In this document: positions 1-34,038 of the stretch, piece after piece
Numbering within the stretch: position 1 is the first letter of the stretch
Layout: the number at the start of each line of letters is the position of its first letter
Virus record (IMG/VR): IMGVR_UViG_3300031722_000014
Origin: an uncultured virus (IMG/VR IMGVR_UViG_3300031722_000014)
Taxonomy: Duplodnaviria > Heunggongvirae > Uroviricota > Caudoviricetes
Direction: 5' to 3' (one strand)
Length of the DNA stretch: 34,038 bases
The notes under the pieces: model-generated
Seen by the model: only the letters and a program-made list of their open reading frames with translations
The model's database searches: none
Told to the model about the DNA's origin: nothing
Translations under genes and position numbers: made by a program

Positions 1-355
1 CTTCGTTTATTAATACATAGTCCGTATTCTGTCTTATATCTGTAAGTCCGTTAGATACTCTTTTGTGATTTCTCAAGAATAAGTATTGTAACTCATCCCA
101 AGGTATTTCAGTATTTAGTATTAACTCTTTGTTTGTAATTTTAACAGCGAACGTGATCCAATATTTGCTCCATGGAGCTAATGTGTCTTTATCTAATCCT
201 AATAGTTTCTCCAATCTGGCTGCATCTTCTTCTGTTAGACCAGTATGCCTGTTTCCAGATCTAGTTAACATAGGTGCAAGATAGTCAAAACAATTTTTAT
301 ATTTTGTTACTCCCGACCAGGAGTCTTTTTTCTTATGACGTAATATTACTTTCAT
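1..355 (-). CDS. Crassvirus protein immediately downstream of the major capsid gene (runs off the window edge)
   Basis: ATG at 355 opens MKVILRHKKKDSWSGVTKYKNCFDYLAPMLTRSGNRHTGLTEEDAARLEK... with no stop before base 1. Position after the MCP matches the crAss-like capsid module. Confidence 0.8.
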   Translation of the reverse strand, partial: MKVILRHKKKDSWSGVTKYKNCFDYLAPMLTRSGNRHTGLTEEDAARLEKLLGLDKDTLAPWSKYWITFAVKITNKELILNTEIPWDELQYLFLRNHKRVSNGLTDIRQNTDYVLINE

Positions 356-421
356 AGTTTTATAGTATTTATTTTCATTTATTTAATAAGTATAATGAAA
401 CACTCGTTGGCATGATTGCCA

Positions 422-462
422 GAAAAATAGGTATATGCCCCAGAACCAACCAGGGCATATAG
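422..462 (-). terminator. Intrinsic terminator or attenuator after the major capsid gene
   Basis: Stem TATATGCCC (432-440) / GGGCATATA (453-461), followed on the minus strand by CCTATTTTTCT. Confidence 0.65.
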
Positions 463-467
463 TTTTG

Positions 468-1946
468 TTAGTCTTCAAGATCCATGATCAACTCACCACA
501 AGCACGTGGGTCGCGAACCATGATACCTACTTCGCCTAAGAAGTGTACTGAATAACCATCTTTTGCATTTGAACGCAAAGTGTTAACAGAAGAAGCATAT
601 CCTGCGCCAGGAGCTACAGAACCAGCATTATGCCAAATTGACAATTCGCGGCCTTTTCTAGCTACTTTAACAATGTTAGCTTCACCATCTCTTGTACCGA
701 AGTCTAAGAAGGTAAATCTGTAAGATTCAAGTGGTTTACCAGTGATTGGGTGTGTTTGACGGTTAGACACGATATCATCATACAATGGCATGTGTTTAAC
801 AGTTAATTCAATACCATTAGTCATTCTATAGGTAATGAACTGTCCACCTAATACTAATTCTTGACCAGAACCTGTAATAAATTTACTATCAACTAAAGTA
901 AATGCAGATACTTTTTCTTTCAATAATCTATCGAATTCTCTCATACCCATTTCGCCGGTGAAAGCAACAAACTTACGTTCGTTAGTTCCCAACATATTGT
1001 ATGATAAATCAAATAAGAAATCTTCCAGCAATTCTGCGGTTAATTCAGTATAATATCTACGATTTGAAGGTGCAATTTGCTGTAACAGACCTGCTCCAAT
1101 ATAAACTGGACGACCGTTAGTACCCATTAAATCGGTAGTACCATCAGCATTTGCATTATATTTCGAATATACCAATTGTCTTTCAAGACGTTTGTACCAT
1201 TCTCTCATAGCTTTCCATTCTTGGAAGTCAGACCATAAATAAGAAGTTTTTCCTGTTTTAGGATCTTTCAAAGCAATTGCCAATACTGTACTGTAAGCAG
1301 AACCAGTAATATCATAAGACAAACGAACGGTTGTCAAGTGATTGTGCAATTTGATATGAGTGTTATAGTTTATGATATCAGCTTCTTCAGAATATTCTTC
1401 ATAAGCAGAACCTAAACGAGATACTTGAGTTCCTGGCAATAAGTATTGATAAGGAACGAAAGAACTTGCTTGACCATCAGCCAAGAAGCAGGTATAAACC
1501 CATTCGTTACCATCTTGATACGGTGCGCCAGCAACACGTAATTGATATTCTTTGTTGTCTAATTCCAAGATTGCTCCAGGACCAAACCATTTATCTTCCA
1601 ACCATAACATGATTGGTGTATTTCCAACGCCAGCAGAGGTAGTGCTCGAAGAAACTTCTGAGCCATTCCATTTTGCAGAACGAATTGCTACAGCGCGATC
1701 TGAGTCGATCATTACTGACCATCTGAATTCGCGTTGATCGATTGTCATAGTTTTTCCAAGACCACCGGTTAAGAAGTCTAAAGAAGAGCTATAACCACTA
1801 TCTTTTGTACCGAATACATAAGATATTACGCTAGATACTTCATGCGGTTTAGTTAACAGCGCATTCGATAACATATTTTCGTCAACAAGATCAGAAAAGA
1901 TTTTACCTTTGTATAGTTGTAGGTTATTTAAAATTCCATTATCCAT
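468..1946 (-). CDS. Major capsid protein (crAss-like)
   Basis: 492 aa with crAss-type MCP features (RLGSAYEEYSEEA, TTVRLSYDITGSA, C-terminal DGYSVHFLGEVGIMVRDPRACGEL). Gene order is TerL-portal-scaffold-MCP. Confidence 0.92.
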   Translation of the reverse strand: MDNGILNNLQLYKGKIFSDLVDENMLSNALLTKPHEVSSVISYVFGTKDSGYSSSLDFLTGGLGKTMTIDQREFRWSVMIDSDRAVAIRSAKWNGSEVSSSTTSAGVGNTPIMLWLEDKWFGPGAILELDNKEYQLRVAGAPYQDGNEWVYTCFLADGQASSFVPYQYLLPGTQVSRLGSAYEEYSEEADIINYNTHIKLHNHLTTVRLSYDITGSAYSTVLAIALKDPKTGKTSYLWSDFQEWKAMREWYKRLERQLVYSKYNANADGTTDLMGTNGRPVYIGAGLLQQIAPSNRRYYTELTAELLEDFLFDLSYNMLGTNERKFVAFTGEMGMREFDRLLKEKVSAFTLVDSKFITGSGQELVLGGQFITYRMTNGIELTVKHMPLYDDIVSNRQTHPITGKPLESYRFTFLDFGTRDGEANIVKVARKGRELSIWHNAGSVAPGAGYASSVNTLRSNAKDGYSVHFLGEVGIMVRDPRACGELIMDLED

Positions 1947-1972
1947 ATATAAAACTTAGTTTCATTTAATTA

Positions 1973-3112
1973 TTATTGGGGTCTTCGTAGTAGTTGTGAA
2001 GAAGCTACAGACCATAGCGGTGTTGGAGACCCATTATTTATTTTTGATTTTGAACCACCTACTTTGTTTGAATTTAATGTTCTTCTGAGTTTTTCAGTTG
2101 CATTGGTTTCCCCATCCTTCCTTGCATTATCAATTAAGACATCGCCTTTCATTGTAAAATATGCTGACTCAATAAGATTCTTGGTTTTAGATGCGTAGTC
2201 TTTTTGATATTTCGTACGACCATCGTTATCAACCTTGAATATATATTCCATCAAAGCTTGCTTATCCTGCTTTGGTATTTTAATACCACGTACGTCTGTA
2301 AGTGCTTCTATTTCTCCAACAACGTTGTTGTAAAAATTTTGTTGTGCTTGCAACGTTTCGACCTGTGAATTTTTCTGTGCTTCTAATAGCGCTTCCTTCT
2401 TTTTGACTACATCCACTTTTAAATATTCTAATGCATCAGAAGCTTCATCTTCTAATAAGTCTGCATCTTCATATTTTTCTAGCTTTCTCTGTATTTGAGC
2501 CTCAGTAAATCCTTTATCAAGTAAGAAATCATGTAATACCACTCTCTGCGTTCTTTCGTCGGAGATATCAATATTATCATAATCTATTACTCCACCTAAG
2601 TAATCAAAATAGTCTTCTATCTTTCCACCAGACTTCACAAACTCATCTATCTTAGCTACATCGTCACTTGCGTACTCTGGTTTGCTGTTAGATTCTACTA
2701 CGGACTTCATGTATCCTACCAAGTCCTCTACGGTCTTAGGTTTTTCGTCCTCAGGAACATCAGTCCATCCTACTGATTCTGCAATGGCATCAAAGAATGC
2801 AACTACTTGTTCGGATGGTTCATCATCCATATTAGCGGCGTCATCTACAGCATTACTGTTGTCATCGGATTTATCATTATCGTTTTTTGCAGGAGGTTCT
2901 GAATCTACATCATTGTCTAACTTAGATTTGTCAATATTGTCGTCATCTTCTACAGGATCAACGTTGATATTAAATGGATTGTACTCTGTATCGTGTGCAT
3001 CATATGGATCGTCCATAACTTCCACATCTTTCAGTGTACTAAGGTCATTCGCGCCTACTTGGTCAAATATGGCTGAGAATCCTCCCAATATATCATTATC
3101 TTTTTCTTTCAT
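1973..3112 (-). CDS. Acidic capsid-module protein, putative scaffolding protein
   Basis: 379 aa, D/E-rich disordered N-terminus and helical/coiled C-terminus, located between portal and MCP. Confidence 0.7.
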   Translation of the reverse strand: MKEKDNDILGGFSAIFDQVGANDLSTLKDVEVMDDPYDAHDTEYNPFNINVDPVEDDDNIDKSKLDNDVDSEPPAKNDNDKSDDNSNAVDDAANMDDEPSEQVVAFFDAIAESVGWTDVPEDEKPKTVEDLVGYMKSVVESNSKPEYASDDVAKIDEFVKSGGKIEDYFDYLGGVIDYDNIDISDERTQRVVLHDFLLDKGFTEAQIQRKLEKYEDADLLEDEASDALEYLKVDVVKKKEALLEAQKNSQVETLQAQQNFYNNVVGEIEALTDVRGIKIPKQDKQALMEYIFKVDNDGRTKYQKDYASKTKNLIESAYFTMKGDVLIDNARKDGETNATEKLRRTLNSNKVGGSKSKINNGSPTPLWSVASSQLLRRPQ

Positions 3113-3190
3113 AATTATTTATTATAATTGTATTTTTATTTTTTTCTAGTTATAGTCATATTTTTTATATCAGATACATCGTATTTGATA

Positions 3191-3919
3191 TTAGTTGGCT
3201 GCATATAACTTAGTATTTATTGGTTTCACTAATCTAACCGGGCTTAAATTCTCATAGTATTTATCATAATCCTCTTTGGCCGCTTCTACATTATCAGAAA
3301 CATATTTATTGGCCTTTAGATTATTCATAATATTAACTACTCTTTTACCATATAATGGAGTTTTCTTAAAATCTATTCCTTCATCTGGAATTGGAACTCC
3401 ATATATGCTAGTTGCTCCATTCAGATCGTAATGTCCTTTCTTTATCTTTCCATATCCATTAAATGCCTGTATCTGATATTCTGGAGTATCTGGTAGCCCT
3501 AATTTCTTAACCATTTGCCTACCATAGTCTAACTTCTCTTTAATAATCGGAACTCCGTCGTCTATACCTGCTGCGGGCCTTCCATAATCATTTGGATTCA
3601 AATGAAAGTATGCTCCAGGATTACCTTTCTTTCCTATCTGCCCATCTCCAGTCTTGCCAGATACATCACCAGTCTCGGCATCAGATATAGCGTGTGCCAT
3701 ATAAGGATCTACATTGGTTTTATATGACTTTAATGCCATTTTGTATGTAGGACTGTTCTTATCAACAGACTTAGTTACTACTCCTTCTGGAGTTTTAATT
3801 CCAATAGTCTCTCTAACGAACTGAGGTATTTTAGATATATCAGCAGCCTTTTGAGCAGGCGCAGTTGCCGCTTTCTTTATTTCTGGACTAAACCAGTAAT
3901 TATAATTTTCGTTTGGCAT
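3191..3919 (-). CDS. Putative lysozyme-fold / soluble lytic transglycosylase-like protein
   Basis: Likely start MPNENY at 3919. Motifs NVDPYMAHAISDAETG (catalytic Glu), QAFNGYG (AYNxG-like) and YGKRV resemble SLT motifs. Confidence 0.55.
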   Translation of the reverse strand: MPNENYNYWFSPEIKKAATAPAQKAADISKIPQFVRETIGIKTPEGVVTKSVDKNSPTYKMALKSYKTNVDPYMAHAISDAETGDVSGKTGDGQIGKKGNPGAYFHLNPNDYGRPAAGIDDGVPIIKEKLDYGRQMVKKLGLPDTPEYQIQAFNGYGKIKKGHYDLNGATSIYGVPIPDEGIDFKKTPLYGKRVVNIMNNLKANKYVSDNVEAAKEDYDKYYENLSPVRLVKPINTKLYAAN

Positions 3920-3998
3920 ATTATATATAATTGTATTTATGGTCATCTGTATTTGATATACAAACAACATCATAAATAGTATATTTAACTTATATTTA

Positions 3999-6554
3999 TT
4001 ACTTCTGTCCGACCACTTTGTTCTTCAGTGCGGTTTTTGCTTTAATTTGCTCGCGAGCCATTGCAGCTTTGTCTTTAATAACTTGAAGGTCCTTTTCATG
4101 TTTCATTCGTTTTTCTTCAAGGGCCATCTTATCTTTTTCTAATGACACTTTCTTATTTTCAATATCAACTTGATTCTTTAACTTCTTATGTTCTACATCC
4201 ATTTTCATAGATGCTTCTCTTTCTTTCTGAGACGCTTGCATTTCCTTATCCATGATTCCAGCCTCCATCTGAGTACGCTTAATACCCATATCTGCTATCT
4301 CCATTGGATCTGGTATACCATTATTATTTTGGTCTAAAGTCTGTTGAAGTTTGTAAACATCAATCTCAGCAACTGTAATTCTAGTCTGATTATCAGTATC
4401 AATCTTATATTTAGTCATTTCTAGCTCCTGTTGTTTCATTGCAATCTCTTGCTGTTTAACTTCATTCTGTGCTTGAATTAACTGCATTTGTCTTTGATTT
4501 TCTTGATCGGCAGCTTGTTGATTCTGTTCAGTTCTCTTCTGTTCTATAGATCCCAATCTTAATTTAATTGCAGATAAGTTATCTAATGTCATGATCTCAG
4601 CGATATCCAACAACGAAGCTCCATTCTGCATTGCAGGTTGATAAAGACTTTTAACTGTTTCAAGATTCTGATTTTCTTTACTAGAGTCAGATACAAATAT
4701 GTCGAAATCCTCGTAAAAGAAATTCTCGGCTAATGTCAAGAACGTTCTAGTAGAATCGTCTAATATGTATTGTAATTTAGTTTTCTTTGAATCTCTCCAT
4801 GCTTCTTTGGCTGTATTCAATAACATAGTCATTACATTTCTCTTGCACTGATTGTGCATCCAGAATAATGGCTCTGTTATATGACTAGATTGAGTAGTAG
4901 CTCTTTGTACATTTCCTACAAGTTCGCTAGTAGATATTTCTCCTTGTCTTTGTCTAGACACGCCAGAAATCTCTCCAATCATATCTTCGATCTTAGACAT
5001 AAGATTAATATACTGATCAATTACATTAGCCATAGTTAAATCCAATGCGCTTACCTGGTTAAATTGAGCAGGTTTACCACCTTCACGACCAGGAATATCC
5101 CATCCTTCTTCGTATGGATTAATGAAGTTTACACCTACCGCAGACAGATAATGCATCCATTTAGCAGCGTCAATGTTCATAGATTTAGGAATCTGCGTAA
5201 TATCCATTGTTATTACTTTACCTTTATCTCTAGCTAATGCCAATTCTAAACGATACCATATAATGATATACATATATTGCAATGGTTTCATTATAGATAC
5301 CAATGACTTAGAAGTAGAGTTAGAGTTATTATAGATAACACCTACATATGGTAATTTCTGTGAGTTAAGATTATCAGCGGATACGTGTTGATATTCTAAT
5401 GGTTGAATTCCTACATATAAGTCTTCTCCAATTCTATATCCTTCCCATACCTCAATAATCCATTTCCATTCTACAGAGATCTCATTTCCAATCTTCATAT
5501 AATCTTCGCTAACGATAGTTTGTTGAACTTGTCCAGCCTCATCAAACATTGTTACGAATCCTATCTTCTTATATGATTTCCATACAGCATGCCATAAGTT
5601 GATCTGATGATCATTATTAAAGTCATTGCTATTGCTAGTAATAGTCTTGAATTCATAGTGATTATAGTCTAATGCCCCAGTCTTTAAATCATTTCCATAT
5701 CTACCTGTAACTGGATTTTCTCCACCTAATTCAAGCAGTTTATTAAGATCTGACTCTTCCATTTTATCGAATAGTCTATCATATACTTCAGTATAAGACA
5801 TCCTCATTCGTCTACATGCCCAGTCTCCGTCTTCAATGAATTCAATATCAGGAGATGTGTCATGTGAAAAGTACATAGGATTTACTCTTTCTGCATTAGG
5901 TTCTCCATTAAGTATACCTACATAGTATAGTTCCTTGCCAGAGATAAGGCCATCCTTGAATCCTTTATGAAACTCATGTGGTAGATTTAATTGCTCTTTC
6001 AGATAAGCTAATGTATGGTAAGCAGAACTTTCTGCGATATCCTTATAGGATTGACCCATATACTTGCTAATCTTATCAGGTGGCATAATCTCTCCACTCT
6101 GTAGTTTCTGTTGAAATTCTTGTGCTCCTTCTTGAGACATACCCGCCATTAACTCTGCCATAGTATAGTCTATAAGCATCTGTTTTGACTTATCCTGTAT
6201 ATCGGAAGCTGCGTCCTGACTAGTTCTTATTACTCTAAAGCTAAATGGGTATTTAGTCTCTTCTCCAAGTAATAAATCAATTTTCGGTTTAATTATATTG
6301 AAATTCTGTGGACTTGCTGGAAATCCGTCATCTTGTTTAAATGGATCTGTTACATACTTAAGATCTTTCTCGTTGAAGATACTATTATACAAATCGTATA
6401 ATGTTTGCATCTCTTCGAATCCTGTATGCTCCTGTCCATTAGGAACGGTTTCCCCCATTCCAATAATGTAGTCTACGCACTGTTCTCTCCATTCTTTATC
6501 TTTCTTATTGATTGGTAGTTTTTGTGCTGGAAACATCGTTGTGTTATATTTCAT
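3999..6554 (-). CDS. Portal protein (crAss-like)
   Basis: 851 aa; NFNIIKPKIDLLLGEE motif, ISGVSRQRQG motif, long Q/E/K coiled-coil C-terminus; directly downstream of TerL. Confidence 0.92.
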   Translation of the reverse strand: MKYNTTMFPAQKLPINKKDKEWREQCVDYIIGMGETVPNGQEHTGFEEMQTLYDLYNSIFNEKDLKYVTDPFKQDDGFPASPQNFNIIKPKIDLLLGEETKYPFSFRVIRTSQDAASDIQDKSKQMLIDYTMAELMAGMSQEGAQEFQQKLQSGEIMPPDKISKYMGQSYKDIAESSAYHTLAYLKEQLNLPHEFHKGFKDGLISGKELYYVGILNGEPNAERVNPMYFSHDTSPDIEFIEDGDWACRRMRMSYTEVYDRLFDKMEESDLNKLLELGGENPVTGRYGNDLKTGALDYNHYEFKTITSNSNDFNNDHQINLWHAVWKSYKKIGFVTMFDEAGQVQQTIVSEDYMKIGNEISVEWKWIIEVWEGYRIGEDLYVGIQPLEYQHVSADNLNSQKLPYVGVIYNNSNSTSKSLVSIMKPLQYMYIIIWYRLELALARDKGKVITMDITQIPKSMNIDAAKWMHYLSAVGVNFINPYEEGWDIPGREGGKPAQFNQVSALDLTMANVIDQYINLMSKIEDMIGEISGVSRQRQGEISTSELVGNVQRATTQSSHITEPLFWMHNQCKRNVMTMLLNTAKEAWRDSKKTKLQYILDDSTRTFLTLAENFFYEDFDIFVSDSSKENQNLETVKSLYQPAMQNGASLLDIAEIMTLDNLSAIKLRLGSIEQKRTEQNQQAADQENQRQMQLIQAQNEVKQQEIAMKQQELEMTKYKIDTDNQTRITVAEIDVYKLQQTLDQNNNGIPDPMEIADMGIKRTQMEAGIMDKEMQASQKEREASMKMDVEHKKLKNQVDIENKKVSLEKDKMALEEKRMKHEKDLQVIKDKAAMAREQIKAKTALKNKVVGQK

Positions 6555-6570
6555 AAAGCGCTTTAAAATT

Positions 6571-8625
6571 TTATATTATTTCTTCAAAATAACTATTGCT
6601 GCTACTTCCTGTTGTTTCGAACCAAGCTCTGGAAAACAGCGGCATATCAAACAGATCCTTTTTCTTTTCGTATCTTTCTTTCTGCTTAACATGCGTATTG
6701 TGTAATTGCTGACGATAAATCATCAGACATTGTAATGCTCTAACGCGGTCAAAGTTTCCTTTGTCATTATACTGTATAAGTTCCTCTAATAGAGGTTCTG
6801 ACAATATCCTAGTTAAGTTCTTTTTGCCTGGAGCATATTCTTCATTTAACCACTCCTTGATTAGACCTTCCGAATAGTCTATAATTTGAGTAGTCATGTG
6901 TATTCCTTTTCTTCTCTGTACTGTAGATTTGCCTATGATATCACTAATAATATCTGGTTGATCTGCCAGTAAGTAGTCGGAATGCTTTTGTGTAAAGTAA
7001 GGAAATATACCCTTCCTTTCATTTTCATATAGTAATCTAGCATTATAATACATTAATAGATTACGTACATTTTCATAATAATCCTCTGCCGTGTCTGGTC
7101 TACCCGTATACTCAGCAACTAATATATCATAATACTCTTCAAAGTTCTGAAATCTCTTGTATATAAATGTAGCTCCTAAGGAATTAGTTCCTGCCTTATC
7201 ATGATCATAAGGGTCACATCCTGCTATATATAACTGTCCTGAAGTATCCTTATTAGGATGCTCCCATATAACTATAGATCCTTCTGTTTTGTCGTCCCTT
7301 CCGAGTGGATACTTAGTAATATCTCCTTTCTGCTTAACGGTCCAATGTAACTCTCCATTAATCCATGATAGATCACCAACTTGTTTGTGTGATTGTAGTT
7401 TCTTATTAGTTCTAATAGATGCTAATTGATTCATCAGATCCTTCTTTGGAAATATATTACCAGTAAGTTCTAATACAGCCTCCTGTGGAGTGATTGGATT
7501 TTCAGCAATATACCTATCAATTGCTCTTGAATCAGAAGATCCGTCTATTACCTTTTGTCTCTCTTGTATTGCATACTCTATAGCTTTCTCTTTAAATGTA
7601 TTACCATTATGGTCCATATAAAGTCTTTTGCTATACATATCTAATACAGACATATTAGCATATACAGGAACAAAGAATCCGCATTCACTAGCCGAGGCGC
7701 CATCATCCCATATGTTTGAGAATGATTTTACGTTATACCCAGATGGATTATAGAACAATTCTTTAAGCCCATCGAACTTACTTGCACTATCACCACCGGT
7801 ACCAAAACAACACATAAGACCGAATGCTACTCCATCTTCCTCTACGGAAGGTCTAGCTATCTGCCACGCCTGAAGGATATCTTTAAACGATCCACCTTCT
7901 TCCCACAATATAAGCTTACCACGCTTACCACGAGCCTTATTGGGATCATTCTTAAGTGTTACTCCAATAATCTCAGATTTATATCCAATTTCTATCTTAT
8001 TACCCATTTCATCGGTAGTAAGAATAGAAGCACGTCTATGCATCTTAGTATTAACTGCTTGACGTTTCTTTGCCCATGCAGTATGTTCGTCCATGAAGTC
8101 CATAATATCCCAGGCCTTAGTTAAAAGACCATCACGTACTAAATATTCTGTCTCAGAGGCTATAGCGTACGATTTAGAGCCCGGTATGAGATAATAATTC
8201 CTACAGAGCATAGAACTACCCTTAAAAGAATAACCCTTACCACGAGCCTTTAAAGTGACCATATGCTTACCTTCATCCTCAGCCTCCTGAACACCTAAGA
8301 AGTAATAATAATCGTAGTCGTAGAAATCTGGGAACTCCCTTACTTTCTCTCTACGTTTCTTTATTTTCCCGTGCTTGTCCTTATAATCAAACTCAACAAG
8401 TCTTAGAATTGGACAGTAATTTAAATAGAAATAGTTATATCCACTAATCCAATCTCCATCTTCTGCGGTATATCCATCAGTACATCTAGACTCCTCTGTC
8501 TCCCAGTATTTGAGATATTCCGTAGTGCCACTCGGTGCAAAACAGTAAACCCCGTGCTGCTGGTAGTGCATGCACGGGGCTCGAAATTTATCAGAATTTA
8601 AAATCTTCTTACTAAAATCGATCAT
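6571..8625 (-). CDS. terL: Terminase large subunit
   Basis: Walker A-like LKARGKGYS, Walker B LILWEEGG, coupling motif FGTGG, nuclease residues in IAGCDPYDHD and GNFDRV. Confidence 0.95.
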   Translation of the reverse strand: MIDFSKKILNSDKFRAPCMHYQQHGVYCFAPSGTTEYLKYWETEESRCTDGYTAEDGDWISGYNYFYLNYCPILRLVEFDYKDKHGKIKKRREKVREFPDFYDYDYYYFLGVQEAEDEGKHMVTLKARGKGYSFKGSSMLCRNYYLIPGSKSYAIASETEYLVRDGLLTKAWDIMDFMDEHTAWAKKRQAVNTKMHRRASILTTDEMGNKIEIGYKSEIIGVTLKNDPNKARGKRGKLILWEEGGSFKDILQAWQIARPSVEEDGVAFGLMCCFGTGGDSASKFDGLKELFYNPSGYNVKSFSNIWDDGASASECGFFVPVYANMSVLDMYSKRLYMDHNGNTFKEKAIEYAIQERQKVIDGSSDSRAIDRYIAENPITPQEAVLELTGNIFPKKDLMNQLASIRTNKKLQSHKQVGDLSWINGELHWTVKQKGDITKYPLGRDDKTEGSIVIWEHPNKDTSGQLYIAGCDPYDHDKAGTNSLGATFIYKRFQNFEEYYDILVAEYTGRPDTAEDYYENVRNLLMYYNARLLYENERKGIFPYFTQKHSDYLLADQPDIISDIIGKSTVQRRKGIHMTTQIIDYSEGLIKEWLNEEYAPGKKNLTRILSEPLLEELIQYNDKGNFDRVRALQCLMIYRQQLHNTHVKQKERYEKKKDLFDMPLFSRAWFETTGSSSNSYFEEII

Positions 8626-8640
8626 ACTTTTTGTTTGTAA

Positions 8641-8910
8641 TTAGGCATTGTACCAAGCTACAAATTTATTCCATTGTCTTTGAAACCAATTTAATTTAGG
8701 TTTAATCGGAGTAAGAACTTCTTTCTCAACGGTTAATGAAATTTCTGCAACTGGAACTGCAAGAATTGTTGCTTTTGGTTTTTTATGGTAACGTTTCTTA
8801 TATGGTTTCTTTACCAAAGGTGCATCTGTAATTACAGGAGTTTCCTTAATTTCTATAGTAGGAGTCAATACTGATTTAGCAGACGCCTTAGTCATTGTTT
8901 CTTTATTCAT
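8641..8910 (-). CDS. Small basic hypothetical protein
   Basis: 89 aa ORF with KKPYKKRYHKKPK, directly below an AAC-N16-CGTT motif. Confidence 0.7.
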   Translation of the reverse strand: MNKETMTKASAKSVLTPTIEIKETPVITDAPLVKKPYKKRYHKKPKATILAVPVAEISLTVEKEVLTPIKPKLNWFQRQWNKFVAWYNA

Positions 8911-8932
8911 AATTTATTTATATGATTATAAT

Positions 8933-8962
8933 ATGTATAACGTTGTTATTTATCTATTGTTT
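8933..8962 (-). promoter_or_regulatory. ECF-type late promoter candidate 1
   Basis: Minus strand AAC-aatagataaataacaa(16 nt)-CGTTATAC, upstream of the 89 aa ORF and terL. Confidence 0.65.
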
Positions 8963-9140
8963 GATTTGTATGTTTCTTTATACAACCAGACTCAATTATC
9001 TGATCTAGTTTTTTAGAGATCTTGTATAGCCTATTTTCTAAATGGATAAACCATGAAAACAAAACTATTGATAAAAATGAGGACAATCCAATCATTGTCA
9101 GCATTATATTTAGACCATTATTTTCTAATATATATGTCAT
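8946..9140 (-). CDS. Small membrane protein
   Basis: 64 aa with one hydrophobic segment (IMLTMIGLSSFLSIVLFSWFI). Confidence 0.6.
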   Translation of the reverse strand: MTYILENNGLNIMLTMIGLSSFLSIVLFSWFIHLENRLYKISKKLDQIIESGCIKKHTNQTIDK

Positions 9141-9142
9141 AA

Positions 9143-9499
9143 TTAGTTACTTTGAACAGTTCCAGTATCATTACATTCTTTACCTAATATCTGGTCAGAG
9201 TTTTTATATTTTGCTCTTTCTTCATCTCTTTTTAATTCGTATACCTTATTAAATTCTACTAATTCTTTTGAATTAATAATAATAAAGTCTTTCTCTCCAT
9301 TGTATCCATACATTTTGCATACGATATCTCCTGCTACACAATTAACTATTTTAGATCCAAGGATTACTTCACATGGATATTCTACTAAGAACATATTATC
9401 AATTCTATTATTCATAGAAGCATGTTCTTTCAATTCTAATGTATCTGGATTAAATGCCAAGGCTACATATCCGTTTTCACTTAATATTAATTTATTCAT
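9143..9499 (-). CDS. Hypothetical protein
   Basis: 118 aa, tightly packed in the minus-strand operon. Confidence 0.7.
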   Translation of the reverse strand: MNKLILSENGYVALAFNPDTLELKEHASMNNRIDNMFLVEYPCEVILGSKIVNCVAGDIVCKMYGYNGEKDFIIINSKELVEFNKVYELKRDEERAKYKNSDQILGKECNDTGTVQSN

Positions 9500-9500
9500 T

Positions 9501-10034
9501 TTATAATATTGTTATCCAGCAACCTGGATTGTTTTTATCAACTGAATACCATTTGCCATCAATTTCCATTGGAAAGGGCAAGATGCAATCCATATTATCG
9601 TCCTCTATTATATCGAATGCCACTAGGAGGTCGAATACTATCTGGCATATATTATGGAAATCAAATCTAGCTTTTGTCTGCCTAACAAAGTGCAACCCAA
9701 TCTTTAGTGGTTCTTGGAACCCACGGACAGAGTCTTTCTCCTCGTAATATTCCTTTCTCGCTAAGCATATGAGTTGCTTGAGTTCCTCCACTGGGAATAA
9801 ACATGGTTTTGTTTTGTAATAAGTTACTTCCTTCCGTGAGGCTGAGTAGTGTTGAATTCCCATTTCCCTTAAGAATCTCGCTACTGTCTTTGAGTGGAAT
9901 ACCCCTTTGCTTGTCGCAATTTTGGAATTCTTCGAACTCGGGATATTGCCATGAAGGAATATCATAGAAGATTTCTGCCCACCATTTGGATTGTTGATAT
10001 TTTCTGTATTCTGTAGCATATTTCCATTCTTCAT
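9501..10034 (-). CDS. rusA: RusA-like Holliday junction resolvase
   Basis: GNIPSSKNS N-terminal motif, DFHNICQIVFDLL and IIEDDN acidic residues, C-terminal DKNNPGCWITI. The true start may be the later MIFL. Confidence 0.75.
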   Translation of the reverse strand: MKNGNMLQNTENINNPNGGQKSSMIFLHGNIPSSKNSKIATSKGVFHSKTVARFLREMGIQHYSASRKEVTYYKTKPCLFPVEELKQLICLARKEYYEEKDSVRGFQEPLKIGLHFVRQTKARFDFHNICQIVFDLLVAFDIIEDDNMDCILPFPMEIDGKWYSVDKNNPGCWITIL

Positions 10035-10036
10035 AA

Positions 10037-10306
10037 TTAATCCATAGGTTTTTCATAATGTGCTTTTTTGAAGTCTTCATAGCTCATCCATTTGTACTCT
10101 TTATTTTCTTCATTAAAGAATGCTATTACATATTCTCTATCTGTTAGTTCATAGTATTTAAAGCTATTAAACTTGTTAATATCTAACATATTTCCAAATG
10201 GATCCTTTTTAAGCAACTCATCAAATTCATCTTTTGATATATTATTATTCTCTATATGATTATCCTTTGTTAAATTTTCAAAAGAAACTCCTTTATATAA
10301 CTGCAT
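10037..10306 (-). CDS. Hypothetical protein
   Basis: 89 aa ORF abutting both neighbours. Confidence 0.7.
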   Translation of the reverse strand: MQLYKGVSFENLTKDNHIENNNISKDEFDELLKKDPFGNMLDINKFNSFKYYELTDREYVIAFFNEENKEYKWMSYEDFKKAHYEKPMD

Positions 10307-10307
10307 A

Positions 10308-10763
10308 TTAATCTACTTTTAATTGGCTTAATAATTTAATTAACTCGGATTTATTCTTAATTACTCCTCTATAAACAAAAGTATCGTCCTTTTTTATCAG
10401 TACCATTGAATACTCGTTGTCATTTGCCCTCCAATTAATATATTGAAGTTTTATATCAAAGAATCCTTTTTTAGTAAATACATAGTCAAAGTGCCAGCTA
10501 TTTAATTCATCTGAATATGATTCTCCATTTCCAGTGAATTTAAATCCAAGACTTTCTATATCTTCTTTATCTAAGTATTTAACTCTAATTGTACTTAGAT
10601 TGGAGTATCTATAAATCTTCCATGAAGACTCAGTTAACTCAAATACCATTTTCTTCCATTCGGATGTACTTCGGGCTAAGAGTCCTGGCTCCTGTTGTTC
10701 ATATTCAAATCCTACATAGAACTCAGATATGTCTGGCTCATAATATTTATTGTCCATTTCCAA
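10308..10763 (-). CDS. Hypothetical phage protein (KEDIESL motif)
   Basis: 151 aa; YYEPDISEFYVGFEYE N-terminus and KYLDKEDIESLGF. Confidence 0.75.
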   Translation of the reverse strand: MEMDNKYYEPDISEFYVGFEYEQQEPGLLARSTSEWKKMVFELTESSWKIYRYSNLSTIRVKYLDKEDIESLGFKFTGNGESYSDELNSWHFDYVFTKKGFFDIKLQYINWRANDNEYSMVLIKKDDTFVYRGVIKNKSELIKLLSQLKVD

Positions 10764-11082
10764 ATATTGTTTTTGCTGAATATACTATTACTGGAACTCC
10801 TTTTAAGTCAATTGACTCATTGGAATCCTTTGCAAATATTATATATCTTAATAACTGCAATGCTGCAATATCATATATCTTAGACTCGTCTTCACATGTT
10901 AATCTTATTATCATTGACAATTTAGTATCAGTCTTTCTTTTGAAGTATATCTGAATTACTTTAACTCCATTAAAATCCCCAAAGTCATATGAGAATATAA
11001 CATCATTTTCAGTTCTTCTCATTACCCTATCAGATCCTATTTTATTAAGAAGTAATATTAATGTGTCTAGTTTATTTTCCAT
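10747..11082 (-). CDS. Hypothetical protein
   Basis: 111 aa with a short overlap onto the downstream gene. Confidence 0.65.
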   Translation of the reverse strand: MENKLDTLILLLNKIGSDRVMRRTENDVIFSYDFGDFNGVKVIQIYFKRKTDTKLSMIIRLTCEDESKIYDIAALQLLRYIIFAKDSNESIDLKGVPVIVYSAKTIFGNGQ

Positions 11083-11088
11083 AATTCT

Positions 11089-11118
11089 CCATTATTAATT
11101 GTCCATTATTAATTGTCC
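11089..11118. repeat. 14-bp tandem duplication (CCATTATTAATTGT)x2
   Basis: ccattattaattgt-ccattattaattgt-cc read directly. Confidence 0.8.
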
Positions 11119-11250
11119 GGCTTTTCTTTGTGCTTGTAAGTCGTCTAGGAATTCAATCAGCATATCCATTGTTATTTTATTATATTCTATTAGAGTCGCT
11201 TGACTTAATTGATTGTATAATCCAGGTCTTAATTTGTATTTTCTATTCAT
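11095..11250 (-). CDS. Small hypothetical protein (51 aa, not in the ORF track)
   Basis: MNRKYKLRPGLYNQLSQATLIEYNKITMDMLIEFLDDLQAQRKAGQLIMDN*; fills the gap in the operon. Confidence 0.55.
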   Translation of the reverse strand: MNRKYKLRPGLYNQLSQATLIEYNKITMDMLIEFLDDLQAQRKAGQLIMDN

Positions 11251-11455
11251 AATAGTATATATTTTCTGCATTGCAATGCGGAGACAACAGTGTCATAATT
11301 TGCTCGTAATGCTTATTGGTCTTTACAGATAGAGGAATAAATATTTTTTCAAATGTATATCTTCCTAGACTAAATAATCTTTGATTAGTAAAATCCTTAT
11401 CATCTAGTATTAAAGTCTTGTGCGAATGACCGTAGTCCTCCGTTAATATATCCAT
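11243..11455 (-). CDS. Hypothetical protein
   Basis: 70 aa ORF in operon. Confidence 0.55.
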   Translation of the reverse strand: MDILTEDYGHSHKTLILDDKDFTNQRLFSLGRYTFEKIFIPLSVKTNKHYEQIMTLLSPHCNAENIYYYE

Positions 11456-11600
11456 CTAATTCTTTTTTAAATTCTTTATCTATATACCAAGATATATCCC
11501 CGGTCGGAGAATCTTCTATCAATTTTTGTCTGATCACTTCAGTCCAGTATTTAATAGACAAATCATACATTCCTTTTGTCCATTCTTTAGCCCTAACCAT
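11400..11600 (-). CDS. Hypothetical protein
   Basis: 66 aa; start overlaps the upstream stop (TAATG). Confidence 0.55.
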   Translation of the reverse strand: MVRAKEWTKGMYDLSIKYWTEVIRQKLIEDSPTGDISWYIDKEFKKELDGYINGGLRSFAQDFNTR

Positions 11601-12136
11601 TATCTTGCCTTTGGTATTTCAAAATGACCTATCTCAGATCCACCCTGTACTCTACTAGATTGCATATCCTCTGTTTTAACCTGCTTGGCTAATGAGTCTA
11701 ATGACTTAACTACTTTGTCTAATGATCCCATTGCAGACATTGCCTCTTTAACAGTCTTCATATCCATTGCTCCAATTGCTAGGTCTTTTAAGTATAAACT
11801 AATCATGTATACTGCATGTCTAGACGAATCTAGCAACTGCACTAATAATGTATTAGAGAATTCTAAGAATGTAGACTCGGCGTATAGAACGTCCTCTGTT
11901 GGAATCCAATCTTTCTTAAATAGCTCCTTTCTCAATTTAGTATCCCTATATTCTATATCACCGATATTTTCTACATAGGGACTACTATAATGATGTTTAA
12001 GAACTATGTATGATATTAGATTGGTTGCATAGTCTTTGTCCTTATAGTTATTCCATATTTCTTTAAAACATGGTATCCCTAACATATATGGATGTATAAC
12101 TACTTTTCCTCCTTGTATATCAAATAAATTGCTCAT
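11600..12136 (-). CDS. Crassvirus-type helical hypothetical protein (weak small-terminase candidate)
   Basis: 178 aa, helical/coiled C-terminal half ending RVQGGSEIG. Function suggested only by size and position. Confidence 0.6.
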   Translation of the reverse strand: MSNLFDIQGGKVVIHPYMLGIPCFKEIWNNYKDKDYATNLISYIVLKHHYSSPYVENIGDIEYRDTKLRKELFKKDWIPTEDVLYAESTFLEFSNTLLVQLLDSSRHAVYMISLYLKDLAIGAMDMKTVKEAMSAMGSLDKVVKSLDSLAKQVKTEDMQSSRVQGGSEIGHFEIPKAR

Positions 12137-12245
12137 TTCTTATTAATTGCTATTAGCATATTATATTCAAAATCAGTCGTATATCCGTTTTGAGTTATAT
12201 CTGCAATAAGTATGTGTATTCTCGGCTGTTCGATTATCATGCTCA

Positions 12246-12674
12246 TTATGCTTCTGCTGTTTCAGTTACTTCTTCTACTAGAGGTTCAATCGTCTCTATT
12301 TCTTCATTAAATTCTACAGCAGTTATATCCGTTATAGCAAGGCTACATATTACATCTCCTGGTTCAAATATTGCAGGAATTGAATCTGTATTAGTTTTCA
12401 TTTCGATTACTAATTCATCATATGTTCCTGGATTAATAGTCTTTAGACCTCCAGCAAACTCTACTGAGTACATTGACGCATCAACTCTCGGGATGATCAT
12501 TCCAATCTTATCAAGTGGCATCTCAATCTTTAATCCAGTTCTATATACTAATATTAATCTTCCGTCTCTACCAACTCTCGTGTTGATATCAATACAAGTA
12601 ATATTGTATAATGATCCGTTTAATTGAGGAATTCCAGCTTTTTCACTAGTTCTTTTTACATTTATCTTATACAT
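12246..12674 (-). CDS. dUTPase-fold protein, probably catalytically inactive
   Basis: VYRTGLKIEMP..IGMIIPR and FEPGDVICSL follow the trimeric dUTPase layout. Motifs 1-3 are degenerate and motif 5 (RGxxGFGS) is absent. Confidence 0.65.
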   Translation of the reverse strand: MYKINVKRTSEKAGIPQLNGSLYNITCIDINTRVGRDGRLILVYRTGLKIEMPLDKIGMIIPRVDASMYSVEFAGGLKTINPGTYDELVIEMKTNTDSIPAIFEPGDVICSLAITDITAVEFNEEIETIEPLVEEVTETAEA

Positions 12675-12718
12675 ATTAACATCCGCCTTTTTTGGTTGGT
12701 TTCTTTGGTGCTGTTTTC

Positions 12719-12901
12719 TTAACCATTGTGTTCTAATTTAAATTTAAACATTTTATAAGTAGTGCATGATGCACCTTCGTTAACGCACTTAAATGCTTTG
12801 CGTTCTTCTTTCTTGCAGTTATTAAAACATACTGATTTTCTGAATGCATCTAATGCGTATTCTATTGTAACTTTTTGTGGTTGTGGTTTTTGATTAGCCA
12901 T
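12719..12901 (-). CDS. Small Cys-rich protein
   Basis: 60 aa with CFNNC...C...C. Confidence 0.6.
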   Translation of the reverse strand: MANQKPQPQKVTIEYALDAFRKSVCFNNCKKEERKAFKCVNEGASCTTYKMFKFKLEHNG

Positions 12902-12907
12902 TATTGA

Positions 12908-13216
12908 TTATTTTTTAGTCTTCATGTATTGATGCAACATATTAGCAAATCCCTCTACAAATTCCTCATCATTAGAAAGCTCATGCTTTCCCATATAATC
13001 TAATATTCCATGAGTGAGTTCATGAAAGAACGAGGTCTCCATATAGTCCCTAGAACATACATATCCATTGTACTCATTTGCTAAATATATCTTTCCCTCT
13101 GGAAATATAAACTTACCAACTTCCTTACCCATCTTACCATCTGTGATCTCTGTCGTAATGGTAGATCCTCCTAGCATAAAGCTATTCGGGATTAGATTCT
13201 CTTTTAATTCTTTCAT
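12908..13216 (-). CDS. Small HExxH zincin-like metallopeptidase-fold protein
   Basis: FFHELTHGIL followed by NDEEFVEGFA, which supplies the likely third ligand. Confidence 0.7.
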   Translation of the reverse strand: MKELKENLIPNSFMLGGSTITTEITDGKMGKEVGKFIFPEGKIYLANEYNGYVCSRDYMETSFFHELTHGILDYMGKHELSNDEEFVEGFANMLHQYMKTKK

Positions 13217-13436
13217 CTCTTATTTTGTAGTAATCTTTTTTATGTTCATTCCTATATCGTCTCTTTAGTCTTATTTTAAATAAGTAAGCAAACATCATTC
13301 CTTTGTCGTCATCAGGGTCTGCTATTCTCCTATTTGCAAATATAAATGGATGGTTACATATCTGTGTTATAACTTGCTTCGGTATACAATACTTTAAAGA
13401 CAGTTCATTATAAATATCTCTTTTTTGTCGTAACAT
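13182..13436 (-). CDS. IHF/HU-like DNA-binding protein (crAss type)
   Basis: 84 aa basic protein; IYNELSLKYCIPKQVITQI two-helix start followed by a beta segment. Confidence 0.5.
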   Translation of the reverse strand: MLRQKRDIYNELSLKYCIPKQVITQICNHPFIFANRRIADPDDDKGMMFAYLFKIRLKRRYRNEHKKDYYKIRDERIKRESNPE

Positions 13437-13626
13437 AAATAGTATATGTTGGTCTCGGTCTACTATATGTAATTATATATGTAGTTCTTCTTCTTTCTGG
13501 CCTAGTAAAAATATAATTATTTTTAAATCCATAATCAAATTTGGTATAAGACGAATTATCTTTTTCCGCAAATAGATTAAAAATTCTACTAAACAAGCCA
13601 GGTCTTTTATTATATCTATTGCTCAT
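13408..13626 (-). CDS. Small basic hypothetical protein
   Basis: 72 aa, R/K/Y-rich, overlapping both neighbours slightly. Confidence 0.45.
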   Translation of the reverse strand: MSNRYNKRPGLFSRIFNLFAEKDNSSYTKFDYGFKNNYIFTRPERRRTTYIITYSRPRPTYTIYVTTKKRYL

Positions 13627-13993
13627 CTTCTTTCGCTTTTAAAATCATTGTTATTTGAATAGTTTTTCCTCCAATTAGGATAGGCACTAATGCCTTGTTA
13701 ATAACATAAAAGTTATCTTGATCCTTTACAAATATTCCCTTTGCTTTGTATTTCTTAATATACCTACTTAGATTATCTTTAGTAACTCCAGTTTGGAGCA
13801 TAACAGATTTTCTATTCTCAGCACAATCAATATTCTGTCTAGATCGTTTTGTTTTAATTGGATTTAAGTAGAGATCAAATAGCAAGGATAGTAAATATAC
13901 TTCCCTGCCAGTTAACTCCAATAAACCATTCATGCTATGTAGAAATTCATAATTCAACTTATTTACCGATACGGTTTTTATAAGTTTATTCAT
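13616..13993 (-). CDS. Winged-helix DNA-binding protein (RepL-like)
   Basis: LTGREVYLL...TGVTKDNLSRYIKKYKAKGIF HTH followed by a wing (FYVIN). Confidence 0.6.
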   Translation of the reverse strand: MNKLIKTVSVNKLNYEFLHSMNGLLELTGREVYLLSLLFDLYLNPIKTKRSRQNIDCAENRKSVMLQTGVTKDNLSRYIKKYKAKGIFVKDQDNFYVINKALVPILIGGKTIQITMILKAKEDEQ

Positions 13994-14546
13994 TTCTCAG
14001 TTTCTTCAGTAAATCTATTAAATTATAATATACTGTCATTGCTTCATCTGCCCATTCGATTACTTCTCCTGAGTAAAATTCATCATCAAGTACTTTTTCT
14101 TTAAGATCGCTCAGTTTAGTTTCGTATTCATCAATCTTCTCGCCGATACGTCTATCAATTTTAGAAACATATTCTTCTAATGTGGCACAGTATCTTTCTT
14201 CTGATTCTAAAGCTCTTTCGCATTCTTCTAATCGTTTTGCAGTCTCCTGATTGGACTGAAGTAATTCTTCATAGTTCATGTATGCTGATTCTAATTTATC
14301 TTCAAGTTCTTCTACTTTAGCTTTCTTAGACACTGCTTTCTTTTCCTCGAACCATTCAGTTGCTGTAAAGTTTTCTTTAGTAATTAAATTAGGAGATAGC
14401 GATACTGATCTTGATAGATTATAATCTTCACCAATATGTTCTGTTGAGAATGAGAAATTATCTAAATCATTTTCTCTTGTTAACACGTCTCCAATTGTTA
14501 ATCCGTAAATCGGATCTAATACTTCTACTGTTTTAATATTATTCAT
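13986..14546 (-). CDS. Acidic coiled-coil hypothetical protein
   Basis: 186 aa with an E/K-rich heptad region. Confidence 0.75.
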   Translation of the reverse strand: MNNIKTVEVLDPIYGLTIGDVLTRENDLDNFSFSTEHIGEDYNLSRSVSLSPNLITKENFTATEWFEEKKAVSKKAKVEELEDKLESAYMNYEELLQSNQETAKRLEECERALESEERYCATLEEYVSKIDRRIGEKIDEYETKLSDLKEKVLDDEFYSGEVIEWADEAMTVYYNLIDLLKKLRNE

Positions 14547-14550
14547 TATC

Positions 14551-14793
14551 TTATTTTAAATCAGGTAATTTTTTATTTATGTTCTTTTGCCACTCAATCA
14601 TTTCTTGAGCGCCATCTTCAACTATTCTAGCCATTTCTGGATTGCCTCCTTGAAGTCTTAACTCTGCCGCCCACCTAAGTAATAAAGATGGAGCCAATTT
14701 ATCTTGTCCTCTCAATAAGAATACTGGTTCATTCTCTGGTATTAATCCAGCCGGGTCCTGTATCCTATTATAGTCTTCTCTAAAGTGTTTCAT
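14551..14793 (-). CDS. Phage hypothetical protein (EPVFLLRGQD motif)
   Basis: 80 aa; IPENEPVFLLRGQDKLAP. Confidence 0.7.
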   Translation of the reverse strand: MKHFREDYNRIQDPAGLIPENEPVFLLRGQDKLAPSLLLRWAAELRLQGGNPEMARIVEDGAQEMIEWQKNINKKLPDLK

Positions 14794-15061
14794 TAGTATT
14801 CGGTTTTAGTTTATTTAATAAATCCATTAATTCCTCTTTTGTATCTAAATATATCATAAGTCCTGATGAATTTCCCATATTATAAAGTCCGCCAATGTGT
14901 GTAAAATACTCAATCCTTTTTTTTATTGGATTGTATTGTATCTTCCATTCGTCCTGACCATTCCAATATATAAAGTTTAATTTGCTTGGCTCTTGTTGGT
15001 CAACATATTGTCTCCCATCAGATGCCAATAGATTTAATGATTCAATATCTTCTTTATTCAT
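14780..15061 (-). CDS. Hypothetical protein (KEDIESL motif)
   Basis: 93 aa; first gene after promoter candidate 2. Confidence 0.65.
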   Translation of the reverse strand: MNKEDIESLNLLASDGRQYVDQQEPSKLNFIYWNGQDEWKIQYNPIKKRIEYFTHIGGLYNMGNSSGLMIYLDTKEELMDLLNKLKPNTNETL

Positions 15062-15087
15062 TTATAGTGTTATTATGGATAACTATA

Positions 15088-15118
15088 TATATAAACGTAT
15101 TTAAATGAAAAAGGTTGT
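15088..15118 (-). promoter_or_regulatory. ECF-type late promoter candidate 2
   Basis: Minus strand CAAC-ctttttcatttaaata(16 nt)-CGTTTATAT, just after a terminator. Confidence 0.7.
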
Positions 15119-15146
15119 AGTCAAATGATATTATTTTAATAATAAT

Positions 15147-15183
15147 AAAAAGAAAGGCCGATACAATTAAGTACCGACCTTTC
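15147..15183 (-). terminator. Intrinsic terminator after the RNase H gene
   Basis: Minus strand GAAAGGTCGGTAC-ttaatt-GTATCGGCCTTTC followed by a T run. Confidence 0.8.
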
Positions 15184-15204
15184 ATAATCACAACTAAATA
15201 ATTT

Positions 15205-15678
15205 TTAAAAAGACATTATAACTTGTTTGCCATAATTATTGTCTTTGGCAATAGTAGCAAACTTATCTACTAATTCATTACCTGGAACACCGGAATGTCC
15301 CTTCACCCATTGTATCTCCGGATTCAATAATTTTAAAAGTTTATATACTTGTATCCACAAATCTACATTCTTGATCTTTATATTATTCCATCCTTTCTTG
15401 ACCCACTTATCGAGCCACTTACAGTTGATTGAATTCTCTATGTATTTGGAATCAGTGTAAACTAATATTTTAGTACTTGGATAAAGCTTAATCTCCTCTG
15501 CTACATATCCTAGACCTGCTATCAGTCCCAGTAATTCCATCCTATTGTTTGTAGTATGCTTCTCTGATCCAGATATAACCACACTCTCTTCTCCATTTAC
15601 TACAACAGAGGCGAATCCTCCTGGTCCTGGATTGCCAGAGCAAGCTCCGTCGCACCATATAACTATTTGATCAGTCAT
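15205..15678 (-). CDS. rnhA: Ribonuclease HI
   Basis: CDGACSGNPGPGG, TTNNRMEL, YTDSKY, KNVDLW and WVKGHSGVPGNELVD motifs. Confidence 0.96.
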   Translation of the reverse strand: MTDQIVIWCDGACSGNPGPGGFASVVVNGEESVVISGSEKHTTNNRMELLGLIAGLGYVAEEIKLYPSTKILVYTDSKYIENSINCKWLDKWVKKGWNNIKIKNVDLWIQVYKLLKLLNPEIQWVKGHSGVPGNELVDKFATIAKDNNYGKQVIMSF

Positions 15679-16094
15679 TATTTCACTATAGCAATAATGT
15701 CATAAGGTTTTACCAATACACTATCCTTGAATAAATCAAAATCAATTGAATACTTATTCGGATAGGCAATTGTATCACCCAGTACGACACTTCCTTCATA
15801 ATTAACTGGAAGGGCTAGCACGATGCCTGTTCTAAAAGAAGAGTCTATCTCTACTTCCTGTACTTGCATTGCCATTATTTTATCTCCAGTTTCCTCATCG
15901 ACTTCTTCAGTCTCCATAGGCACATTGACTTGTGTCTTAATTTTTATAACCTCTAGTGGTTTTACTAATGCATCTTTCTGCATTTCATATCCTAATCCAT
16001 CTGCTACTACCTTAAGCAAGGTCTTATTGTCCATGTTTTCAACGCTGATCGTTTGCTCTTGAACTTTTGTAGCATCCATTTTATTACTTGTCAT
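15678..16094 (-). CDS. GroES-like co-chaperonin
   Basis: ALVKP start, long mobile loop, TGIVLA, LGDTI and C-terminal LVKPYDIIAIV follow the GroES pattern. Confidence 0.65.
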   Translation of the reverse strand: MTSNKMDATKVQEQTISVENMDNKTLLKVVADGLGYEMQKDALVKPLEVIKIKTQVNVPMETEEVDEETGDKIMAMQVQEVEIDSSFRTGIVLALPVNYEGSVVLGDTIAYPNKYSIDFDLFKDSVLVKPYDIIAIVK

Positions 16095-16422
16095 CTTCTT
16101 TTACTTCTATTTTTAATAAACTATCTAGCACATCTTTATAATCATGAATAGGGTGTGCTCCTATTATTCTGGTCTTTAAACTTCCATCATTAAAGAACAA
16201 TACTGTAGGTATGTTTCTTACATTCTGTTCTGTGGCTAATCTTGTATTCTTATCAACTTCTATAGAGACTATATCTATATCGTTGCCATATTCCTGAGTA
16301 AGATCAATAATGGCTGGTTCTAATTCAACACAAGGCCCACACCAAGTGGCATGACAGAATACCATTACTGGCTTCCCTGTTTCAATTAGTTTGTATGCTT
16401 CTGAGTCGTTGATACCTTCCAT
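16084..16422 (-). CDS. trxA: Thioredoxin
   Basis: WCGPC active site; VRNIPTVLFF cis-Pro loop. Confidence 0.93.
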   Translation of the reverse strand: MEGINDSEAYKLIETGKPVMVFCHATWCGPCVELEPAIIDLTQEYGNDIDIVSIEVDKNTRLATEQNVRNIPTVLFFNDGSLKTRIIGAHPIHDYKDVLDSLLKIEVKEDDK

Positions 16423-16538
16423 TTATATTCTCCTTCTTTACTATCTATAAACAATTCTGGATCTATTCTATATTCAGGTCCTAACAATCCAAATGCCCAC
16501 TTAATGATAAAAGGTAATTCTTCTTTGTTCTTCTCCAT
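16386..16538 (-). CDS. Small hypothetical protein (50 aa, probably near-leaderless)
   Basis: MEKNKEELPFIIKWAFGLLGPEYRIDPELFIDSKEGEYKWKVSTTQKHTN*; ATG about 10 bp below promoter candidate 3. Confidence 0.5.
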   Translation of the reverse strand: MEKNKEELPFIIKWAFGLLGPEYRIDPELFIDSKEGEYKWKVSTTQKHTN

Positions 16539-16542
16539 ACTA

Positions 16543-16572
16543 ATATAAACGTATTCTGGGCTTATTTGTTCT
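16543..16572 (-). promoter_or_regulatory. ECF-type late promoter candidate 3
   Basis: Minus strand GAAC-aaataagcccagaata(16 nt)-CGTTTATAT. Confidence 0.7.
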
Positions 16573-16604
16573 ACTATATCTTATATTTAATTAACAATTA
16601 AACA

Positions 16605-16879
16605 TAATTTACCCCTTGAGACCGGGTCCATATTCCAGTTGGCTTTCAATTTAGTTCCATATTCAATCCGTACGTCAGCTTTCGCCTACACCCATCAGCT
16701 TATCTCAATCTCCCCTTATTAGATACACATCCTTTCGAATAGTAACCTGCTGCATTCAATATGTACTTAAAATCTTTGATACTACCGGAGAAAACTCATT
16801 ACTTAAGTAACTACAATCCGATGTCTAACCCCTTATTGATTATCCTAGGGTGAATCAGCCTTTGGAGACTGGTATCACC
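16605..16879 (-). ncRNA. Candidate ~270-nt structured late ncRNA
   Basis: ORF-free and richer in GC than its flanks. Starts right below promoter 4 with hairpin GGTGA-tac-CAGTCT-ccaa-AGGCTG-at-TCACC; further stems and a GC-GAAA-GC loop follow. Confidence 0.55.
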
Positions 16880-16909
16880 TATATAACGTATTTAATTCAA
16901 AAAGGTTGC
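16880..16909 (-). promoter_or_regulatory. ECF-type late promoter candidate 4
   Basis: Minus strand CAAC-ctttttgaattaaata(16 nt)-CGTTATAT; nearly identical to candidate 2. Confidence 0.7.
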
Positions 16910-16957
16910 AATGAAAATGAATTATTTTGCAAATTTTTTTAAAAAATAAATTTCGAA

Positions 16958-17031
16958 GGGCATATAAGCACGCGAGAACCTAAAAAAATTAGTAGAAAAT
17001 TTATTTTGGAGTGCATATGGGCAAGCGTGAA
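16958..17031. repeat. Imperfect 21-bp direct repeat at the strand switch
   Basis: gggcatataagcacgcgagaa (16958-16978) versus gtgcatatgggcaagcgtgaa (17011-17031), 16/21 identical, each preceded by A/T tracts. Confidence 0.5.
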
Positions 17032-17092
17032 TGTCTCTCCCAGGCACTCCCCGGGGGTTCCGACCGAAGGCAAGTCCCCCGCCATTGCTCCT

Positions 17093-17140
17093 CTATAGCT
17101 CCCAATCAGTCCTCCTTCAGTTGGATATGCGCAGCAATCA
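17093..17140 (+). promoter_or_regulatory. Early promoter-like repeat, copy 1
   Basis: ctatagctcccaatcagtcctccttcagttggatatgcg aligns without gaps to the copies at 17412 and 18326. Confidence 0.65.
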
Positions 17141-17226
17141 GTTCATTCTCATTTGTTATTTGATTGCTCTAATCACATTACATTGAATGTAATATAATAC
17201 ATTGTCACCTTTAATATACTATATAT

Positions 17227-17379
17227 ATGGAACACATTATTGTATTAATCATTGTTATTATAGCATGTGCTATAGTAATTGCAATCCATGCGTATAACAT
17301 ACATAAGCCACATGTTGACACTATCATTGACCATGATAGTGAATATCAACAGGACATTGAACTTGAGTATGCACATTGA
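17227..17379 (+). CDS. Small membrane protein (50 aa, not in the ORF track)
   Basis: MEHIIVLIIVIIACAIVIAIHAYNIHKPHVDTIIDHDSEYQQDIELEYAH*; AT-rich leader; follows repeat copy 1. Confidence 0.6.
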   Translation: MEHIIVLIIVIIACAIVIAIHAYNIHKPHVDTIIDHDSEYQQDIELEYAH

Positions 17380-17411
17380 TTGCACTATGTTGACAGATAA
17401 CTACTGTCCCG

Positions 17412-17459
17412 CTATAGTTCCCATTCAATGCACCTTCAGATGAAATTGCGGAGTAATAG
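17412..17459 (+). promoter_or_regulatory. Early promoter-like repeat, copy 2
   Basis: ctatagttcccattcaatgcaccttcagatgaaattgcgg. Confidence 0.65.
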
Positions 17460-17583
17460 AGGCTGACAATGTTGCCGTCCTCTTATCTATCCAATCAAGC
17501 AGGAGCTGTACTGCACATATATCGCAGACCGTCACAATAGCTTAGTGAAAGGCGGTTTGTTTTACCTTCTAACAATCAATGTT

Positions 17584-17898
17584 ATGAAAAAGAATGGCTT
17601 ATTATGGGTAGTATTCATTATTACAATGTTTATGCTATCAGCAGTTGCTCTAAGCAGTTGCACCTATCCAAGTGAAAGACGGGCTAATGTCATTATTCAG
17701 CCCAGGGTGATGAAGCTATTTGTTGCTACAGTAGCTACTGTTGACTCTATTGGTATTAAGTCAGAAACTACATTCTATTGCAAAGCCTTTGATAGGTATG
17801 ATGCAGATAGAGTGTTCAATGACTCAATAACATTGGTTAAGCAGAATTTATACGATACATACACTATTCGCGAGATAGCGCTAATTAACAATCGGTGA
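17584..17898 (+). CDS. Putative lipoprotein
   Basis: Start MKKNGLLW at 17584; hydrophobic signal ending in the lipobox LSS-C. Confidence 0.7.
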   Translation: MKKNGLLWVVFIITMFMLSAVALSSCTYPSERRANVIIQPRVMKLFVATVATVDSIGIKSETTFYCKAFDRYDADRVFNDSITLVKQNLYDTYTIREIALINNR

Positions 17899-18209
17899 CT
17901 GATAATTCAGAGCAACCGGACTGTAAATCCGCTCTAAGCTCACGAATAAATAAGGGACAGCCAATGTGCTGTTCCTTAACAAAGAAGCACAGTACAGCAC
18001 TAACTGACAATAAAGTGGCAAATAAAGTGATTGACGAATCACCGTTATGCAAGAGAACGAGTAATGATTGCATAATGTTACAGGCTGTTAAAGTACAAGG
18101 CAGCAGCTCGATGACCGACAGAGCAGAGGTCAGTGGAAGGACAATTTGGTGCCAAATCACCGAAATGCTCACAATTATAAACAATCGAAACACCAAAGGC
18201 GTATTATGA
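17895..18209 (+). CDS. Doubtful hypothetical protein
   Basis: 104 aa with GTG start overlapping the upstream stop; atypical composition. Confidence 0.3.
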   Translation: MTDNSEQPDCKSALSSRINKGQPMCCSLTKKHSTALTDNKVANKVIDESPLCKRTSNDCIMLQAVKVQGSSSMTDRAEVSGRTIWCQITEMLTIINNRNTKGVL

Positions 18210-18325
18210 GAGTTCCAATGGAATGACGTAATGTTGAGAGATTGGCGCCGGAATCAAAGAGCAAAGGCAACGAACAGAATGACCCAAAATCGGTCCGAGT
18301 TCATTGCGCTCTAACTTTTTTTCCC

Positions 18326-18373
18326 TTATAGGTCCCAATCAATTCGCCTTTAGTGGAAATTGCGGATATAATC
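18326..18373 (+). promoter_or_regulatory. Early promoter-like repeat, copy 3
   Basis: ttataggtcccaatcaattcgcctttagtggaaattgcgg. Confidence 0.65.
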
Positions 18374-18417
18374 ATATCTGTATTACTTTATATTTAACCC
18401 TTTTATACATTATTATT

Positions 18418-18957
18418 ATGCTTTATTACTGTTTAACTTTCACAGCACAGGTTGTACCTGCAGATGCTAAGACAAACCCTAACAAGGTTTATTTCCAAGG
18501 CGAATTTATCTCTAAAGAAGATGACCAAGCTACCAAAGTGATTAAAGTTAATTTATTCCCTGAAACTGATGCCCAACAAGCTTTGTGGCAGGAAATGGTT
18601 GACAACAGCAAAGTGTTGAAAGATGCTGAATACGAACCAATTCACGTTGAATTGCCACCGTATCACATGTATGACCAACGCAAAGCCGGTGAATTTATCA
18701 AACGCAAAGACGGTTCTACCAAAGTATTTACAGGTATGGACGTTTATATGCGTATTCTTACTGACAAACTCAATGGAGGCTTCCGTGTTGACGGTAATCC
18801 TAAGGCTAAAGCCGAACAAACTGTTGACCGTTTGGGTAAATGGATTGGAACAGGTGCAACTCACGTTGAAACTGTCATTAATCCTACACCTGCAGCCGAT
18901 GCAGCACCCGCAGCAGACGTGGCAGTACCAACATTCACAACCACTGCAGGTAACTAA
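18418..18957 (+). CDS. Early protein with Ala/Pro-rich tail, probably highly expressed
   Basis: Likely start MLYYCL at 18418; biased codons (GGT, CGT, AAC, GCA); own promoter-like repeat and downstream hairpin. Confidence 0.8.
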   Translation: MLYYCLTFTAQVVPADAKTNPNKVYFQGEFISKEDDQATKVIKVNLFPETDAQQALWQEMVDNSKVLKDAEYEPIHVELPPYHMYDQRKAGEFIKRKDGSTKVFTGMDVYMRILTDKLNGGFRVDGNPKAKAEQTVDRLGKWIGTGATHVETVINPTPAADAAPAADVAVPTFTTTAGN

Positions 18958-18977
18958 TCAGTAACTGCAGATGATTT

Positions 18978-19016
18978 GCAGATAGTATGCACAGTAGTGT
19001 GTACTATCTGTATTTC
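18978..19016 (+). terminator. Terminator-like hairpin
   Basis: GCAGATAGTATGCAC-agta-GTGTGTACTATCTGT followed by ATTT. Confidence 0.65.
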
Positions 19017-19271
19017 CTTACCTCTGGATGACAATTATTTGCATTTTAAACCACGATTTTGTGGAATATTATTGGCATTAGGGGGACTATTCCTTCCACC
19101 GTGCTTTTATATTACCATTCATTCTTCTATTTTCATAGCAGGGTGACATATTATAGCGTAACACACGCATAGAGGCCATTTACAGCCTCTCTAAGACATT
19201 ATCTATATCAAATGGATAGTTAGTACCATTTACAATAACCAATGCCTTAAAAGAGCTTAAAATCAATATAT

Positions 19272-19559
19272 ATGAGTGATATTCATTACGCAAAGTATAT
19301 AAGATATACATTACTACCAAGTGGAAATGTATATAAGATTGAATCATATTGTCCATTAGTAAATCTACAGAAATACATGAAAGATACGATACAAAACAAT
19401 ATTGCATTCATAGTTGAGTCTGATCCTAAAATATTATTTCTAAATGAACAATTATTTGAGAAAGCATTACAATGTACTGACTCAAATAATAGCACTAAAG
19501 AAATAATAATGACGATGAAGCATATCGAAAGAGGTAAAGGTAGTATTATTACATACTAA
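19272..19559 (+). CDS. Hypothetical protein
   Basis: 95 aa with an AT-rich leader. Confidence 0.6.
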   Translation: MSDIHYAKYIRYTLLPSGNVYKIESYCPLVNLQKYMKDTIQNNIAFIVESDPKILFLNEQLFEKALQCTDSNNSTKEIIMTMKHIERGKGSIITY

Positions 19560-19569
19560 ACAACTAACT

Positions 19570-19875
19570 ATGAGAACAAAGAAAGAACTAATACAATTAC
19601 TAATAGCCCGAATTGAAAAGATAGGATACTTATCAAATGGACTATGCTTCCAAGTAGATATGATGAGATATATACCAGGAGATGAAAAAATCACTCGTGA
19701 AGAAGCTGATATACTATTTGCATTAATTAAGACAGCTAAGCCATATATATGGGAAACTAGATATTGGTGTCATAATGGTGTATGGAGTAGAAAGAATGGA
19801 TACCAATTCTTTTGGGAACCGGGATTAGTATTACCAAGACTTGAATGGCTTAATAAACAATTAGCCAAACTATAA
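19570..19875 (+). CDS. Hypothetical protein
   Basis: 101 aa; GLC...FFWEPG..PRLEWL. Confidence 0.7.
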   Translation: MRTKKELIQLLIARIEKIGYLSNGLCFQVDMMRYIPGDEKITREEADILFALIKTAKPYIWETRYWCHNGVWSRKNGYQFFWEPGLVLPRLEWLNKQLAKL

Positions 19876-19944
19876 TATATCCTTACAGATAAATACCGCT
19901 CTAAACTATTGATAGCGGGATATAAATTAGATACTGTCAGTAAT

Positions 19945-20035
19945 GATGGATGTGTTGCGGCCTTAAGAAAGCTGTTTGTAGGAGAGTGAAATATAACCTA
20001 TAATTTGCACTACAACACAAATGAGTTCTCAGCAA
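19945..20035 (+). ncRNA. Candidate pseudoknotted structured RNA
   Basis: TGTGTTG/CAACACA closes two hairpins (CGGC/GCTG and TTGTAGG/CCTATAA). Loop TTAAGAA is partly complementary to the downstream TTCTCAG. Confidence 0.45.
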
Positions 20036-20333
20036 AATGATTAGGGGATGCCCCACTTAATAATAGGTAAAACACTATTTAATCATTGTGACCCTACTCT
20101 CCCTGTTTATATATAAATTAAACACAGACAAGAGGGTGCTAATAAAGGTGCAAAGTGGGGACTTCAAAACCGATATGTCTATAAAGCGTTATAGATGTAT
20201 GTCCAATTGAAATGCAGGAGTGATAGGATAAGTCCTTAAAATCGTCAAATTAAATACGAAAGGCATAGAATCCTGGTAAGGAAATAAAACTATCACTCCG
20301 CTTCTTTGAAACTTAATCAATAAATTATATATT

Positions 20334-20564
20334 ATGCCAACATTAATTAAATTATCAGATGAAAGATTCAATGGGAATCACCCAAATGGAATTAATCCAG
20401 GAAGTACGAAGAAAATAGAAACAATGCCGGAGATTCCAATAGTAGGAGAATGTTATTGGTTTGGTTCGAGAAGAACCTCAATAGTGACAGAAATACTCTA
20501 TTTGACAGATTCAGAATATAAGTTTAAAACACTTAATTCTACGTACCTTGTAAAGCTATTCTAA
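20334..20564 (+). CDS. Hypothetical protein
   Basis: 76 aa; RTSIVTEI...FKTLNSTY. Confidence 0.7.
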   Translation: MPTLIKLSDERFNGNHPNGINPGSTKKIETMPEIPIVGECYWFGSRRTSIVTEILYLTDSEYKFKTLNSTYLVKLF

Positions 20565-20737
20565 TGGCAAAGCAACCAATTAAACAAGTACAATATGCAA
20601 GAGATTGTAAAACAGCTGGCAAATTAATAAGAGATGGCATATATTATTGCGATTTCAAAGGAGCTGGATGTCATACTGCAGTTAATTGTATGGGTTATAA
20701 ACCAAAAAAAATCATATCAAATGAACCACAAAGTTAG
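20564..20737 (+). CDS. Small Cys-containing protein (57 aa, not in the ORF track)
   Basis: MAKQPIKQVQYARDCKTAGKLIRDGIYYCDFKGAGCHTAVNCMGYKPKK...; start coupled to the upstream stop (TAATG). Confidence 0.55.
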   Translation: MAKQPIKQVQYARDCKTAGKLIRDGIYYCDFKGAGCHTAVNCMGYKPKKIISNEPQS

Positions 20738-20948
20738 TTTAGAGAATGTAATTGCTGACCCTGAGGTGTCGGTAACGTTTTGTTCTTTTGTTAGTGCAAT
20801 CAAACATAAGGCTGCACAGTTGTCGATCGTGACAAATATAATAACAAGGGCAATAAGATTTGAAGTGAAACACTCAGACAGAGTATCTCACAAAACAGCA
20901 AAGTTTATTGACATTAAAGAAGCTATTAACTTTTATAACAGCCTATAG
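20721..20948 (+). CDS. Hypothetical protein
   Basis: Likely start MNHKVSLE at 20721. Confidence 0.6.
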   Translation: MNHKVSLENVIADPEVSVTFCSFVSAIKHKAAQLSIVTNIITRAIRFEVKHSDRVSHKTAKFIDIKEAINFYNSL

Positions 20949-20949
20949 T

Positions 20950-21273
20950 ATGCCAGTAAATAAACAAGCCATTACATACAGAATTATGGCAGCAGCTAAA
21001 TGTCTAGGATATGGACCAATCCAACAGACTGAATTACCAATAAGAATAACAGATGCACCAAATGCTCAGTTATTTGAAGGTCCAATAAGAATTGAAATGG
21101 GTAATGCCATTCAGTTATACATGATTGCATTTGACAGATACGATGCTAAAGCTCCAATTTATGCTAATTGGATAATAAATGTCGAACAAAAATTCAATGC
21201 AATAGACGCCAAAAAATGCTTCATTAAAGATGCATTAACACACTTACTAGACAAGAGAACAAATTTCAATTAA
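20950..21273 (+). CDS. Hypothetical protein
   Basis: Likely start MPVNKQ at 20950, right after the upstream stop. Confidence 0.65.
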   Translation: MPVNKQAITYRIMAAAKCLGYGPIQQTELPIRITDAPNAQLFEGPIRIEMGNAIQLYMIAFDRYDAKAPIYANWIINVEQKFNAIDAKKCFIKDALTHLLDKRTNFN

Positions 21274-21300
21274 TTAACAATCAAATTTTATCAAAAAGTT

Positions 21301-21789
21301 ATGAAAACAAGTATCAAAATTATCATTTTCGTAGGCTTCTTGTTTGCAATCGCAGCAACAGCCGCTCTTACTTCATGCAAACATTTGCCTTGGCAAAAAG
21401 TAGAAACCGTTGACACTGTGAAAGCAGTAGCACCTGTAATGGTTGACGCAAACCTGTATCAAATTGTAATTACACGTGCAGATTCTCTTCAAACAGAATA
21501 CTCAGTGTACGCTTATGCAACAGATAAATGGGATGCCAGTCGTATTGGAGAAACAAAGTATTTAAATAATGAGCCGGTGGGTAGTACTATTCGAATAGTA
21601 TTAATAACGCCAATCAATAGTCCATTTAAATGCCCGGAATCAATAATACAGAAAGATGTTAAGCCTGACTCAATTGTAGCCAAGTGTAAGTCGACCGGAA
21701 AGAAACATATTGAATACACCAAAGGACCTAAAAAATCAGGAAAGGGAAAAGGTGGGTGCAAATGTTTATTTGAATACAATATAGTTTAA
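21301..21789 (+). CDS. Putative lipoprotein
   Basis: Signal MKTSIKIIIFVGFLFAIAATAALTS-C; basic and Cys-rich C-terminus. Confidence 0.75.
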   Translation: MKTSIKIIIFVGFLFAIAATAALTSCKHLPWQKVETVDTVKAVAPVMVDANLYQIVITRADSLQTEYSVYAYATDKWDASRIGETKYLNNEPVGSTIRIVLITPINSPFKCPESIIQKDVKPDSIVAKCKSTGKKHIEYTKGPKKSGKGKGGCKCLFEYNIV

Positions 21790-21810
21790 TTTGCCATAGT
21801 TAAACAAAAG

Positions 21811-21851
21811 AAATGAGACCATTCCTATTCAACGCGAATGGTCTCATTTTG
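21811..21851 (+). terminator. Terminator-like hairpin
   Basis: AAATGAGACCATTC...GAATGGTCTCATTT, a 14-bp stem. Confidence 0.7.
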
Positions 21852-21865
21852 AAATATATAATATT

Positions 21866-22126
21866 ATGGCAAGAATAGTAGTAGAATTTAATCCAACAAT
21901 GGAAAAGTTCCTTAAAAAGAACAGAATAAAAACCATATTTGCTCATAATTTTAGAATTTGTAACTCAGAGAGATTACAAAGAATGAAATTAGAAGATGCA
22001 AAGAATATGACACCAAGCAAAATAATTGCATTGGCATTCACATGGTTTAATTCGGTTGAGGGAGAGGCATACTGGAATGGAATATCAATTCGCGCCCTTA
22101 AATGGGAAAAAGAAGAAAAAGTTTAA
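21866..22126 (+). CDS. Hypothetical protein
   Basis: 86 aa; AFTWFNSVEGEAYW. Confidence 0.7.
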   Translation: MARIVVEFNPTMEKFLKKNRIKTIFAHNFRICNSERLQRMKLEDAKNMTPSKIIALAFTWFNSVEGEAYWNGISIRALKWEKEEKV

Positions 22127-22143
22127 TCTATAAATCAATTAAG

Positions 22144-22353
22144 ATGAAACAGAAAATTGTTATAAGAGTAATTATCATGATAATAACTATTCTACTAGCT
22201 GGAATTATTTGGGACATAAAAATGCCACATGATACATTTAATGCAGTATATCAAGAGCTACGTTTTGGAGGTTTACACATGTCAATAATGTGGATATTTG
22301 CAATTGCATTAGTTTGCGAGATCGTAGAATTTTGTTCTGAAATCTTTGACTAA
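22144..22353 (+). CDS. Small two-TM membrane protein
   Basis: Likely start MKQKIVIRV; two hydrophobic segments. Confidence 0.6.
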   Translation: MKQKIVIRVIIMIITILLAGIIWDIKMPHDTFNAVYQELRFGGLHMSIMWIFAIALVCEIVEFCSEIFD

Positions 22354-22364
22354 AATCAATTAAG

Positions 22365-22733
22365 ATGAAACAATTCGAAAACAAATCGTTTGTAATTATG
22401 TTATATGCGATTGCTCAATGGTGCTGGACAGAAAAGAAAGTACCAAGAAGTATTTATATTTGGATAGAAGATGTTACAAACGTCTACAAAGCCAATGTAA
22501 ATTACTGCGACGACAAAGACCGAATGAAAGAGATTTCAAAGGTTAACAAAAAGATTATTCATGTGGACCCAACAGAAGAGTTCATAAAAAGCATGAAAGA
22601 AGATATTCCTAATTTTGGATATCAGGATGTACGTCCAGTATTGGATGAACATAATGTATCTGAAGAAATGGATGAATTGACAGAATGCGAACGCTCTTAT
22701 GGTAATTACCTAAAAGAAGGCGCGCAGAATTAA
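22365..22733 (+). CDS. Hypothetical protein
   Basis: 122 aa; its leader aaatcaattaag-ATG is identical to that of the preceding gene. Confidence 0.7.
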   Translation: MKQFENKSFVIMLYAIAQWCWTEKKVPRSIYIWIEDVTNVYKANVNYCDDKDRMKEISKVNKKIIHVDPTEEFIKSMKEDIPNFGYQDVRPVLDEHNVSEEMDELTECERSYGNYLKEGAQN

Positions 22734-22739
22734 TATTCT

Positions 22740-23700
22740 CATGTTAATTACCGAACTAAAGTGATATCTATGGGAGTTTGACGCAAGCCGAACCAGTGAA
22801 CAGGGAGAAATAATATTGTGACTACTACTTAGTGGGAGTTAAGCAATATTAAATCAAACTTTGGCGTTGTGGATGGGTATTACAATGGAGGTGAGGATAG
22901 GGAGAAATCCTTGAATATTAACAAAAAGTAGTTGCCAAACCATAAAATTGGAGAAAATCAGGCCATTGGGTGAAAATCTGATTCAGTTCATTTGACCACT
23001 TAGGATGAACAAAACCACTATTCAGCTACTTAGAAGCATTGTATGCAAATAAGAGAATTGAGTATCCGTATAAAGTCGGAATAGAGGGAAGGCATTAAAC
23101 CCATAAAAGTGCTAGGACGCAGAAATGCCTCTGAGGAAATCCGTATCCTTAAATGCTGATGATTAGTTAAGAACTCGAAGATTGTATGAAGTCAGTCAAA
23201 AAACCAGGGGTTCGAGGTATATAGGGCCGATTGCCTATTATATTACTTTTAGCGAAGTAGTATGATAGTCCGTGACGTACGAAGAGCGGATACGAAACTT
23301 CATACAATGCCTCGTATGACGAATCTAAAACAAGAAGGCTAAAAAATACAAATACGAGGAGGGTAGGGTTAGGACTGGTGCAGAGGGAGTGTACGTGTAG
23401 TATTTGTATGTGAAAAGCAAGCATTGGTTGATAAATACAGCCTTTACCGTTGACAATGAGTCAGACAGCCGGTCAAATAGAATGCATATAGCGCATACAG
23501 CCATGAGCATGTGGCGAATTACAGGAGCTGACTTGTCAGCGAAGCACAAAAGCCAATGCGGGTGGCGAACCTGCCTATACTTGACCGAAGGTCGCACGTG
23601 AGACAAATCGACAACAACCGATAAAGCCCTGCATGTATGATACACGTGTGTTATGTGGGCGTTATTTATTTATCTTCGGGAAGTTCATTTCCTAAACATG
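22740..23700 (+). ncRNA. ORF-poor ~1 kb block of structured RNA(s); boundaries uncertain
   Basis: No credible plus-strand ORF. Many stems, for example ATTGTATGAAGT (23181-92)/ACTTCATACAAT (23297-308) and GCATTGGTT (23421-29)/AGCCAATGC (23551-59). Confidence 0.5.
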
Positions 23701-23727
23701 TTTTAAAAACTTAAAAATCAATTTATT

Positions 23728-23913
23728 ATGGCAGATATTATAAAAAAAGATTACACAAAAGTCTGTGAAACTTGTAAGCATAGACAGTTAGGTTTTTGTC
23801 AAAATGAAAAAAGCTGGCATTATTGGGAAAGTGATAGGTGGAGATACCAAAATCACAAGGTTCGATTTGAAACCTGTAGATGCTTCGAGCCACTTTTTTA
23901 TAATGCCACATAA
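23728..23913 (+). CDS. Small Cys-rich, possibly Zn-binding protein
   Basis: CETCKH...C...CRCF with a typical AT-rich leader. Confidence 0.65.
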   Translation: MADIIKKDYTKVCETCKHRQLGFCQNEKSWHYWESDRWRYQNHKVRFETCRCFEPLFYNAT

Positions 23914-23972
23914 CGAGCGAGTAATATCCCTATGGGGACGCCATTCAAATGTTATATGCATTTTTACAATCC

Positions 23973-24057
23973 GCCAGTATCATATAGGATGAGAGCCCTA
24001 TAATGACCACGGAAAACAGAGCAATCTGTCTAACGAGTTCGAATCTCATAACTGGCA
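23973..24057 (+). ncRNA. tRNA-like element (acceptor stem and T arm only)
   Basis: GCCAGT/ACTGGC-A acceptor-like stem and GAG-TTCGAAT-CTC T arm. The two internal hairpins are not canonical D or anticodon arms. Confidence 0.5.
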
Positions 24058-24125
24058 CTGAATTTTCTTTTTAAATACAATTTTTTAAACCATTTTTATT
24101 AAACACAATTAATTTATCAAAAATT

Positions 24126-24389
24126 ATGAGTAAAGCAACAGTTTTTGCCACTATGTTGGCTAGTATGTCATTTGCTGCGAACAGCAATGTAAAAAAGTTA
24201 TTGAAAGCCGGTAAATCTTCGGACAAGGAATTAGCTGCAGCAGCAACTACAACCAAGTTCTACAAAGAAGACCTGGATGGTTTCAAGGCCAAAGTTGATG
24301 GTATTTTGAATGCACCTGTAGCTGAAAAAGCCGCTGAGCCTGCAAAAACAAATACCGGTCGTTCTGGCGAATCTTACAAACGTAGTTAA
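24126..24389 (+). CDS. Ala/Lys-rich small protein
   Basis: 87 aa with biased codon usage, followed by a hairpin. Confidence 0.75.
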   Translation: MSKATVFATMLASMSFAANSNVKKLLKAGKSSDKELAAAATTTKFYKEDLDGFKAKVDGILNAPVAEKAAEPAKTNTGRSGESYKRS

Positions 24390-24408
24390 TTCGTTGAGAA
24401 AGTAAATC

Positions 24409-24446
24409 ATAGGACTCTATAGCAATATGGAGTCCTATTATGTTTA
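24409..24446 (+). terminator. Terminator-like hairpin
   Basis: ATAGGACTCTAT-agcaat-ATGGAGTCCTAT followed by TATGTTT. Confidence 0.6.
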
Positions 24447-24464
24447 ATCAATAAAATAACAAAA

Positions 24465-25799
24465 ATGGCAACAAAATGGCAACGCTCATGCTTAGAAGCT
24501 TTAATAGAAAGCCCAGAAGCATTTAAAGTATTTAAGGCAAAACAAATAAACAGAAAGATGTTAGATCAATTTGTTTGTAAATTATGGCCTTATAAATACA
24601 AAAAGGCAAATAATATAAGGATAAAGTCTATCTCAGGAAAGAAGGAACATACTTTACAATATGTCTTTAGAGAATTAGCGAATGCAATTAATACAATTGA
24701 CTGTACGACAAACGACAACCAAGATGAAATACTATTAGGATGTCGAGATATGTATTTTAACGCAGATCAAATATATGAACAAATGTGCGAAATCGAATCA
24801 AGAGCAGAAGATAATATGTTTGATGGATGTGGAGATATGTTCTCAATTATAGCAATTGGAGAAAATGGAAGAGATGCAAAAAGAATATACGACCCAAATA
24901 GCTCAGGGCAAAGAAATATCATTACTAGAATAAAAATGCTAGCAAGCGATATAAGAGGTTCAGGAGCAGAAAGGATGCGATTCTTAGCAATAAGAAAAGA
25001 AAGTACAAACAGATCAGTTAGCGACATGCTGGCAGCTAGAGTATATTGTTTTAACACATTAATGACAATATTAGGACCAGCACCAAAAAAAGTATCGATA
25101 CTGGAAAGGAAACAAATAGAATACGATTCTGTTAACATTGGCATTGAAATAGAATACAATGGATGTAACTGTCAACCTATAGGGAAAAAATTAGCACAGT
25201 TAGAGGCTGTTGAATTTAATTCTGGATGGGATGGAGGAAGTCAAGACGGAAACGATTATAAATCAGGCACTTTGCGAGAAAACAGATTAAGAATAAAAGG
25301 ACTAAGAGGTATTAGAGCATTAAATGAATTACTAATTTATATGGTAAGAAATGGATGTGCAATTGATAATAACTCTGGACTTCACGTTCATGTTGATTGT
25401 AGAGATATGGATTTGAGAAATAACAAAAAGGATTTTTCTTACGTACTTACAGCAATGAAAGAACGGATGGCTAAAGATATGAAATCTATGAGCCAAGAGG
25501 CAAAAGATGACATAATAACAATATTAAGAATGAGCACTCACTTAAGAAGTTATAATAAATTAGCCGAAGAAATTATTCCACGAGTAAACATTCAATGTTC
25601 ATTTAAAACACTTGAATGGAGGATGTTATATCCGACATTAGTGTACGAAACAATGATGCCGCAGATTCTTTTGGTAATCCACCTTACAGAATGTGCAAAA
25701 TACAAAAACAAAAAACCTAACGAGGCATATATCCATATGCTAGGTGAAATCGTTAGAAAACAGGATAATCAAAACTTGCCAGTAAGGCAAAATTATTAA
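24465..25799 (+). CDS. Putative amidoligase (COOH-NH2 ligase, Amidoligase_2-like C-terminal domain)
   Basis: IGIEIEY, RENR, SGLHVHVD and KTLEWRM motifs, preceded by a ~220 aa N-terminal extension. Confidence 0.7.
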   Translation: MATKWQRSCLEALIESPEAFKVFKAKQINRKMLDQFVCKLWPYKYKKANNIRIKSISGKKEHTLQYVFRELANAINTIDCTTNDNQDEILLGCRDMYFNADQIYEQMCEIESRAEDNMFDGCGDMFSIIAIGENGRDAKRIYDPNSSGQRNIITRIKMLASDIRGSGAERMRFLAIRKESTNRSVSDMLAARVYCFNTLMTILGPAPKKVSILERKQIEYDSVNIGIEIEYNGCNCQPIGKKLAQLEAVEFNSGWDGGSQDGNDYKSGTLRENRLRIKGLRGIRALNELLIYMVRNGCAIDNNSGLHVHVDCRDMDLRNNKKDFSYVLTAMKERMAKDMKSMSQEAKDDIITILRMSTHLRSYNKLAEEIIPRVNIQCSFKTLEWRMLYPTLVYETMMPQILLVIHLTECAKYKNKKPNEAYIHMLGEIVRKQDNQNLPVRQNY

Positions 25800-26188
25800 T
25801 TAGTTTATACCGTGCAAACCGCTGGGCGGGGGAGAGTCTCAATGCTAAAATGCTAAGGGATGGGCAATGGGGACAGGTAATGCTGACAGCCCATGAATGA
25901 CTTATAATTAATAATTAGTCTTATAAATTTTAAAACGACACAGTAAAGTCGAAGATCAGTATCTTTTGAAGGTCTACTAAGCCTGATGGGATATGATTAT
26001 ACTCAACCTTTTTGCAAGAGGGGGCGAAGTATCACTTACTGCACAGTTTCAGTTGTTGGGAGAGTGCAGTGATTTAGTCTAAGTATACAAGGACTAGGTC
26101 GGCTAAGTTTTGATTGGTATATAATTGAAAGAAAGTGCTCTTAAGCTTTCAATTATGTGCAAACCCAAAATCATGGTAATCCATGGGA

Positions 26189-26286
26189 AGTCTATTAGCT
26201 CAGTTGGTTAGAGCGCATGAAAGTGACAAACCCGTTTTAACGGAAGGCATATCATGAAGTCGCGGGTTCGAGCCCTGTATAGACAA
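26189..26286 (+). tRNA. tRNA-like gene with a 31-nt expanded anticodon loop (no assignable anticodon)
   Basis: Acceptor GTCTAT/ATAGAC, D arm GCTC-AGTTGGTTA-GAGC, anticodon stem CATGA/TCATG enclosing 31 nt, T arm GCGGG-TTCGAGC-CCTGT. Confidence 0.75.
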
Positions 26287-26315
26287 CAATATTAACATTT
26301 ATTAATCAATAATTT

Positions 26316-26519
26316 ATGAAAAAAGCATTTAATTTATTATTTTTAATTGGGTGTGCATGCATATCTAATTTACCCGTGTTATTACTAATGTCAAATGATA
26401 TTAGTAAGACGGTTCCAAGTCAAGAGAATAGAGCAGTTATTCTTATTGCCACAATTACATTAAGCTTTATTATTAGCATTAATATTCAAAAAGTGTATAA
26501 CAAAATGAAATTAAAGTAA
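26316..26519 (+). CDS. Small two-TM membrane protein
   Basis: 67 aa with two hydrophobic stretches. Confidence 0.6.
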   Translation: MKKAFNLLFLIGCACISNLPVLLLMSNDISKTVPSQENRAVILIATITLSFIISINIQKVYNKMKLK

Positions 26520-26521
26520 TT

Positions 26522-26656
26522 ATGGGTAAAACAAAAAGATTAAAGGACAGAAATGGTGACGGAATCAAAGAAGTAGAACTAAAGGTTGTCAAAAAGAATA
26601 ATGGCCTACAAAGAGAGACTAAAATGCAACCATTCACTAAAAAGGAAAGGATTTGA
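26522..26656 (+). CDS. Small basic protein (44 aa, not in the ORF track)
   Basis: MGKTKRLKDRNGDGIKEVELKVVKKNNGLQRETKMQPFTKKERI*; fills the gap between its neighbours. Confidence 0.5.
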   Translation: MGKTKRLKDRNGDGIKEVELKVVKKNNGLQRETKMQPFTKKERI

Positions 26657-26657
26657 T

Positions 26658-27035
26658 ATGGAATGGACAAAAGAAACATTAGTAAATACATGTATTGAAG
26701 TGTCAAAAAGATACAATGGAAAGAAAATTATTAAATTCTATGAAAGTTTTGGATTTAAAAATAACCATAATCTTGTTGGAGATTCTACTATTGGATATTA
26801 TGGAATTTTAGAAGAAAACAATTCAATTATATTTCATAATATTCCATTGCTAAATGTAATCAAACTTCCTTCTAAGCCTCGTCGCAAATTTCCACGAGAA
26901 ATGATGGTATCCGAAGATGGACACGAATGGTTCAAATCAATAGTATTTGGTACCATAAAACACGAATATGGAAAATTCGTTATACGAAGAGGAAGTGATT
27001 CATTCAGAGCATTAAAATATGCAAAAGAAATTTAA
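26658..27035 (+). CDS. Hypothetical protein
   Basis: Likely start MEWTKETL at 26658; KFPREMMVSEDGHEW...KYAKEI C-terminal module. Confidence 0.7.
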   Translation: MEWTKETLVNTCIEVSKRYNGKKIIKFYESFGFKNNHNLVGDSTIGYYGILEENNSIIFHNIPLLNVIKLPSKPRRKFPREMMVSEDGHEWFKSIVFGTIKHEYGKFVIRRGSDSFRALKYAKEI

Positions 27036-27161
27036 CTCATTGCAATAGCAATTGGTGGAGTTTGTTCACTAAACCGAACAGGCCTAAGAGAATGGTTCGT
27101 ACATAAAAGGTTGTGCGCCCCATTCTCTATCATTTTAATATTAATCAATAATAAATATAAA

Positions 27162-27635
27162 GTGAAACACGAAGAAAACGAGATTTTAGATGCGCTGATC
27201 GCTCATGCTAGAACACAAGAAGAAGTACTGACTGCATTTATGGCAGCATTCCCAAAGACAGACGCCGAAAGACTGCACAAAAAGATTGGGAAAAAGTGGA
27301 ATGAATATCTAAGAAACAAAACCAACGTATCTTTACGTCATTGCGATACAAAAACATTAATAACAGTCTTAAGATCGTTAAATAATGATGTACGCGAAGC
27401 GATAATAAGAAAAGTTGAAATCAAATTGGTCAAAAAACCAAAGGTATACAAAGAGATTTATGAAGCGATGACACACAAAACAAATGCCTGGAATCAGGAT
27501 TTACAAAGAGAAAAATACGTTGAGTTAGTTAGCATATCTTCAGATGGCTATTTAATTCAGGTATGGAATGGATTAGAAATGTTTACATTTACAATCTACG
27601 ATGTGAATCAATTTTACCCGGCATTAAAACATTAA
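27162..27635 (+). CDS. Hypothetical protein
   Basis: ORF 27111..27635; the more likely start is GTG-KHEENE near 27162, after an AT-rich leader. Confidence 0.65.
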   Translation: MKHEENEILDALIAHARTQEEVLTAFMAAFPKTDAERLHKKIGKKWNEYLRNKTNVSLRHCDTKTLITVLRSLNNDVREAIIRKVEIKLVKKPKVYKEIYEAMTHKTNAWNQDLQREKYVELVSISSDGYLIQVWNGLEMFTFTIYDVNQFYPALKH

Positions 27636-27638
27636 GAA

Positions 27639-27702
27639 GTACGGTCTGTTAGGCTGTATTTATGACGAGCAAGACGGGACCTCGAAAGCCCCACCTCCAC
27701 CA
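27639..27702 (+). ncRNA. ssrA: Permuted tmRNA, acceptor piece
   Basis: Ends GAC-GGGAC-CTCGAAA-GCCC-CACCTCC-A-CCA. Upstream CGGTC, CTGTATT and GACGAGCAA pair with the coding piece. Confidence 0.85.
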
Positions 27703-27706
27703 AAAC

Positions 27707-27808
27707 TCTCATGTGCCGCAACTGAATAGCGGACCAGGCTAAGTAATTTAAAGAGCCTAATGCAAATTAGGTACCTGGAAGTTGTGGGTTTGAGCCCCAC
27801 CATGAGAG
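27707..27808 (+). tRNA. tRNA-like gene with a 35-nt expanded anticodon loop, nested in the tmRNA intervening segment
   Basis: Acceptor TCTCATG/CATGAGA, D arm CCGC/GCGG, anticodon stem CCAGG/CCTGG enclosing 35 nt, T arm GTGGG-TTTGAGC-CCCAC. Confidence 0.75.
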
Positions 27809-27822
27809 CGCTAATAAAACAC

Positions 27823-28015
27823 GGGGGTGCAAAGTATTGATTGGCGTCCGCTGAATATGGATAGGACTGCACACGCTAGATAACTGGCACAAAAACAATC
27901 CAAATCAACAATTATGTGGGCTTAATGTCTGCATAATTTAGAACGTACCTACCAGGTCAGGAGCAGAGATCATATCAAAGCCGCCTGTCTATTCAATTAG
28001 CCCTGGTAGGGTTTT
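27823..28015 (+). ncRNA. ssrA: Permuted tmRNA, coding piece; tag (A)GTKTIQINNYVGLMSA*
   Basis: Begins GGGGGTG, pairing with CACCTCC and giving G3-U70. ATAACT-GGC resume context; tag reading frame 27886-27936; 3' stem CCTACCAGG/CCTGGTAGG followed by GTTTT. Confidence 0.85.
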
Positions 28016-28110
28016 AAAACACGCCCTATATCCGACGAACAGCTTGGTCGGTCGGCAGCCTCGAGAACTGCGTAGGGAGCAATTATTAACAATTAAAATC
28101 AATTTAATTT

Positions 28111-28494
28111 ATGTGGATATTAATTATCTTCTCACTAATCATAACGATATTGTCGTTTGATTTATCTTACAACACATACGAGTTAAACTATTCCCATTGG
28201 AAAAAGAAACAGCGTAACCAAGGACTGAGCTCCACAAAGGAGTTTTACCGCAAAGAAATTGGACCGGAAATCCTCAGTAAACTATCGCGAATTATACCCG
28301 GAGTAAATCTTTGTGTATATATTTATGATTTGTATACTTGTGCCACTTATGAATTTGAATACTCTTCTAAAAGCATATTATATGATTTAAGAAGTAGAAA
28401 CAAAGGAATTAATGCTAAATTACTACACATATGCTGGACGCCAAAGAAGAGCTCAAAAAGAGACAATCTCTATCGAAAATCATTAAAAGAATAA
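28111..28494 (+). CDS. Membrane-anchored hypothetical protein
   Basis: 127 aa with an N-terminal hydrophobic helix. Confidence 0.55.
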   Translation: MWILIIFSLIITILSFDLSYNTYELNYSHWKKKQRNQGLSSTKEFYRKEIGPEILSKLSRIIPGVNLCVYIYDLYTCATYEFEYSSKSILYDLRSRNKGINAKLLHICWTPKKSSKRDNLYRKSLKE

Positions 28495-29102
28495 GAGGCT
28501 TCGAGTTAATTCATGATGCAGAATGCGAAATAATATGGATGAAAGGAATTTTCAGTCCAATCAAAGCATTATATCTTGCAGAAAGCACGTCTGAAGGATA
28601 TTGCGTATGCAGTACAGGAAATCAAGAAATAAACCAACAATTTATTGCTAGTGGATGCATGGAATATCTTTGGACTTCCGTAAATAAAAAATACGGAAAT
28701 ACATACAAAGTAAATTCGGCGTTGGTTCATTACGATAAAAGAAACTACAAAAACTACGAATTTGTACAAGAAATGTACGAAGAAGGAGTTCTGCAAACAA
28801 AAGACATGGATAGCGAATTAGCTTATCTATGGAATTTGGATGAAGAATCAGTAGAAAAAAGAGTTTTTTATTGGTTTATGAAAAAGCTACAAGAAGTACG
28901 GGAAAATTCAATAAAACAAACAAATATACTAGTTAACATTTCAATAGCAAAAAATATGCTAAGAAAAGAAAGAAGAATTAGTAGAGTTGTAGATTTATTG
29001 GAGAAATTCATGCTTATACAGGGCGAAAAGATTTTCAACGTGAAGAAAGAGTCGTTTAAATTACTTCTTGAATTTCAGGCAGCTCAATTACCATTTGATT
29101 AA
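28431..29102 (+). CDS. Hypothetical protein
   Basis: 223 aa ending in LPFD. Confidence 0.7.
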   Translation: MLDAKEELKKRQSLSKIIKRIRGFELIHDAECEIIWMKGIFSPIKALYLAESTSEGYCVCSTGNQEINQQFIASGCMEYLWTSVNKKYGNTYKVNSALVHYDKRNYKNYEFVQEMYEEGVLQTKDMDSELAYLWNLDEESVEKRVFYWFMKKLQEVRENSIKQTNILVNISIAKNMLRKERRISRVVDLLEKFMLIQGEKIFNVKKESFKLLLEFQAAQLPFD

Positions 29103-29103
29103 T

Positions 29104-29667
29104 ATGGATGTAGGATTTATATCTGACCCTCATATAGGTCATAAAGCAATTGCTAAGCTACGTGGATTTGATGACATTGATGCCTATAATGAAGAAGTAA
29201 TAAGAAGGTGGAATTCTGTTGTATCAGCTAAAACTCTAATTTTCTTAATTGGAGATGCGACAATGGACAATCCTTTATATCTACCTTTATTAGCAAGGCT
29301 AAATGGAAGACTAGTATTCGTAGGTGGAAATAATGATACAAGAAGAATTTGCAAACTACTTGAACAATATGCAGAAGCAGTTGTTGGAGCCTTAGAGTAC
29401 AAAGGATTCATAGTAACGCACATTCCAGTGCATACTCAGGAAGTATCAAGATTTAAAGGGAATATTCATGGACATACTCATGATAGATATGTAAGGAAAC
29501 TAACATACGAGCCCTTAAGTGTAAAAGTAAAGGATGAACCAGACAATAGATATCTTAACGTAAGTTGGGATGTGTTAGATGGTTATCCAATGTCAATTGA
29601 AAAAGTAATAGAATACTTTAACGACAGAAAAACAGAATTTGAATCAGTTAAATCAATTAAAAGATAA
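29104..29667 (+). CDS. Calcineurin-like metallophosphoesterase
   Basis: FISDPHIGH, LIGD, GGNND, THIP and NIHGHTH motifs; start MDVG at 29104. Confidence 0.88.
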   Translation: MDVGFISDPHIGHKAIAKLRGFDDIDAYNEEVIRRWNSVVSAKTLIFLIGDATMDNPLYLPLLARLNGRLVFVGGNNDTRRICKLLEQYAEAVVGALEYKGFIVTHIPVHTQEVSRFKGNIHGHTHDRYVRKLTYEPLSVKVKDEPDNRYLNVSWDVLDGYPMSIEKVIEYFNDRKTEFESVKSIKR

Positions 29668-29669
29668 GA

Positions 29670-29858
29670 ATGAAAGTAACAAATCGCGCAAGTAAAAAAG
29701 AGTCAGTCAACGCTCTAAGAGAAGTAAAAGCTGTAAAAAGTAAAGAAACTCAGAAAAGTCGACAAAGATCACGTAGCGTAAGTGAAATGTCGGCAAGAAC
29801 CGAAAGGAATTTGAGACAGGAGACTGCAACAAAATTACGAAAATACAAACCAGTTTAA
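29670..29858 (+). CDS. Small K/R-rich protein
   Basis: 62 aa, strongly basic. Confidence 0.6.
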   Translation: MKVTNRASKKESVNALREVKAVKSKETQKSRQRSRSVSEMSARTERNLRQETATKLRKYKPV

Positions 29859-29873
29859 AACCAATTATCAAAA

Positions 29874-30086
29874 ATGGCAAAGACGAAAAGACAGCTTGAC
29901 AACGAGCTTAAAATGACGAAACGCAAAATCGTAAAAGCAGAAAAGGTTATTACAATCCTTAAAGAAAAGGGTGTTAATTGCCTTAAAAAGGAAAAGATGC
30001 TTTTGTACAGAAAAACCAAATTGGTTGACACTCTGAATGACAGAATCGTCGAAATTGGAATTGAAATCGAGTCACTAACCGTTTAA
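29874..30086 (+). CDS. Small basic coiled-coil protein
   Basis: 70 aa. Confidence 0.65.
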   Translation: MAKTKRQLDNELKMTKRKIVKAEKVITILKEKGVNCLKKEKMLLYRKTKLVDTLNDRIVEIGIEIESLTV

Positions 30087-30097
30087 TCATTATCAAG

Positions 30098-30460
30098 ATG
30101 AAGAAAGTAAAAGTAATCGTAAAAAGAAAAACTCATTCAAATTATAGCGTACTTAAAAACGTTAAAAAGGGGATGATTAAATTGGGCATTAACTCAATTG
30201 GCAAAGTGGTAAGCTCTTTCAATAAGGCGTACTATGAAGCAAAAAGTAAAGTAGAGGCAAAGAAAGCCAAAGCTGCGGCCGCAAAGGAATATCAGGAACA
30301 AAAAATTCTTGAAAGTTTGATATTGCAAGAAAAAGCCGACAAACAATCAAAGGAAATTACCACTTACTGTACAGAAAACAATTGTTCACGTAAAGTAGCG
30401 AGAAAGAAATTAAGCCAAAAAAGAAGATCAGAAAAAAGGCTGATTAAAAAAGCGGCATAA
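30098..30460 (+). CDS. Lys-rich basic protein
   Basis: 120 aa. Confidence 0.7.
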   Translation: MKKVKVIVKRKTHSNYSVLKNVKKGMIKLGINSIGKVVSSFNKAYYEAKSKVEAKKAKAAAAKEYQEQKILESLILQEKADKQSKEITTYCTENNCSRKVARKKLSQKRRSEKRLIKKAA

Positions 30461-30498
30461 TCGAGGAGGGGATGCGACCTCTACAAATACGCATGCCC

Positions 30499-30573
30499 GG
30501 TTCCTTAGCTCAGTTGGATTAGAGCAACACCCTTCTAAGGTGTGGGTCGAGAGTTCGAATCTCCCAGGGATCA
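30499..30573 (+). tRNA. tRNA-Arg (anticodon TCT)
   Basis: Canonical cloverleaf: GGTTCCT/AGGGATC acceptor, ACACC-CT-TCT-AA-GGTGT anticodon arm, TTCGAAT T loop. CCA is not encoded. Confidence 0.95.
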
Positions 30574-30594
30574 CAAATTTTAAATTCATATCAA

Positions 30595-30822
30595 ATGGAA
30601 AAAGAAAAAGTTATAGAAGCGTTAAATGAGTTTAGAGTAACCGCAACAGGCGAAATGAACAAAGAATACGAAAAGTACAAGTCAGAAAATTTTACATTCT
30701 GGCTAGGAAATTACTTTTTAGAAGACGAAAGTCAACAAATGGCATTCCCATACAAAGATTCAGATAAAGACTTAGTAGATTTAGTTCAGTTTATAAACAA
30801 AAAATACGACTTTACAAGATGA
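30595..30822 (+). CDS. Hypothetical protein
   Basis: 75 aa. Confidence 0.7.
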   Translation: MEKEKVIEALNEFRVTATGEMNKEYEKYKSENFTFWLGNYFLEDESQQMAFPYKDSDKDLVDLVQFINKKYDFTR

Positions 30823-31385
30823 GATACGAATGGAATGAAGAAAAGAAAACATACGATATTATCTTTACACCAAGTACGCTATTTAAAGGCCTTGATGATG
30901 GGAAACCCAAATATTGGGCAACCAAACCATGGAAAAAAGAAGTAGTAGAGGTGATTAATAAGTTTAAAGTAAGAAAATTGTTAGAATCATTAGGAATAAT
31001 GGGAGTAAATGATATTCAGATATTAAACTTATATAATAGCTTACTTGGAAAAGATAATTATTGCCAAGCAATGATAAACAAAGCAAAGGTAATAAGGATG
31101 AGACGCGACACAGCAATTAATATAACTAGAGACTATTTCTTATATTTAATGAGAAGTAACGACATAGAGGTATTAAATTGGGATGTGGATTATATCGGAA
31201 GAAATGCACGAAATGAAAGGATATTCAAATACTCAATAGAATATAATACATTAGTATATAAAACTAACCAATTAGCAATTACAGAAAGAGTATTTTGTAA
31301 TGAGGCAAATAGGAAAGCCGCATTTTTAAAAGAAGGAAAATTTGGATACGTACATTACGGGCCAAATATGAAAATACCGAGATAA
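30819..31385 (+). CDS. Hypothetical protein
   Basis: 188 aa; ATGA overlap with the upstream gene. Confidence 0.7.
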   Translation: MRYEWNEEKKTYDIIFTPSTLFKGLDDGKPKYWATKPWKKEVVEVINKFKVRKLLESLGIMGVNDIQILNLYNSLLGKDNYCQAMINKAKVIRMRRDTAINITRDYFLYLMRSNDIEVLNWDVDYIGRNARNERIFKYSIEYNTLVYKTNQLAITERVFCNEANRKAAFLKEGKFGYVHYGPNMKIPR

Positions 31386-31578
31386 AATGTTAGGGTACAT
31401 TAAAAGCCCATTTTTTAAAACTAACAAAAATTACTTATGAACAAAAAACTAAGTTTTGGATTTAGATTTAAAACCACCTCGACCCTCAAAGTCGATAGAG
31501 AAAAGACCTCTCGGACGGTGGTGAAAGTGAGAGGAAATTAAGGGGTATGACTTAGCATTGATCCGCTTTACCCCTACA

Positions 31579-32154
31579 ATGGCAACAAAAGGCCAGAAAT
31601 TGCATATGAAAAAAACCGATGCAGAATTAATTGGTGAAGCCAAATTAGGCTCACAGCGCGCATTTACAGCACTATATAATAAATACAATAGATCTATCTA
31701 TGGTACTATTTATAATATTGTAAAGAATAGAGATGTAGCTGATGATTTATTATCAGAAACATTTACCAAAGCTTTTAAGAATATTGACAAGTTTACGAAA
31801 GACATTTCTTTTGAGATGTGGCTTAAAACTATTGCTAACAATCATTCAATTGACTTTATCCGTGGCGGAATAAAACAAAAGAACGATATTTCAATAGATT
31901 TGGATTTGGAGAATGAATATATTTACTCAGACTATTCAAACCCAGAAAAAGAGCTAATTAAGAAAGAAGGTATTGAGTTACTTGAAAAAGGAATAAGCGA
32001 GCTAAGCCCCAGGGCTCGTGAAGTTTTGACACTACGATATACCAAAGGCCATTCATATCAGCAAGTTGCTGATGCGTTAGGCATGAGGATTGGAACTGTT
32101 AAATCTTACATTTCGAAGGCAACAAACAAATTAAAAACAACCCAAAAAAAGTAA
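31579..32154 (+). CDS. ECF-family (group IV) RNA polymerase sigma factor
   Basis: DAELI..AKLGSQRAFTALYNKY, region 2 (ADDLLSETFTKAF, FEMWLKTIANNHSIDFIR) and region 4 (LSPRAREVLTLRY..GHSYQQVADALGMRIGTVKSYISKA). Start at 31579 or 31606. Confidence 0.93.
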   Translation: MATKGQKLHMKKTDAELIGEAKLGSQRAFTALYNKYNRSIYGTIYNIVKNRDVADDLLSETFTKAFKNIDKFTKDISFEMWLKTIANNHSIDFIRGGIKQKNDISIDLDLENEYIYSDYSNPEKELIKKEGIELLEKGISELSPRAREVLTLRYTKGHSYQQVADALGMRIGTVKSYISKATNKLKTTQKK

Positions 32155-32159
32155 ACAAA

Positions 32160-32546
32160 ATGAAAACAAATCAATTGTTGATACAGGGAGCAAAGCTCTT
32201 ATGTATTCTCGTTTTTGCTATTTTCTTGGGGGGAAAGTTCGGTAAAGCCCGGGAAGATTCAAAGTTACTGGTTCGCATGGATATGGCAGTTGTAAGCCCT
32301 ACCACAGTAGAACAACCAACAGTTGGCAATGAATTAGTTACCTCGTTATTGAACGCTTTGAATGTCCAACAGTCACAATTCGTCCTGGCAAATAGCTCCC
32401 TGAAAAGAGAAGCGCTTCGGCAACGAATCGAAAAGATGAAGGACAAAAAGACGACCGTTGAGAATCGGCGGCAATCCCCCGAAATCGCTGTTAATGTAGA
32501 CAGCAGACCTCCGAGAGGAGATGATCTAATTGAAAATACTAGTTAG
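32160..32546 (+). CDS. Membrane-anchored protein downstream of the sigma factor
   Basis: 128 aa, N-terminal TM helix, coiled C-terminal part. Confidence 0.7.
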   Translation: MKTNQLLIQGAKLLCILVFAIFLGGKFGKAREDSKLLVRMDMAVVSPTTVEQPTVGNELVTSLLNALNVQQSQFVLANSSLKREALRQRIEKMKDKKTTVENRRQSPEIAVNVDSRPPRGDDLIENTS

Positions 32547-32749
32547 CTAAAGTTCTTGTGGCGAGAAAAAGAAGCTAGCCAAAACAGTTTAAATTGTTAA
32601 AAATAGTGCGTGGAATACACTAGGCAAACAGAGTATGAGTAAGAGTTTTGGAGTGAAATCCAAAGAAGTAACCTCAGAGACTATAAGTCTAACAATTTGT
32701 TTTTTATTATTTTCAATTATCAAATTTTTATCAAAAAAAGGAGGTCAAA

Positions 32750-33727
32750 ATGAAAAATGAGCCGTCAAATAAGACAGCGGCCGCAGGGGTACCCAGTACC
32801 CCAACGATGACACCAACTGAGCTATTAGGGCTTCGGGTAGTGTTGAAGGATAAATTATATGAATGTGTTCATTCTGGACAAGCAACAAAAGCGTTATCGA
32901 TTCGTAAAAGAATTGATGTAATTGATATCATGTTAGACAGTATTCTTATGAATGATATGGAGACAGTAATGCCAACCATACGCATTGATTTGAACATGTT
33001 TACCTTGGCAGAGATTAAAGTTTTATTGCCTAACTTTGATGCCTCAAAAGCATTGATGCCAGGACAAACTGAAATGGACTTTGAAGTAGCAGAAGTCGTT
33101 GAAGAAGCACCAGAAGAAAAGCCGGCTAATCCAAGCCCGGAAATTACTGATGAATCAACAATGGTGGAGCAATTAAACGAGATTCTCAAAAAGGATTTCG
33201 TCGCTCAAATTCCGGTTGCAGTGGACTTATTCCGTAAGTTAACCAACTCAACAGATCCCGATGGCGTGGCATGGATCAAAGTGTCTAAACTCTTAAAGGG
33301 AGTGCACAAAAACCTACCGTTATGGTATGGACGTTTACGTGAGAACTTAATCGATGAAGGCCCTATCAAGGCTTTTTATCAGGTACAAAAACATTTACCG
33401 ACTTGGAGTGATATTGATATCGCCATTCTGCTGCACAACGCATTGGAAGAAGCTATGGATACTGTTGCTACAGGAAAATATGAATCAACAAGAATGTCAA
33501 TTGACATGATCCTTGAAAAAGGTCCGTCAGATGTTAAGGCTTACGCCGAGATAGACAGAAATGTTGACATTATTAAGTCCATTCTTGGAATTCCCGTTGG
33601 GAAGAAAATAGAGGAAGACAAATTAATGAAGCACCTGACCTCGATTTTGAACATGTGTTCGCCTACAAAACGTGCTAAAATCCTTGAGAGAAAGCCGTAT
33701 GTGGAAAAAGGTTATCCAGTGATTTAA
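32750..33727 (+). CDS. Hypothetical protein
   Basis: 325 aa; AAGGAGG upstream; acidic linker between helical domains. Confidence 0.8.
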   Translation: MKNEPSNKTAAAGVPSTPTMTPTELLGLRVVLKDKLYECVHSGQATKALSIRKRIDVIDIMLDSILMNDMETVMPTIRIDLNMFTLAEIKVLLPNFDASKALMPGQTEMDFEVAEVVEEAPEEKPANPSPEITDESTMVEQLNEILKKDFVAQIPVAVDLFRKLTNSTDPDGVAWIKVSKLLKGVHKNLPLWYGRLRENLIDEGPIKAFYQVQKHLPTWSDIDIAILLHNALEEAMDTVATGKYESTRMSIDMILEKGPSDVKAYAEIDRNVDIIKSILGIPVGKKIEEDKLMKHLTSILNMCSPTKRAKILERKPYVEKGYPVI

Positions 33728-33729
33728 TT

Positions 33730-34038
33730 ATGAAACGATTCATTATACCAATAATGATTTTCGTTTTAGGATTTGCATATGGAATGCAAATATCTCAGAC
33801 CACTAAAACGATGAGTGAGACTGATTGGAATGCAATAACAGAAGTGAAAGAAATTTCACTGAAGCCAATTGTTGGAGTCATAAAAGAAGATGCAAATTTT
33901 CTTAATGATAAGATAACCGAACTTTCTCCTAATGCAAACAATTTTGCATATCAAGGTCCGATGTTGCAAGAAGTTGTGATAACGAACATTGACAATACAA
34001 AAACAACAGCGACGCATTTCGCAAAAATAAATGCAGGA
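33730..34038 (+). CDS. Secreted or membrane protein (runs off the window edge)
   Basis: MKRFIIPIMIFVLGFAYGMQISQ... open to the end of the window. Confidence 0.65.
   Translation, partial: MKRFIIPIMIFVLGFAYGMQISQTTKTMSETDWNAITEVKEISLKPIVGVIKEDANFLNDKITELSPNANNFAYQGPMLQEVVITNIDNTKTTATHFAKINAG

What the first reader, a model, noticed from the sequence alone, without database searches (positions are those of the whole stretch)
26189..26286. tRNA bodies whose anticodon loop is replaced by a 31-35 nt insert containing a hairpin
Seen: this element has near-perfect D, T and anticodon stems, but the loop is AAGTGACAAAC-CCGTT-tt-AACGG-AAGGCATA (31 nt) and pair 1:72 is mismatched. The element at 27707 independently shows the same design: a 35-nt loop with CCTAAT-gcaa-ATTAGG. 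Both have AAGT at or near the loop start and TA at its end. The inserts are too short for group I/II introns and I see no clear bulge-helix-bulge. Inference: two cases with intact stems argue for selection rather than decay. They could be non-decoding tRNA mimics (decoys for anticodon nucleases or tRNA-sensing defences), scaffolds displaying a small RNA, or substrates for protein-mediated splicing.
Basis: partly seen in the sequence, partly recalled or inferred. Interest (0 to 1): 0.8.

Follow-up and report, generated by a model that had tools for sequence, protein, structure and literature searches.

The report
tRNA-derived cut-site modules, phage tmRNA
Two tRNA-shaped genes with blocked anticodon loops in a crAss-like phage are worn-out tRNAs: one descends from a histidine tRNA, the other sits in the spacer of a split ribosome-rescue RNA (tmRNA) gene, and both probably serve as cutting marks for tRNA-processing enzymes.

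Summary
Element 1 (26189-26286) scores 43.2 bits on the Rfam tRNA model, with 31 nt in place of the 7-nt anticodon loop. Element 2 (27707-27808) folds as a clean cloverleaf with a 35-nt loop, but the Rfam tRNA model does not match it.

- Element 2 fills the intervening segment of a circularly permuted (two-piece) tmRNA gene (27643 to about 28016). Its tag, GTKTIQINNYVGLMSA, is conserved in three distant relatives.
- All four lineages carry a tRNA-like module at that spot. The acceptor and T stems are intact and covary, while the cores differ completely (37-70 nt).
- Element 1 is the ortholog of an ordinary tRNA-His(GUG) in the closest relative (L163). It has gained 24 nt and lost U33.

So the tRNA body is conserved and the insert is not.

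Best reading (about 0.55): these are non-decoding, tRNA-derived handles that RNase P and RNase Z cut to separate neighbouring RNAs. No cleavage was shown. Rival readings are functionless cargo, spliced tRNAs, and decoys or scaffolds.

Verdict: a new variant of a known kind, of moderate interest.

The parts
25800..26171 (+). Non-coding, strongly structured region between the 444-aa gene and element 1; candidate upstream RNA whose 3' end element 1 would define
   Evidence: On the + strand no ORF exceeds 29 aa. The fold of 25800-26188 is -109.9 kcal/mol, z -3.0, and 0 of 100 shuffles fold as well. Contigs of an RNA library lie on 25777-26016 and 26085-26235 (DNA carry-over is not excluded). The sequence is not alignable with relatives.
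26172..26185 (+). Conserved hairpin CATGG-TAAT-CCATG, three bases upstream of element 1
   Evidence: Present in 4 of 4 lineages directly before the tRNA or tRNA-like element. All 20 of 20 cells are paired, and pair 16:23 changes G-C to A-U in L163. Sequence similarity between the genomes begins here.
26189..26286 (+). Element 1: tRNA-His(GUG)-derived cloverleaf. Acceptor 26189-26195 / 26279-26285 (1:72 is A/A), D arm 26198-26214, anticodon stem 26216-26220 / 26252-26256, 31-nt loop 26221-26251, T arm 26262-26278, discriminator A 26286
   Evidence: Rfam tRNA 43.2 bits. It aligns with the tRNA-His(gtg) of L163, with 24 extra nt (placed at 26228-26251) and A32 A33 in place of U32 U33.
27643..27702 (+). 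tmRNA acceptor piece (upstream half of a permuted gene): T arm with an unusual loop, acceptor 3' strand CACCTCC 27692-27698, discriminator A 27699, encoded CCA 27700-27702
   Evidence: RF04321 tmRNA_permuted matches 27643-27936 at 31.6 bits, below its gathering score of 47, E 0.0012. Homologous pieces occur in L163, L164 and L175. The same family scores 60.3 and 50.9 bits in cr50_1 and cr114_1.
27703..27706 (+). Spacer AAAC between the CCA and element 2
   Evidence: The spacer is identical (AAAC) in the window, L163 and L175, and is ATT in L164.
27707..27808 (+). Element 2: tRNA-like cloverleaf in the tmRNA intervening segment. Acceptor TCTCATG/CATGAGA, T arm GTGGG-TTTGAGC-CCCAC, 35-nt anticodon loop 27739-27773 with hairpin 27755-27772 (GCAA loop)
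   Evidence: Minimum-energy cloverleaf at -32.2 kcal/mol. ARAGORN with introns calls it. There is no Rfam tRNA match. Positional homologues occur in 3 of 3 relatives of the subclade.
27809..27822 (+). Spacer between element 2 and the tmRNA coding piece
   Evidence: The spacer is 14 nt here and 11-14 nt in the relatives.
27823..28016 (+). tmRNA coding piece: acceptor 5' strand GGGGGTG 27823-27829 (G3:U70 with 27696), tag frame 27886-27936 (GTKTIQINNYVGLMSA, stop TAA), and a long post-tag helix around 27948-28010 followed by a T run. The 3' end is inferred
   Evidence: Acceptor pairing read. Tag translation. The tag is conserved with synonymous changes in L163, L164 and L175. The post-tag helix folds with z -2.1, and two compensatory pairs (27959/27986, 27960/27985) appear in a variant contig.
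28024..28077 (+). Possible third, minimal tRNA-like junction after the tmRNA (6-bp closing stem and two hairpins, the second abutting the 3' strand, with loop CCTCGAGAA). Low confidence
   Evidence: Three-way-junction fold at -18.2 kcal/mol, but z is only -0.58. The stretch between 28019 and 28085 is replaced by TAAC in one DNA contig of run X14.

Best explanation
Both elements are tRNA-derived RNAs that have lost the ability to decode. They keep the parts of a tRNA that the host's tRNA-processing enzymes recognise: the acceptor stem stacked on the T arm, and in element 1 the D and T loops as well.

Shown:
(1) Element 2 occupies the intervening segment of a circularly permuted tmRNA gene. It starts four bases after the CCA of the acceptor piece and ends 14 bases before the 5' end of the coding piece.
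(2) Element 1 is the ortholog of a normal tRNA-His(GUG) and has gained 24 nt in its anticodon loop.
(3) In relatives the same two positions hold tRNAs or tRNA-like modules of changing identity. Their acceptor and T stems stay paired through compensatory changes, while the anticodon region is free to vary.

Inferred:
- RNase P cuts at the 5' end of each module, between 27706/27707 and between 26188/26189. At element 2 this frees the tmRNA acceptor piece with a 4-nt trailer, which exonucleases trim back to CCA. At element 1 it would leave the upstream structured RNA ending just after its conserved hairpin.
- RNase Z or a similar enzyme, together with RNase P acting on the tmRNA's own tRNA-like domain, frees the downstream RNA.
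- The enlarged, self-paired anticodon arm keeps the released roughly 100-nt RNA out of translation.

In this reading the modules are punctuation marks in a region rich in non-coding RNA. The insert itself is incidental.
For: tmRNA context:
- RF04321 matches 27643-27936.
- The acceptor helix GGGGGTG/CACCTCC has G3:U70 and an encoded CCA.
- The tags are GTKTIQINNYVGLMSA, GEKTIQINNYVGLMSA, GNNFQMRNYVGLMSA and GNIITIRNYVGQVA in the four lineages, with synonymous codon changes.
- The same family scores above its cut-off in cr50_1 (60.3 bits) and cr114_1 (50.9 bits). The cr114_1 RefSeq record annotates a tmRNA there.

Elements in the intervening segment:
- In 4 of 4 lineages of the subclade a module starts 3-4 nt after CCA. 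Acceptor stems are 7/7, 7/7, 7/7 and 6/7 paired and T stems 5/5 in all four, with different sequences. The cores are 70, 55, 38 and 37 nt with no shared sequence.
- In cr114_1 and in 3 of the 13 cr114-like loci (L170, L173, L176) the segment holds an intact tRNA-His(gtg), scoring 63.1 bits in cr114_1.
- Downstream of the coding piece, cr50_1 and cr118_1 have a tRNA with a 6-nt or shorter anticodon loop, and cr114_1 and cr52_1 have an acceptor-plus-T minihelix.

Element 1:
- It aligns with the L163 tRNA-His. The D arm and T loop are identical. Pairs 4:69, 27:43 and 28:42 are changed on both sides and still pair.
- Over four lineages 79.8% of cells are paired against 68.7% in shuffles, and 10 pairs are changed on both sides; 0 of 500 shuffles reach either value.
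- The neighbouring protein is only 31% identical, and the upstream DNA cannot be aligned before the hairpin.
- L164 has tRNA-Pro(tgg) at the same place, L175 a degenerate cloverleaf, and L182 a 126-nt tRNA-like element.

Not a decoder: element 1 has A32 A33. Element 2 would read 'Leu AAG', but it has a short variable loop and U37.

A contig from an RNA library bridges 26188/26189 and runs 15 nt into the insert. This is a weak hint that a precursor keeping the insert exists.

From established knowledge, recalled and not tested here: bacterial RNase P needs only the acceptor and T-arm minihelix. RNase P cuts separate polycistronic tRNA transcripts in E. coli. Permuted tmRNA precursors are matured by tRNA-processing enzymes (stated in passages of PMC11915505 seen).
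Against: - No cleavage site has been observed. The one RNA-library contig that covers the predicted site crosses it uncut, and it may derive from DNA.
- The tRNA in the intervening segment is not needed for tmRNA maturation in general. Among the 13 cr114-like loci with the same tag, L168 and L172 (printed; equal gene lengths) have no tRNA-like module in the segment. L171 (printed) and L178 (same gene length) carry an unrelated filler.
- For element 1 the insert could be recent. Every copy found is identical, so I cannot show selection acting after the insertion. Pair 1:72 is broken.
- The fold z-scores of the elements themselves are weak: -0.79 and -1.14, and -1.77 for each extended arm.
- Element 2 fails the Rfam tRNA model.
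Confidence: 0.55

Rival explanations
1. Functionless cargo or young pseudogenes. tRNA genes landed in permissive, non-coding, co-transcribed places (the tmRNA spacer and an intergenic leader) and then lost decoding by insertion. They are simply removed or ignored and have no role of their own.
For: Spacer content is highly variable among close relatives that share the same tmRNA. L168/L172 have no tRNA-like module, L171/L178 an unrelated filler, and L170, L173 and L176 an intact tRNA-His. The closest relative has an intact tRNA-His at the element 1 locus. Element 1 has a broken 1:72 pair. All copies of this phage are identical, so selection after the insertion cannot be shown. Earlier scan note e1-5940088 reached this reading for another phage.
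Against: In the window's subclade 4 of 4 lineages keep paired acceptor and T stems through compensatory changes, although their neighbouring proteins are only about 31-34% identical and all four cores are degenerate. Neutral DNA at that distance cannot be aligned. The 3-4-nt spacer after CCA and the hairpin before element 1 are conserved.
Confidence: 0.2
2. The tRNA body serves as a stable scaffold for the inserted hairpin. The released roughly 100-nt RNA would bind a protein, or act as a decoy for tRNA-sensing or tRNA-cutting host defences, or for SmpB, EF-Tu or a synthetase.
For: Both inserts form closed hairpins. The element 2 hairpin is capped by GCAA, and its positional homologue in L163 carries a GAAA-capped hairpin. 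The design resembles engineered tRNA scaffolds, in which the anticodon arm is replaced by a cargo RNA (recalled, not from a call).
Against: No insert sequence or hairpin is conserved across the four lineages at either locus. L163 has no insert at the element 1 locus. Neither insert recurs elsewhere in the window. Anticodon nucleases recognise the anticodon loop, which is exactly what is missing here (established knowledge, recalled).
Confidence: 0.12
3. The elements are intron-containing tRNA genes. The insert is spliced out to give working tRNAs (His-GUG from element 1).
For: In element 1 GTG and a purine stay at positions 34-37, and the 24 extra nt can be placed at the canonical 37/38 site. 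The anticodon GUG can pair with CAU at the end of the insert, as in eukaryotic pre-tRNAs. ARAGORN with introns calls both elements. In my IMG/VR sample, 56 of the 58 well-formed insert-bearing tRNA genes keep U33, 49 of them as the canonical CTTATA loop start.
Against: Element 1 would have A32 A33 after any such splice, and U33 is nearly universal. Element 1 has no bulge-helix-bulge: positions 32-35 (AAGT) do not pair with insert positions -6 to -3 (AGGC), and only 1 nt lies between the anticodon-insert helix and the stem. At 24-28 nt the inserts are far too short for group I or II introns. Element 2 as 'Leu(AAG)' lacks the long variable arm of bacterial tRNA-Leu and has U37. RtcB, RNA ligase and tRNA-intron endonuclease were found in 0 of 4 partial records of this phage, with controls positive. 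An RNA-library contig keeps the start of the insert.
Confidence: 0.08

Closest known systems
Permuted (two-piece) tmRNA genes with a tRNA in the intervening sequence
   Same: The gene order is acceptor piece, spacer, coding piece. The precursor is cut by tRNA-processing enzymes. PMC11915505 (passages seen) reports one permuted tmRNA, in a nominally archaeal MAG, with an intact tRNA-Ala in its intervening sequence and calls it a unique feature.
   Different: Here the host is a crAss-like phage. The spacer element is degenerate and non-decoding (35-nt loop), and it recurs at the same place in four distant phage lineages. The window's tmRNA has an unusual T loop and scores below the Rfam cut-off (31.6 against 47).
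tRNA-like processing signals: MALAT1 mascRNA, mitochondrial tRNA punctuation, plant mitochondrial t-elements, gammaherpesvirus tRNA-miRNA units (recalled from memory; no call)
   Same: A tRNA-shaped fold with no decoding role recruits RNase P and/or RNase Z to define the ends of neighbouring RNAs.
   Different: Those cases are eukaryotic or organellar. This one would be in a bacteriophage, next to a tmRNA, and its cleavage is not demonstrated.
Ordinary phage tRNA-His(GUG) gene
   Same: Element 1 shares its flanks, acceptor, D arm, T arm and the GTG triplet with the tRNA-His of relative L163. tRNA-His(gtg) also occurs in the tmRNA spacer of cr114_1-like phages.
   Different: Element 1 has a 31-nt loop, A32 A33 and an A/A pair at 1:72, so it cannot decode as it stands.
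Intron-containing tRNAs of archaea, eukaryotes and giant viruses
   Same: The insert lies in the anticodon loop at or next to position 37/38.
   Different: There is no bulge-helix-bulge. Element 1 lacks U33. No splicing enzymes were found. The host is presumably bacterial.
   Same: A degenerate, anticodon-less tRNA look-alike in the spacer of a phage two-piece tmRNA gene.
   Different: It concerns other DNA. That note says its closest relatives lack the insert; here all four lineages of the subclade keep one.

Membership tests
tRNA (Rfam RF00005) | Covariance-model score at or above the gathering score (29 bits) | tested here: inconclusive
   Element 1 passes at 43.2 bits. Element 2 fails: no match at E<=10 when searched alone.
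tRNA (Rfam RF00005) | Four-stem cloverleaf | tested here: met
   Element 1 by the model alignment. Element 2 by its minimum-energy fold.
tRNA (Rfam RF00005) | 7-nt anticodon loop with U33 and a purine at 37 | tested here: not met
   The loops are 31 and 35 nt. Element 1 begins A32 A33. Element 2 begins C32 U33 but has U at 37.
tRNA (Rfam RF00005) | Aminoacylation and a CCA end | not testable with these tools
   CCA is not encoded after either element: element 1 is followed by A-CAA and element 2 by G-CGC.
Protein-spliced tRNA introns (bulge-helix-bulge type) | Two 3-nt bulges separated by a 4-bp helix at the exon-intron borders | tested here: not met
   In element 1, positions 32-35 (AAGT) cannot pair with insert positions -6 to -3 (AGGC); the fold has a 2x1 internal loop and a 3-bp helix instead. 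In element 2 the 5' side of the loop is 16 unpaired nt.
Protein-spliced tRNA introns (bulge-helix-bulge type) | Splicing endonuclease and ligase available | tested here: not met
   PF01974, PF01139 and PF09414 were found in 0 of 4 partial records (29-63% complete) of this phage, with controls positive. Host enzymes were not examined.
Group I / group II intron in tRNA | Intron of hundreds of nt with a catalytic core | tested here: not met
   The extra sequence is 24-28 nt. No intron family appears in the Rfam scans.
Permuted tmRNA (Rfam RF04321) | Score at or above the gathering score (47 bits) | tested here: not met
   31.6 bits, E 0.0012 in the window. Relatives cr50_1 (60.3 bits) and cr114_1 (50.9 bits) pass. 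ARAGORN does not call the window's gene.
Permuted tmRNA (Rfam RF04321) | Acceptor helix formed between the two pieces, with G3:U70 and a 3' CCA | tested here: met
   GGGGGTG (27823-27829) pairs with CACCTCC (27692-27698), giving G3:U70, followed by A and CCA. The same holds in L163, L164 and L175.
Permuted tmRNA (Rfam RF04321) | Tag reading frame ending in a hydrophobic or Ala tail, conserved at the protein level | tested here: met
   The tags end in ...NYVGLMSA in 3 of 4 lineages, with synonymous codon changes between lineages, and in ...NYVGQVA in the fourth. The resume codon is inferred from the shared ATAA-NN-GG context.
Permuted tmRNA (Rfam RF04321) | Canonical T arm | tested here: inconclusive
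   The relatives have 5-bp stems with 8-nt loops (TAGCATAT or CAGCATAT) instead of the TTCGA type. The window has only about 3 clear pairs around CCTCGAAAG.
tRNA-like RNase P/Z processing elements | Acceptor stem stacked on a T arm, conserved where the anticodon region is not | tested here: met
   Four lineages at the tmRNA spacer and four at the element 1 locus.
tRNA-like RNase P/Z processing elements | Cleavage at the 5' and 3' borders in vivo or in vitro | not testable with these tools
   Only assembled contigs of one RNA library were available, and these cannot show RNA ends.

The most novel reading that the evidence does not exclude
Peat and gut crAss-like (Suoliviridae-type) phages may use tRNA-derived cassettes as a modular processing grammar. 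The cassettes range from full tRNAs through cloverleafs with plugged anticodon arms to bare acceptor-plus-T minihelices. With them the phage would build its own two-piece tmRNA, carrying a non-host tag, and neighbouring structured RNAs out of one transcript. On this reading the plugged anticodon arm is an adaptation. It lets RNase P and RNase Z cut the module while keeping it off the ribosome and invisible to anticodon nucleases. The released stable tRNA-shaped RNAs would then act as effectors, for example by titrating SmpB, EF-Tu, a synthetase or a tRNA-sensing defence.
Probability: 0.12. Interest if true: 0.8.

Novelty: new variant of a known kind. Interest (0 to 1): 0.55.

Why it matters
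- Annotation: these elements should not be counted as phage tRNAs, as tRNA pseudogenes, or as hidden suppressor tRNAs.
- tmRNA: a two-piece tmRNA with its own tag turns out to be a conserved feature of a branch of crAss-like phages. It is annotated in one RefSeq record, but I found it discussed in no paper I could search.
- Testable system: if RNase P or RNase Z cutting is confirmed, this would be a bacterial-virus counterpart of mitochondrial tRNA punctuation and of MALAT1/mascRNA. It would also be a natural analogue of the engineered tRNA scaffold.
- tRNA evolution: the tRNA-His to element 1 comparison shows a tRNA gene caught in transition from decoder to structural module.

Tried and rejected
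Searches for variant copies that gave nothing new:
- blastn of 25800-28100 against the phage collection: no match.
- The nearest held virus record, G001, lacks this region and has no tRNA hit.
- An exact-pattern scan of IMG/VR and the protein-based locus search found only 100%-identical copies: L001-L006.
- A degenerate pattern for the tmRNA coding piece found only the same four lineages in IMG/VR (6 loci). In the JGI metagenomes it found two contigs identical to the window. Variation within elements 1 and 2 is therefore unavailable.

RNA evidence: one metatranscriptome run (X24, Logan contigs) put contigs only on 25777-26016 and 26085-26235, plus a 36-nt piece with 6 mismatches. The tmRNA and element 2 had no cover, which proves nothing, and contigs cannot show RNA ends.

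Ideas considered and dropped:
- K-turn or sarcin-ricin readings of 'AAGT...TA': the required GA/AG pairs are absent, by eye.
- The inserts as small mobile repeats: neither recurs in the window, even with 3 mismatches allowed.
- ARAGORN's 'tRNA-Val(gac) with 5-nt intron' fold of element 1: it breaks the D stem and invents a long variable arm.
- The sigma-70 promoter and terminator scan was uninformative: 12 promoter-like sites against 11.5 expected.

Literature: six searches in all, on crAss + tmRNA, two-piece tmRNA + phage, crAss-like + tRNA-like, RAGATH + tRNA + phage, and two broader queries. I read passages of PMC11915505, PMC4131195, PMC12291355, PMC13503771 and bioRxiv 10.64898/2026.08.21.746148. 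None describes tRNA-like modules in crAss-phage tmRNA genes. The one supplement of PMC11915505 held as text had no hit for crAss, phage or uncultured, so I could not check whether its 79 phage tmRNAs include these.

Full report
WHAT THE WINDOW IS

The window belongs to a crAss-like phage. Its major head protein, portal and large terminase match PHROGs families at E 1e-136 to 1e-160. By tblastn the head protein is 72-79% identical to uncultured crAss phages cr118_1, cr50_1, cr114_1 and others, which are all classed as Crassvirales, Suoliviridae. The family assignment of this phage is my inference from those identities.

The public runs that hold this stretch are labelled peat metagenomes. Every other copy I could fetch is 100% identical over 25780-28110 or more. 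That covers three IMG/VR contigs and two JGI metagenome contigs.

THE OBSERVATION

Element 1 (26189-26286, + strand) is matched by the Rfam tRNA model over all 71 positions at 43.2 bits (gathering score 29). It has 31 nt where the model has the 7-nt anticodon loop, and pair 1:72 is non-standard.

Element 2 really runs 27707-27807, with discriminator G at 27808.
- Its minimum-energy fold is a complete cloverleaf at -32.2 kcal/mol.
- The fold has a 35-nt loop holding a 7-bp hairpin capped by GCAA.
- ARAGORN calls both elements only when introns are allowed.
- In 100 dinucleotide-preserving shuffles of the window that mode made 3 calls, all with 76-1277-nt 'introns'.
- Rfam's tRNA model does not match element 2 even when it is searched alone.

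So both elements are real. Element 1 is a strong tRNA look-alike and element 2 a looser one.

ELEMENT 2 LIES INSIDE A PERMUTED tmRNA GENE

A permissive Rfam scan gave a sub-threshold match to tmRNA_permuted (RF04321) over 27643-27936: 31.6 bits, cut-off 47, E 0.0012. Reading the sequence shows the following.
- The upstream piece ends ...CACCTCC-A-CCA at 27692-27702.
- The downstream piece begins GGGGGTG at 27823-27829.
- These two strands form a 7-bp acceptor helix with the G3:U70 pair typical of tmRNA.
- A tag frame at 27886-27936 encodes GTKTIQINNYVGLMSA.

Three distant relatives were found through the neighbouring 444-aa protein. They are L163, L164 and L175, at 31-34% protein identity. They carry the same gene, with tags GEKTIQINNYVGLMSA, GNNFQMRNYVGLMSA and GNIITIRNYVGQVA. 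The codons differ synonymously, so the frame is under protein-level selection.

In RefSeq relatives the same Rfam family passes its cut-off: cr50_1 at 60.3 bits and cr114_1 at 50.9 bits. cr52_1 reaches 41.3 bits. The cr114_1 record already annotates a tmRNA there. ARAGORN calls permuted tmRNAs in 18 of the 26 relative loci.

Element 2 therefore occupies the intervening segment. It starts 4 nt (AAAC) after the CCA and ends 14 nt before the coding piece.

WHAT RELATIVES HAVE AT THAT SPOT

In all four lineages of the subclade a module starts 3-4 nt after CCA (AAAC three times, ATT once).

| Lineage | Acceptor stem (5'/3') | Paired | T stem (5'/3') | Paired | Core length |
|---|---|---|---|---|---|
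| window | TCTCATG/CATGAGA | 7/7 | GTGGG/CCCAC | 5/5 | 70 nt |
| L163 | TACTATG/CATAGTA | 7/7 | GCGGG/CCCGT | 5/5 | 55 nt |
| L175 | TACTATT/AATGGTA | 7/7 | ACCAG/CTGGT | 5/5 | 38 nt |
| L164 | CGGATAG/CTATCCA | 6/7 | TAGGG/CCCTA | 5/5 | 37 nt |

The cores share no sequence. L175 is nearly a tRNA but has two mismatches in its anticodon stem. L163 has no clear D arm and carries a GAAA-capped hairpin.

In the cr114_1 group the segment holds different things in different genomes.
- An intact tRNA-His(gtg) in cr114_1 (63.1 bits) and in L170, L173 and L176.
- A different structured filler in others.
- Nothing tRNA-like in L168 and L172.

After the coding piece, cr50_1 and cr118_1 have a tRNA with a 6-nt or shorter anticodon loop, and cr114_1 and cr52_1 have an acceptor-plus-T minihelix.

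In short, tRNA-shaped modules of many grades flank the tmRNA pieces across this phage branch. The constant part is the acceptor/T-arm unit.

ELEMENT 1 IS A FORMER tRNA-His

The 444-aa gene (24465-25799) is followed in relatives by 200-420 nt of non-coding DNA and then a tRNA or tRNA-like element.
- L163: tRNA-His(gtg).
- L164: tRNA-Pro(tgg).
- L175: a degenerate cloverleaf.
- L182: a 126-nt tRNA-like element.
- cr114_1 group: a tRNA-like fold with a hairpin in its D loop.

Nucleotide similarity between the window and these genomes begins only about 20 nt before the element. It starts at a hairpin (26172-26185, CATGG-TAAT-CCATG) that is present in 4 of 4 lineages and covaries in L163 (CATAG/CTATG).

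The alignment with L163 shows the following.
- The D arm and T loop are identical.
- Pairs 4:69, 27:43 and 28:42 are changed on both sides and still pair.
- The loop reads TTGTGGT in L163 and AAGTGAC plus 24 extra nt in the window.

The GTG anticodon and a purine at 37 remain, but U32 U33 have become A A. Over the four lineages 79.8% of cells pair against 68.7% in shuffles, and 10 pairs changed on both sides. In both measures 0 of 500 shuffles reach the observed value. Sliding the partners by 1-3 columns drops pairing to 24-48%. With only four sequences, two of them poorly aligned, I treat this as supporting evidence and not as proof.

WHY THESE ARE NOT SPLICED tRNAs

- A splice at 37/38 of element 1 would leave A33.
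- Element 1 has no bulge-helix-bulge. Positions 32-35 (AAGT) cannot pair with the insert's -6 to -3 (AGGC). The predicted arm is a near-continuous extension in which GUG pairs with CAU.
- The inserts are an order of magnitude too short for self-splicing introns.
- Element 2 read as 'Leu(AAG)' has a 5-nt variable loop and U37, unlike bacterial tRNA-Leu (established knowledge).
- RtcB, RNA ligase and the tRNA-intron endonuclease were found in 0 of 4 partial records of this phage, with positive controls. The records are only 29-63% complete, and host enzymes were not examined.
Of those, 49 keep the canonical CTTATA loop start of intron-bearing tRNA-Ile, 7 others keep U33 and 2 do not. The 34 sequences that failed my stem criteria were dropped from that count. 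Ordinary viral tRNA introns thus look different from element 1.

MECHANISM PROPOSED

Shown: the position of both elements, the ancestry of element 1, and the pattern of conservation (acceptor, T arm and, for element 1, the D and T loops are kept while the anticodon region drifts).

Inferred: the modules are kept as handles for the host's tRNA-processing enzymes.
- RNase P would cut at 27706/27707. This leaves the tmRNA acceptor piece with a 4-nt trailer that exonucleases trim back to CCA.
- RNase P would also cut at 26188/26189, leaving the upstream RNA ending just after its conserved hairpin. That upstream RNA is 389 nt, has no + strand ORF over 29 aa, and folds with z -3.0.
- 3' cuts near 26286 and 27808, together with RNase P acting on the tmRNA's own tRNA-like domain at 27823, would free the downstream RNAs.

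Two points rest on recalled knowledge and were not tested here: that bacterial RNase P needs only the acceptor/T minihelix, and that it separates polycistronic tRNA transcripts. That permuted tmRNA precursors are cut by tRNA-processing enzymes is stated in PMC11915505 (passages).

EVIDENCE AGAINST, AND LIMITS

- No RNA end has been seen.
- The only RNA-library data are assembled contigs of one run. One contig (26085-26235) crosses the predicted cut at 26188/26189 and reaches 15 nt into the insert. This fits a precursor or contaminating DNA.
- L168 and L172 show that a tmRNA of this kind can do without a tRNA-like spacer. Within the window's own subclade, however, all four lineages keep the module.
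- For element 1 I cannot show that selection continued after the insertion.
- Fold z-scores of the elements alone are unremarkable.

COMPARISON WITH WHAT IS KNOWN

- Two-piece tmRNAs are well known in Alphaproteobacteria, Betaproteobacteria and Cyanobacteria.
- Phage tmRNAs are known mainly from mycobacteriophages and Bacillus phage G (PMC4131195, passages). A 2025 database paper lists 79 phage sequences and reports a single permuted tmRNA with an intact tRNA in its spacer as unique (PMC11915505, passages).
- tRNA-like processing signals are known from mitochondria, MALAT1/mascRNA and a gammaherpesvirus (recalled).
- I found no paper on tRNA-like modules in crAss-phage tmRNA genes in six searches.
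- A 2026 preprint on a Crassvirales genus mentions low-scoring 'ambiguous tRNA-like structures' without analysis (bioRxiv 10.64898/2026.08.21.746148, passages).

VERDICT

The decisive context was missed: a phage two-piece tmRNA and a tRNA-His ancestor. I class this as a new variant of a known kind, with interest 0.55.

Noticed in passing
window 27643-28016: A permuted (two-piece) tmRNA gene with tag GTKTIQINNYVGLMSA. ARAGORN misses it and it scores below Rfam's cut-off. Its T loop is non-canonical (CCTCGAAAG; TAGCATAT or CAGCATAT in relatives). The tag tail differs from the ...RIAA and ...RLVA tails of the cr114-like phages.
   Followed up: yes
window 25800-26188: A 389-nt non-coding region with an unusually stable predicted fold (z -3.0, 0 of 100 shuffles) and several long perfect hairpins. 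Contigs of an RNA library lie on 25777-26016 and 26085-26235. It matches no Rfam family and cannot be aligned with relatives.
   Followed up: partly
window 24465-25799: The 444-aa protein upstream has a weak, sub-threshold match to Pfam Amidoligase_2 (E 0.002). It has invariant NxGIExEY, SGxDG and SxxHxH motifs across 14 homologues. It is syntenic with the non-coding RNA and tmRNA region in all relatives examined.
   Followed up: partly
window 27948-28085: One DNA contig of run X14 (depth about 5) carries a variant. Changes 27959 A>G with 27986 T>C, and 27960 G>T with 27985 C>A, keep two pairs of the post-tag helix. The stretch between 28019 and 28085 is replaced by TAAC, which removes a small three-way-junction element.
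   Followed up: partly
L030 879-1045; L031 2108-2275 (- strand); L032 2116-2218 (- strand): RAGATH-22, RAGATH-9 and RAGATH-20 RNAs (Rfam, all above their cut-offs) lie 300-450 nt upstream of the permuted tmRNA in cr50_1, cr114_1 and cr52_1. The window has no such match.
   Followed up: no
L030 1898-1968; L033 1401-1466 (- strand); L031 and L032 downstream of the tmRNA stop: Directly after the tmRNA coding piece, cr50_1 and cr118_1 have tRNA-like genes with a 6-nt or shorter anticodon loop. cr114_1 and cr52_1 have an acceptor-plus-T-arm minihelix.
   Followed up: partly
L167, L166, L179 (tmRNA intervening segment): Other cr114-like phages fill the tmRNA spacer with a T-arm-like hairpin (GTTCG-TTCGACT-CGAAC) followed by a domain closed by a covarying 7-bp helix (GCAACTT/AAGTTGC against GCAGCTC/GAGCTGC). 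Its nature is unknown.
   Followed up: no
L159 2578-2945 (cr114_1 21077-21444, - strand): A further 368-nt non-coding gap in cr114_1, closed by GACGAC...GTCGTC. It may be another structured RNA of this region.
   Followed up: no
L039-L158 (IMG/VR): Many viral contigs carry tRNA genes with 30-56-nt inserts in the anticodon loop. Most in this sample are tRNA-Ile(TAT) with canonical loop starts, several on contigs whose names mark giant-virus bins. Some sequences that failed my stem filter also lack U33: one recurrent form on contigs from a single metagenome has its loop beginning AAAGTCC, and another begins TAACAGA.
   Followed up: partly
L007, L008 (cr118_1, cr50_1): The major head protein gene of these relatives is annotated in two pieces. 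In cr50_1 an HNH endonuclease gene lies between them, which suggests an intron. The window's gene is uninterrupted.
   Followed up: no
window 30499-30574: An ordinary tRNA-Arg(TCT), 59.1 bits. It is the only canonical tRNA in the window.
   Followed up: yes

Follow-up and report, generated by a model that had tools for sequence, protein, structure and literature searches.

The locus described here raises the question of why the spacer of a permuted tmRNA gene, which lies between the two pieces of one ribosome-rescue RNA, should itself fold like a tRNA. The gene is carried by a 34,038-nt stretch of DNA from an uncultured virus; this whole stretch, at its full length, is referred to below as the window. 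To our knowledge, the cutting apart of permuted tmRNA pieces has little experimental basis, above all for the CCA-bearing 3' end. A preliminary description of the DNA had read the spacer as a case of tRNA punctuation. The analysis reported below covers the structure of the spacer, its relatives in other viruses, the parts of it that are conserved, its relation to the encoded CCA, and the explanations that compete for it.

The window and its permuted tmRNA gene

The window encodes a major head protein (468-1946), a portal protein (3999-6554) and a large terminase (6571-8625), all of which are assigned to crAss-type families by PHROGs. The terminase has 104 relatives in IMG/VR, ranging from 100% identity down to 62-64% in gut crAss-like contigs of c.100 kb. 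The region 27636-28110 is intergenic and is flanked by two ORFs. A scan of 27000-28400 for promoters and terminators gave promoter-like sites no higher than in shuffled sequences and 0 terminators. RNA matching the locus was found in one wetland metatranscriptome run, in which 9% of the sampled words were present and the sole contig was 151 nt long, over 27892-28036, with no coverage of the spacer.

The permuted tmRNA gene extends from 27643 to c.28040, with the acceptor piece upstream, the coding piece downstream and a spacer of 120 nt between them. The features of the gene and of its spacer, with the basis for each where it differs from the fold, are as follows.

27643..27702, + strand: tmRNA acceptor piece (RF04321 alignment, ARAGORN permuted call, sequence)
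27703..27706, + strand: trailer AAAC, in which C27706 (position -1) can pair with G27808 (position 73) (sequence)
27707..27808, + strand: nested tRNA-like RNA (fold, ARAGORN -i60, shuffle control, covariation)
27707-27713 with 27801-27807, + strand: acceptor stem of the nested element
27716-27732, + strand: D-like arm of the nested element, 4 bp with a 9-nt loop
27734-27738 with 27774-27778, + strand: 5-bp stem of the nested element, closing a 35-nt loop
27755-27772, + strand: 7-bp GCAA-capped hairpin inside the 35-nt loop
27779-27783, + strand: variable region of the nested element, 5 nt
27784-27800, + strand: T arm of the nested element, GUGGG UUUGAGC CCCAC
G27808, + strand: discriminator of the nested element (sequence)
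27809..27822, + strand: A/U-rich 14-nt stretch that would serve the nested element as 3' trailer and the coding piece as 5' leader (sequence)
27823..28036, + strand: tmRNA coding piece, starting GGGGGUG (RF04321, ARAGORN, RNA contig)

The end given for the coding piece, 28036, is the end of the one RNA-library contig and does not define the true 3' end. The acceptor piece comprises the 3' strand of P2, a degenerate T arm, the acceptor 3' strand CACCUCC, A73 at 27699 and CCA at 27700-27702. As in other two-piece tmRNAs, a 7-bp acceptor helix (GGGGGUG/CACCUCC) with G3:U70 joins the two pieces and is followed by A73 and CCA; this inter-piece helix is present in both the minimum-energy and the centroid folds of 27636-27885. 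G3:U70, A73 and CCA together make up the alanine identity set. The tag reading frame (27886-27936) encodes GTKTIQINNYVGLMSA followed by a stop codon. It has a resume codon and a hydrophobic C-terminus and is conserved in relatives: the tag DNA is identical in the relative G007, and the tag of L344 reads GNNFQMRNYVGLMSA before its stop codon.

Standard tools detect the gene poorly. ARAGORN reported a permuted tmRNA at 27608-28027, with the tag GTKTIQINNYVGLMSA and a stop codon, when its threshold was lowered to 80%, and no tmRNA at its default setting over the window. The RF04321 model scored 31.6 bits (E 1.8e-4) on 27643-27936, below its gathering score of 47, with an insertion of c.90 nt in the spacer loop. 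Same-clade relatives scored 27.8-37.6 bits on this model, and one more distant crAss-like tmRNA scored 53.1. The tmRNA's own T arm (27676-27695) is non-canonical, with a 3-4-bp GGG/CCC stem and the loop CCUCGAAA, which has no UUC. The CCUCGAAA type of arm is identical in the relative G010, and other non-canonical loops occur in G007, L311, L344 and L345. The non-canonical T arm may be the cause of the low RF04321 score.

A tRNA-shaped RNA in the spacer

The preliminary description had placed a cloverleaf over most of the 120-nt spacer, beginning 4 nt after the CCA and ending 14 nt before the coding piece, and these coordinates proved exact to the base. The minimum-energy and centroid folds of the spacer are both this cloverleaf, at -35.1 kcal/mol (z = -2.77), and 1 of 200 shuffled sequences was as stable. 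When the 250 nt from 27636 to 27885 were folded together, the cloverleaf persisted inside the tmRNA acceptor helix, the 250 nt as a whole being not unusually stable (z = 0.18). Plain ARAGORN over the window missed the nested element. With the -i60 option and the default threshold, ARAGORN called it as tRNA-Leu(aag) with a 28-nt insert, which was one of only 3 calls in the window; the same search made 0 calls on 100 dinucleotide shuffles of the 34-kb window. The cloverleaf is not a product of chance.

The element shares with tRNAs a 7-bp acceptor stem, a 5-bp T stem with G53:C61 and a 7-nt T loop. The T loop of the window, UUUGAGC, has U where C56 is usual. The D-like arm has a 4-bp stem and the 9-nt loop AACUGAAUA, which contains one G and then A, compared with the G18 G19 of tRNAs, and an A19-U56 pair may conceivably replace G19-C56. 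The anticodon region does not have the form of a tRNA: the loop is 35 nt long, and taking out 28 nt would leave CUAAGUA with A34 and U37. The tRNA model RF00005 (gathering score 29 bits) gave no match at E<=10 over 27400-28300.

Relatives of the locus and their spacers

Three IMG/VR contigs and two metagenome contigs are identical to the window at the locus and therefore provide no covariation. Searches for close relatives with flanking proteins and exact patterns returned only the three identical IMG/VR contigs and G007. A T-arm pattern scan of metagenomes gave 58 loci, of which 2 were identical to the window and 56 were unrelated (ordinary tRNA genes or coding DNA), and the window tmRNA had no match among 50,697 phage records. 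RF04321 was also tried as a finder on whole relatives and was rejected, as it missed the tmRNA of G007 and its weak matches in G002, G005 and G007 were coding DNA. With BLAST of the whole relatives, homologs of the locus were located in G007 (TerL 80%) as well as in G010 and G012 (TerL 73%), and the acceptor piece of the window is also present in G010 and G012. A pattern taken from the 5' end of the coding piece matched 50 viral loci, comprising 33 clade tmRNAs (27 unique) and 17 chance matches. A bacterial genome scan with the clade tmRNA 5' pattern gave 102 loci, none of them a clade tmRNA (regular expression; ten checked by eye). A pattern combining the nested T arm with the acceptor 3' strand had 0 matches in the bacterial genomes, and thus gave no sign of host-tRNA identity or of an attachment site.

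The tree of the tmRNAs contains two clades with 100/100 support each; it has no outgroup and does not settle the order within clade A. The six sequences of clade A are those of the window, G007 (L321), L345, L311, L344 and G010 (L323). Apart from G010, they have five distinct spacers, which measure 88-123 nt from the CCA onward, with a tRNA-shaped element in every one. Clade B contains 21 unique sequences from gut-type crAss-like contigs, all with an A/U-rich spacer of 16-21 nt. Three more distant crAss-like tmRNAs, G018, G020 and G021, have unrelated spacers of 114-135 nt that received no tRNA call. An extra scan of viral sequences for CCA followed by a tRNA-like spacer gave 27 loci, 19 of them distinct, and the sole ARAGORN call among the 19 was L355, which is the same as L311. 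The preliminary description had named unstructured spacers in homologous permuted tmRNAs as the finding that would speak against its reading; such spacers do occur in the wider family and are not what is found in the near clade.

The spacer of G010 (IMGVR_UViG_3300042860_003408; L323:635-889, - strand) is 260 nt long, contains an ORF of 84 aa (beginning MKTITCNG) and is not preceded by an encoded CCA. The last codons of the ORF overlap the 5' end of the tmRNA. The ORF had no significant match in Pfam, the best being Dabb (E 0.009), below the cut-off.

Conserved and variable parts of the element

In the five elements, the 7 bp of the acceptor stem and the 5 bp of the T stem pair in 59 of 60 cells, and double changes were counted by hand in 10 of the 12 pairs. 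The pair G53:C61 is invariant in all five, and the T stem covaries at the other four of its five pairs. The T loops read UUUGAGC, UUUGAGU or UUCGAAU, with U54, U55, G57 and A58 kept throughout. The L344 element was misaligned by MAFFT, and by RNAalifold when all five sequences were used, so it was handled by hand only and left out of the tool-based counts. For the four alignable sequences, RNAalifold gave 18 pairs, 11 of them with compensatory change, which make up the acceptor stem (8 bp including -1:73), a central tetraloop hairpin and the T arm. A pair count on the same four sequences found 95.8% of cells paired and 11 double-change pairs, against 4.2 +/- 1.5 after shuffling (0 of 500 shuffles reached 11) and 0-3 in slid controls; as the sequences are four and related, the shuffle figure is not a probability, and the slid controls, which keep the relatedness, fall far short. 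The acceptor and T-arm sequence of the L344 element is unlike the others. This element may be a replacement and not an ortholog, which would fit a swappable slot.

The region between the D-like arm and the T arm is unalignable and differs in each lineage, as follows.

Window: a 5-bp stem whose 35-nt loop contains a 7-bp hairpin with a GCAA cap
G007 and L345: a 5-bp hairpin with GAAA or GCAA as its cap
L311: an arm of 17 nt that has A33 and, in its anticodon stem, two mismatches
L344: 37 nt with no cloverleaf

The anticodons assigned by ARAGORN differ in the same way, being aag in the window and gta in L311 at the default threshold, and cac in G007 and cat in L345 at the 85% threshold only; L344 received none. 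Among the relatives' elements, that of L311 alone passes RF00005, with 46.3 bits, and those of G007, L345 and L344 gave no match at E<=1. A hairpin with a GNRA cap (GCAA or GAAA) is found in three of the five elements and covaries between G007 and L345.

The pattern of changes indicates that the upper half of the element is kept by selection, namely the acceptor stem, the T arm and usually the D-like arm, and that the anticodon arm is free to decay or expand. A helix of acceptor stem and T arm that is kept beside an anticodon arm that is not is what would be expected of a processing signal. The element appears to be tRNA-derived and tRNA-shaped, and a conserved decoding role is very unlikely. 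Since the anticodon arm differs in all five elements, the term tRNA-like RNA is used here in place of decoding tRNA. A characterization of the element as almost a tRNA is not supported, as its anticodon arm is not conserved and, in the window, carries the 35-nt loop.

Spacing and the encoded CCA

The element sits exactly at the ends of the neighbouring mature RNAs, separated in the window by 4 nt from the CCA and by 14 nt from G1 of the tmRNA. Its start in all five lineages follows the CCA by 3 nt (AAA or AUU) and position -1, and its end lies 11-15 nt before G1 in all five. Positions -1 and 73 are C and G in four of the five lineages, so an eighth acceptor pair is possible in these.

The tmRNA CCA is encoded in each of the five lineages that have the element, and the 22 related tmRNAs that lack it (G010 and the 21 unique clade B sequences) have A-CUA at this site, an association that amounts to about two independent contrasts, one between the two clades and one inside clade A, where G010 differs from the others and sits on a long branch. 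Another 21 viral permuted tmRNA loci also encode CCA, with spacers of 18-176 nt, and a tRNA call was made in the spacer of 0 of the 21. An encoded CCA in general therefore needs no tRNA-like element. Many of these 21 spacers are long hairpins closed next to the CCA.

A proposed role in precursor processing

RNase P and RNase Z recognise the acceptor stem and the T arm of their substrates. Where a tRNA precursor has no CCA, RNase Z cleaves it directly 3' of the discriminator; CCA inhibits the enzyme, and precursors that encode CCA instead need a downstream endonuclease cut followed by exonuclease trimming. Because of this inhibition, an RNase P site close by would be of use only where the CCA is encoded. 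In the reading favoured here, to which about an even chance is given, the element in the spacer serves RNase P and RNase Z as a signal for cleavage, and the downstream cut that is needed would be made by RNase P on a tRNA-like substrate lying 3-4 nt beyond the CCA. Host RNase P would cleave just 5' of the nested acceptor stem, at 27706/27707, or at 27705/27706 should C-1 be paired with G73. The acceptor piece would be left with its encoded CCA and a trailer of 3-4 nt, to be trimmed by 3' exonucleases. RNase Z would cleave behind G27808, and a cut by RNase P at 27822/27823 would give the coding piece its mature 5' end. One transcript would in this way yield the acceptor piece, a tRNA-like RNA of c.102 nt and the coding piece. 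All of these cleavage steps, the enzymes named for them and tmRNA maturation as the selected trait are proposed from comparison of sequences.

A processing signal is consistent with the real structure of the element, its conservation in five lineages, the fixed spacing in all five, the link to the encoded CCA and a parallel in clade B that is described below, and the covarying parts are the acceptor stem and the T arm. However, the element is dispensable in the wider family, since clade B and G010 do without it, none of the 21 other CCA-encoding viral loci had a tRNA call in the spacer, and the same conservation would be expected if the released tRNA-like RNA had a use of its own. Of the original punctuation reading, the parts that stand are a tRNA-shaped RNA apparently under selection, a spacing fixed in five of five lineages and the co-occurrence with CCA; the origin by duplication is not supported. 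A tRNA mimic in the spacer, at a fixed distance from the CCA end and tracking the encoded CCA, leads to a direct and testable model of precursor processing.

The main rival to a processing signal is a passenger RNA in an exchangeable slot, which is possible but rather doubtful. In such a slot, phage two-piece tmRNAs would accept whatever insert the tRNA enzymes can remove. The element would then be cargo, either with its own use once released (for example as a decoy against defence systems that target tRNAs, or by binding tRNA-handling proteins) or selfish, and tmRNA maturation would be independent of it. The spacers of close relatives do vary, being tRNA-like, an 84-aa ORF in G010 or 16-21 nt in clade B, and those of other phages range from 18 to 176 nt and include a conserved 104-nt family. 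The L344 element looks non-orthologous, and the GNRA hairpin in three of five elements, with its covariation between G007 and L345, hints at selection beyond the acceptor and T arms. On the other hand, the sequence does not allow any function to be named for a passenger, co-adaptation with the tmRNA end is suggested by the CCA link and by the constant distance to the CCA, and the strongest constraint falls on the parts that processing enzymes recognise. A decaying remnant of a captured tRNA, now a mere stem that clamps the tmRNA halves with no selection on its tRNA features, is improbable. Plain hairpins closed right after the CCA make up the spacers of other phages, and the anticodon arm is decayed in all five elements, but a mere clamp would not need the covariation at four of five T-stem pairs, nor the U54, U55, G57 and A58 of the T loop and the G53:C61 that all five have kept. 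The middle of the element, moreover, has diverged too far to be aligned, yet pairing holds in 59 of 60 stem cells.

A working, decoding tRNA that loses its 28-nt anticodon-loop insert once transcribed is highly improbable. It would agree with the ARAGORN -i60 call of tRNA-Leu(aag) with a 28-nt intron, with a second anticodon-loop insert in the genome (24 nt at 37/38 of a tRNA-His(GUG)), and with the L311 element, which encodes CCA and has an Rfam tRNA score of 46.3 bits. Yet the five elements have no anticodon in common, and any excision to a 7-nt loop in the window would leave A34 and U37. RF00005 has no match in the window (E<=10) or in G007, L345 and L344 (E<=1), the L311 element has two anticodon-stem mismatches and A33, and no RNA ligase or splicing endonuclease was found in 14 window ORFs searched with Pfam or 16 searched with PHROGs. 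Least probable of all is the origin put forward in the preliminary description, in which ssrA was duplicated in tandem on either side of a tRNA gene and then lost its outer halves, leaving the permuted order. In its favour, the sequence lying exactly between the pieces is tRNA-derived, and the L311 copy is a near-normal tRNA at 46.3 bits. Against this, the same permuted order is found with a 16-21-nt spacer in the 21 unique clade B sequences, and the distant crAss-like tmRNAs have their unrelated 114-135-nt spacers. As permuted tmRNAs also occur with a short or an ORF spacer, the tRNA-like element is not tied to permutation itself, and the distribution of spacer types (short in clade B, an ORF in G010), on a tree that is unrooted, gives the duplication no support.

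tRNA-like elements in the sister clade

A tRNA-like element, defined by 7/7 acceptor pairs, 5/5 T-stem pairs and the T-loop motif, was found 3' of the coding-piece 5' end in 20 of the 21 clade B sequences; in 19 of these it starts at 143-149 nt, and in the remaining one, L316, at 257 nt. By the same definition, 0 of the 6 clade A sequences had such an element within 600 nt. The clade B elements score 28-35 bits on the Rfam tRNA model, mostly have an aberrant anticodon region and received no ARAGORN calls. Examples are L209:1387-1459, L210:1218-1290 and L215:1385-1457, and others are at the L303-L350 loci. The tmRNAs of this gut-type crAss-like clade have a very short coding piece, with the tRNA-like element immediately after it. 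A variant in L320, L342 and L350 resembles tRNA-Ile(GAU).

As judged from their sequences, both clades carry tRNA-shaped elements at boundaries of the tmRNA pieces, and the boundaries are different ones. A tentative extension of the processing-signal reading is that crAss-like phages could generally build tRNA-shaped punctuation into their tmRNA genes. In clade A the element would lie between the pieces, would have co-evolved with the encoded CCA and would provide an entry cut by RNase P, and not by RNase Z, for the tmRNA 3' end. In clade B, with no CCA, the module after the coding piece would mark the 3' end of that piece. If this is true, a phage would pick the host maturation route of its ribosome-rescue RNA through the placement of a tRNA mimic.

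Comparison with known systems

tRNA-like processing signals include the t-elements of plant mitochondria, mascRNA at the MALAT1 3' end and mitochondrial tRNA punctuation. The t-elements and mascRNA resemble the element of the window in having a tRNA fold, no decoding role and a position at the boundary of another mature RNA. They differ in being eukaryotic or organellar and in that their cleavage has been shown experimentally, whereas cleavage of the phage tmRNA precursor is proposed here on other grounds. A processing role for the spacer element would add a case from a bacterial virus to this short list.

Two-piece tmRNAs have been reported from Alphaproteobacteria, some Betaproteobacteria, cyanobacteria and marine phages, according to PMC11915505 and to PMC9004378, which deals with phage Melnitz. 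The latter gives 53 of 133 unique phage tmRNAs as two-piece by ARAGORN. The tmRNA of the window shares with the two-piece tmRNAs the order of acceptor piece, intervening segment and coding piece, as well as G3:U70, A73, CCA and the tag frame. In contrast to those described by RF04321, it scores 31.6 bits, below 47, has a non-canonical T arm, and has a conserved tRNA-like RNA as its spacer. SsrA is annotated in the RefSeq crAss-like phages cr125_1 (NC_055900.1, Suoliviridae), cr114_1, cr52_1 and cr60_1, as homologs of the gut tmRNAs. These belong to the same virus order as the window and have a homologous permuted tmRNA, the TerL of the window being 62-64% identical to that of gut contigs. Unlike the window, the gut relatives in IMG/VR have no encoded CCA, a 16-21-nt spacer and a tRNA-like element after the coding piece.

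The permuted tmRNA of GCA-2688965__sp002688965.2 has an intact tRNA-Ala in its intervening sequence, a feature called unique in PMC11915505. As in the window, a tRNA-type gene lies between the acceptor and coding pieces. The published case concerns one tRNA, intact and high-scoring, from a MAG with an archaeal label. The elements reported here differ from it, as there described, in that they belong to a phage clade, have no usable anticodon arm, fail the Rfam tRNA model in four of five lineages and covary in their acceptor and T arms. The elements of the window and of L311 do not belong to a class of intact tRNAs in spacers, as that of the window fails RF00005, and that of L311 passes it but has a defective anticodon stem and A33. 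A literature search, whose scope did not extend to classic work on two-piece processing, returned no account of a conserved anticodon-less tRNA-like element in phage tmRNA spacers or of a link to CCA. The element also matters for annotation: the spacer insert hides the tmRNA from default ARAGORN and from the Rfam gathering score, and it yields false calls of intron-containing tRNAs.

Other structured RNAs in the window and in other phages

The window contains a tRNA-His(GUG) gene at 26189-26286 (+ strand), with canonical D and T arms and an Rfam score of 43.2 bits. It has a 24-nt insert exactly between positions 37 and 38, and A33 instead of U. Its ortholog in G007 (21346-21419) is uninterrupted at 75 nt, and the tRNAs of three other clade A phages that were checked are all 70-75 nt long. 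No splicing enzyme was found near the tRNA-His of the window, which may be a disabled gene or carry an unknown kind of short insert.

A spacer of 104 nt (AAAUCU..UGGUAUUAUACC..) is shared by the phage permuted tmRNAs L352, L358, L363, L364, L366, L367, L368, L371, L374 and L377. A shorter form of it is found in L027, and the family is not tRNA-like by ARAGORN. L370:448-731 (IMGVR_UViG_3300034024_000020) is an unrelated alpha-type permuted tmRNA of 69.7 bits, and its 95-nt spacer is closed by a 9-bp stem. This spacer received no tRNA call from ARAGORN or Rfam, and its fold is not unusually stable (z = 0.27). It contains a T-arm-like hairpin, CAGG UUCGAGU CCUG, 3 nt before the closing strand. 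In the gut crAss-like contigs, strong Rfam matches to RAGATH-7-assoc (138-141 bits) and RAGATH-9 (123 bits) lie at L209:2043-2170, L210:2012-2139 and L215:2817-2962, all on the - strand and c.0.3-1.2 kb upstream of the tmRNA.
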